Assembly: GCA_039588295.1 (NCBI GenBank)
Contig: JBDHAB010000034.1
Location: 1-48,207 of the forward strand
DNA: 48,207 bases
Source: Gemmatimonadota bacterium
GTDB lineage: Bacteria; Gemmatimonadota; Gemmatimonadetes; Gemmatimonadales; GWC2-71-9
Direction of reading: 5' to 3'
Below are positions 1 through 48,207 of the stretch, piece after piece. The notes under the pieces are model-generated. The model searched no databases and was not told the DNA's origin. It saw nothing but the letters and a program-made list of their open reading frames with translations. The first letter of the stretch is position 1, and each line of letters begins with the position of its first letter. Made by a program: the position numbers and the translations under genes.

Positions 1-1578
1 CTCGTTCTCCAGCCACACCGTCTCTACCGTCTTCCCAGACGCGGTGACGATGCCGATCTGCACCGGCGTCCGGTAGATGGGGACCCCGTGATCCCGGTCT
101 TGCACCTGCGCCACTCGTAGTTGAATCTGTCCGTCGCCGGCGTCCCAGCTCGAGCTGATCTCGAAGCCTGGGTGCCCCGGACTGAAGATGTACTGCTCGA
201 AGAACCAGTCCATGTTCTGGCCAGTCACTTCGTTCACGGTCCTCATGAAGTCGTAGGTGTCTACCGGCTCAAAGGCATACTCATCCAGAAACGCACCGAG
301 GGCTCGGAAGAAGGACTCGTCGCCGAGGATGAAACGGAGCTGGTGCAGAATGCAGGCACCCTTCGGGTACGTGTGGGAATCGAAGTTGTCGTGTGGTCTC
401 TCGTATCGGTTGAATACGATAGGCCGCACGTAGCGCGCATGGGCTTCGCGTAGGTACGCGTTCTTCTTGCCCAACAGCGCCCAAGCGCCTTCGTCTTCGC
501 CGCTCTCGTGACGGGTCCAGAGGTAGTCAGAGTACGTGCCGAAGCTCTCGTTCAGCCAGGCGTGAGACCACTCGCGCAGAGTTATCAGATCGCCCCACCA
601 CTGGTGCGCAATCTCGTGCGCTATCACCCGCTCCCACGAGAAGTCCTGCTCAGCACGCCGGTCGTGGATGACACCGTCGCCGAGGATGGTGGCCGACGTT
701 GCCTCGGCTCCTCCCCCGACGTGTGGGGTCGTGACCTGGTCGTACTTAGCCCAGGGGTAGGGGTAGTCGAATAGGTCGGCGTAGAACGCGATCATGCGCG
801 GCGTCTTGGCAAAGATCCAGCGCGCATCCTCGGCATCCTCCGGGTAGACCCAGTAGTTGACCGGCAGACTACCGAGCGAGTCCTCGATGACCGTGAATGG
901 TCCGATCGCCAGCATGAAGAGGTAGGTCGCATGAGGTTGCTCCTGCGACCAGTGCCAGGTTGTGGTTCCTGCCCCCTCGTCTTCCATGACGTCGACCAAT
1001 CGTCCGTTGGAGAGGACCCTGTTGCCTTCGGGCGCGGTGACGATGAGTTCGTGGGTCACCTTGTCGTTTGGGTAGTCGTACGAGGGGATCCAGTGGTGCG
1101 CTTCATCGGGCCAGGAATCGGTGGAGACCATCTGGGGGTGATCGTCACTCGCATCGTCGAAGAAGAGCCCTTCCTGCGGGTTGTCGCCCCGGAAGGCCAC
1201 CGTGACGGTGATTGTATCGCCGTACGAGAGCGCCTGTGGGAACGTAATGACGACGCTCGTGTCACCCTGCACGTTGAGGAGCTCCTGTCCCGCTTCGTCC
1301 ACGGCGTCCGTGATGATGATCTCCTCCGCATCCAGAACGCAGTGATCGATTCCGTCGGTGAGCGGGGTCAGGGTGATCTCGTTCTCACCCCAAAAGACCT
1401 TGGCATCGAGATCGAAGGTCAGACTGACCCGATAGTGAATGAAGTCGAGACTGCGGCTCCGCTCGACCTGGACTGGCCGATTCCAGACATCGACTTGCTG
1501 GGCCGAAGGGGGGGAGAAGCAGGATAGGGAAAGGGCAGCAGCCAGCCAGGGAGCGCGTCGGACGAGGGGACCGACCAT
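1..1578 (-). CDS. M1 family aminopeptidase (aminopeptidase N-like), 3' end runs off the window
   Basis: Not in the ORF track because it is open-ended. Manual translation from ATG at 1578 gives MVGPLVRRAPWLAAALSLSC... with a signal-like N-terminus, a GGAEA exopeptidase-motif variant, HEIAH...WLNESF zincin motif and YPKGA. GGAGG lies upstream, within the end of the previous gene. Confidence 0.9.
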   Translation of the reverse strand, partial: MVGPLVRRAPWLAAALSLSCFSPPSAQQVDVWNRPVQVERSRSLDFIHYRVSLTFDLDAKVFWGENEITLTPLTDGIDHCVLDAEEIIITDAVDEAGQELLNVQGDTSVVITFPQALSYGDTITVTVAFRGDNPQEGLFFDDASDDHPQMVSTDSWPDEAHHWIPSYDYPNDKVTHELIVTAPEGNRVLSNGRLVDVMEDEGAGTTTWHWSQEQPHATYLFMLAIGPFTVIEDSLGSLPVNYWVYPEDAEDARWIFAKTPRMIAFYADLFDYPYPWAKYDQVTTPHVGGGAEATSATILGDGVIHDRRAEQDFSWERVIAHEIAHQWWGDLITLREWSHAWLNESFGTYSDYLWTRHESGEDEGAWALLGKKNAYLREAHARYVRPIVFNRYERPHDNFDSHTYPKGACILHQLRFILGDESFFRALGAFLDEYAFEPVDTYDFMRTVNEVTGQNMDWFFEQYIFSPGHPGFEISSSWDAGDGQIQLRVAQVQDRDHGVPIYRTPVQIGIVTASGKTVETVWLENE

Positions 1579-1581
1579 TGC

Positions 1582-3027
1582 TCACCTCCCTATCTTCTGC
1601 AGGAGGCCGGGCTCACGCATGAAGGTCTCGATCTCCTCCACCGTGCGGGGAAGTCCGGTCGAGAGGTTCTCGTATCCGTCCTCGGTGATCACCACGGTAT
1701 CCTCGATCCGGATCCCCAAGGTCTCGGTCTGGGGCATGTTGATGTCACAGGCGAAGACGAAACCGGGTTCGAGCGGTTCGTCCGGGCCGGTGATCGACGC
1801 CATCACGTCGTGCGTCGCCATCCCGATCGGGTGGTTGTAGCAGCCCCACCTGATGAGCCCGCGAAATCGGCGCTCAGTGTCGTCGTACCCATTCCCGACG
1901 AGCCACTCCCGCACCTTCTCGCCTACCTCCTGGAACGTGGTCCCGGCACGGTAGTTGTCGAGGCAGACCTGCCGGATGCCGAGGCCCAGCTCATAGAGTC
2001 CTCGTTGCTCGGGCGTGAACCTGCCGTTGGCTGGGAACGTGGTGGAGATGTCGGCGTTGTAGTACGCGTAATCGGGGCCGGCGTCGAGGATGAGGAAGTC
2101 GCCATCCTCGAGGGTGTGATCGTGTCGGTGATAGTGTCCCCAGGGATGGTGTTCGCCCGCCATGATGATGGTCTCGTACGCCAGCTCCTGGGCACCCTCT
2201 CGTCTGCTGACGAACTCGAAGAGCGCGGCCAGAGCTCGCTCCGGCATCCCGACCTTGGTAGAACGCATGAGCTGGAGATGGGCCTCGACTCCGATCCGGG
2301 CCGCTTCCCGGACGAGCGTCACCTCTGCCGGCGACTTGACCTTCCGCAACACTTGGATCGTGCGGAAGCAGTCCCGCACTTCGACGCCGGGATAACGCTG
2401 CTCCAGACGCTCGACCAGCCGCAGCTCCCGGGTCTGGCGGCCGTCCATGGGATTCTCCGTTACCGTCCGTCGAAAGGTCCCGTACACTTCGTTGGTATTC
2501 ATGCGGTGAAGTTCTTCCGGACGCTGGGAGAGATAGAAGACGCCGACCCGCCGACCGACGTCCGCCAAGAAGGCGTCCATGTCCTCGACCGGTAGAGCCT
2601 GTTCGATCCCCGTGTACGCCGTCGGGTCCAGGGCAAGCTCCGCAGGAATTCCCTGCCCCCGCGCGTCATGCTCATCGAGGGTAAGGAAGAGGGTGCTCAC
2701 CCGGTTGACACCGTCAATCACGAGCCAAGCATTCGGCGCCTCGACCCCGGTGAAGTAGAGAAAGTCGTTGCTCTGGAAGAACTGATAGTCTGCGATTGGA
2801 GAGGTGGCCCCTGGGATGATGGCAGCCCCGTCGGGGATCTCATCCATCAACCTCGCCCTGCGCGATGCATACTCGGCGTTGTCGATCAGACTCCCGGGGA
2901 GAACGAAGGACACTTCCTGGTGCGGCGAGGCGCTGGGAGAACATCCCGCGATCAGAGGAAGTAGAACGGGCAACAACAGCACGGCAGGCATCGGGGACAG
3001 CGGGGGTCGTGTTCGGTGGAAGCTCAT
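1582..3027 (-). CDS. Xaa-Pro aminopeptidase family (M24B) peptidase, probable lipoprotein
   Basis: AMP_N-like FFQSNDFLYFTG, LRKVKSPAEV, ILDAG...NADIS, HPIGMATHDV and GIRIEDTV. The N-terminus has an LIAGC lipobox. Confidence 0.88.
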   Translation of the reverse strand: MSFHRTRPPLSPMPAVLLLPVLLPLIAGCSPSASPHQEVSFVLPGSLIDNAEYASRRARLMDEIPDGAAIIPGATSPIADYQFFQSNDFLYFTGVEAPNAWLVIDGVNRVSTLFLTLDEHDARGQGIPAELALDPTAYTGIEQALPVEDMDAFLADVGRRVGVFYLSQRPEELHRMNTNEVYGTFRRTVTENPMDGRQTRELRLVERLEQRYPGVEVRDCFRTIQVLRKVKSPAEVTLVREAARIGVEAHLQLMRSTKVGMPERALAALFEFVSRREGAQELAYETIIMAGEHHPWGHYHRHDHTLEDGDFLILDAGPDYAYYNADISTTFPANGRFTPEQRGLYELGLGIRQVCLDNYRAGTTFQEVGEKVREWLVGNGYDDTERRFRGLIRWGCYNHPIGMATHDVMASITGPDEPLEPGFVFACDINMPQTETLGIRIEDTVVITEDGYENLSTGLPRTVEEIETFMREPGLLQKIGR

Positions 3028-3050
3028 GCCTCACCTCTTTCTCTGAGACA

Positions 3051-3250
3051 TCATCCCAACAGCAGGAACAGTGCGTGGCCGAAAACGCCGGCGCAGAAGC
3101 TACCGACGAAATGGGTGGCGATAGCCACGTTGGTCAGGCCGCGTTCCCTGATTCCGTCCATCATTCCCACATGGGTGCTCAGGAAGCCGGCATTGCAGAT
3201 ACCGATGGCAGTGAAGACGCAGATCTCTCTGGCCCTGTACCCCTCGACAT
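3051..3250 (-). pseudogene. C-terminal remnant of a membrane protein (resembles CD0519/CD1768-type gate-domain proteins)
   Basis: Manual translation gives ...EICVFTAIGICNAGFLSTHVGMMDGIRERGLTNVAIATHFVGSFCAGVFGHALFLLLG* (TGA at 3051-3053). There is no start codon upstream of this segment before galM. The family assignment is from memory. Confidence 0.55.
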
Positions 3251-3270
3251 GTAACGCATTCGATCCGCTG

Positions 3271-4404
3271 TTACGGCGGCGTGGTCGAAAAGCGAAACAC
3301 CGTGCGGGAGCGATACACGTCGTCGGGGCGCACGATGGTCGAGGGGAACTCCGGCTGGTTCGGCGAGTCCGGGAAGTGCTGGGTCTCCAAGCAGAAGCCG
3401 AAGCGGTGTCCGTAAACGTGGCCGTTCTTACCGGTGGTCGACCCGTCGAGGAAATTGCCCGAATAGAACTGTAGGCCGGGCTCGGTCGTGTAGATCTCCA
3501 GCACGCGACCGCTCGTCGGCTCCGAGAGGCGCGCGGCTCGCATCAGTCCATCGCCGTCGCGGGCCAACACGAAGTTATGATCGTACCCACCGCCGAAGCG
3601 CAGTTGTTCGTTTTCGGTGTCGATGCGCGTGCCGATCGGCGTCGCGGCGGTGAAGTCAAAGGGTGTGCCCGCCACCGCGGCAAGTGTGCCCGTGGGGATG
3701 AGCATGCTGTCGACCGGCGTGTACCGCTCCGCATCGATGGTAAGCACGTGATCGAGGACGTCGCGCCGGGCGTCGCCGGTCAGGTTGAAGTAGGTGTGCT
3801 GCGACAGATTGACCGGCGTGGGGCGATCCGTGGTGGCGACATAGTCCACCACGAGTGCGTCGTCGGGTGTCAGCGTATAGGTCACCTGCACCGCGAGGGT
3901 GCCCGGATACCCTTCATCGCCATCCGGGCTCGTGTGCGTGAACGTCACGCCCGCGCCGCTGTCGGTCGCGAACGCCTCCGCCGACCACACCACCTCGTCG
4001 AAGCCCCGCACGCCGCCGTGGAGATGATTCGGGCCGTTATTCCGGGCGAGCTCGTACGTCTCGCTGTCAAGGGAGAACCGGCCCCGTGCGATCCGGTTGG
4101 CGTAGCGTCCGACGACGGCGCCGAAGTATGAGGCATCTTCCAGGTAGCCAGCCAAGTCGTCGAATCCCAGCACGATGTCGCCCAGCACACCGTTGCGGTC
4201 GGGTACGCGGATCGAGACGATGGTGGCGCCGTAGGTGATCGCCTGCAGCTCGACGCCACCGGGGTTGGTCAAAGTGTACAGGTCTACTGTCTGACCGTAC
4301 GGCATCTCTCCGAACAGTCGCTGTGACACGACGCCTCCCGTCCCGGCAGTGTCGCACCCCCAAAGGAGCGCGAGGGCGAGGCAGACAGTCGTCATGCGCG
4401 TCAT
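3271..4404 (-). CDS. galM: Aldose 1-epimerase (galactose mutarotase) with lipoprotein-like signal
   Basis: Motifs GRYANRI, NHLHGG, GYPG, NLSQHTYFNL, GYDHNF, QFYSGNFL and CLETQHFPD. N-terminal LWGC. Confidence 0.95.
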   Translation of the reverse strand: MTRMTTVCLALALLWGCDTAGTGGVVSQRLFGEMPYGQTVDLYTLTNPGGVELQAITYGATIVSIRVPDRNGVLGDIVLGFDDLAGYLEDASYFGAVVGRYANRIARGRFSLDSETYELARNNGPNHLHGGVRGFDEVVWSAEAFATDSGAGVTFTHTSPDGDEGYPGTLAVQVTYTLTPDDALVVDYVATTDRPTPVNLSQHTYFNLTGDARRDVLDHVLTIDAERYTPVDSMLIPTGTLAAVAGTPFDFTAATPIGTRIDTENEQLRFGGGYDHNFVLARDGDGLMRAARLSEPTSGRVLEIYTTEPGLQFYSGNFLDGSTTGKNGHVYGHRFGFCLETQHFPDSPNQPEFPSTIVRPDDVYRSRTVFRFSTTPP

Positions 4405-6929
4405 GACTCGCGCTCCAAGATCATGATTTCCGTCACCCCGGTGAAGGTACCTCGTGCGTGTTCGAACGTCACGCGGACCCTCTCGGCCACGGTCGGGTCC
4501 AGACGAATCCGGTTCAGCGTCGACGCGGTCGGGGTCTCAGGGTACCGGTCCCGCTCTCGAGCCTCGACCCACCGGCTCCCGTCCCACAGCTCGACGGCGA
4601 ACGACCTGGGCGGAGCGATCCCGCGTCCGTCGGCATACAGATAGAGGTCGATGCGCGAGACGGTTCTGCGGGTGCCCAAGTCGAGTTCGATCCAGTCACG
4701 CGCATTGGGGGACTGAAACGCCGTCCACCGGTTGCGGGAGTAGCGCGTGAACGCGATCTGCATGTCGTTCAGGTGCTCGACGCTGTCGGTTTGCCAGGTG
4801 TACGATGCCGACGCGCGGACGGCGTCTCCGAAGGCGACGTTGAGCGACGGCCGGGTGCTTGGTGCAAGCGGCAGGTCAGCGTCACCCCACGTCTCGAGTT
4901 CGCTCACCCCCGACGATGCGTCCGGTTGATGGGTCACCATGAGGCGGATCTTGGCGGTGCGGAGTTCCGGGAACGTGATCACGTTGGCACGGCGACCGGC
5001 CGGACCAGCCGGCGTTCTGGTCTGATCGGGGACGGGCTGCCAGACACGTCCGTCCCAGTGCTCGATCTCGTACGACGCCGGCCTCCGGACCCGCGCGCCG
5101 TCGTCGTAGAAGTAGGCCTTCACCTCTGTGATCGGTCGCGGCGTGCCGAAGTCGATCGCGAGCCAATCGGCGTCGTTGCCCGACCCGGCGGCGGTCCAGC
5201 GGTTGGGGGGCGATTCGTGATACCAGTAGTTGCCGTCCACCGCATAGTGTGGTGGAGTTGCCGGGTCACTGGCGGAGGCGGTGACCCACGGGTAGGCCGC
5301 GCCCCCATTGTTGACCGCGAAGTTGATCGGCCGATTGATGCCGTCCGGAGCGATCGGGGGCGCGATCGGCGCCACGATCCGTTGCACGCTCGGGGCGTTG
5401 GCAATGGCGCGACCGTTCACGAACACCGTGAGGCCGGGACCCCGCCCGTACCGGGTACCGTCCTGATCCCATACAATCGAGAGCTCGTGGCCATGGTACG
5501 CCACCCCGTCCAGCGCGAAATAATGCCACTGGTCCGGCACCAGAGGGTTCACTTCGACCGAGTCGTCGGCGCGCGGGCGCAGGCCGACGAGCCCGGTAAT
5601 GATCAGGTCTACGTAGGCCGAGTGGAAGTAGTGCTCGCTGTGGTAGAACGTGTTGTGCCCGTCCCACGAGCCGTCGTCGGGGTTGGCGGCCTCCGCGACA
5701 TACGGTCGGCCGTCCGTACGCTGGTCGAGCGTGTAGGTCTCGAGTAGACGGTAGTAGTCCTCTTTGGTGACAACGGATTGGTCGTAGTTGTTCAGCAAGT
5801 TGGCGAAGGCCACGAGCGTCTGCGTGGTGGCGTACGGCCATTGGTTGCCGCTCCAGACGCAACACCGGGGCGAGACGAAGAACTGGGGATCGTTGCGCTC
5901 CACCGTCGTCGGGCCGAACGGCGCGAAGAAACCCTCGGGATCCATGAGGAACCGCCACGCCGACTCATGTCCTGCATCCGGCAGGTTGAACTGCCACGGC
6001 ACATAGCCGATCAATTCCCGGCCGTATGGGCTGCCGGCATGCACCCCCGTCTCATAGGTCAGGCTCTTCGCGCGAATCCCGTTAATCTCGTCGTTCGCAA
6101 ACTGGTGGAAAAAGAACTCGCGCTCGGGATCCCAGAGTTCGTCCTGGACACGTTGCTTGAGCTCCGCCGCCCGCGCCGCGAACAGCTCTGCCTTCGCCTC
6201 GTCTCCCAGCAAACGGGCGCTGTTGGCGATCGCCAGGGCATCCGCGAAGAGATAACTGTTGAGTGTAGGGCGGTACCCTTCCGCGCCGGCGAACGTGTCT
6301 TCGGTGAGACGACTGTTGATGTTGGTCTCCATGCCATCGTGCATGCCGTCCCACCGGAACATCCGATGCTCGGCGTCCCAGTGCTCGTCGGTCCATCCCT
6401 GGTATTGCCGCTCCATGTGGGGGAGAACCGTTTCGAGAAACCGCGGGTCGCCCAGCACCAGGTAGGTCGCCCACATCGCGTCGCCGTACCAGTTGCTGTA
6501 GCTGCGCGGCTCCGCACCGGCGGTCTCGAACCAGTAGCGCGCGAAGTCCTCGATGATGCGCCGGTTCTTGAGCCACCGAACCTCGTAGAACTGGTGTCCC
6601 AGCGGGCAGCTAATGCCGCCGAAAGCCCCAGACCAGAACGGTCGATCGATGAACTCGGTAAAGGTGTAACCGGTGGCTGGTGACCCGTAGGTCAGGTGCT
6701 TGGTCACGACCTCCCAACGGTAGTAGTAGGTCGCGTCGAACTCAGAATTCGGCGATTCGAAGAACGGGACCGCGGCCTTGTACCAATCCCAGTCACGGTT
6801 GTCCCACCAGGTTTGGCGCGCGAGCACCGCGTCCCGGTCGAGCAGCGGCATGTCGATGCATGCGGCGGTGAGCAGGGCGGAGGCGAAGACCGCGCATGCG
6901 CGAGCGCGCGTCGTCCGGCATCGCGTCAC
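4401..6929 (-). CDS. Glycoside hydrolase with MGH1/GH63-like (alpha/alpha)6 domain plus two F5/8-type (discoidin/CBM32-like) domains
   Basis: Motifs YYYRW, DGME, YRPTLNSY, RELIGYVPW, WSGNQWPYAT and YFHS, then two WxxxDFG/LG...EIE-type discoidin repeats. The start is re-assigned to GTG at 6929 (signal ending LTAAC) because the longer ORF overlaps the divergent gene. Confidence 0.8.
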   Translation of the reverse strand: MTRCRTTRARACAVFASALLTAACIDMPLLDRDAVLARQTWWDNRDWDWYKAAVPFFESPNSEFDATYYYRWEVVTKHLTYGSPATGYTFTEFIDRPFWSGAFGGISCPLGHQFYEVRWLKNRRIIEDFARYWFETAGAEPRSYSNWYGDAMWATYLVLGDPRFLETVLPHMERQYQGWTDEHWDAEHRMFRWDGMHDGMETNINSRLTEDTFAGAEGYRPTLNSYLFADALAIANSARLLGDEAKAELFAARAAELKQRVQDELWDPEREFFFHQFANDEINGIRAKSLTYETGVHAGSPYGRELIGYVPWQFNLPDAGHESAWRFLMDPEGFFAPFGPTTVERNDPQFFVSPRCCVWSGNQWPYATTQTLVAFANLLNNYDQSVVTKEDYYRLLETYTLDQRTDGRPYVAEAANPDDGSWDGHNTFYHSEHYFHSAYVDLIITGLVGLRPRADDSVEVNPLVPDQWHYFALDGVAYHGHELSIVWDQDGTRYGRGPGLTVFVNGRAIANAPSVQRIVAPIAPPIAPDGINRPINFAVNNGGAAYPWVTASASDPATPPHYAVDGNYWYHESPPNRWTAAGSGNDADWLAIDFGTPRPITEVKAYFYDDGARVRRPASYEIEHWDGRVWQPVPDQTRTPAGPAGRRANVITFPELRTAKIRLMVTHQPDASSGVSELETWGDADLPLAPSTRPSLNVAFGDAVRASASYTWQTDSVEHLNDMQIAFTRYSRNRWTAFQSPNARDWIELDLGTRRTVSRIDLYLYADGRGIAPPRSFAVELWDGSRWVEARERDRYPETPTASTLNRIRLDPTVAERVRVTFEHARGTFTGVTEIMILERES

Positions 6930-7004
6930 CGCCGCCTGCCGCAGTCGGCGCTGGACACCGCGAGGAGCGAACGAAATATTCCGAGTCAAGCTCCGGAGGA
7001 TGTG

Positions 7005-9557
7005 ATGGCCGTATTCAGCGTAGCCGTATCTGCGATCCTGTTGCTGGTCGTCGCGGCGCCCGCTCCCGATTCGGTCGCGGCGCTCGCGGTCGCGAAGTTC
7101 CCCATTGAGCCGTCGCCGCTCGCGATCCGCGCGGACGTCCGGCCGCGCCAGTACGTGGGCGCGGTTGGCCGCGCGGCGGCTTGGCTCGGCTCCGAGACCG
7201 GTGAGGCAGAACTCTGGGTGCATCCGTTCAAGCTTGCGAGCGACTTCCAACTGGAGTTCAAGATCCCGGACTATGTCGACCCGCTGCGTGGCTCCAACCT
7301 GGCACGCACTGTGGAGGTCCGTCCGGAACTCACGACCATCACCTACACGCATGCGACATTCACCGTCCGGCAGCATATCTTGGCCCCGCTCGAGGCGCCA
7401 GGCCTCCTCGTGCTCTTGGATGTGGAGACGTTGAGACCGCTGGAGGTGCTCGTCAAGTTCCGCACGGTCTTCCAGTACGCCTGGCCTGGGTCGTTCGGCG
7501 GGCAGTACACCTTCTGGAACGACGACGAGAAGGCATTCGTGCTCTCGGAGAGTCGGCGTGAGCGGAGCGCCGCGATCGGATCGCCGTGGGCAACGACGGC
7601 ATCGTCCCATCCGGCTCACGCACTAGCGGATGCCCCCAACGTGTTCACCATCCCGATCGATACGGCGCGCGCTGCGCGCGAATTCGTGCCGATCGCCATC
7701 GCCGCCGGCACAGTGCCCCGCGACTCCGTCTACGCCCGCTATCACACGCTGATCGCGCAGGCGGAGGAGCTGTATGACGAGCGGCGCGCGCACGTGGATG
7801 CGCTCCTGGCCACCACGGCCTCTTTGGACTCGCCGGACGACGAGCTGGATCGGGCCCTGGCATGGTCCAAGGTGAACCTGGACGAACAGCTGGTCTGCAA
7901 TCCGGATCTGGGCTGTGGGTTGGTGGCGGGGTGGGGGACGTCCGGTGTCAGCACGCGACCCGGGTTCGGTTGGTTCTTCGGCGGAGACGCTGCAATCAAC
8001 ACCTTCGCCATGGACGCCACCGGACAGTGGGATGCCGTGGCGCAAGGCCTGCGGTTTCTCGGCCAGTACCAGCGCGAGGACGGCAAAATCACGCACGAGA
8101 TCTCGCAGGCAGCTGCGAGGATCCCGTGGTTCACGGAGTTTCCGTACGCCTACTACCATGCGGATACCACACCGTACTGGATTGTGGCCGTGTGGCGCTA
8201 CTGGCGGGCGAGCGGCGACGACCAGTTGGTGCGCGATCTGTGGCCTGCCGTCCAGCGCGCGTATGCGTGGTGCCTCACGGTCGAGACCGATGGGGATGGG
8301 ATCATCGAGAACACGACGGGAGGGTTGGGAGCGATCGAGATCGGCTCCATTGGATCGCGCATTCACCAGGATATCTACCTCGCGGCAGTGTGGATCAAGG
8401 CGCTGGAGGGCATGCAGCAGCTGGCAGCGGCCATGCGGGATGACGACCTTGCGAGCGCTGCCGCGGACGTGCATGCGACGGCTCGTTCCACCCTCAACCG
8501 CGCGTACTGGCGCGCCGATGTCGGACACCACGCGTTCGCCATTCTCCAAACGGGTGAAACGAACGATGAACTGACCGTGTGGCCGGCCACTGCGGCCGCG
8601 TTTCAATTGTTCGACCGTGACCGGGGGCGTGCAACGCTCGCGAAGCTGGCTGGCGACGAGATCAGCACTGACTGGGGCGCGCGCATGCTGTCCTCCGCGA
8701 GCCCGCTGTACGATCCCGTGCACTACAACATGGGAGCGGTGTGGCCCTTCGTAACGGGTTTCGTGAGCTGGGGACAATACAACTACCGGCGCCCGTGGGC
8801 GGGCTATCCGCTGATCGACGCGCTCAAGCAAGTCACCTTTGACTGGGCACGTGGGCGCCACCCTGAGCTGCTTTCGGGTCGATTCTATCGGCCGCTCGAC
8901 GAGGCGGTCCCGCACCAGTTCTTCGCCACCTCGATGCTCGTCTCGCCGATCATGAGCGGCATGTTGGGCTGGGATCCAGATGCGCCCCGCGGCCGCGTGC
9001 GCATAGCGCCGCAGTTGCCGCCGCAATGGCCCGGGGCCACGTGGCACAATCTTCGGGTGGGCGCGAGTACGATCGACGTCGAGTTCGTACAAAGCGTCGG
9101 CCGGTTTGCGACGACCCTCACCGCGCGCGGTCCGGCGGTGACCGTGGATCTCGTGGTCCCGATCCCGTCTGGCGCCGAGGACATCCGTGCGGTCGGTGGG
9201 GTCCTCGAACGGCGCAACGGAGAGTACGCAGTAGTGATGAAAGTGAGTGAGCCCGCGGCACTGCTGGAGGTGAGGTGGACCGGAGGGCTTCAGGTGGAAC
9301 CGCCTACCGTGGCGCTGGAGCCCGGGCAGCGAAGTGCCGGCGTCCGCGTGATTGACTTCGGCTTCGGGGACGGGGCGTGGCGCCTCATCGTCGAGGGAGA
9401 ACGGGACACGACGGCCGAGGTTCGGTTACACGGGCAGACTGTCGCGGAGGTGCACGGCGCCCAGGTGATCTCGGCCGCGAGTGGTGTTACCACTCTCGGG
9501 GTCACGTTCCCCGAGGGAACCGGTCGTGTCATACGTGAAGCGGTCATCCGACAGTAG
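7005..9557 (+). CDS. Secreted amylo-alpha-1,6-glucosidase / glycogen-debranching-like (alpha/alpha)6 glycoside hydrolase
   Basis: GGAGGA at 6995-7000 precedes ATG at 7005, followed by a signal peptide. Motifs RPGFGWFFGGD, GKITHE, HADTTP, DGDGIIEN and YNMGAVWPF. Confidence 0.8.
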   Translation: MAVFSVAVSAILLLVVAAPAPDSVAALAVAKFPIEPSPLAIRADVRPRQYVGAVGRAAAWLGSETGEAELWVHPFKLASDFQLEFKIPDYVDPLRGSNLARTVEVRPELTTITYTHATFTVRQHILAPLEAPGLLVLLDVETLRPLEVLVKFRTVFQYAWPGSFGGQYTFWNDDEKAFVLSESRRERSAAIGSPWATTASSHPAHALADAPNVFTIPIDTARAAREFVPIAIAAGTVPRDSVYARYHTLIAQAEELYDERRAHVDALLATTASLDSPDDELDRALAWSKVNLDEQLVCNPDLGCGLVAGWGTSGVSTRPGFGWFFGGDAAINTFAMDATGQWDAVAQGLRFLGQYQREDGKITHEISQAAARIPWFTEFPYAYYHADTTPYWIVAVWRYWRASGDDQLVRDLWPAVQRAYAWCLTVETDGDGIIENTTGGLGAIEIGSIGSRIHQDIYLAAVWIKALEGMQQLAAAMRDDDLASAAADVHATARSTLNRAYWRADVGHHAFAILQTGETNDELTVWPATAAAFQLFDRDRGRATLAKLAGDEISTDWGARMLSSASPLYDPVHYNMGAVWPFVTGFVSWGQYNYRRPWAGYPLIDALKQVTFDWARGRHPELLSGRFYRPLDEAVPHQFFATSMLVSPIMSGMLGWDPDAPRGRVRIAPQLPPQWPGATWHNLRVGASTIDVEFVQSVGRFATTLTARGPAVTVDLVVPIPSGAEDIRAVGGVLERRNGEYAVVMKVSEPAALLEVRWTGGLQVEPPTVALEPGQRSAGVRVIDFGFGDGAWRLIVEGERDTTAEVRLHGQTVAEVHGAQVISAASGVTTLGVTFPEGTGRVIREAVIRQ

Positions 9558-9566
9558 TCCGGATGC

Positions 9567-9690
9567 TTGTGCGCCTTGGGCGCCCGGTTCGACGTCATCG
9601 CGTTCTGCCTCTTCATTGCCTTCGTTATCGGCGTGTCGCTCCATGCGTCGCGCAAGGAGAGCGAGACGCATCTGGCTCACCAGGTGAGGG
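9567..9690 (+). pseudogene. N-terminal stub of a sodium:solute symporter (SSS family)
   Basis: FDVIAFCLFIAFVIGVSLHASRKES matches the first TM helix of sugar SSS transporters. The expected DYFLAGR motif and the remainder are absent, and the frame runs into the 3' end of galK. Confidence 0.55.
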
Positions 9691-9732
9691 GAACCGGCAC
9701 ACGCCGCTGCCCGCTATTCGTCGGATCAAGGG

Positions 9733-10890
9733 CTAAGAGAACAATGCCGCAGCAGCACCCTGGCTGGCTTTGCAGACGTAGACGGTCGGCTGCAGGCCGC
9801 TGGCTTCAAAGTAATGCTCTTCGACTGATGCCCTGATGCCATCGACCATCTGCTCTGGCCCTAGGGCAACCACGCAGCCGCCAAAGCCGCCGCCGGTCAT
9901 TCGTACGCCACCCTGGGTACCGACGACACCGCCGATGATCTCGACCAAGGCATCGATGGCAGGCACGGTGATCTCAAAGTCATCCCGCATGGAGACGTGC
10001 GAAGCTGCCATCAACTCGCCCACACGCACGAGATCGCCCTTGGCCAGAGCCTGGGCGGCATCGAGGGTCCGCTGGTTCTCGGTGATCACATGCCGCGCCC
10101 GTTGGATCGCCACCGGGTCGAGGCCTTCCAGGCCCTGTTCGAATTGCGCCATATCCAAGTCTCGCAGCGCCTTGACCCCGAAGTGGGTAGCCGCTGCTTC
10201 ACACTGGGCTCGGCGGGCATTGTATTCACTGTCCAGCAGGCCGCGCTTGACGTTGGAGTCAACGATCACTATGCCGGTAGCTCTGGGGATCTGTACCGAC
10301 TGAGCTTCCAAGCTGCGGCAGTCGATCAGCAGGGCATGGTCCTGCTGTCCAAGAGCCGAGATCAATTGGTCCATGATGCCGCAGTTGCAGCCGACAAAGG
10401 TGTTCTCCGCTTCCTGGCCAACCAGGGCCAGGGTCTTGCCGTCGATATCGAGGTTGTTGAAGCGGGCAAACAGGATGCCGGTGACCACCTCCAGGGCAGC
10501 CGAGGAGGAGAGGCCAGCGCCCACCGGCACATCCCCCGCGATGACCAGGTCGGCGCCTTTGAGGGAGTAGCCGCGACGGAGCAGGCACTTCGCCACGCCG
10601 CGCACGTAGTTGCTCCACGGAGCATCCGGGTCCAGCTCGATGGGTTGACTCAGGTCGAAGCTGGCTTTCTGACCGGCGAAGTCTGCGGCCACCATCCGTA
10701 GCAGGCTGTCCTGGCGTGGCCTAGCTGCGATCAGGATGCGGTAGTCGATTGCACAAGGGAGGACAAAGCCGTCGTTGTAATCAGTGTGTTCGCCAATCAG
10801 GTTCACCCGGCCCGGCGCTTGGAAGATGGCCTGTGCCTGGTTGCCAAAGCGCTGGCTGAACAACTCGGCGGCTTCATGCTCCAGTATCAA
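9733..10890 (-). CDS. galK: Galactokinase
   Basis: GHMP motifs [38 protein letters not shown] and [10 protein letters not shown]. Confidence 0.97.
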
Positions 10891-10926
10891 CGGAGTATTC
10901 CGATTAGGTCGGTCCCGGCGAACGGG

Positions 10927-11400
10927 TCACGTCTCGGCCCCGTCGGCTCGGGGCACAGAATCACCACCGCGCACTTGCCCCCGGAACATCCGCCAGAAGA
11001 CGACCGATCCGACGGTGGCCGCGACGCCGATCGAGATCACGAACCACGTCTTGAGCTCCCCACGTAGGTGCAGGACCAAGCAGCTCGTTGCCGACGCGGT
11101 CCAGATCATGGCGACGGTCACGATACGCGCTCGCAAGGGCATCCCCGCTTTATGGTCCAAGTACCGCAGGTAGGGGCGGAAGATGGGTGCCCGGACGAGC
11201 TTCTCCTCGAGCCAGGGACAACTTCGCGTGAAGAAGTAGGACGCGAGAATCAGGAAGACCGTTGTCGGAAGCCCGGGGACAAAGACCCCGAGGAATCCGA
11301 TGCCAACCAAGATCACCCCAATCAGCGCGAACGCCCATCGCCTGAGTGAGCGGCCAGGGAGCATCACCGGGCTCTTCGTTTCGCTACCATCGGGGTTCAT
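10927..11400 (-). CDS. YbaN/DUF454 family inner membrane protein
   Basis: LGVFVPGLPTTVFLILASYFFTRS signature and several TM helices. Confidence 0.88.
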   Translation of the reverse strand: MNPDGSETKSPVMLPGRSLRRWAFALIGVILVGIGFLGVFVPGLPTTVFLILASYFFTRSCPWLEEKLVRAPIFRPYLRYLDHKAGMPLRARIVTVAMIWTASATSCLVLHLRGELKTWFVISIGVAATVGSVVFWRMFRGQVRGGDSVPRADGAET

Positions 11401-11634
11401 CGGGATTCCTCGGGTCGTCCCAAGCCAGTCGGAGATTCGTAAGCGGCCCTCAGGACAATGTCAAGATTACATTTCGAGCTTGCAGGGACGCCGTTTGGAA
11501 GCCTCGGGAGGGAATCGACGGAGCGCCCGTCGCCGAGATCCGACGCGATGCATATGCGACTCGGTGACTGACCTGCAGATGTAACTCTGAAACTCGGCTA
11601 GGGGTTCCAGTCCAATCGAGATGTGGGGGTGATC

Positions 11635-12414
11635 ATGCACCAAGTGGCCTTCGTCTGTTCGACAATGCTTCTGGTGTTCGTGGGGCCCGCAAGCGCTCAA
11701 CAGGTCGCGACCGGATTTCTCGACCGCACGGTGGCCGTGGCCGGCCAGACTTACCGCTATCAAGTGTACGTCCCGGCCGACTATACGACCCATAACAGCT
11801 GGCCGGTGATCCTCTTCCTGCACGGTGCCGGGGAACGGGGCACGGACGGTCTCCTTCAGACTGCCGTGGGGCTTGGCCCCGCGATCCGGCGGGCGCCCGG
11901 ACGCTATCCGGCCATTGTCGTGTTCCCACAGGTTCCACCGGATTCGCAGTGGGTCGGAGTGCCGGCCGAGATGGCGCTGGCTGCCCTCGATCAGACGATG
12001 CGTGAGTTCGATGTGGATCGCGGCCGGGTGTACCTCACCGGACTCTCGATGGGCGGTCACGGGACGTGGTATCTCGCCTATCGACACCCTGAGCTCTTTG
12101 CGGCCATAGCTCCGATCTGCGGCTGGGTTCCGGACGTTCCCAACTTTCGGGGCTCCGTACCGATCGTACCTGCGGATAGTGGTTCACCGTTACCGGCGCT
12201 GGCCCGCCAGCTTGCCAACATGCCGATTTGGATCTTCCACGGTGAGATGGATCCCGTGGTGCCGGTGAGCGGATCGCGCGAGCCAGCCGCCGCCCTCGAG
12301 GCCGTGTCCGGCAACGTGCGGTACACAGAATACCTCGGGCTCGACCACAACTCTTGGGATGCCACGTACGCGTCCGACAAGTTCACGCGCTGGCTATTCG
12401 CACAGCGGCCCTGA
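11635..12414 (+). CDS. Secreted alpha/beta hydrolase (predicted esterase/peptidase)
   Basis: Signal peptide, LFLHGAGERG, GLSMGG nucleophile elbow, FHGEMD and HNSW. Confidence 0.88.
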   Translation: MHQVAFVCSTMLLVFVGPASAQQVATGFLDRTVAVAGQTYRYQVYVPADYTTHNSWPVILFLHGAGERGTDGLLQTAVGLGPAIRRAPGRYPAIVVFPQVPPDSQWVGVPAEMALAALDQTMREFDVDRGRVYLTGLSMGGHGTWYLAYRHPELFAAIAPICGWVPDVPNFRGSVPIVPADSGSPLPALARQLANMPIWIFHGEMDPVVPVSGSREPAAALEAVSGNVRYTEYLGLDHNSWDATYASDKFTRWLFAQRP

Positions 12415-12893
12415 GCACCCGGCCCAAGCGCACTACTTCCTTGATCTCCTGCGCTTGCTCCGAACCGCCCATTCCCTGGAACAGTCCGATGGCGAGTCCG
12501 CAAGCAACGCTCACCCGACTCCCCACCACAGGTTGCCCCGTCGCAGGCCGAACGACCCCAGGTCGTTGCGATCGGAGGTGATGGAAACATGTGCAGGATC
12601 ATCCCGCAGCTTAGTTTCCTTGTGGGCAGTTTACCCCGAACTACCAGACCAGTACCGGACCCGAGCTGAAAAGGCGGCGACAGATCCCGGCAAGGCCGCC
12701 ACATCGGGAGATCGCGTCGCGCAGATCGGCGCCGAGATCGCCCGAACTGCCCGAGACGGAGCGTCAGCTCTTCGGGATTCTGCGGGGGTGTTTAGGTGTG
12801 TATGGGAATGCGCCACTCAGTCCCCAGCTGGTCACCACGCAGGTAATCGCCGAACCTGTGGGACCGCTGGCTAGAACGCGAAGGGGGTGAACC

Positions 12894-13169
12894 GTGTTAT
12901 ATGAAGTCGTGGTGCCGTTGCTCGGGATGGGCATGGCGGTGTGGGTGCTCTACAACGGCTTTCGCATCGCCAACCGTGCGCTGAACCAGAAACACGAACG
13001 GGACCTGGCGCTGACGGGCGGAGCGGCGCCCGGCGAGGTAGCGGAGCTGCGTGACCGGGTCGAGCGTCTAGAGGAGATCGGGCACCGCGTGCAGGAACTC
13101 GAAGAGCGCCTGGATTTCGCTGAACGCGTGCTGACCAGCGGGCGCGAGCGATCCGACGGGCCGCCGTGA
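12894..13169 (+). CDS. Small membrane-anchored coiled-coil hypothetical protein
   Basis: GGGGGTG RBS-like sequence, an N-terminal TM helix and a C-terminal ELEERLDFAERVL heptad pattern. Confidence 0.7.
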   Translation: MLYEVVVPLLGMGMAVWVLYNGFRIANRALNQKHERDLALTGGAAPGEVAELRDRVERLEEIGHRVQELEERLDFAERVLTSGRERSDGPP

Positions 13170-13585
13170 CGGGAGGCGCTGGATGGACCCAGATCTTCTA
13201 GACCCAATCGGATCGGGTGGAAACTGAAGAGACGACATCTTGCCGGTGTATCGAGGAACTACGGGCGTCGGCGCCGCACCTCGACCCGCGTAAGCCGTGC
13301 TCCGCCGGGAAAAGCGAGCCCCCGAACGAGTCCCACCACTTCGCAAGGGGCGGTGTTCAGGGGCCGGGGTGTACTGCGTTGGCCGACGAATGTGTCTCAG
13401 AAACGAACTGCGGCGCTCAGATTCCTGCGGGCTTCATGGTTCGTTCGGGATCGTCTCGTACTGCTGGCAGAACGCGCCACGGAGAGGTGCACCGAGCGTT
13501 GTGCGCATGATCGGGCCATTCTGTTAAGTGAGCGTTGTTGACAGAGTCGACCTACTCCCGAAAGCCTGAATCCCAGGTCCCTGAA

Positions 13586-14446
13586 TCAACTGAAGGCCAG
13601 CTCAGCATCGTAATGAAGCGCCGCCGCACCCAATATGGCGACGTGCTCGAGTTCTGAGACTTCAATCTTCAGAGACCTGATGGAATTTGAAAAAGCAAAG
13701 GAGCGTATCGACTCCCACATAGCTTCCTTGAAGAACCGAAAGGCCTTACGAACGGATCCCCCCAGAACAATTATCTCCGGATCGTAAGCATAGAGAATCG
13801 TCTTGATACCATGACCCAAGTGATGACCGAACTCTGCGAATATCCTCACCGCCTCACGGTCACCTTCTACTGCTCTCCGAAAAACCTCTGCGCCTGTTTG
13901 CGCAACGTGACGAGTAAAGAATTGTCCCGAACAATAATACTCATAGATGCTTTCCAAATACGGAATCATGCCGAACTCACCCGCTCCACAATTCATCCCC
14001 GGATACAACCTGCCATCGACGATGATTCCTCCGGCGAAACCCGTCCCCACAATGAGTCCAATTGCTGATTGATATCCGACACCTTTCCCAAAATGCTTTT
14101 CGCCCAGTGCAAAGCAGTTGGCGTCATTGTTGACCAAAACTGGAACGGAGTACCTTTCTTCTAGTATCGATTTGAGGGGCACTTCGCGCCAGGATGGGAT
14201 GTTCTGTACGTCGTACACGATACCCTCTTCGATATCCACCACACTGGGCACACCGATCCCAACGCCGTCAACATCCTCTAGCTTCGTCCGATCGATCAGC
14301 CCGCAAAGTTGGTCCAGGACCTCCTCGTCCGACCCATTTGGATTGATTGGCATCGACGACACGTCCCCGAGCTGCTGATTACGCACCAATGCAGCGCGAG
14401 CGTTCGTCCCTCCCAAATCAACCCCAATGATATTGCTCTTTGCCAT
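13586..14446 (-). CDS. ROK family sugar kinase (glucokinase-like)
   Basis: Motifs IGVDLGGTN, GIGVP, NNDANCFALGE, GTGFAGG and AGEFG. It lacks the CxCGxxGC zinc motif. Confidence 0.92.
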   Translation of the reverse strand: MAKSNIIGVDLGGTNARAALVRNQQLGDVSSMPINPNGSDEEVLDQLCGLIDRTKLEDVDGVGIGVPSVVDIEEGIVYDVQNIPSWREVPLKSILEERYSVPVLVNNDANCFALGEKHFGKGVGYQSAIGLIVGTGFAGGIIVDGRLYPGMNCGAGEFGMIPYLESIYEYYCSGQFFTRHVAQTGAEVFRRAVEGDREAVRIFAEFGHHLGHGIKTILYAYDPEIIVLGGSVRKAFRFFKEAMWESIRSFAFSNSIRSLKIEVSELEHVAILGAAALHYDAELAFS

Positions 14447-14485
14447 TGCTCTCAAATCCGCAGGTGACCATTCCTGGGTCCTCGC

Positions 14486-15742
14486 TCAAACAACTTCCTC
14501 TTTCCGAAATCCGATCGTGACGTTCTTGATCAGAGGCTTGGCCCAGAAACCGATACTGAGGATGTAGCCCATGGTCAAGTAGAGGAACAGCATGCCGTTC
14601 CGCAAGCCAAAGAGATCACCGAGTCCACCAACAATCAGCGGCACAATGGCGCCCCCGATGATGGCGGTTACCAGTATCCCTGAAAAACTGCCATGGTGCT
14701 CCGCAACAGAATTGAGCGCAAGGGAGAATATCACCGGGTACATGACTGCGGAGAAGAAGCCAACCAAAGGAAATGCGATTACAGCCACGGAGCCGGACAT
14801 AAACAGGGCCGCGGTGAGGCTGATAATCGCACCAATGGTGAATAAAACCAGCACTACTTTGCTATCGAGCAATTTCAACAACACGATACCCGCGATACCG
14901 CCAATGGTCATCAGACCCCAGAACCAAGCGACGGTCGTAGCGCCGGTCGTTTGTGGATCGTAGCCATGGTATGCGTTCAGAAATTCAGAAATCCAGTTTG
15001 CAACACCCTGCTCAAGCCCGACATATGTGAAAATCCCCAGGAAGAACAACAGGACAGTTGGATTCTTCAGCAAACCCAGGTGGGTTGTGAAAGCGCCGAC
15101 CTGCTCGTCAACTTTTCGCTCGACCTCGGGGATTCTCGAGATACACACAATCCCGACCATGAGAAGAGCAATGATGGCAAAGAGCCAATAGAGAGATATC
15201 CAGGGGATCTCTTCAGGAACGACCCTCGATAATGTCGTGATCAGCAGGTTCGAATCGGCAGACCCTCTCTCCAGATTGAGCACCAGATATGAATACACAA
15301 GGGGACTGATGAAGGACGCGGCACCGAAAATCAACTGGGCCACTGTAGCGTTGAAGGCGAAGTGCTCTTCTCCGCCGGCCTCCCGCAACAGAGGGTTAAT
15401 CGCGACCTGAAGCATGGCCATGCCGGAGCCTATGAGAAACAGGGAGCAAATAGCGGTCAGATAGTTCGGGAACAACGCCAACATCGATGAGCCCACAAAC
15501 GCTATGGCGAAGGCGGCGACCATGACCGGTTTTTCCTGGAACTTCTCAATCAGCAGTCCCGCCGGAATTGACATGACGCCATAAGCAATGAAGAACGCAA
15601 ACGGCAGCACGGCGACAAGCGTGAGGCTCAAATTGAAATCATCGATGATCTCGGGGACGAGAGGACCAATGATGTTTGTCAGAAATGAGATGACAAAGAA
15701 GGTCAGGAAAATGAGGCCGACGACAAAGTAGCTTCTGCGAAT
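14486..15742 (-). CDS. MFS sugar transporter (FucP/GluP-like), probable ATT start
   Basis: About 12 TM helices with LQVAINP, YVGLEQG and AIIGGAIVP. The frame extends 37 codons beyond the track start to ATT at 15742, which is 7 nt after GGAGGG. An in-frame TAG lies at 15800-15802. Confidence 0.88.
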
Positions 15743-15809
15743 TGTCTTACCCTCCGCTTTATGGTGATGTCTCGTGCCAGGTCCTCTGCCAGCGCCCTCC
15801 TAGAAGGCC

Positions 15810-15965
15810 GATGGCTCGTCACGAAGGCCACGCGGCGACTATCAGGCGACCATGAGGGAACGTTGATAGTACCCTGACCGTCTTGGAAGGGCGACGTCAG
15901 ATCGCGTACTGGACCATCGCGCACGTCCATGCGACGAAGCTTGACCTGCTTGCCGAGATGGAAAG
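15810..15965 (-). pseudogene. C-terminal remnant of a TolB/PD40-repeat protein
   Basis: KQVKLRRMD...[20 protein letters not shown] is a typical final PD40 blade. The sequence upstream of it is not homologous. Confidence 0.6.
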
Positions 15966-16252
15966 GCCGAAGTAGGGGCCGAATTCGCATGCGATGCCAA
16001 GCGAGTACGCTTGAAGTCCCACCCGCAGCAGGGCCTTTCTCACGCGGAGTGGATACCCCGATCGCTTCGAGGAGAGGTAGGAGACCGACCCACCGGGGTG
16101 GTTCGCAGTCGCACGTGGCGAACCCCACACACACGTTCGCACACCACGGATTTGGGACGTCAGCGGGAGCGTTGCCGGGGCGTCGCTCTGACGGGACACG
16201 CGGGTCGCGATCTCGCCAAATCAGGGATTCTGGATTTGTTACGGAACCGGTG

Positions 16253-17238
16253 CTAGATCTCCTGCACCCCCCACGCCTTGTTGATGCTCTCCCAGGTGAT
16301 CACGTTCGGCTTTACGAACGGCCGCCGTACGTTCTCCAGTTTCTCTCCCCTCACTTCAACATCGCTCACGCTCGCGGGCCCCAGGCCCGCGCGGTACGCC
16401 CATGCAAAGGTGGGCACTTCGTGCACCCCGAATCCCATGATGTCGGCCGTGACCATGTCGGTGGCCAGTGGGTTCGTTCCCGCGATGATCACGTTCATCG
16501 GAACCAGCCTCCCACCCGTCGGGCCGTCTCCTTCCATCGCCATCGAGCCGTCCACGACAGTGAGCCCGAGCCTGTTGGCGCGGACCATGTCGATCGTCTC
16601 GAAGGCAATGCCCGGCGACTCGGCCATGGCCGCTTGGTCGTGCAGCCACGACCTGACCGAGTAGTAGACCGTTCCAGGATACAGGCCAATCAGGTTCTTC
16701 ATGCCCAGCGTCACGGTCGCCAGTACGTGGGTCTTCATCATCGGAACGTGAGCGGAGTCCGCAGGGAGCCGGCAAGGTCGGTGTAGCCGAGGGTGTCGAA
16801 CACGTACTGCTGCATGCCATCCAGTATCTCGCGGTTCCGCGTCCTGTAGGTGACAGCGTCCCGGACGTTGAATCCGGTTCCCGCGGCCGATCCTTCACCG
16901 ATCAGCACTTCTTTTCCCGACCGCTGCATGAGTTGGGCGAGCGTTCTCACCACGCTCGGTTTGGTCGTGAAGGCCGGACCCTCGGCCACCAGGTTGGGCT
17001 TGAGCATGATCCGGTCTTTGCCCTGTGCCACCGTCTCCATACCTCCGAGGAGGTCAATGGCCGCTTCGACTGCAAGATCGACCCTGTCGTTCCCGATCCT
17101 TACGACGCTGACGACCGGCTTCTCTCCTGTGGACCGGTCCCCGTACCACGCTGGCGTCAGGCCTCCGGCGGCGGTCCCGAGAACCACGCCGGCACTCGTC
17201 TTCACGAAGTCCCTGCGTGACAGATGTCTGTGTCTCAT
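16253..17238 (-). pseudogene. Tat-exported DUF362 family protein, split by an internal deletion/frameshift
   Basis: The 5' ORF (16738-17238) has an SRRDFVK Tat motif, MLKPNLV, TTKPSVV and IGEGS. The 3' ORF (16253-16741) has (VP)MMKTH...TLGMKNLIG, MEGDGP and NPLATD. The two halves are in different frames. Confidence 0.8.
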
Positions 17239-17320
17239 ACGGATTCCTCCCGGTCGTCGGGCACGGGTGTCTGCGTTGCCTGCCGTTCCCTACGGGGAGG
17301 TGAGCGAGACGGTTTCCGGG

Positions 17321-17382
17321 CGACGTCACCGCTTGCATCCGGAGCCGAAGGTCCCGCGTGGCTCCCTCCTTGCGCCCTACCC
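17321..17382 (+). repeat. att-like repeat copy A
   Basis: The core at 17334-17362 (TGCATCCGGAGCCGAAGGTCCCGCGTGGC) is 25/29 identical to the core of copies B/E. It shares the GACGTCACC lead-in with D/E and a GCTC..CCCTACCC tail with copy B. Confidence 0.8.
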
Positions 17383-20300
17383 TGTCACTCGTGTCTGCTC
17401 CCCAGCGAGCCTGCGCTTCTGGTGTTGAGCCGCCTGGTACATGAAGGTGCGAACGATGGCCTCGCGGTTGGGCTGGAAGGTGCCGTCGTAGACCGAATCC
17501 ATGTAGGGAATCTGCAGCCTGTCCAGAATGGGCTTGAGAATCGCCGAGCACATGATGGATGGCATACAGGTGAAAGGAAACACGTTCACCACACCGTCAA
17601 AGCCCGCAGCCGCGTACTCGAGAGCGCCGCCGATACTCAGTGCCGCCTCCGTGCCGACCCGGAAGGAGAAGATGCGGTCGCTGTCGAGCTGCTTCTCAAT
17701 GCGGCCAATCCGGTGGTCTCGGTGAATGGCAAGGCGCCTCCTTACCTTCCGGTAGGCCTGCTGCGACCGGAGATACTGGTACGTCAGGCGAGTTCCGTGG
17801 AGGAGCCAAGCTCGCAGCTCGCGGCCACAGAGGCCAGGATCCCGGAGGTGAATGGCGCCGGCGATGCCCCTCGCCGCGTTATGCATGAGGCGGTGTGAGA
17901 CATAGTCGAGCCACTCAGCGACGGACGAGTTTACGACCTCGGCGCCGTGGCTCTCCAGGAGCCGTATGAGATCCTGGTTCGATGGCACGTGACTCCGTAG
18001 ATAGATCTCACCCACTATGCCAATGAGAGGTTTCGGGCCGATAGTCGGGTCGATGAGGTCCCGCCCTTGGGCGGCGATTTCCTCGAGTGCGTTCATCACC
18101 TGCCGAGACCCATTGGTGCGAGCGTGGCGCTCGAAGATCCCCTCCATGCTCGTGAGTGCCTGGTCGAAATACGCGTCGGCCTGTCCGCGGTCTCTCTCAT
18201 AGGGTCGCACGCACCAAAGCATTCGATCCAGCACATCGCCAACGACCGTGGCCAGGTATCCCACCCTCCTGAAGCGAGCACGCAGTTCCGGCCTCATCAG
18301 GCCGCCGACGGCGTAGCCGTCCTCCGACGTGAGAGAGGCAATGCGCGTCTCGCCGAAGTCTTCCAGCGAGTCGAGGATGATGCGGTGCAGCTTGCCGTAC
18401 ATGCCGAAGCGGCATGGCCCGCCGGTCTCGGCCATGCAATAGAGGTAGTTCCCCGAGTTGAAGGAGTCGCCCAGACGCGCCTTGTCACCCTTTAGGTGGT
18501 GGAGCACGTCCCCCAGAGTGATCTGGCACGGAAAACACTCCTTGCCCGACGTGAACTCCTTGCCCAGGGAGAGACCCTTGTAGCTCTGCATGACCTGGGC
18601 ATCGACACCGAAGCCTCTGAAGGCGGCAGCAATGAGTCGGCTGCCTGCACGGCTCATCTCTGGAATGAGCAACGTCTTATCGGCCAGGCTGAACTTGCCA
18701 ACCTTGTCCCTCAGCGAGTCAAACTGGCCCGCCACTCGACGTTCGGGCACGGCCACGACCGTACGCCCCTCGCATTGCTGGAGGCCCGCGCGTTGCTCGT
18801 TCCGAATGACGTTGGCGAACGCTTCCAGCCGGGTCACCACTCCTGCCACCGCGGTGTGCTCGTCGAACTCGAGGATCAGATAGGGTTTTGGCTTCATGAC
18901 GTGGCGGTAGAAATGCTCCACGAACGAGTCCGCGCCACAACTGAAGTTCGTGAGGTGCACACCGTAGGCACCGGGGTGTTCCTTGATCAGCTTGGCCGTG
19001 CGGAGAATCTGCGCGCCAAGGCCCCAGTACATGTTGGGGAAGTCACTCAGGTCCACGCCAGCCGTATCCAGGAAGTCCTGAGGAATCGCCTCAATCCCCA
19101 GCTTCGCCAGACGCTCACCCAGATGGAGATTCAGCCGCTCATCGTAGAGGTTGTAGGGCCTGCCGCTCACCGCGATCCAGAACTGGTCTGGGCCCAAGGA
19201 GTCAAGGAACTCTCGACCTTGCTGCAGGAGTTCACATTCGAACGCCCGCTGCACCTCCAGCGCATCCCGAAACGAGTGTTCGACCTGTCGCCGGCTCAGA
19301 CCCAATTGCCTGCCGAGGGTGCGGTGCAGATCGCCGGCGACCTGATCCACGGAGGCGTTCAGGCAGACCGTTGGTGACAGCAGCGCATCTCGTGGGATGT
19401 CGATGGCCGCCCTGGCCATGTACTGGCTGCCTTGTACCAGGGGGCAGTAGAAGCCCGTTTCCTCCCGCCGCGGAGTGGGCATGGTGATGACGGTCGGGAG
19501 GAACAGCCAGCGCGTCAGCCGCCTGAGGACCTCCACGTGGCCGTGGAACACTTTGATGGGATAGCAGGCCTCGGCGATCGTGGACTCAACGCCCGCCATG
19601 GCAACCTGCTGCGTCGTCTTGGGGGAAAGCACTGGGGTGAAACCCAGGTTGTCCCAGAAGCGAGTCCACAGCACGCCGAATTGGAGGATATGGAGGCCCC
19701 GGGGGATGCCGATGGTGGGCCCACCGTTCCCGCGGTCCCACGCATCCCGGGACGCATCACCGAGCACTCCTAGCTCTGCCGCATCGACGCAGTGGCCTTT
19801 CAGGTACTCCGTGAAGAGGGTCTCGCGTTTCTTGAACCAGTTGACCTTCGCCTTCCCCCGAGCACGCCTCATCTCGTAGCGGCCGCACTCCCCTCCCCAC
19901 ACGCTCTTGCGACCGCCGAAATCATAGACCTTCAACTTGCACGCGTTGTGGCAGTCCTTGTCGGCCCGGCAGACCTTCTCGGTGACCGAGACCGTGGCCT
20001 GGGCGAGCGAAGCGAGGGGCGGATGCGGGGACGGTCGCCTCTCTCCGGTAACCCGGCTTTCCATGAGGCTCAAAGCGGCGCCGTGGGCTCCCAGCACCTC
20101 TCGGTGCCCAGGGACGAGAATCTCCTGGCCCAACACGTTCTCGAAAGCCGCCACGACACCCATGTTCAGCGACGGACCGCCGAGGAACATGACGCGCTTA
20201 CCAATGCGGCGCTTCTGGACGACGCGATTGAGGTAGTTGTGGACGATGGCGTAGCAGAGACCGGCCAGCAAATCGTCAAGCCGGGCGCCTTGCTGAGCGT

Positions 20301-21840
20301 AGGACAGCAGGTCGGACTCCATGAACACGGTGCAACGCTCGGTCAGGCTGATAGGGCTTTCGGAGGAGAGCGCAATCTCCTGGAACTCCCTCACGATGTT
20401 GACCCCCAGCTTGTTGGCCAGCTCGTGCAGGAAGCTCCCGGTGCCCGCGGCACACACCTTATTCATGTCGAAGTCAAGGGGGTTGCCGCGCTCGATCCAG
20501 ATGTACTTGGAGTCCTGGCCGCCGATTTCGAAGACCGTATCTACGCCCGGATCCCGGTGCACCGCAGCGCGGGCATGCGCGGTGATCTCATCAATGACCA
20601 GATCGGCGTCGACAAAGTCACCCACCACGTACCGCCCGGAGCCGGTGGTGGCCGTACCCAATAGCTCCAGCCCGTCCCGAAACTCCTCGTGTACCCCAGC
20701 GAGGAGGCCTTTCGTCACCTCGATCGGCCTTCCCTGCGTCTGAACGTACTGCTTGTGCACGATGGCGCCGTTCGCATCGATCAATACGGTCTTCGTCGTG
20801 GTGGACCCGACATCAATCCCCAGATAGGCCTGAAGCACGGAAGCCTGCGGCCGCAGCTGCGTGGGGATCACGGCATCATCAGTGAAGGTGGTCTTACGGA
20901 GTCGCAGAGCCGCGGCTCGTCGAAACTCACTGACCGCCTCTGGCGCGAGCGTCTCCAGGTCGGACACGAGCAGCCTCTGTCGCTCCTCCAGCTGGCGGGC
21001 GAACAGCGCTGCGCCCAACGCACCGACCGAGGTGTGATGAGGAGGTACGAGTAGCTCCGGGTAGTACCGCCGAAAGGCCTCAATCTGGAGCTCGTTGCTG
21101 GCGACGCCGCCGACGAATACCACGGGCCCCGCCACCTCGCGACTGGCGGCCAAGGTGCTGAGGCAGTTGGCAGCATTGCCCTGATGGAGGCCCGCAACGA
21201 TGTTTGCCAGCGGCTCGCCCTTGTTCTGCAAGTGAATCATGTCCGACTTGGTGAACACCGTGCAGCGGCAGGCAACAGGCGCGGGGCTGCCGCTCTGCTG
21301 CCCCAGCGCTATGAAATCGCTGAGAATCTGCGACACGCGCTCCTGCGAAAACGAGACGTGCTCGTCATAGATGGATGACGCGAGCCGTTCGGCTTGCTGA
21401 TCGATGAACGAGCCGGTACCCGCGGCGCATGGGCCGTTCATGGCAAAGGACTTCAGATGCCAGTGCCCATCCTCATGGCAGAGTCGGTAGAGTGCGGCGT
21501 CCTGACCGCCCATGGTGATGATCGCACCGGCATGTGGCACCAGGTGGACTGCGCCGAGCAACTGCGTGATGGAGTCGTACTCGTAGGGGACGCCAAGTCG
21601 TGCAGCGCTGATCTTCCCATGGTTGCCGGTGAACGCGAGCTTCTCGATCCGGTCGGAGCCAAACCGCTCCAAGACCGTTCGCAGGACCGCGATGGTGTGA
21701 GGTACAATCCTACCGAAATGCCGCTGGTAGGGGTGTTCGTAGACCAGCTCGCTGCGCGCGTCCAGGAGCACACAGTTGATGCTCACCGATCCGACGTCGA
21801 TCCCAACCGTGTACACGCGGCCGCCTCCGTCTGGGGCCAA
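17377..21840 (-). CDS. Acyl-CoA dehydratase activase-like multidomain protein (two BcrAD/BadFG ASKHA ATPase domains + DUF2229 + dehydratase-like C-terminus)
   Basis: Two sets of GIDVGS, GGQD and CAAGTGSF motifs, RCTVF twice, then CYPIK, FSCGADSF, ECFPC, GPCRFGMY and PFTCMP. GGAGG lies upstream of the TTG start. Confidence 0.92.
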   Translation of the reverse strand: MAPDGGGRVYTVGIDVGSVSINCVLLDARSELVYEHPYQRHFGRIVPHTIAVLRTVLERFGSDRIEKLAFTGNHGKISAARLGVPYEYDSITQLLGAVHLVPHAGAIITMGGQDAALYRLCHEDGHWHLKSFAMNGPCAAGTGSFIDQQAERLASSIYDEHVSFSQERVSQILSDFIALGQQSGSPAPVACRCTVFTKSDMIHLQNKGEPLANIVAGLHQGNAANCLSTLAASREVAGPVVFVGGVASNELQIEAFRRYYPELLVPPHHTSVGALGAALFARQLEERQRLLVSDLETLAPEAVSEFRRAAALRLRKTTFTDDAVIPTQLRPQASVLQAYLGIDVGSTTTKTVLIDANGAIVHKQYVQTQGRPIEVTKGLLAGVHEEFRDGLELLGTATTGSGRYVVGDFVDADLVIDEITAHARAAVHRDPGVDTVFEIGGQDSKYIWIERGNPLDFDMNKVCAAGTGSFLHELANKLGVNIVREFQEIALSSESPISLTERCTVFMESDLLSYAQQGARLDDLLAGLCYAIVHNYLNRVVQKRRIGKRVMFLGGPSLNMGVVAAFENVLGQEILVPGHREVLGAHGAALSLMESRVTGERRPSPHPPLASLAQATVSVTEKVCRADKDCHNACKLKVYDFGGRKSVWGGECGRYEMRRARGKAKVNWFKKRETLFTEYLKGHCVDAAELGVLGDASRDAWDRGNGGPTIGIPRGLHILQFGVLWTRFWDNLGFTPVLSPKTTQQVAMAGVESTIAEACYPIKVFHGHVEVLRRLTRWLFLPTVITMPTPRREETGFYCPLVQGSQYMARAAIDIPRDALLSPTVCLNASVDQVAGDLHRTLGRQLGLSRRQVEHSFRDALEVQRAFECELLQQGREFLDSLGPDQFWIAVSGRPYNLYDERLNLHLGERLAKLGIEAIPQDFLDTAGVDLSDFPNMYWGLGAQILRTAKLIKEHPGAYGVHLTNFSCGADSFVEHFYRHVMKPKPYLILEFDEHTAVAGVVTRLEAFANVIRNEQRAGLQQCEGRTVVAVPERRVAGQFDSLRDKVGKFSLADKTLLIPEMSRAGSRLIAAAFRGFGVDAQVMQSYKGLSLGKEFTSGKECFPCQITLGDVLHHLKGDKARLGDSFNSGNYLYCMAETGGPCRFGMYGKLHRIILDSLEDFGETRIASLTSEDGYAVGGLMRPELRARFRRVGYLATVVGDVLDRMLWCVRPYERDRGQADAYFDQALTSMEGIFERHARTNGSRQVMNALEEIAAQGRDLIDPTIGPKPLIGIVGEIYLRSHVPSNQDLIRLLESHGAEVVNSSVAEWLDYVSHRLMHNAARGIAGAIHLRDPGLCGRELRAWLLHGTRLTYQYLRSQQAYRKVRRRLAIHRDHRIGRIEKQLDSDRIFSFRVGTEAALSIGGALEYAAAGFDGVVNVFPFTCMPSIMCSAILKPILDRLQIPYMDSVYDGTFQPNREAIVRTFMYQAAQHQKRRLAGEQTRVTG

Positions 21841-21961
21841 TCCGCTATCCGTTACCTCCGCAGGAGAGAGGAGGACAGGCTGGCCACCTACAAGAACCTA
21901 CCGATGAGCAGTGAGTGCGGAAGACCAGTGGCGGGACGTGCGGACGATCGACCCACCACGG

Positions 21962-22124
21962 ACCGTCACCGTCATTGTAACAATGCGCACTGACGCTCAC
22001 AGACGCCAATCGACGCCAAACACCCCAAACGCACCCGACAGACCGACGCCCACTGACAGTCACGGGCATCACCATCTTCCTCCGGAGCCAAAGGTCGCGC
22101 GTGGCTCGCTCCCGCACCCTACCC
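21962..22124 (+). repeat. att-like repeat copy B (longest)
   Basis: Arm ACCGTCACCGTCATTGTAACAATGCGCACTGACGC, several GACGCC-type units, then the core TTCCTCCGGAGCCAAAGGTCGCGCGTGGC at 22077-22105. Confidence 0.9.
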
Positions 22125-22236
22125 CACCACTCGCGAGCGCTGCGCACCAACCGCGCCAGGCGCACGGCAAGTGAGGACTTCACAGCGGCGGACGGACGAG
22201 GTTCCTACAGTGCAAGTAGCGGCGCAGGAGGCTCCG

Positions 22237-23322
22237 TCAGGAGTTCGGATCCGGCCGGCATTTGCGCATGATGTCCCGCTCGACCCGGTCCGGATCGTTG
22301 ATGACCTCGTAGAACTCGTCGAGCATCTCCACACTGTTCTGCAAGCGGTCCGGATCCAGGTCGGCCTGGGAGCGGAACAGGTCGAAGATCACCTCCCGCC
22401 GCTCGTTGAAGAGCGGAAACACCGCTTCGATCTCCTCGCGAGGGCGGCAGATGCCCCAGTAACGCCGCTCCTGGACGCTGCGGACCCGGAGCTTGCGATG
22501 GGGCCGCGCATAGGGGGGCGCGACGATGCCGGCCCAGTCGAAATCGTACGGTACGGGTACCACCACGAACTGGGCGAGCGAGCCGATGGGCAGGGTGTTG
22601 TGGCAGCAATAATCGCCCGGCTCCGGAGCAAAGGGGTCAAAGTCGCCGTTGGCCATCATGAACTGGAAGACTTCGAACAGTACCAGCGGTCCCTGCTGCA
22701 TCTGGTCCGGGAGCACGGCCGGTACCTCCAACACGTTCCACCCGTTGCGGGCGGCCATCGCGTCCGCATCTTCGATGAAGAACGCGTACTTCGTGATCGG
22801 GTCCCGTTCACCGTCGGTATCGAGGTAGGTGATATGGGCCAGGCGGACCCGAAAGCTCACCTCGGTGAACAGACGGTACGTGCGGTACACCAGGTACTCC
22901 AGCAGCAGGTATTGCTCGTATTCGTCCCGCCGGTCCTGGCAGTGCGTCACCATCTTGATTCTGTCCTGACCGGCGAAGACGGTGCCTTCCACTTGCGTCT
23001 TGCGGAAGTTCACCCGGAGCGGAGGGAAACCGCAGATACGCTCCTGCAGGCGGAAGGACCCGCGCGTGCGGAGCTTGATGTCGAAGGACGTGACCATGCC
23101 GCCGGGCGCCTGGTAGTGCAGCACCGCGTCGTATGACACGGGGTCCTCCTCACTCCGCTCATCGAGTACGTGATCGAGCGGCGCTTCGATGGTCAGGATC
23201 AGCGGGTCGTGCGACGTGAAGAGCGGCGCAAGCGCGGGAGCGGTGGAATCCCCCGGCTCCTGGGCCACGAGCGGACCGGCGACAAGGCCGGCCAGGCTCC
23301 AGATCAGCACACGATGCGACAT
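22237..23322 (-). CDS. Secreted conserved hypothetical protein, CotH-kinase-like motifs
   Basis: Signal peptide. Motifs KLRTRG, LLEYLVY, FFIED, NGD...HN and PVPYDFD. The CDS is secure but the function is inferred. Confidence 0.75.
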   Translation of the reverse strand: MSHRVLIWSLAGLVAGPLVAQEPGDSTAPALAPLFTSHDPLILTIEAPLDHVLDERSEEDPVSYDAVLHYQAPGGMVTSFDIKLRTRGSFRLQERICGFPPLRVNFRKTQVEGTVFAGQDRIKMVTHCQDRRDEYEQYLLLEYLVYRTYRLFTEVSFRVRLAHITYLDTDGERDPITKYAFFIEDADAMAARNGWNVLEVPAVLPDQMQQGPLVLFEVFQFMMANGDFDPFAPEPGDYCCHNTLPIGSLAQFVVVPVPYDFDWAGIVAPPYARPHRKLRVRSVQERRYWGICRPREEIEAVFPLFNERREVIFDLFRSQADLDPDRLQNSVEMLDEFYEVINDPDRVERDIMRKCRPDPNS

Positions 23323-23613
23323 CTCGGTCCCCCCAGCATCTCCCCCTCAGTCTCCCGCGAGTGGATGGTGCCCGCCCGTGCATTCGCGTCTGTAGCGAGA
23401 ATTACTATCCCACTCACGGCGCTGGCGAGCACGTGAGTGGTTTGCATCAGCACCCTAGACCGCCCCTGTAGGATCTACGGCATCGACGCTCCCGCGGTTT
23501 CGTCGTCGGGCGGGCGTCGTACCGCGGCGGCGGCAGGGAGGCCACCGACACGCGAGCGTGAGCGTGCAACCTTCTAAGGCAAGCGTCGCACTTTGGATTC
23601 GGCGTCTTCGCCA

Positions 23614-23684
23614 ATCGTCACCGACACTGTCACCACGCCCACCGACGCAAAAGCCAAGCATGCTGAAACCGTCGCCCGGTGGCT
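23614..23684 (+). repeat. att-like repeat copy C (arm conserved, core degenerate)
   Basis: ATCGTCACCGACACTGTCACCACGCCCACCGACGC aligns with the arms of B, D and E. It ends GTCGCCCGGTGGC. Confidence 0.7.
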
Positions 23685-23736
23685 ACGTAGAGGTGGAGTC
23701 CTCATCTCTCTCGACGCCGCACCTGGAGTGTGTGCC

Positions 23737-25566
23737 ATGCGATATGGCCGATTGATTGCCGCCACCTCGTTAATCTCCCTGCTCGCCCTCGCGTCCCGAC
23801 CGGGAGTCGCGCAGACGGCGAACGCCGGCTCCACGGCCTCCGTTTCCGAGCTTCGCTACGATGTCACCTTCGATAGCGGGACGGCGGAGAGCCGGCACAT
23901 CCACGTGACGATGTCGTTCCGGATCGCCGGCAGTGAAGCGGTGCTCCTCTCGCTTCCGGCGTGGACCCCAGGGTCGTACGAGCTCGACAACTTTGCCCGC
24001 TTCATCAGGAACTTCGCGGCGAGAAGCGGGGACCGCGCCCTTCGCTGGGACAAGACCGACGGGGATACGTGGCGCGTCCACCTCGAGGGTGAGTCAGCCG
24101 TCGAGGTGAGCTTCGACTACCGGGCCGACACGCAGGACGTCGGCATGGCCTGGACTGCGCCGGACTTCGCCTTTTTCAACGGCACCAATCTGTTCTTCTA
24201 CCCGGAGGAGCACGGCCTCGAGCTTCCCGCGCGCGTCGTCTTTCACACGGACGACGGGTGGCGCATCGCCACTGGCCTGACGGCGGCGGCGGAGCCGGGC
24301 GAGTTCACCGCCTCCGACTATCACGAGCTGGTCGACATGCCGACGCTGATCGGCCGGTTCGATCTCGATAGCCTGCAGATTGAGGGACGGTGGTACCGGC
24401 TCGCCACCTATCCGGTAGGTGCCCTCGCGGGGGAGATGCGGGAGGATCTGTGGGAACAGACCCGACGCATGATGCCGCCGATGTCCGCCGTCTTTGGCGA
24501 GACGCCGTGGGACACGTACACCACGATGGCGGTGTTCGACGACGACTACCCCGGAGCGAGCGCACTTGAGCATCGGAACTCGCACCTCGGCGTCTACGTC
24601 ACACAGGCGATCGGGAGCCCGTTCCTCCCGTCGGTCCTGGCCCATGAGATCTTCCACGCCTGGAACGTGAAGCGGCTGCGGCCGACGGAAATGGTGCCGT
24701 ACGACTACGGCCGGGCACAGCCCACGACCCTCCTGTGGGTCAGCGAGGGAATCACCGACTACTACGCCGACCTCGCCATGGTGCGTGGGGGCAATTGGGG
24801 GCCGGAGCACTTTTACCGGGCCACGGCCGACAAGATGGGGACGGTGGCAAACTCGCGCCCTGTCGCTTTGGAGGATGCGTCGCTCTCCACCTGGATCGCG
24901 CCAGCTGACGGGACGGCGTACCTCTACTACCCCAAAGGCTCGCTCGCCGGGTTCATGCTCGACGTTGTGATTCGCGACGCCTCGGACAACACGCGCTCGC
25001 TGGACGACGTGATGCGCGAGCTGTACGACGGCACGTACAAGGCTGGTGAGGGCTTCAGCGAGGCGCAGTGGTGGGCGGCGGTGCGCCGCGCTGCCGGCGG
25101 GAGGTCGTTCGAGGAATTCCATGCCCGCTTCATCGACGGCCGAGACGCGTATCCGTGGGAAGAGATACTCCCGCTGGCGGGCCTCGAGCATGCCATCGAC
25201 TCGGTGTTCGCTCCGCGCATCGGGGTGTCGCTAACTCAGGACAGCGGCGGAACGCGGGTCACGCAAGTCACGCCGGGGAGCGCGGCGGCGGCGGCGGGAG
25301 TGGCGCCGGACGACTACCTCCTCCGTGTCGGCGAGGTGGACGTCGACAACCCCGACTGGGCTGACGCCTTCCGCGCGCACTATGCCCAGGCTCGCGAGGG
25401 TACTCCGTACGAAATTGTGGTTCGGCGGGGTGCAGAGATGCTGACCCTGCAGACTCACATGCGCTTCGCGCCGCGCGTGTCCCGAGAGTTGCGGGAAGAC
25501 TCGAACGCGTCACCGAAGGCGGTCCGGATCCGTCAGGGGCTGCTCACCGGAGTGGTGGGTCGGTAG
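23737..25566 (+). CDS. M61 glycyl aminopeptidase with C-terminal PDZ domain
   Basis: GGAG before ATG at 23737 and a signal peptide. Motifs LPAWTPGSY, ALEHRNS, HEIFHAWNVKR, LWVSEGITDYY and YYPKG, then a PDZ-like IGVSL...VTPGSAAAAAG. Confidence 0.93.
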   Translation: MRYGRLIAATSLISLLALASRPGVAQTANAGSTASVSELRYDVTFDSGTAESRHIHVTMSFRIAGSEAVLLSLPAWTPGSYELDNFARFIRNFAARSGDRALRWDKTDGDTWRVHLEGESAVEVSFDYRADTQDVGMAWTAPDFAFFNGTNLFFYPEEHGLELPARVVFHTDDGWRIATGLTAAAEPGEFTASDYHELVDMPTLIGRFDLDSLQIEGRWYRLATYPVGALAGEMREDLWEQTRRMMPPMSAVFGETPWDTYTTMAVFDDDYPGASALEHRNSHLGVYVTQAIGSPFLPSVLAHEIFHAWNVKRLRPTEMVPYDYGRAQPTTLLWVSEGITDYYADLAMVRGGNWGPEHFYRATADKMGTVANSRPVALEDASLSTWIAPADGTAYLYYPKGSLAGFMLDVVIRDASDNTRSLDDVMRELYDGTYKAGEGFSEAQWWAAVRRAAGGRSFEEFHARFIDGRDAYPWEEILPLAGLEHAIDSVFAPRIGVSLTQDSGGTRVTQVTPGSAAAAAGVAPDDYLLRVGEVDVDNPDWADAFRAHYAQAREGTPYEIVVRRGAEMLTLQTHMRFAPRVSRELREDSNASPKAVRIRQGLLTGVVGR

Positions 25567-25741
25567 GCCCGTAGCCGCCAGCCCCCGAGCAGACCGCGGC
25601 GCGGCGCGCGTGTTGCCTATCCTCTTCCTCGGTGTGCCGGTGTCACCACCTTTCTCGAGTGGTTCGAAGAACTCTGAGGCCTGGCCCAGCCATGACCACC
25701 CCGACACGCGGAACGACATCCACAACGGACAGGGGGTGAAC

Positions 25742-26959
25742 ATGCGACGGGTGGCTACGATGGCCTTCGTCCTGGCCTCGGCATGCGGCGAGGACGGCAA
25801 CCAGCTGACCGCCTCGGTATTCCGCGATAGCGCGGGCATCCGCATCGTCGAGAACCGGGATGTGGGATGGGAACGGACGGCGGAATGGTCGCTCTCGGCA
25901 GAGGCAGTGCTGCAGATCGGCGCGCTGGACGCTGAGCCGGCGTACCAACTCCACCGCGTCATCGGAGCGGCGACTCTGTCCGACGGCAGAGTCGTAGTCG
26001 CCAACGGCGGATCCCAAGAACTCCGCTGGTACGACGCGGCAGGGCTTCACGAGGGCAGCGCTGGCGGCGCCGGGGAAGGCCCGGGGGAGTTCGCCGGGCT
26101 GATGGCAATCGGCCTTCTCCCAGGGGATTCGATCGTCGCACACGACGTGCGGTTGCGGCGCCTCTCGGTGTTCGACCCAGCCGGCCGGTTCGTGCGCTCC
26201 ACTTCCTTAGTGACCGAAGGGCACGCCGGCATGGCGTTCGCGGCACTCGCCGGAACGCTCACCGACGGCTCCCTCCTCATGGCGGGCCGCGTGTTCCCGA
26301 TGGACGGGGCGGTCGAGGGACCACTCCTGGCTCCGATGCCGCTCTACCGGTACGGGACCGACGGCCAGCTGCGGGACTCAGTCGGCACGTTCCACGGGTG
26401 GGAGGCGACAACGATTGTCCGGCGCACAACGGAGTTCGTCGGGATGGCCATGGCAGACCGGCCATTCGGGCGCAGTACCTCCGTGACGCCGGCCGGGGAG
26501 CGGATCGCTATCGGCACGCCGTTCGCGTTTTCATTCGAGCTGTTCGAGCCGGATGGAACGCTGCGCGCGATGGTCCGACTGGATCGCGCCAACGACCCAG
26601 TGACCGCGAACGACATCGCCGCGTACAAACGCACCCTCCTGGACAACCCACGGGACCCAGCCGGTCAGCAGGCCCTGCAACGCCAGGCGGACGAGTCGGA
26701 GTATCCCGACACCAAGCCAGCGTACGCGGCCGGTCTCAAGGGAGACCGGGCCGGCAACATCTGGGTGCCCGCGCACCAAATCGCACGGGACCTAGCGACC
26801 CGCTGGTCCGTGTTCGATCCCGACGGGCGCTATCTCGGCGACCTTACCAGTCCGGCTCGGTTCCGGGTGTTCGAGATTGGCGACGATTACGTGCTGGGCG
26901 TGTGGCGCGACGATCTCGACGTGGAGTATCTCCGGAAGTACCAGCTTCGCAAGCCATGA
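25742..26959 (+). CDS. 6-bladed beta-propeller (NHL-like) lipoprotein
   Basis: LASAC lipobox, RDSAGIRIVEN, GEGPGEF, DRAGNIWV, WSVFDPDGRYLG and DDLDVEYL. Confidence 0.82.
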   Translation: MRRVATMAFVLASACGEDGNQLTASVFRDSAGIRIVENRDVGWERTAEWSLSAEAVLQIGALDAEPAYQLHRVIGAATLSDGRVVVANGGSQELRWYDAAGLHEGSAGGAGEGPGEFAGLMAIGLLPGDSIVAHDVRLRRLSVFDPAGRFVRSTSLVTEGHAGMAFAALAGTLTDGSLLMAGRVFPMDGAVEGPLLAPMPLYRYGTDGQLRDSVGTFHGWEATTIVRRTTEFVGMAMADRPFGRSTSVTPAGERIAIGTPFAFSFELFEPDGTLRAMVRLDRANDPVTANDIAAYKRTLLDNPRDPAGQQALQRQADESEYPDTKPAYAAGLKGDRAGNIWVPAHQIARDLATRWSVFDPDGRYLGDLTSPARFRVFEIGDDYVLGVWRDDLDVEYLRKYQLRKP

Positions 26960-26970
26960 CCGCCCCAGGC

Positions 26971-27051
26971 ACCGTCACCGGCGTTGTGACAACGCCCGCC
27001 GACGCCCACGGACGTCACCGTGTTCCTCCCGAGCCAAACGTCCGGCGTGGC
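26971..27051 (+). repeat. att-like repeat copy D
   Basis: Arm ACCGTCACCGGCGTTGTGACAACGCCCGCCGACGCCCACGGACGTCACC plus a core at 27023-27051 that is 25/29 identical to B/E. Confidence 0.88.
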
Positions 27052-27151
27052 TAATAGGAAGTCGAACCCCCCCTCGGTGGCTGGCGACGCGGTTCCGGCT
27101 CGCGGGTCCTTGGGACCAGCGAGCACCGTGCGAGCCCCCACCCCTACGGCA

Positions 27152-27949
27152 TCACACGTCCTTCCTCTCGAACCACGCGAACGCCAACGCCATGCAGACC
27201 AGACCTGCGATAGCCAGTACGGCGAAGTGGACCAGGGAGGTTTCCCCTGATACCGCCGATTGAATCGGCCGGAAGTAGCGGAAGGGACTCACCCAGCGAA
27301 GCCAGGCGAGCCACGCCAGCCGCGCTCCGAACACGTCCACGAGGTAGAGAGTCAGTGCTAGCCCTACGATCCGCGCTACTGCCGGGCCGCGCCGCGCCGC
27401 CGTTGCACCGATGAGCAGCGCGATTCCCGCAAACGCGAACAGCAGGAATCCCAGCCCGACCGCACTCATCACGTACCTGGTCCAGGCGGGCTCGCCGGGG
27501 ACACTGACTGTCGCGAGCCCAACCATGCCACCGAGAAGCAACGCGACCGGGAAGACAGCAACGCCGACCAGGGCCAGCGCGAGCACGCCTGCGAGGTAGC
27601 GCCATCGCGGAATTGGCCGCGCGAGGAACAGCTCCAAGAGACCGCCCTCCCGCTCAGCGGCGGGAATCGTACCTGCGGCCACGACAAACGCCAGACCGGC
27701 GCCGATCATGGCGGGATGCTGAAACCCGAAAGCAATGGCCGCGCTGAGGGACGCCAGCGCGAGCTGCTCGCCGAACATGGTCTGCACGGCTCGCGGCATT
27801 ATGCGCACCAGGTCGCCGAATCCGGAACCCGTATCCACCGCAGCCGCAACCTGCACGAACAGCAACTCGGCCGCAGCAGCAGCAGCACACAACGCCGCAA
27901 ACAGTCGCCGGTGGTGGCGCAGGTTGCGAGCGAAGGCCCCACCCATCAT
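27152..27949 (-). CDS. ABC-2 type transporter permease
   Basis: Six TM helices, AEREGGLLELFLARPIPRWRY, SPFRY and FERKDV. ATGA overlap with the ATPase gene. Confidence 0.9.
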   Translation of the reverse strand: MMGGAFARNLRHHRRLFAALCAAAAAAELLFVQVAAAVDTGSGFGDLVRIMPRAVQTMFGEQLALASLSAAIAFGFQHPAMIGAGLAFVVAAGTIPAAEREGGLLELFLARPIPRWRYLAGVLALALVGVAVFPVALLLGGMVGLATVSVPGEPAWTRYVMSAVGLGFLLFAFAGIALLIGATAARRGPAVARIVGLALTLYLVDVFGARLAWLAWLRWVSPFRYFRPIQSAVSGETSLVHFAVLAIAGLVCMALAFAWFERKDV

Positions 27950-28875
27950 GCCGACGGCTCCCCGTTCCGGCGATAGTAGCGCACGAAGGCCTCCTCGAGA
28001 TCAGGCTCGGGGAACACCATATGCTCAACCGAGTGCCGCGCGAGCACGCCGAGCAGGGGATCCAGCTCGCCCGAAACGGTGAGCTCTACCAGCGCCCCGT
28101 CTGTCCGGAGGGTGCGCACTCCCGGTAGCTTCAGCTCGGAAACCGGCGCGGCTCCGGCGAACCGCACCACCATCTTCCGCGCAACCGTGCGGCGCAGCTC
28201 CTCCACCCGCTCGACGGCCACCAAGCGGCCCTCACGCAGAATCCCCACGCGGGTGCACGTGCGATCGACCTCCGTCAACACATGAGAGGAATGGAATACT
28301 GTCCGACCGGACCGGCGCGCCTCGGCCAACAGCTCGAAGACCACCTCGCGCACCAGTGGATCGAGACTGCTGGTCGGCTCGTCGAGAATCAGCAGGTCGG
28401 GATCGTGCTGGAATGCCGCGACCAGTCCGAGTTTCTGCTTGGTGCCGCGCGAATACTCGCGGATCGGCCGACCCAGATCGCGCACCGCCAGACCCACACG
28501 CTCGCACAACTCGGCGCGCCGGCGTGGATCCGTGGCTGGAGCGGCGCGTGACCTCAGCCCATCGAGGAACACCAGCATCCGGGCTCCAGTAAGCCGCTCG
28601 TCCAACGCGAGGTCGCCAGGCAGGTAACCCGTCGCGCACCTCGTCTCCGGGTCTCCTGGCGAACGGCCGAAGATCCATGCCTCTCCGCGCGTCGGCCGGA
28701 TCAGGTCGAGCAGCAGCCGGATGGTGGTGGTCTTGCCGGCACCGTTGGGACCGAGGAAGCCAAACACCTCGCCGCGCTCGACGGAGAACTCGAGCGCGTC
28801 GACGCCGACTGTGCCACCATAGTGCTTGGTGAGATCGCGAACGGCGATGACGGGCGCCACCGGATCACGCGTCAA
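27946..28875 (-). CDS. ABC transporter ATP-binding protein
   Basis: Walker A GPNGAGKTT, signature YSRGTKQK, Walker B LILDEP and H-loop SSH. Confidence 0.95.
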   Translation of the reverse strand: MTRDPVAPVIAVRDLTKHYGGTVGVDALEFSVERGEVFGFLGPNGAGKTTTIRLLLDLIRPTRGEAWIFGRSPGDPETRCATGYLPGDLALDERLTGARMLVFLDGLRSRAAPATDPRRRAELCERVGLAVRDLGRPIREYSRGTKQKLGLVAAFQHDPDLLILDEPTSSLDPLVREVVFELLAEARRSGRTVFHSSHVLTEVDRTCTRVGILREGRLVAVERVEELRRTVARKMVVRFAGAAPVSELKLPGVRTLRTDGALVELTVSGELDPLLGVLARHSVEHMVFPEPDLEEAFVRYYRRNGEPSA

Positions 28876-29077
28876 GCACGCTTCCCTTGGTGAACCCGGT
28901 GCGCCTAAGAGTCGTGGGCCGCAGTAGTTCCCCTACCACCGAATCCCCGCCTTCATGACAACGTCTTTCAGCCCCCGGGTCGACGAGGGCGTCCTTGAGG
29001 CAACGGCCTCGGTTCACTCACCGCATAAGATGGGGCCCGGATCGGTGGTGGGCCAGCAGCTTCAGCGGCGGCGAGGA

Positions 29078-29147
29078 TTGTCACTGACATTATCACACCG
29101 CCCACCGACGTCACCATGTTCCTCCGGAGCCAAAGGTCGCGCGTGGC
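29078..29147 (+). repeat. att-like repeat copy E
   Basis: Arm TTGTCACTGACATTATCACACCGCCCACCGACGTCACC. The core at 29119-29147 is identical (29/29) to copy B. Confidence 0.9.
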
Positions 29148-29231
29148 CCCACCGGCCACACCCAGACTGCGCCTTACCAGCGCCTTGCCCCATCTCCATA
29201 ATTGGCCGTGCTACTCGATTGGAGATTGACC

Positions 29232-31268
29232 ATGTCCACGGTGACTCGACTTGCTGCCTCAATGTATCTCCTTGCCTCCGGAGTCGTTGCACCGCTCGCC
29301 GCACAGGAGCCTGCGATCCCCGGTCCCTCGTTTGAAGACATCATGAGCCTCCGAGACATCGGCACAGTGGCGATCGCGCCGGATGGTTCGGCGATCGTCT
29401 ATACGGTCTCGAGCACCGACTGGGACGACAATCGTTATGACACCGAGCTGTGGCTGGCGCGGCCCGGCGATGATCCGTTACAGCTCACGCGCACCGCGGA
29501 GGGGAGCAGCTCGAGTCCCGCGTGGTCACCGGATGGCAAATGGATCGCGTTCGCTGCCGACCGCGGGAACGACCGGCAGATCTACCTCATCGATCCCCGA
29601 GGTGGTGAGGCCTGGGCCCTCACCGACGTGGACGACGGTGTGGGAGGGTTCGAATGGTCGCCGGACGGTACGCGCATCGCCTTCACACGCACGGAGCCAG
29701 AATCCGACCGCGACAAGAAACGCGAAGAGACCTACGGCGCCTACGCCGTGGAGGATCAGGAGTACCGCCTGAGCCATCTCTGGATGATCACGCTGCCGGA
29801 AGAACCCGGGTCGGTCGAGGGCGAGCGCCTTACCGAGGGAACTGAGTTCACGGTGTCGGGCTTCGCGTGGTCTCCGGATGGCAGCGAGATCGCGTTCGGA
29901 CACAGGCCGGACCCGCTCATCAACTCGTGGATGCATGCCGACATTTCGGTGCTGGACGTCGAGTCGTGCGAGATCCGGCTACTGGCTGGAGCCGAGGGTT
30001 CCCAGAGTAGACCGGTGTGGTCCCCTGACGGTGAGTGGATTGCGTACCAGGCAACACCACCGGATCTGGGCTCCGCCTACTACTTGAACGGTCTGTTCTT
30101 CAAGGTCCCTGCCGCCGGAGGGACACCGACGCGCGTCCCAGTTGACCTCGACGAAGATCCGTTCATCACGGCATGGACGCCGCGAGGGCTGTACCTCATG
30201 GGGTGGGAGAAGACGACACGCCGCGTGTGGCGTGTCGACCCCAACTCCGGTGGCACCAGCGAGGTCATCACGACACCAAGTCTGGTCTTCTCGATCGACT
30301 TCACGCCCGACGGTCAGACCATGGCGATCGTGGCACGGGAAGAGGGCATGCTGGACGAGGCGTATCTCTCACCCGTCGACCGTTATCGGCCAACGCGCCT
30401 CACCAACATGTCCGCCCAGATCGACGGGTGGACACTCGGTACCAGCGAGGTCATTTCGTGGGAGAGCCGTGACGGTGCGACCATCGAAGGCGTGCTTCAC
30501 ACACCGGACGACTTTGATCCCTCCAGACAGTATCCGCTGTTTGTCGTGATCCACGGCGGTCCGACAGGGATCGACTACCCCACGGCCGTCACCGGCTACG
30601 TGTACCCCGTGCACCAGTGGCTGGCCAAGGGCGCGCTCGTGTTGCGGCCAAACTACCGCGGCTCGGCGGGATACGGCGAGGCGTTCCGATCCCTCAACGT
30701 GCGGAACCTCGGCGTGGGAGACGCGTGGGACGTGGTGTCCGGTGTCGACCATCTCATCTCCCAGGGTATCGTGGACACCAGCCGCATAGGCGCCATGGGT
30801 TGGAGCCAGGGCGGCTATATCTCGGCGTACCTCACAACGACGTCGGACCGGTTCGCCGCGATCTCGGTGGGTGCCGGTATCTCCAACTGGGTGACCTACT
30901 ACGTGAACACCGATATCCACCCGTTCACTCGGCAGTACCTCAAGGCAACACCGTGGGAGGACGAGAAGATCTACGACGTCACGTCGCCGATGACATTCAT
31001 CAATCAGGCGTCCACACCGACGCTCATTCAGCATGGTGAGTTCGACCGTCGTGTTCCGATCCCCAACGCGTACGAGCTGTATCAGGGGCTACAGGATGTC
31101 GGGGTCGAGACGAAGCTCGTCGTCTACAAGGGGTTTGGCCACGGCATCTCGAAGCCGAAGGAGCGGCTCGCGGCGACGTGGTACAACTGGCAGTGGTTCG
31201 GGAAGCACATATGGGGCGAGGAGATCGAATTGCCGATCGAGGTGGAGGAGACGGACTCCTCACCCTGA
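29232..31268 (+). CDS. S9 family peptidase (prolyl oligopeptidase/acylaminoacyl peptidase) with PD40 propeller
   Basis: GGAG RBS, signal peptide, repeated WSPDG, IHGGP, NYRGSAGYG, GWSQGG, HGEFDRRVP and GHG. Confidence 0.95.
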   Translation: MSTVTRLAASMYLLASGVVAPLAAQEPAIPGPSFEDIMSLRDIGTVAIAPDGSAIVYTVSSTDWDDNRYDTELWLARPGDDPLQLTRTAEGSSSSPAWSPDGKWIAFAADRGNDRQIYLIDPRGGEAWALTDVDDGVGGFEWSPDGTRIAFTRTEPESDRDKKREETYGAYAVEDQEYRLSHLWMITLPEEPGSVEGERLTEGTEFTVSGFAWSPDGSEIAFGHRPDPLINSWMHADISVLDVESCEIRLLAGAEGSQSRPVWSPDGEWIAYQATPPDLGSAYYLNGLFFKVPAAGGTPTRVPVDLDEDPFITAWTPRGLYLMGWEKTTRRVWRVDPNSGGTSEVITTPSLVFSIDFTPDGQTMAIVAREEGMLDEAYLSPVDRYRPTRLTNMSAQIDGWTLGTSEVISWESRDGATIEGVLHTPDDFDPSRQYPLFVVIHGGPTGIDYPTAVTGYVYPVHQWLAKGALVLRPNYRGSAGYGEAFRSLNVRNLGVGDAWDVVSGVDHLISQGIVDTSRIGAMGWSQGGYISAYLTTTSDRFAAISVGAGISNWVTYYVNTDIHPFTRQYLKATPWEDEKIYDVTSPMTFINQASTPTLIQHGEFDRRVPIPNAYELYQGLQDVGVETKLVVYKGFGHGISKPKERLAATWYNWQWFGKHIWGEEIELPIEVEETDSSP

Positions 31269-31326
31269 CCCCCCATTGCAGTCCTGGGTGGCCCCGTTCC
31301 CCCCGGTGAGCGGGGGCCGCATCATT

Positions 31327-31348
31327 GACCGCCGCGCGATCGGCGGTC
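31327..31348. terminator. GC-rich hairpin downstream of the S9 peptidase gene
   Basis: GACCGCCG-cgcgat-CGGCGGTC is a perfect 8-bp stem. There is no U-tract, so a terminator role is uncertain. Confidence 0.35.
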
Positions 31349-31557
31349 TGATGAGTCCGAGGAATGCCGGGCCCGCCTCGCCACTCGCGCCCCGGGCCTG
31401 CATACGCATTCGCGCCGTGATGGCAGAGCGTTGCCCGCCAACAGTTGACGGCTGAGAGCCGATAGCCGAAACCTCACGGCCGCGACATCTTATCCAGGAG
31501 GATCGGGGCCCAACGCCCCTGCCCTCTCCATCGGGAACCTTGCGCTCGGAGATACCC

Positions 31558-33144
31558 ATGAGCCGTCTTCACGTCATCACCGGAACGATCCTGCTGGTCA
31601 CCGCGGGCTGCGCACCCGCGACGCGCCCACCCACGCAGGACGAGCTCGAGCAAGCGCAGGAGCGCGCCACGGCCGAGGACCTGCGACGCGACCTGGCGGT
31701 ACTCGCCGCCGATTCCCTCGGCGGCCGCGGTACGCCGAGCCCCGGACTCGACATGGCCCTGCAATACGTCGCCACCGCAGCCCGCGAGATCGGGCTCGAG
31801 CCCAAAGGCGACGACGGCGGCTACTTCCAGAGCTGGTCGCTGCGGATCCACGAGCGCATGCGCGACGACGTCTCGGCCGTGGCAATTGTCGGTGACACTC
31901 GCGTTGAGCTGACGCCAGACAACGCCACCCAACTCGTGTTCGGGGTAACAGCGACCGACGTCCCCGTCTCGGCCCCCCTGGCCTTCGTCGGATTCGGCAT
32001 TCACTCCCCGGAACACTCGTGGGACGATTACGCCGGAACCGATGTGGCCGGCAAAGCGGTGATCATCATGGACGGGGCGCCCTGGGACACGGACATGAGT
32101 ATCCCCTTCGGATATGACAAGGCGCTCCACAAAGCGGTCGAGGCGTATGCACATGGCGCTAAGGCGGTGATCTACGCCACCGACCGATACGGCCAGCCCG
32201 ACCAGCCACCTGCCACAGCTTTCCTCATGGGATTTGCCGCGCAGCCAATCGCGCTGCTCGAAACGGATCAGCACGGACATAGTATGGTGCCGCCTCTCAC
32301 CTTCGTGTCACACGAGACGGCCAACCGTTTGCTCGGGGGCGGCACGATTCAGGCGTACCAGCGCCAAAGCAGGGAATCGATGGAGCCGGTGAGCTTCGAC
32401 ATTCCCAACTCGCAGTTCGAACTGTCGCTCGCGTCAGCCGGCGAGCTGGCATCGGTGCGGAACCTCATCGCCGTACTGCCCGGTGCCGATCGTGAGCTGC
32501 GTGACGAATACGTGGTCTACGGCGCCCACATTGATCACGTTGGAACGGGTCACCCTGTGGGTGGCGACTCGATCTATAACGGTGCCGACGACAATGCCTC
32601 GGGAAGCGCCGCGCTGCTCGCCATCGCTCGAAGCTTCGCCGCGCTTCCGGAAGACGCGCGGCCCAAACGGTCTGTCGCGTTCGTGTGGTTCTCAGGAGAA
32701 GAGCTGGGGCTTTTCGGCTCGAGTGCCTACGGTGACGACCCTGTCGTGCCGTTCGAGCAGACCGTGGCAAACCTCAACCTCGACATGGTGGGACGCGCAC
32801 CGGGCGACACCGTGTTCTTGCACGACTTCGAGATGGGGGATCTCGAGGCGACGGCGCTCGGACTGGCGGCAGAGGTCGGAATCACCGCCTCGCCCTTCCC
32901 GTGGCCGCATTTCCGACTGCTGTACTACTCGGACCACCTGAACTTCGTCGCGAAGCAGGTGCCGGCGATGTTCTTCTTCTCGGGCTTCCATCCTCAATAC
33001 CACACGCCCGCCGACGAGACGGAGAGAATCAACTTCGAGACCATGGCCAAGATCGCCCGCCTGGCGTTCCGCACCGGGATCGAGCTGGCCAACGACACCG
33101 CGCGTCCCGCCTGGAAGGCGCCGCCGTACTTTCTGGAGCGGTGA
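31558..33144 (+). CDS. M28 family peptidase with PA domain, lipoprotein
   Basis: TAGC lipobox, GRGTPSPG, AHIDH, NGADDNASG, SGEELGLFGS, NLDMVGR, SDH and YHTPADE. Confidence 0.94.
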   Translation: MSRLHVITGTILLVTAGCAPATRPPTQDELEQAQERATAEDLRRDLAVLAADSLGGRGTPSPGLDMALQYVATAAREIGLEPKGDDGGYFQSWSLRIHERMRDDVSAVAIVGDTRVELTPDNATQLVFGVTATDVPVSAPLAFVGFGIHSPEHSWDDYAGTDVAGKAVIIMDGAPWDTDMSIPFGYDKALHKAVEAYAHGAKAVIYATDRYGQPDQPPATAFLMGFAAQPIALLETDQHGHSMVPPLTFVSHETANRLLGGGTIQAYQRQSRESMEPVSFDIPNSQFELSLASAGELASVRNLIAVLPGADRELRDEYVVYGAHIDHVGTGHPVGGDSIYNGADDNASGSAALLAIARSFAALPEDARPKRSVAFVWFSGEELGLFGSSAYGDDPVVPFEQTVANLNLDMVGRAPGDTVFLHDFEMGDLEATALGLAAEVGITASPFPWPHFRLLYYSDHLNFVAKQVPAMFFFSGFHPQYHTPADETERINFETMAKIARLAFRTGIELANDTARPAWKAPPYFLER

Positions 33145-33207
33145 TGGCGCTCAGTCGCTGGAGGTGAGTTGGATGCACTCCCGTGGGCGCAGAGTTCGCT
33201 TGCGATC

Positions 33208-34146
33208 CTAGCGCTGCTCGTTCAGGTTAACGACCGCCTCCGCAAACCGCCGACCGAGATCCATGTATCCGGGGCTGTCGTAGTGCCACGTATCCGAGTA
33301 CCCGTATTCATCTGTACTGGTAACGACGGCGGCTGCGGCATCCCGCTCAACGAAGGCAGCCTGCGCGGCACGGACGACCTCACCGTGATCCCAAACCTTC
33401 CCGTCTTCATCTCGTCCCGAGTCGGAAATCCGCCCGATGACTACTGGGAGGTCATCCGCGTGGAACGCCGCTCGAATCAGGTTCATCAACCGTTCGAGGT
33501 TTTCCCGGTATCGAAATGCAATCTCTGCGGTGTAGTACGCGTCGCTCTCTCCCTGCATCCAGATGATCCCAGCGGGCACGAGCTCATCCGGATCGCCGTC
33601 TCCGTCGATGTCACCCACCGACATGGCATGCCGCACGGTGGACAAGAAGTGATCGTATTGGTTCACGCCGTCACGATCACCGTAATCGGGGTCCCAGCTT
33701 CCGGACTGTCCCGCCGCTTCGACGTCGATCGAGGTTCCACCCCGCGAGTATTTGATGACCGCGATGTTCGCGTCGGGATCCAGCTCTCGCAGCCGCTGGG
33801 CAAACGTCAACTCAATGCCGAACCGGGCCGAGTAGGAGTTACTCGCTCCATCGGACGAGAAGCCCACACCGTGCCCCGCCCGCAGTGGACGCCACACGCC
33901 AAGGCCGCCCGACGACGAGTCATCCGGTGCTGGATTCCCGTGGAAGATCACGACGCCCCGCATCGGGCCCCGCAGATCCTCCGGCAAGTCACTCACGTAG
34001 CCGTAGCCGTCCATGTTCGACTGGCCGCCGAGGAAGTAGAGGTCGTAGGTCGTCTGCGAGGCGGCAGGCGAGGGTACGATAGCGGACGTCAACGCGACCG
34101 TGGCGAGACACCAGCGGCTCGCATTAGGCATCAGTTGCCGGATCAT
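33208..34146 (-). CDS. Sialate O-acetylesterase (SASA)/CE6-like carbohydrate acetylesterase
   Basis: SGNH-like motifs GQSNM, WMQGESD and DTWH, plus a signal peptide. Confidence 0.9.
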   Translation of the reverse strand: MIRQLMPNASRWCLATVALTSAIVPSPAASQTTYDLYFLGGQSNMDGYGYVSDLPEDLRGPMRGVVIFHGNPAPDDSSSGGLGVWRPLRAGHGVGFSSDGASNSYSARFGIELTFAQRLRELDPDANIAVIKYSRGGTSIDVEAAGQSGSWDPDYGDRDGVNQYDHFLSTVRHAMSVGDIDGDGDPDELVPAGIIWMQGESDAYYTAEIAFRYRENLERLMNLIRAAFHADDLPVVIGRISDSGRDEDGKVWDHGEVVRAAQAAFVERDAAAAVVTSTDEYGYSDTWHYDSPGYMDLGRRFAEAVVNLNEQR

Positions 34147-34433
34147 CGGATTGCTCCCTGCATGCGATGAATAGACGATGGAAGCAGTCAGGGTACAGCC
34201 TGTCGCCTGGAACGGAAGCGACTACTCCAGCGTCCGCAAAGCTACGAACCTGACCGGAGTCTGGCGAGGCTCACCCTGGCCGATTCGCGCCCGGGCATCC
34301 AACGGTGCCCCACGGTCATCCTTCCAGATTGGATGGCCGTGGCCGGTGGGGAGCCTTCCCCGCTCGCCTTCAGGTCGGGTGAACCGTTACGTTTGTCTAT
34401 TCCATTTCGGCGCACTGCGTGTGCGGACTCAGC

Positions 34434-35720
34434 ATGACCGGTCCAGAGCCTAGTCAAACTGCGATCGAGGAGATCGAGGCTGCCGTACAGGCAGCCATCG
34501 GTGACGAGTACCGGACGACCCGATTGCTCGGACGGGGTGGCATGTCCGTGGTGTTTCTGGCCGACGAACTCGCCCTCAAACGGCCCGTGGCGCTCAAGGT
34601 CTTTCCCCTGACATTGGCCCTGGAGAAGTCGGCGTCCGATCGATTCCGGCACGAGGCCCAGATCGCCGCCTCGTTGGATCATCCGCACATCGCGCCGATT
34701 CATCGGTTTGGCGAGGCTCCCGGGTTCCTGTGGTACACCATGAAGTACATCAACGGCAGCTCGTTGTCGGAGACGCTCCGTGATGTCGGTCGGATGAGTC
34801 GGTACAGCGTGCTCAGCTTGACCGAGCAGACAGCGAGTGCGCTCGACTGCGCGCATCGGCGGGGGATCGTCCACCGCGATATGAAGCCCGCGAACGTCTT
34901 GTTGGATGGGAGCAGCTGGGCGTACGTGTGCGATTTTGGAGTCGCCAAGGCCCTCGATACGAAACTCACCCAAACCGGGGGCACGATCGGCACGCCGGCC
35001 TATATGTCACCCGAGCAGCTCTACGGCCGACCGCTCGACGGTCGATCGGATCAGTATTCGCTCGCCGTAATGGTGTTCGAATTGCTGACGGGCCGGCATC
35101 CCTTCGAAGCGGAGTCCGTGGCCGACATCATCCAGATGCACTGCACGGCGCCGCCGCCGCTCCTCTCCGAGCTCCTCCCCGACCTGCCGGAGGCCCTAGT
35201 GCAGGGCGTGGCGCGGGCCATGAGCAAGGAGCCGGAGGACCGCTTCGACTCGGTGATCGCATTCCTGACGGCGATCGGCGGTCGGCGTCCGCCCCGGGCG
35301 CCGGAACCGCGCGTGTCGGCCCGGGTGAGCGAGGCCGTCACCGAGCGCATCGACGCCACTCCCCCCCGAAGAGGCGGCCGACGGTACCTACCACTGTCCG
35401 TGAGCGCCGCGCTTGGCGCATTGGTCACCTGGGCCGCGGTGTGGTTCACTCCTGTGGGGAACTGGGGTCTCTTTGGCGGCGACGGCGCGCCCGCCACCGC
35501 CAGGGTTGGCCACGTCTGGGTCAGCGCCGACCCGTGGGGAGAGTTGTATATTGACGGGACCTATGCCGGCAACACGCCCGCCCTCAATCTCCCCCTTGGG
35601 ATTGGCCCACACGTCGTGCGCGTCGAACGTGAGGGGTACGTACCATTCGAGCGGCGCATCGAGTTGACTCCGGACCAGGAGTTACGCCTCACCGATATCG
35701 TGCTGCGGCGGGAGCCGTGA
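34434..35720 (+). CDS. Hanks-type Ser/Thr protein kinase with TM helix and C-terminal PEGA domain
   Basis: LGRGGMS, VALK, HRDMKPAN, DFG, GTPAYMSPE and DQYS, then a TM segment and PWGELYIDG...GNTP...GPHVVRVEREGY. Confidence 0.93.
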   Translation: MTGPEPSQTAIEEIEAAVQAAIGDEYRTTRLLGRGGMSVVFLADELALKRPVALKVFPLTLALEKSASDRFRHEAQIAASLDHPHIAPIHRFGEAPGFLWYTMKYINGSSLSETLRDVGRMSRYSVLSLTEQTASALDCAHRRGIVHRDMKPANVLLDGSSWAYVCDFGVAKALDTKLTQTGGTIGTPAYMSPEQLYGRPLDGRSDQYSLAVMVFELLTGRHPFEAESVADIIQMHCTAPPPLLSELLPDLPEALVQGVARAMSKEPEDRFDSVIAFLTAIGGRRPPRAPEPRVSARVSEAVTERIDATPPRRGGRRYLPLSVSAALGALVTWAAVWFTPVGNWGLFGGDGAPATARVGHVWVSADPWGELYIDGTYAGNTPALNLPLGIGPHVVRVEREGYVPFERRIELTPDQELRLTDIVLRREP

Positions 35721-36733
35721 GCCGACGCGGGCTCCTCCTGGTACTCGTCGCGGTCACCTGGGTGGCGCCCGCGGCCGGGCAGACGGGTGCGGAACTCCGT
35801 GATCAGGGGCTCAGGGCCTACCGGGCGCTCGAGATGGCGGCCGCGGCACGCCTCCTCCGCCTCGCCCTCGCCGCCCCGGATCTTCCCGACACCGAGATCC
35901 TCTCGACCGAGGCCTATTTGGGGGCCGCGGAGTCCTACCGGAACCGACGGGACTCCTCGCGCGCGGCGTTCCGCCGGATCGTGCTTCGCGATCCGCGATA
36001 CCGCCTCGACCCGCTCGCGTTCCCGCCCGAGGTCACGCGCGCGTTTGATGCCGTGCGGTTCGCGACACCTGCCGTAGCGGTTGAGGTGCCGCAGCGCGCG
36101 ATCTTCGAACCTGGGCGTGGCGGACTCACCGCGCGTGTGTTCCCGAGCGGACCGCACGTGGTACGCGTTCGTATCGAAGCGTCGAACGGGGAGGTCGTCC
36201 GAACACTGCACGACGGCCGCGTGACGGACAGCCTCACGGTCACGTGGAACGGAGCGGGCGCGCGTGACGCGCGGCTCGCGAGCGGGCTCTACGTCTGGAG
36301 CTTCACGTCATTGAGCAGAAACGGTGCAATCCAGCGGATTCTCGACGTCCCAGTTCGCCTCGAGCGCTCGAGCGTCGGCTCTCAAGCGCTGCCGCCACGC
36401 CCGACGATGCTCCCCGAAGCCAACCCTGCCGGGCCCGCGCTGGTGCGGCTGGGATTGGGCGTGGGTGCGGCCACCGTGGCGTGGTTCGTGACGCCGGCGT
36501 TCACCGATCGCGACGGTCCCCGTGTGGGCCTCGCGGTCGCCTTCACCGCGGCGGGCCTCATCGGCTTCTTCGAGAAGCGACCCGGGAAGCCGCTCCCCGA
36601 GAACGTGGCGGCCAATCAAGCCGCGCTCGCGACGTGGGAAGCGCAGGTGCGGCGCGCGACCGCGGCCAACCAGGGTCGCCGTCCGGGGCCACGGATCATT
36701 CTCGAGACCGCGCGGCCGAGCATTCGCCGGTAG
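35717..36733 (+). CDS. Secreted/membrane hypothetical protein (helical TPR-like N-terminus, FlgD-like Ig domain, two C-terminal hydrophobic helices)
   Basis: GTGA overlap with the kinase gene and a signal peptide. GEVVRTL...TWNG...LASGLY resembles FlgD_ig. Confidence 0.72.
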   Translation: MSRRGLLLVLVAVTWVAPAAGQTGAELRDQGLRAYRALEMAAAARLLRLALAAPDLPDTEILSTEAYLGAAESYRNRRDSSRAAFRRIVLRDPRYRLDPLAFPPEVTRAFDAVRFATPAVAVEVPQRAIFEPGRGGLTARVFPSGPHVVRVRIEASNGEVVRTLHDGRVTDSLTVTWNGAGARDARLASGLYVWSFTSLSRNGAIQRILDVPVRLERSSVGSQALPPRPTMLPEANPAGPALVRLGLGVGAATVAWFVTPAFTDRDGPRVGLAVAFTAAGLIGFFEKRPGKPLPENVAANQAALATWEAQVRRATAANQGRRPGPRIILETARPSIRR

Positions 36734-36770
36734 GCTGCTTGTCCGTGCCGGCGCATGGGGACAACCACCA

Positions 36771-36833
36771 GCCCCGAGCGCCGCGTGACGCTCGGGGCCG
36801 GGAGGTGAAAGCGCCCGACCGAAGCCGGGCGCT
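36771..36833. terminator. Two tandem hairpins between convergent genes
   Basis: GCCCCGAGCG/CGCTCGGGGC (10 bp) and AGCGCCCG/CGGGCGCT (8 bp). On the minus strand the second has a CTTCGG loop followed by a short T run. Confidence 0.6.
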
Positions 36834-36864
36834 ACGAACGGAAGCCAGGGAATGCGGCCTGGTG

Positions 36865-37506
36865 CTATGGCTGGTGAATGGCGAACTGCAGATCCTCGCA
36901 GGTATTGGGACCCGGCGTGCCGAGCACCTCTGGGAGCCCACTGCAGCCCGCACCGAAGGTACGAATCATCTCATAGACCAACCCGGGAATCGCCGGGCCG
37001 TGCGTGCGGACCACCAGATGGAGCTCGGCGGCGCCGGCGTCCATCAGACCGGGCGACGGGGCCCCGAGCTGTTCAAACACCGAATACCCAGCCTCGCCCA
37101 CGTTCTGATGGGCAGCCACGGTCGCCTTGCCCGATCCACCGACGAGGCTCCCTCCCACATTGATGACGTCCACCATCGCTGCCGTCCCCGGCGCCACGTC
37201 GCCCTCAACACATGGGGTCGCAGAGCAGTTCTCGGGCTTGTTGAAGACCACCATCCACATTGTGACCGCGGTGCCCGGTTCGAGACCGCTCGTGGACAGC
37301 CGCACTGACACGCCGTTGTCGTTTCTCACGATCGTGGAGGAGCCCACTTCTGTCAGGTCGGGGGGCCACGTGAGCACGGGCGCTGCTGAACTGGACACGC
37401 TAAAGAGCGGACCTTCGTCCAGTTCGGGGGCGCTCGTCTGATCGCTGCACGATACCACCAGGCCGCTCGTGACGAGCACAAGAACGGTGCTGCGGAGGGT
37501 ACGCAT
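36865..37506 (-). CDS. Hypothetical lipoprotein
   Basis: AGGAG RBS, VVSC lipobox, and a beta-rich domain with four further Cys. It is divergent from the ECF sigma gene. Confidence 0.8.
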   Translation of the reverse strand: MRTLRSTVLVLVTSGLVVSCSDQTSAPELDEGPLFSVSSSAAPVLTWPPDLTEVGSSTIVRNDNGVSVRLSTSGLEPGTAVTMWMVVFNKPENCSATPCVEGDVAPGTAAMVDVINVGGSLVGGSGKATVAAHQNVGEAGYSVFEQLGAPSPGLMDAGAAELHLVVRTHGPAIPGLVYEMIRTFGAGCSGLPEVLGTPGPNTCEDLQFAIHQP

Positions 37507-37730
37507 AGGGTGCTCCTTGGGAGGGTGTGAGAGTCGGACACTCTGCCTTTGTTCTGAAGAGGCGCAGGATCCCCCAGGCTGGGCTCATCCGCCCGAATCA
37601 AGGGAAGGCTGTGAGGGCCCTCGATGCCGGCGCACGCCAGGGGTGGCGGTTGGATTCGGGGTCCCGCATGTTTTGAAGAACGAATCCCAAATACTGTGAT
37701 CGAATTTATAGTTACTGCGGGTGACTTTTC

Positions 37731-38291
37731 GTGACCGCGCCGTCTGACGTTACTCGGGCGCTGGTTGCCCTGTCGGATGGTGACCGCTCGGCATTGGACC
37801 GGCTGTTGCCCCTGGTGTACGAGCAGCTTCGGCAGATCGCGGAGCGCGCGCTGCGGCAAGAGCGCGCGGACCATACGCTCAGTCCCACCGCGCTCGTGCA
37901 CGAGGCCTACCTCAAGCTGGTGCAGTTGGACAGCATCACCTGGGAGGGTCGGGCGCACTTCTTCGGCGCGTGCGCCCAGGCTATGCGACGCATCCTCATC
38001 AGCTACGCCCGCATGAGAAAAGCAGAAAAGCGCGGCGGAGGATCGGAGCACGTCCCGCTCAGCAGCGTGGTGCTCGCCGCTGACTCCCGGCCCAAGGATC
38101 TCATCGCGCTGGATGACGCGCTGGTGAAGCTCGAGGTGCTCGACGAGCGACAGGCTCGCATCGTGGAGTGCCGGTTCTTCGCCGGGATGAGTGTCGAGGA
38201 GACCGCCCGGGCACTGGGGATCTCGACCGCAACCGTGAAGCGAGATTGGACGATCGCACGTGCGTTTCTGAATCGGGAGCTGCGCGAGTGA
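37731..38291 (+). CDS. ECF sigma factor, kinase-associated type (TIGR02999/ECF43-like)
   Basis: LLPLVYEQLRQIA, HTLSPTALVHEAYLKL, AMRRILI, KRGG and TVKRDW. Confidence 0.93.
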   Translation: MTAPSDVTRALVALSDGDRSALDRLLPLVYEQLRQIAERALRQERADHTLSPTALVHEAYLKLVQLDSITWEGRAHFFGACAQAMRRILISYARMRKAEKRGGGSEHVPLSSVVLAADSRPKDLIALDDALVKLEVLDERQARIVECRFFAGMSVEETARALGISTATVKRDWTIARAFLNRELRE

Positions 38292-40966
38292 CGGCCGGTT
38301 CGGCCAAGGACCGCTGGTCCCGGATTCAGGAAGTCTTCCACGCGACACTGGAGCGCCCGGAATCTGAACGATGGGACTTCCTCACGGACGCGTGTGTTGA
38401 CGACGCCGACCTCCGTGCCGAAGTCGCGTCGCTGATCGCCGCGCACGAGGACGAAGGCCCGGTGGGCGATTTCTCCGAGCGCGGCGTCGAAGGACCCGCG
38501 CCGGCGGAGCGCATCGGGCTGTACCGTCTCATTCGTCGCATCGGTGAGGGCGGCATGGGATCCGTGTTCCTCGCCGAGCGGCAAGGACCCGACTACACCC
38601 AGACCGTCGCGCTCAAGCTGATCCAGGGTGCGGCGGTGAATCCCATGCTCGAGGATCGGCTGCGCATCGAGCGGCGCATTCTCGCGCGCCTCGAGCACCC
38701 TGGGATCGCGAGGCTGGTGGACGGCGGGACGACAGAATCCGGGCAGGCCTACTATGCGATGGAGTACGTGCAGGGTACGAGCCTCCTTCGCTATTGCGAC
38801 GAGCAGCGCCTGACGGTTGCAGACCGTCTCCGGCTGTTTATCGAGATCTGCGGCGCCGTCCACCATGCACACTCGCAACTCGTGGTGCACCGGGACCTGA
38901 AGCCCGGCAACATCTTCGTCACGAGCGAGGGACGGCCGAAGCTCCTGGACTTTGGCATTGCGAAACTGTTGGACGATGCGCAAAGCGGAGTGAGCGCCGC
39001 TCCGACCGCACCGTGGTTCACTCCAGCCTATGCAAGCCCGGAACAAGTAACGGGCGGCTCCGTGGGGACGGCGTCGGATCAGTACGCGTTAGGGGTCGTT
39101 CTCTTCGAGCTGCTCACGGGACGGCTTCCGTATGAGTTCGCCTCCGCCTCCCCAGTGCACATAGCTCAGGTCATCTGCGAGCATCAGCCTGCTCGACCGA
39201 GCGCGCGGGTGGTGGAAGTGCCCACCGTGGTGGCCGACCACGATGGGGTCGCCGCCCTCCGACGTTCCTCGCCGGAACGGCTTCGGCGATCTCTGTCCGG
39301 TGACCTGGACACCATCGTGCTGAAGGCGTTGACGAAGGAACCGACGCGCCGGTACCACTCGGTCGAGCAGTTCGCTGACGACCTGCGGCGACATCTGGAT
39401 GGCAAACCGGTGTTGGCACGTCCGGACAGCGTCGGATACCGCGTGTCAAAGTTTGTCGGACGCCATCGCATCACGGTCTTGGCGGCGGCGGTGGTCGTGG
39501 CCTCGCTCGTCGGCGGGATCGTGGCTGCAACGTGGCAGGCAACGGTGGCGAGCCGCGAGCGCAATCGCGCGGAGGTGGCACTCCGCCGGTCCGAAGGTGT
39601 CGCCGAGTTCGTCATCGACTTGTTCTCGACGGAGGACGCGAGCATGGACGTGTCGCATGCACGCGCCCTGTTGGAGCGCGGCCGTCGGCAAGCTGAGGAG
39701 CTCTCTGCCCAGCCCGAAGTCCAGGCCCAAACATTCGACGCCCTGGCGCGCGCGTTCTACAACCTGGCGCAGTACCAGGAGGCGGCCGATCTGTACACCC
39801 GTGCGTACGAGATCCGCCAGCACCTCTTCCCGAACGGGCACGTCGACGTGGCGCGTAGCTTGACCCGCATGTCAGACGCGGTGGGGCGCCTCGGCTTAGG
39901 GGACTCGACCCAGCGCCTCCTCGTGGCAGCGTGGCAGATGGAGCAGCGTCTCGGGCCCACAGCAGACCGTGCCGAGCTCGAGACATTGACGGAGCTCGGG
40001 CGTGTGGCGCGCGGGTATGGCCGGCTCGAGGAGTCTGACACGATACTGCGGCAGGCCCTCGCGGTCGGCAACGGACGTGTGGACCCCGACGATCCTCTGA
40101 GGATGGAGATCCTGCACCAGCTCGCGATGACCGCTCTCGGGCGCCGCGAGCTGGTCGAAGCTGAGCGGCTCTTTCGCGAGATCATCACGACCAGGCGCCG
40201 ACGCTTGGGCCCCGACGATCCTCAGGTTGCCGCCGCGATGGTCTTCCTCGGCGACGTGATGACCCAAGTGGGACATCCCGACCAGGCCGAGGCGCTCTAT
40301 CGGGAGGGACTACGCATCGCTGAGCAATCACTTGGACCGGAGAGCGTTCGCCTCTTACACGGGATCAACAGCCTCGCCTCCCTGCTCGCGGGGGCCGGCA
40401 AGGGGGACGAAGCCATTGCCCTCATGCGGCGAGGTGTACGCATCGCCGAACAGGCCTACGGTACCGACAACATCGCGGCCGCCCGGCAGAAGGAGAGCTT
40501 CGCTGGCGTGCTGCACCGCGCTGGGCGCCATGATGAAGCGGAGTCGCTCTATCTCGAGGTGCTCGATCACAAACGTGCCCTGCTCGGCGATTGGACGCTG
40601 CCGAGTACCCTCTTCAGCCTCACCAACATTGCCGCAGAGCGGCGGGACTTTGACGAAGCCGAGCAGTATGCTGCAGAGGGGCTGGCCATTCAGCGTGAGC
40701 GCGGTATGGAGGGACCAACCTTGGCGCATTCGCTTCGCAAGCTGGCCGCCATTCGGGTGGCTCGAGGAGCCTACGAGGCTGCCGAGGATGCTCTGCTCGA
40801 GGCCGTGGCGCTGTCCGCGCCGGCCGCGTCGCCCGAGAAGGAGCTCGAGGCCAACTACCTCGCCTTGTCGCGCCTCTATGATGAATGGGGCAAGCAGGAC
40901 CAAGCAGCCAGCTACCGCGCATTGGCCCTGCAGGGATCATCCCGTCCCTCATCCAACCCCCGATGA
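38288..40966 (+). CDS. Ser/Thr protein kinase with TM helix and C-terminal TPR repeats
   Basis: GTGA overlap with the sigma gene. IGEGGMG, VALK, HRDLKPGN, DFG and TPAYASPE, then a TM segment and many TPR-like repeats. Confidence 0.94.
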   Translation: MTAGSAKDRWSRIQEVFHATLERPESERWDFLTDACVDDADLRAEVASLIAAHEDEGPVGDFSERGVEGPAPAERIGLYRLIRRIGEGGMGSVFLAERQGPDYTQTVALKLIQGAAVNPMLEDRLRIERRILARLEHPGIARLVDGGTTESGQAYYAMEYVQGTSLLRYCDEQRLTVADRLRLFIEICGAVHHAHSQLVVHRDLKPGNIFVTSEGRPKLLDFGIAKLLDDAQSGVSAAPTAPWFTPAYASPEQVTGGSVGTASDQYALGVVLFELLTGRLPYEFASASPVHIAQVICEHQPARPSARVVEVPTVVADHDGVAALRRSSPERLRRSLSGDLDTIVLKALTKEPTRRYHSVEQFADDLRRHLDGKPVLARPDSVGYRVSKFVGRHRITVLAAAVVVASLVGGIVAATWQATVASRERNRAEVALRRSEGVAEFVIDLFSTEDASMDVSHARALLERGRRQAEELSAQPEVQAQTFDALARAFYNLAQYQEAADLYTRAYEIRQHLFPNGHVDVARSLTRMSDAVGRLGLGDSTQRLLVAAWQMEQRLGPTADRAELETLTELGRVARGYGRLEESDTILRQALAVGNGRVDPDDPLRMEILHQLAMTALGRRELVEAERLFREIITTRRRRLGPDDPQVAAAMVFLGDVMTQVGHPDQAEALYREGLRIAEQSLGPESVRLLHGINSLASLLAGAGKGDEAIALMRRGVRIAEQAYGTDNIAAARQKESFAGVLHRAGRHDEAESLYLEVLDHKRALLGDWTLPSTLFSLTNIAAERRDFDEAEQYAAEGLAIQRERGMEGPTLAHSLRKLAAIRVARGAYEAAEDALLEAVALSAPAASPEKELEANYLALSRLYDEWGKQDQAASYRALALQGSSRPSSNPR

Positions 40967-40990
40967 GTCCATTGGCCCAAAGGAGTGCCG

Positions 40991-41047
40991 ATGACCGACG
41001 AGCCTGACCGCCTCAACGCTGCGCTGCACGGCGTTTTCGAGCTGTGA
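40991..41047 (+). pseudogene. 18-codon N-terminal stub resembling the start of a Ser/Thr kinase gene
   Basis: AGGAG precedes ATG, giving MTDEPDRLNAALHGVFEL*. From memory this is similar to the M.D...RLNAAL.GRY N-terminus of Gemmatimonadota kinases. Confidence 0.45.
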
Positions 41048-41057
41048 TGGCGAAGGG

Positions 41058-41139
41058 TTGTCAGCCGTCAGCTCTTAACCCCTCACTCCTTCGACGAAGT
41101 TCCTTCCCGTCCCAAATCTCTACGAAGATGGCGCGTGGC
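41058..41139 (+). repeat. Possible degenerate att-like repeat copy F
   Basis: TTGTCAGCCGTCA...TCGACG..GTTCCTTCCCGTCCCAAA...AAGATGGCGCGTGGC keeps the arm-core order, with indels. Confidence 0.4.
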
Positions 41140-41196
41140 CGGGGGGGACTGTCACCATCATTTTGCCGGGGCGAGACGACACCCGCAGCTTCTCGG

Positions 41197-43071
41197 TCAT
41201 CCCTCAAACGACAGATCGAAGACCGACGAGTCGACCTCCACCCTGTCGCGTAACCGCTCGTGGACGATGATCCGGATCCGGTCGCCGTAGCGGGACAGCC
41301 GACGCAAGAGTCGCTGGAGGTCTGGACCTTGAGTCTCGTGGAAGTGGTCGATGTAGAGCGTCACGGACGACTGGGTCTGCCGCAGCACCTTCTTGAGGTG
41401 CCGCGCCGTCCGCGTGAAGAACCGGCAATCCAGCCAGCCACGCAGACGGAGTGAGACATTCGCCGCCGCATGCGTCACCTCACCCACCGAGAGCTCGAGC
41501 GCGCCGGTGGTTCGGTAGCGGTTGAGGGCCTTCTCCAGGCGCCGGAAGTGACTGCCGACACGCTGGAGCGCGGACTCCGCCTCCGCCTCGCGGAAGTGCC
41601 GGTCGATGTAGTCCCGCATCGAGAGTCCGATGATCCAGTCCTCTACCGCCTGCGGGACCAGGCGTGGTCTCCACCAGGGGACCGACCCAAGGAACCGCAC
41701 GAGTCGCCCCGTGCCGCCCCGAAGCAGACCGTGAAGGAAGAATCGGCGGGCAATGCCCACGAGCTCACTGAGGGATCGCGGCCTCTGCGACACGGGGTCC
41801 CGGAGATGGCGCAGCTTGCTCCGCACCCGACCCGCGATGCCGCGGTCGCTGAACAACCGCTCATGCAGCGCCCGGTATCCGGCGATCATCTCGGCGTAGC
41901 TCATCCCCTTGGGCGTGACGTTGGTCCCGAGCTTCACGTTGTCCGCGTTGCTGGCGTCCGGAATCAACCGTCCCTCCCGCTGGAGCCGCTCATACAGGGG
42001 TGTGCGCTCCAGCGCGGTGAGCAGGCCGATCATCGCCGCCTGGATCCCCGAGCGCATGATGAACCGGTACTGACGCTCGAACGTGTCCACGGTATCGTGG
42101 TCGAACCCGATGATGAACCCCGCGAAGACGTCGACGCCGTGGTCGTAGACCGTCCGTATTGAGGCAAGGATGTCCTGACCGGTGTTCTGGAACTTGAGCG
42201 TCTCCTTGAGGCTGTCCTCGTCCGGCGACTCGATCCCGATGAACACCCAGCCGAAGTTCGCCGCTCGGAAGCGCCTGAGGAGGTCCTCGTCGTGCACCAG
42301 GTTGAGCGACGCTTCCGTTCCGAACCGAAACCGGTGGCCGTGCTCTTCCTGGTAGTCCGCCAGGTACCGCAGGAGCTGCTTCGCGACCTTCTTGTTCCCG
42401 ATGAGGTTGTCGTCCGCGAAGAAGACACTCCGGGCGCCGAGCCGGCGCAGCTCGTCGAGTTCCCGCCCCACCTGCTCGAGGGACTTGGTACGGGGCCGCC
42501 GCCCGAACATCACGATGATGTCGCAGAACTCGCACCGGAACGGGCACCCGCGCGAGAACTGGAGGGTCATCGCCTGGTACTTGTCCACCTGCAGCAGGTC
42601 GAACCGCGGGACGGGAGAATCCTTGAGATCGACCACGCCCGTTTCCTGATACAGTTGCCTGGACTTCCCGAACTCCAAGTCGCGGCAGAATTCAGGCCAG
42701 ACGTATTCGGCCTCGCCGGCGACGACGGTGTCCGCCAGGGCCGCATAGCGGTCGGGAACGAGGGAGGCATAGCTGCCGCCCGCAATCACGCGGTGCCCTC
42801 TGCTCCGGTAGTAGGCCAGGAGCTCCTTCTGCCGCGCGAACTGTACGCCCATGCCGCAGATTCCCACAATGTCCGCCTTGGGGGCCAGCGGCAGGGTTTC
42901 GATGTTCTCGTCGACGATCGTCACTTCCCAGTCGGAGGGACAGAGCGCCGCCAGCGTGGCCAGGCCCAGCGGTGGATTGACGGTCTTGCGGCCGGGGAGA
43001 ACGGCGTGCGTCGCCCATTTGAAACTCCAGAAGCTCTCTGGGAACCGTGGATTGATCAGCAGCAGTCGCAT
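41197..43071 (-). CDS. B12-binding radical SAM protein (DUF4070-type) with extra C-terminal domain
   Basis: PPLGLATLAA and GEAE cobalamin-binding region, SRGCPFRCEFC, FADDN, FIGIES and GFIIGFD. Confidence 0.92.
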   Translation of the reverse strand: MRLLLINPRFPESFWSFKWATHAVLPGRKTVNPPLGLATLAALCPSDWEVTIVDENIETLPLAPKADIVGICGMGVQFARQKELLAYYRSRGHRVIAGGSYASLVPDRYAALADTVVAGEAEYVWPEFCRDLEFGKSRQLYQETGVVDLKDSPVPRFDLLQVDKYQAMTLQFSRGCPFRCEFCDIIVMFGRRPRTKSLEQVGRELDELRRLGARSVFFADDNLIGNKKVAKQLLRYLADYQEEHGHRFRFGTEASLNLVHDEDLLRRFRAANFGWVFIGIESPDEDSLKETLKFQNTGQDILASIRTVYDHGVDVFAGFIIGFDHDTVDTFERQYRFIMRSGIQAAMIGLLTALERTPLYERLQREGRLIPDASNADNVKLGTNVTPKGMSYAEMIAGYRALHERLFSDRGIAGRVRSKLRHLRDPVSQRPRSLSELVGIARRFFLHGLLRGGTGRLVRFLGSVPWWRPRLVPQAVEDWIIGLSMRDYIDRHFREAEAESALQRVGSHFRRLEKALNRYRTTGALELSVGEVTHAAANVSLRLRGWLDCRFFTRTARHLKKVLRQTQSSVTLYIDHFHETQGPDLQRLLRRLSRYGDRIRIIVHERLRDRVEVDSSVFDLSFEG

Positions 43072-43249
43072 GGCACCGTGAGCGATGGGGGCGCATGACC
43101 CGGGGGATACCTCAACTCACGCCACTCGCCCATGGGCTGTCAAGCGGGACCGCGTTGGGAGCAGCCTCCCGGTAGAGGGCCAATACCTACCGACTCCGCA
43201 GTTCCGCTGCCGTCAAAGCCCGCTCTCGTCGCTCTTCCCTTGGCAGCGC

Positions 43250-44695
43250 TTACCGGCGATTACAGGTCACCCCACCGCTGCCGCGGCTGCGCCAGACGCC
43301 CTGCAACTCATCTTCGTCGATCTTGGTGAACTGCAGGTCCAACAACACCGCCCCATCGTCCACCGTAACGAGCCGCGTCTTGGCAGCACTGCTGGCCGAG
43401 TAGATCACACGGTCGACGGTGTCGTTGTCCCAGGCGATACGGCCCCAGTAACGTGCCGGTGAGCCGCCGATCGTCATGCTCCCTCTGAGGGCCTGCTCCG
43501 ACCCGGTCACGACGACGCACTCAAACTCTCCAACTATGGCCGGGCCAGCCGGGCCGGGCGCCAGCGCCTCCGGCGCGAGAAACGCCTCCGTGATCAATGC
43601 GACGATGAGACCCCCGGTGGGAGCCTGTGACAAGTTTCCGACGATGGCGATGGCCGCTCGCTGTGGCGGCCGAGTCTCGAAGCCCGTCGTCCCACCGACC
43701 GATCCGCCGCCGTGACCGGCACGAGTGACAACGCCATCCTCCACAGCCACGCTCCAGCCGATCCCATAGCCCGTCGACTCGCCGGCATTCGTGGTCTGCG
43801 GCGTCCAGAACTCCGCGATCGTCCCCGACTTCAGCAAGCCGTCTCCGAAGTGGGCGAAGCCGAACCGTACCAGGTCGGACGGCGTCGAGAGAAAGCCGCC
43901 ACCTGCCCATTTGTAGCTGTTGTCGACGTACTGCGCGTTCACCACGCGGCCGTCTCTGTTGCGCTCATAAAAACGGGTTCGGTGCGGAATGATGCTGTCG
44001 GTGTAGTCCGCCACCGTGTGCGTCATCCCGAGCGGGTCGAACACGTTCTGCTGCATGTATGAGAGGAACTCCTCGCCCGACGCACCCTCGACCACCGCAC
44101 TGACCAGGTTCCAGCCGTAGCTCGAGTAGGAGAACCGATGGCCGGGTTCGAACAGCAGCGTGTCGTCTTGAAAGATCTCCAGCCCGTCACTGACGGTCTC
44201 GTAGCGCTGCGCGCTCAGCATCTCACCGCCCCTGTAGTGGCGGACTCCGGCCAGGTGGCCGGCCAGCTGGCGCGTGGTGACGGGCCAGCGCTTCTCCGGG
44301 AAGCTCGGGACGTACCGTTGGACCGGTGCGTCGAGGTCGAGCTTGCCCCGCTCAGTCAACAGACCGACCGCCGCCGCGGTCAGCGGCTTCGACACGCTGC
44401 CGATGCGGAACTTCGTTTCCTCCCAGACTGGGACCTTGTTCTCTACGTCGGCGTAGCCGAAGCCCTCCGCCCAGACGATCTGGCCGTCGATCCCGACCGC
44501 CACCGACATTCCCGGCGTGCCACTCTCCTCCATGACCTCGGTGACCAGTGTGCGAGCGAACTCGATAGCGCCGGTGTAGCGGGCCGGCGCCTGGGCCTCG
44601 GCCAGCGTGGTTTGTGCACGGAGCGAGGCGGGCGAGAGACCTAAGCAGATCGCCGCACAGATCAATGCGGTACGATGCGAACGCTGCCGATTCAC
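43250..44695 (-). CDS. Serine hydrolase, beta-lactamase/S12 family
   Basis: Signal peptide, FRIGSVSK (SxxK), YSSYG, AGGGFLST and GHGG. Confidence 0.92.
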   Translation of the reverse strand: MNRQRSHRTALICAAICLGLSPASLRAQTTLAEAQAPARYTGAIEFARTLVTEVMEESGTPGMSVAVGIDGQIVWAEGFGYADVENKVPVWEETKFRIGSVSKPLTAAAVGLLTERGKLDLDAPVQRYVPSFPEKRWPVTTRQLAGHLAGVRHYRGGEMLSAQRYETVSDGLEIFQDDTLLFEPGHRFSYSSYGWNLVSAVVEGASGEEFLSYMQQNVFDPLGMTHTVADYTDSIIPHRTRFYERNRDGRVVNAQYVDNSYKWAGGGFLSTPSDLVRFGFAHFGDGLLKSGTIAEFWTPQTTNAGESTGYGIGWSVAVEDGVVTRAGHGGGSVGGTTGFETRPPQRAAIAIVGNLSQAPTGGLIVALITEAFLAPEALAPGPAGPAIVGEFECVVVTGSEQALRGSMTIGGSPARYWGRIAWDNDTVDRVIYSASSAAKTRLVTVDDGAVLLDLQFTKIDEDELQGVWRSRGSGGVTCNRR

Positions 44696-44926
44696 GATGC
44701 GTTCCTCCCGTTTGCGTGTACTCTTATGTAGTGGTCGTTAGTGAGAAACGCACGTAGCGGATACTGCAGTGGTGTCTCCCTAAGCCGTCGGACCAGAAAT
44801 TCAGCCACATCTTCACCCACCCATCAGCCACGCAGGCGCTCAATGGTATCGGCCCTACGGCAGCTTCTGCCGACGGGTTTCACACGTAATATGCTAGAGG
44901 CAGCCGACTACTCGGCAGTGCGCGGT

Positions 44927-45394
44927 TCACGCTCCCTGCCCAAACATGATCAGAATGAACTCAAGAGGCTGCTCGAACCGGTTCCAGAATTCGTGGGCCA
45001 CGCCGGCCGGAATCAACGTGGCAGTGCCACCATGAATGTCCGTCTCGGTTCCACCGATCCGTGCCTTCCCGCGGCCTGTGAGGAAGATGAACAGGGAGGG
45101 AAACGGGTTGGTCTGGTCACGCGGATCGGGGTTGATGTGTTGTCCGGACTCGACCTGGTACCAGACGCTGCGCAGACCTTCGAAGTAGTGCAGCAACACG
45201 GCGTTGGCGCCGTGAATAACGCGGCTGGCCTCCCTGTCGAACGCAAGGAATTCGGGGAGGCCGCCCGGACGGAACCCGTGGTCGGGGAACGACGGATCGC
45301 ACGGGATCGGCCACACCGATTGAGCGCACCACCCACCCAGCGTCAATATCACGGCAGACGTGAGATGTTGGGCTTCCGAGCAGACCGCTCGCAC
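44927..45394 (-). CDS. Cupin-domain protein (start uncertain)
   Basis: The C-terminal FIFLTGRGKARIGG...LIPAGVAHEFWN is a cupin motif 2. Confidence 0.65.
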   Translation of the reverse strand: MRAVCSEAQHLTSAVILTLGGWCAQSVWPIPCDPSFPDHGFRPGGLPEFLAFDREASRVIHGANAVLLHYFEGLRSVWYQVESGQHINPDPRDQTNPFPSLFIFLTGRGKARIGGTETDIHGGTATLIPAGVAHEFWNRFEQPLEFILIMFGQGA

Positions 45395-45574
45395 TTGCGA
45401 CGAGTTGCCTGGTTCACCCAGCTTGGGGGTGCGAGTGGCCGGACGGCATTCGGGTCCGTCCTGCGTCTTCTCGCATCACGAAGGATCATACCGAGCGCGG
45501 GCGCTGGGAGCGTTCGTCGATTCCGGGCGATGCCGTGCCGGCGCGGCGGCGGGCTCCCGGATTAGGGGGAAACG

Positions 45575-47041
45575 ATGAACATCGGTAATGCACAGATCGG
45601 AATCGTCTTTGCGATCGACTTCTTCGACCAGTTCTTCAAGGCCCTCTATCGCGAAGGCATCCTGCCCAACCAGACGGAGACGACCGTACCCGGACCGACC
45701 GGTGACCTGCTCGCGACGACCCGGCTCGACCCTCCGACCTTCGAGATGGCGACCGATGCGACCTATACGCGATACCGGCTCACCGGGGAGGTCGAGTTAC
45801 GACCGGTCACGGACCCGACCGGTGCGCCCGTCCTGGTGCTTCCGCTCGATACGTCGGTACGATTGTCGTTGGTGGTGTTCGAGATCCCGAACGCCGCTCC
45901 AGTCATCGGATTGGAGTACGAAGGGGTCGACGAGCCACCCGCAGCACCCCTGACCGCTGCCATGGTCGATCAGATCTTCACGACGGATCCCGTCGCGACG
46001 ATGCTCGCGGACTTCGAGGTCGACACGGTGGCGCCCGTCATCGACGCCCTCGAAGATCTACTGTCCGGGGATGGTACACCGCCCGCACGCGACGCATGGG
46101 ACATTGACATCCAGCTTCTGCCAGGCGCTGGGGCCGCGTGGGACGCCGTGTGCGTATACGTGGCGCTTCCCGGGACCCTAGCGAGTCTTGGGGACGACTC
46201 AAGCTTCCTGCCCAGCCTTACCGAGTTCGGTCTGGTTTACAGCCGCCAACTTCTCGACTCCGTGTTCGCCACGGCTGCCACCGAGCAGGTGGGCACCGAC
46301 GCCAACGGCGCAACGATCACCCGCATGAGCCTCGTGATGGACGACACCGTCTTGCTGATCGACGGCGCCGCCGAGCGAGACGCCGCAACGGTGACCTTTG
46401 CCGGTCCGGTCGAGTTGTCTCTGATCCGGGGTACCGACGTGTTCGCGGTGGACACCTCGAATGTGGACGTGAGTGTCGATGTACCGTGGTACGTAGACGT
46501 GTTGCTGTTCTTCACGGGGCCCATCGGTGGTTTACTCACGTTCGGCCTTGGTGCCCTCATTGGAGAGGGTATCTTCGCCGCCACAGGCACCAGCTCGGGA
46601 GAGGTCCGTTCCGGCATCGACGCGGCACCGGGGCTCGTGCGCGGCGCGCTCGCGGGGACCTTGACCACAGAGCTCGAGGTGCTGGCCGAAGCGGTGGAGG
46701 TGGAGGGAGACTTCGGCGGCGTCGAGGCGATGTCCACCCCGGACCACAGCGTTACCGAAGACGGAGCGATCGGCGTCTACGCCCAGGTCATCGTCAACCC
46801 GTTTGAGGACCGTATTGTAGCCGGCCAGCATTCGAGCCGGCTCGACCGCTTTGTCGAGTTCGGCCTCGGCGGTGGCCGCCGGTTCAGCTCGGAGGAGCTG
46901 GCGCGGTTCGTCGAGGCGGAGATGATAACGACACCCGGCTACCACGATGTCCACCGCATGCGCGGTGGCGAGCGGCGATACATGCGGGCAGATCCTGACG
47001 AAACGCTTGGGAATAACCTGCTCGAGCGGTTCGAAGACTGA
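45575..47041 (+). CDS. Acidic hypothetical protein with C-terminal DUF3892-like domain
   Basis: AGGGGG RBS and a long ORF with coding-like codon use. The C-terminal RYMRADPDETLGNNLL resembles DUF3892, and there is one Gly-rich hydrophobic segment. Confidence 0.75.
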   Translation: MNIGNAQIGIVFAIDFFDQFFKALYREGILPNQTETTVPGPTGDLLATTRLDPPTFEMATDATYTRYRLTGEVELRPVTDPTGAPVLVLPLDTSVRLSLVVFEIPNAAPVIGLEYEGVDEPPAAPLTAAMVDQIFTTDPVATMLADFEVDTVAPVIDALEDLLSGDGTPPARDAWDIDIQLLPGAGAAWDAVCVYVALPGTLASLGDDSSFLPSLTEFGLVYSRQLLDSVFATAATEQVGTDANGATITRMSLVMDDTVLLIDGAAERDAATVTFAGPVELSLIRGTDVFAVDTSNVDVSVDVPWYVDVLLFFTGPIGGLLTFGLGALIGEGIFAATGTSSGEVRSGIDAAPGLVRGALAGTLTTELEVLAEAVEVEGDFGGVEAMSTPDHSVTEDGAIGVYAQVIVNPFEDRIVAGQHSSRLDRFVEFGLGGGRRFSSEELARFVEAEMITTPGYHDVHRMRGGERRYMRADPDETLGNNLLERFED

Positions 47042-47435
47042 CGGCGTCGGAGATCGCGCCGCGCCGCCGCGAGCGGCACCATGCAGCGGAAGCAAGCGTC
47101 TGCCGGCACACGTGGCACAAGCGCACCGCGCGAGCTGTGGCCTCCGCCTCGTCCGCGCAGGAACGCGTGGTGTACGGCAGGTCCTCATGTAGAAGTGTGG
47201 TGCGCGGGCGCTCACTCGCTGACCGCCTGGTCTTTCCAGCCCTCCCGTGGCATTCTACGTCTGGTTCTGTCACCTTTTGTCAGAACTGAAACCTGTAGTG
47301 TGGTCCACCGCTCCCCTGCAGCTAGCCGGTGCCGTTGTCATCAGCAAGGATCAGTAGTCCGGTTTCGGCAGCAGCACAGGGACCACGAGTCCTTCGTCAG
47401 GTGGCACGTTCGGAACTCCCGAAACGGAACTCGAA

Positions 47436-48207
47436 GTGAAAACGATAGACGCCCTCATCGCGGCTCCGTCTCAAGCGCAAGAACCAATCCGCGCCGAGGT
47501 TTTCGGGATCGAACGGCTGATGGAGCACGCCGAGAGTCTGGCCGCGGCCCAACCCACCGATGAACGCTCAAAGGGACGCCGACTGCTCCCACGCGTTCGC
47601 GAGAACGGCAAGGTGCTGCTCGCCGGGTACCGGAACATCGTCGAGGCGGTTCGACAAAAGGGCCAGATCACACAAGCCGAGGAGTGGCTCCTCGACAACT
47701 TCCACGTCGTGGACGAGCAGATCCGGGAGATCCGGGACCACCTCCCGCGCAGCTTCTACAGGGTCCTGCCGAAGGTCGCAGAGGGCTACCACCTGGGTGG
47801 GTACCCGCGTGTGTACGGGCTGGCGTGGGCATATGTAGCCCATACCGACAGTCGATTCGACTTGGAGACGCTGCAGGCATTCGTGCGGGCCTACCAGCGC
47901 GTCCAGCCGCTCGGCATCGGTGAACTCTGGGCGGTCGCCATTCACCTGCGAGTGGCTCTGGTCGAAAACCTGCGGCGGCTGTCGGAGCTTGCCATCCGCG
48001 CCCGCCAGGCGCGGGCGCGCGCGGATGACGTGGCGGATCGCCTTCTGGGTCTCAGCGACCGGCCCGCGGAACCCATGGATGAAGTGCTGGGACTGCTTGG
48101 CACCGCTCCCCTCGACAGCGCGTTCGCCGTGCAGCTCGTGCAGCGGCTTCGGGACCAGCCGGCGTCGATCATGCCCGCCCTCGACTGGCTCAACGAGAAC
48201 CTGGCTG
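47436..48207 (+). CDS. ndvB: Cyclic beta-1,2-glucan synthase (Cgs/NdvB/ChvB), N-terminal part, runs off the window
   Basis: Manual translation gives EPIRAEVFGIERLMEHAESLA...EEWLLDNFHVVDEQIREIRDHLPRSFYRVLPK...YPRVYGLAWAYVAHTDS...IGELWAVAIHLRVALVENLRRL. Confidence 0.88.
   Translation, partial: MKTIDALIAAPSQAQEPIRAEVFGIERLMEHAESLAAAQPTDERSKGRRLLPRVRENGKVLLAGYRNIVEAVRQKGQITQAEEWLLDNFHVVDEQIREIRDHLPRSFYRVLPKVAEGYHLGGYPRVYGLAWAYVAHTDSRFDLETLQAFVRAYQRVQPLGIGELWAVAIHLRVALVENLRRLSELAIRARQARARADDVADRLLGLSDRPAEPMDEVLGLLGTAPLDSAFAVQLVQRLRDQPASIMPALDWLNENLA

Follow-up and report, generated by a model that had tools for sequence, protein, structure and literature searches.

Co-oriented repeats derived from tRNA-Arg(CCG) in a Gemmatimonadota contig: probable att junctions of accreted islands

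Integrons carry rows of co-oriented sites that separate units of one or two genes, with the recombinase encoded outside the array; their attC sites are palindromic and their enzyme is IntI. Other related systems are outlined here from the accessible portions of the cited papers. In streptococci, CIMEs have lost their integration genes, have kept their att sites, and stack in tandem at a single target gene (PMC5704250). At the ssrA locus of Dehalococcoides, many direct repeats of the target-gene end lie within 100 kb, additional conserved sequence accompanies the repeat, and 15 islands lack an integration module (PMC3146451). The tycheposon islands of Prochlorococcus contain partial tRNAs, newer elements displace older ones, and captured flanking DNA remains after an element has excised (bioRxiv 10.1101/2020.12.28.424599). 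Islander recognizes islands by a tRNA gene and its displaced 3' fragment; anticodon-centred sites are its most common class (2083 of 3919), one integrase is required per island, and only four tandems of three or more are recorded (PMC4383910).

The window analysed here is a stretch of 48,207 nucleotides that makes up an entire contig (C34) of a Gemmatimonadota assembly of 4.5 Mb in 160 contigs (G000). A first-pass annotation had offered two readings of an array of repeats in this window, as scars of serial island accretion or as an integron-like system that reuses its modules; the former proves to be the better option and the latter is not supported. The principle of accretion is already known, and what is newly described is a defined integrase–att pair in Gemmatimonadota together with an unexplained insert in the tRNA T-loop. 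None of the literature matches listed gives an account of these Gemmatimonadota sites or islands, and no description of the T-loop insert or of a tRNA-based cassette array was found in a literature of which subscription journals were thinly covered. The accessible parts of PMC9897764 and bioRxiv 10.64898/2026.01.13.699239 contain nothing specific to these sites.

Repeat copies, host tRNA and integrase

All five same-strand copies that had been reported are present on the + strand, at 17321, 21962, 23614, 26971 and 29078, and the identities given for them are reproduced, with a 29-mer identical at 22077 and 29119 and matched in 25 of 29 bases at 17334 and 27023. Their lengths and parts are unequal, and only the copy at 21962 is nearly full-length (∼21964–22190). 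When all copies are aligned, the full unit is ∼230 bp long; it begins with the arm pair, continues with 10-bp repeats in two groups and with the 3' half of the tRNA from its anticodon loop onward, and closes with a terminator-like hairpin. In short versions the middle of the repeat block is missing. The features of this part of the window are as follows.

16253–17238, − strand: DUF362 gene, in two separate frames, to the left of copy 1
17321–17405, + strand: copy 1, with one 10-bp repeat, a core at 17336–17359 (21/24 to the tRNA) and a decayed T-loop insert, lacking the arm pair and the tRNA tail
17377–21816, − strand: module 1, a CoA-activase-family fusion protein of ∼1480 aa
21964–21981, + strand: copy 2, arm pair of two GT(A/C)AC units, predicted integrase arm-type sites
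21982–22078, + strand: copy 2, spacer with two groups of ∼10-bp direct repeats flanking an A/C-rich stretch, the repeats being putative accessory-protein (excisionase-type) sites
22079–22102, + strand: copy 2, core from anticodon loop to T-stem, 24/24 to host tRNA-Arg(CCG)
22104–22146, + strand: copy 2, T-loop insert of 43 bp, from a family present in fragments of several tRNAs
22147–22190, + strand: copy 2, tRNA 3' end and left half of a terminator-like hairpin that is whole at other copies
22237–23310, − strand: module 2, a 357-aa protein of no known family with three paralogues in the genome at 50–55%
23495–23609, + strand: second dispersed repeat, unrelated to the att unit, whose copy on C44 is matched by 12 other contigs
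23616–23648, + strand: copy 3, arm pair and one repeat, core absent
23737–25566, + strand: module 3, first gene, an M61 aminopeptidase with a PDZ domain
25610–26959, + strand: module 3, second gene, a member of a multi-copy family with no Pfam match
26973–27051, + strand: copy 4, arm pair, shortened repeats and core at 27025–27048 (20/24), truncated right after the core
27152–28860, − strand: module 4, an ABC-2 permease and ATPase
29079–29147, + strand: copy 5, arm pair, shortened repeats and core at 29121–29144 (24/24), truncated right after the core

With up to four mismatches allowed, the 24-nt core matches the window four times, as compared with none for the same positions of the 51 other tRNAs of this genome and none for the core itself in 100 shuffled windows, which excludes chance. 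The copies at 21962 and 26971 are also represented, with 0–5 differences, in contigs of two public sequencing runs and are therefore not assembly artefacts. ARAGORN finds no tRNA gene in the window and Rfam gives no match there at E ≤ 1. The core had been described as diverging after its final T; what follows is in fact the T-loop insert, beyond which the tRNA 3' end resumes at 22147–22164 with 16 of 18 bases matching the host tRNA.

The host tRNA-Arg(CCG) gene lies on another contig (C54:6214–6287). Downstream of it are a terminator, arm-like repeats and then a tyrosine integrase (C54:4840–5943; PF00589, E = 2.6e-10) that adjoins the intact tRNA gene. At the position where its homologues begin, this integrase has no ATG, GTG or TTG. 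At the conserved columns of the family HMM it retains R, K, R, H and Y, presumably the tyrosine-integrase motif. A second integrase of the family, 54% identical and with the same arm pair, is found at tRNA-Ala in the same genome. Relatives at E ≤ 1e-40 occur in 21 of 151 family genomes, a tally that includes G156 and G091, and a tRNA is nearby at 21 of 24 integrase loci. None of the conclusions depends on these two genomes or on G021, which enters other tallies. When loci with a tRNA–integrase gap of <600 bp are compared (n = 20), the arm pair lies within the gap at 11 of the 13 with the integrase downstream, two of which are the host genome's own, and at 0 of 6 with the integrase upstream (0 of 7 before G156 is left out); in shuffles the figure is 7.8%. 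This position ties the arm motif to the integrase family and marks the arms as predicted binding sites.

Complete elements of ∼19 kb (G071) and ∼18 kb (G136) have ends composed of the arm pair, a spacer of 105–125 bp, the tRNA 3' half and the terminator. Since these integrase-bearing elements from two relatives share the end layout, the window copies correspond to attR-type junctions. The proposal that the repeats are att junctions from tRNA-Arg(CCG) is therefore sustained by the 24/24 match of the host tRNA to the core, by the adjoining tyrosine integrase and by the identity of the arm with the arm-type repeat found at loci of this family. The tRNA 3' fragment is identical to the host tRNA over 24 of 24 bases in two window copies and over 44 of 44 at a site on C65. 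Among the sites in the genome the repeat block is of two types and the T-stem has two alleles that differ by a compensatory change, and the copies therefore come from more than one donor; judged from sequence, the compensatory change points to separate donors whose tRNA halves were once functional. We consider it probable that the copies are decayed attR-type junctions left by accretion and decay, at tRNA-Arg(CCG), of islands of this tyrosine-integrase family, with crossover in the anticodon loop.

The window itself contains no integrase, as had been noted: its 36 ORFs searched against Pfam, the PF00589 search and the family HMM were all negative. Of the labels first assigned to the modules, those of CoA activase, M61 peptidase and ABC pair stand, while 'CotH-like' finds no support in Pfam or NCBIfam and 'propeller' corresponds only to a weak NHL-family match (E = 7e-4). 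Module sizes range from 0.9 to 8 kb. The DUF362 gene differs at 16748 from its relatives and from a copy on C69, which have ∼106 extra bases, and the orthologue in G004 of the gene at 25610–26959 is also followed by an arm remnant. One of the modules on C46 is a captured chromosomal piece with a truncated ispA-like end, an intact second dxs and a truncated NAD-kinase-like start, the two genes flanking dxs being what we take to be ispA-like and NAD-kinase-like; it is 76% identical to the resident chromosomal region, and its dxs is an example of the genes collected.

An insert in the T-loop of tRNA fragments

The insert lies between TT (or TG) and CRA of the T-loop without target duplication. 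It is structured, 34–78 bp in length, and occurs in fragments of several tRNAs. From the host genome and fetched loci we collected 24 distinct candidates, about four of them doubtful, as compared with two in the reversed genome. A 4-bp terminal stem is found in 17 of the 24 (2.6% of shuffles) and 12 bear a GNA or GNNA mini-hairpin in the opposite strand (1.4% of shuffles), rates that overstate the significance because both features were defined after inspection of the sequences. The insert stems covary. Identity to the inserts of Arg fragments is 64–82% for those found in Trp, Pro and Ile fragments, which equals the range within Arg (62–87%) and indicates that the inserts have spread across tRNA types. 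The clear cases inspected all lie in tRNA fragments, suggesting that insertion takes place independently, after a junction has formed, and that hits in working tRNAs are lost.

A genome carries about a dozen copies. A simple insert pattern matches in 16 of 201 family genomes, with four matches in the reversed control, so that many of these matches arise by chance; among 19 new matches inspected, five pass a strict rule and about nine look real by eye. Viral contigs gave two matches for the insert start, neither of them in a tRNA fragment.

Mini-hairpins of this kind are very stable in single-stranded DNA, and we would guess at a non-autonomous element that relies on a single-strand (HUH-type) enzyme for its movement. 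No enzyme for the insert was found in the searches, which returned one Y1_Tnp match, on C5. No insert lies in the 1.6 kb around that gene, as would be expected of a cognate HUH transposase flanked by the repeat, and it was set aside as the mobiliser since no tie to the insert was seen. We see an even chance that the insert represents an undescribed family of mini-elements whose target is GTT/CRA in tRNA loops and which persists in spare fragments alone. According to the accessible parts of two papers, PATEs, SMRs and CGTC-tagged REPs are likewise short, transposase-free and palindromic and make no target duplication; some of them target other mobile elements, and they have a GACG/CGTC stem (PMC3119063, PMC3733652). 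Those parts describe no tRNA T-loop target, and the inserts differ in having a variable long loop with a 3-bp mini-hairpin and in numbering no more than about a dozen per genome. The insert marks spent att sites and conceals them from island finders that look for tRNA fragments, and it points to an unknown enzyme that recognizes tRNA loops in DNA.

Sites elsewhere in the genome and in relatives

At least six further cores are present on four other contigs of the genome (three on C46, the others on C88, C65 and C11), with partial copies on C46, C4, C5 and C43. Contig overlaps were found only between C88 and C46 and between C34 and C11, and orientation is uniform across each pair, with six copies on C34 plus C11 and five, one of them partial, on C88 plus C46. 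Co-oriented tandem junctions without integration genes between them are observed in this genome. Fragments of other tRNAs are repeated for tRNA-Ser, tRNA-Ala and tRNA-Cys and single for others, which indicates a genome-wide habit.

The core pattern occurs in seven of nine genomes of the genus, with none in the reversed control, although some of these matches are the tRNA alone. In G024, a single contig carries tRNA-Arg(CCG) and, behind it, three co-oriented fragments at spacings of 6.6, 2.6 and 1.7 kb, and the array gives no match to the two integrase queries. In G024 and G002 a fragment lies downstream of the tRNA and shares its replicon and strand; in G004 and G008 this is doubtful. Pairs of sites lie 4.9 kb apart in G018 and 0.9 kb apart in G004, and two of three metagenome contigs bear arrays, with three and two sites. 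Arrays that lack an integrase recur in G004, G018, G024 and two metagenome contigs. Viral contigs gave no match for arm plus core.

One check suggested at the outset was whether the tRNA and an integrase flank this region. The tRNA match and the integrase beside the tRNA are confirmed; flanking is not demonstrable, as the window and the tRNA lie on separate contigs with no join seen, and relatives give mixed evidence. A linkage through two C11 genes, whose relatives lie 3–12 kb behind the tRNA in G001, G002 and G008, was dropped as weak because these genes are 70–80% identical, as compared with 89–96% for shared orthologues. The T-stem of the G004 tRNA-Arg is found at none of that genome's own sites. 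Upstream of the G004 site beside the block that starts at window position 47227, neither a tRNA nor a further site occurs for 33 kb, and G008 has solely a degenerate full-length copy in the 64 kb behind its tRNA. These G004 and G008 results indicate that junction-bearing pieces can end up away from the tRNA.

These observations bear on the idea that the junctions formed elsewhere, that island pieces were shuffled among flexible regions by homologous recombination or other elements, and that the window is a relocated fragment. The T-stem mismatch and the lone site in G004, which sits at the locus of the window's right end, fit such a history. So do the other neighbours and lack of a site at that locus in G001 and G002, the proximity of the first 3.2 kb of the window to a tRNA-Met fragment in G004, a copy of the DUF362 gene, 89–94% identical, on a contig with a tRNA-Ser fragment, and a partial site on C4 that lies upstream of the tRNA. 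Piecemeal transfer would not, however, be expected to produce the uniform orientation of the two contig pairs, and we regard relocation of this sort as unlikely; it would in any case alter only the place of the array and not the identity of the repeats. Under accretion and decay, the window stretch would have formed at the tRNA, and it may have been relocated later.

Accretion, cassettes and comparison with known systems

Accretion is anchored by what is observed of the tRNA identity, the unit layout, the tie between arm and integrase, the decay of the junctions and the arrays in relatives, and from these we infer the crossover point, the order of events and the mode of integrase loss. An incoming element would carry its own tRNA 3' half and so restore the gene, and each newer element would displace the older junction and its cargo away from the tRNA. 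The integrase-bearing part would later be excised or deleted, with the cargo remaining between junctions. Deletions would then wear down the junctions, and a small hairpin element would enter the T-loop of tRNA halves that had become dispensable.

Decay of the junctions is extensive. An uninterrupted tRNA half is present at one of ten scored junctions (C65), the other nine being broken or truncated, and downstream arm-like repeats are present at one of ten (C88) and absent at nine. G004 carries differently decayed remnants at three junctions that also occur in the window. At the DUF362/CoA activase junction, G004 retains the insert and tRNA tail while the window retains the core, and this is a single old junction that has decayed by two routes.

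Beside internal sites, the family HMM detects no integrase remnant. Plain decay should occasionally leave one, and this observation counts against accretion followed by decay.

Circular junction reads had been suggested as a check. In contigs of four sequencing runs no joint falls at a core, which is a weak test; the runs are represented by assembled contigs of related organisms, the best share is 0.35, and no RNA run was among those listed. In the run contigs a joint links 17266 to 23500, with 29 bases on one of its sides; the unrelated repeat at 23495, which follows DUF362 in C69 and G004 as well, accounts for it best. A piece joining 22038 to 17322 in run X2 was rejected as a junction because it can be another copy of the site.

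The alternative that the array is a working integron-like system holds that an integrase at tRNA-Arg or tRNA-Ala acts in trans to cut out small modules, devoid of an integrase from the outset, and to reinsert them as cassettes. The modules are indeed small, none has an integrase remnant, and the recurrence of integrase-less arrays in relatives and metagenomes would also be accounted for. Two G004 breakpoints lie in or just behind a site: one gene there retains the arm and then has a new neighbour, and a different site directly adjoins the block beginning at 47227. A potential enzyme exists in the tRNA-Arg integrase with its five conserved residues, and the tRNA-Ala integrase has an identical arm pair. 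However, the tRNA-Arg integrase lacks a start codon where its homologues begin, the modules lie in both orientations, the downstream arm repeats are absent at nine of ten junctions, and the four sequencing runs, weak as they are as a test, contain no joint at a core. Nor was any of the four window modules seen with sites on both sides among eight same-genus genomes, which are fragmented. A circle formed between two window sites would supply the tRNA with a 3' half that is interrupted or truncated, the state of nine of the ten scored junctions. By analogy with element integration as outlined in the accessible part of one source (PMC4383910), a module excised between these sites would thus be unable to restore the tRNA. 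We regard a working cassette system as improbable. A wider proposition is that integrases of this family maintain a stock of modules without integrase genes and move them between tRNA-derived sites, and that the T-loop insert, far from being damage, is a functional single-strand hairpin, folded and set at a fixed position, that locks or re-targets the used tRNA half; this seems to us equally doubtful.

That the unit is a self-mobile dispersed repeat of the MITE or REP type which incidentally contains tRNA sequence is very improbable, because, although copies are intergenic on several contigs and other dispersed repeats crowd the same regions, the scatter that had been named as grounds for rejecting att junctions is not seen: the copies are low in number and share one orientation within a contig, terminal inverted repeats are not seen, the arm motif is tied to an integrase family, and the layout equals the true element ends of the complete elements in G071 and G136.

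Accretion and decay provide a concrete route for the collection of accessory genes in sediment Gemmatimonadota, through a single family of integrases, an att unit of defined layout and several tRNA hotspots. At C65 the junction is intact and, together with the tRNA end, forms a testable pair of substrates.

With integrons, the array shares the row of co-oriented sites between one- or two-gene units and a recombinase located elsewhere. It is unlike them in that its sites are tRNA-derived and probably not palindromic attC, its enzyme is not IntI, its modules lie both ways and most of its sites cannot restore their target. No IntI with attI was found beside the array, and TIGR02249 scores above cut-off on C3 only, where it marks a true IntI. 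An attC scan found nothing anywhere, and because it was silent even at the C3 integron it is too strict; the copies align as tRNA-derived.

The likeness to the other systems, again as far as the accessible portions of the sources describe them, is closer in some respects than in others. Islander shares the tRNA with a displaced 3' fragment and the anticodon-centred site, but its filters would remove integrase-less arrays such as the present one (PMC4383910). As in CIMEs, tandem junctions from successive site-specific integration lack integration genes; CIMEs, however, retain attL and attR and are mobilized in cis with an ICE, whereas here the junctions are mostly damaged, the downstream arms are mostly gone, and retention of functional attL and attR, as judged by sequence only, was not found (PMC5704250). 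The ssrA arrays of Dehalococcoides have in common with this one direct repeats of the target end, conserved adjoining sequence and integrase-less islands, but they involve a serine integrase and the T-loop of tmRNA rather than a tyrosine integrase and a tRNA anticodon loop, and the T-loop insert, a feature here, is not mentioned for them in the accessible text (PMC3146451). Prochlorococcus islands resemble the array in their scattered partial tRNAs, displacement and captured DNA left behind; tycheposons belong to another phylum and probably to another integrase clade, and the modules here are without replication or packaging genes (bioRxiv 10.1101/2020.12.28.424599). In its working, then, the array appears to resemble CIME tandems, the Dehalococcoides ssrA arrays and the Prochlorococcus island model, and it is probably a known sort of gene-collecting hotspot, a live cassette system being unlikely.

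A second array of tRNA fragments

Six 3' fragments of tRNA-Ser(TGA) are distributed over contigs C44, C69 and C77 of the source assembly (G000), and several of the six carry T-loop inserts, the structured inserts of 34-78 bp found in the T-loop of tRNA fragments. Alongside the tRNA-Arg(CCG)-derived array in the window, these fragments make up another array of that kind. In other genomes, pieces of tRNA-Pro(GGG) at L185 (G007:C94) and L203 (G489:C6) have insert-like sequence after the anticodon loop, and a similar GGGT stretch is present at this site.

Other tRNA loci in the source assembly

The intact tRNA-Arg(CCG) is adjoined on C54 by a tyrosine integrase frame. At C54:6902-6939 (L001), a tRNA-Arg 5' half is joined to sequence that nearly duplicates the opening 25 bases of this frame, and a DUF4258 and MqsA-like gene pair lies between the fusion and the intact tRNA. 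The gene for tRNA-Arg(ACG), whole in relatives, is represented here by a 5' piece alone, and tRNA-Pro(CGG) is split by an element that bears an integrase of its own as well as a 5' fragment (C4:4673-4822 and C54:7037-8404 for the two genes jointly). ARAGORN makes 19 tRNA calls within 16 kb at C14:47647-63751, many of them adjacent pairs of the same isotype.

Dispersed repeat, a low-GC stretch, a captured dxs and an integron integrase

A dispersed repeat of ∼150 bp at window positions 23495-23609 is unrelated to the att unit; it recurs on 12 further contigs as well as in relatives, and its copies frequently lie beside att fragments. The low-GC stretch at window positions 13500-16000 (53-58%) contains ROK and MFS genes, whose neighbors differ in every relative examined. 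On C46, a second dxs, with 78% protein identity to the resident gene, lies within a captured piece whose two ends are both broken (17905-20620). Close to the end of C3, the frame at 777-1721 encodes a genuine integron integrase, which scores 393 bits against TIGR02249, accompanied by what looks like a first cassette.
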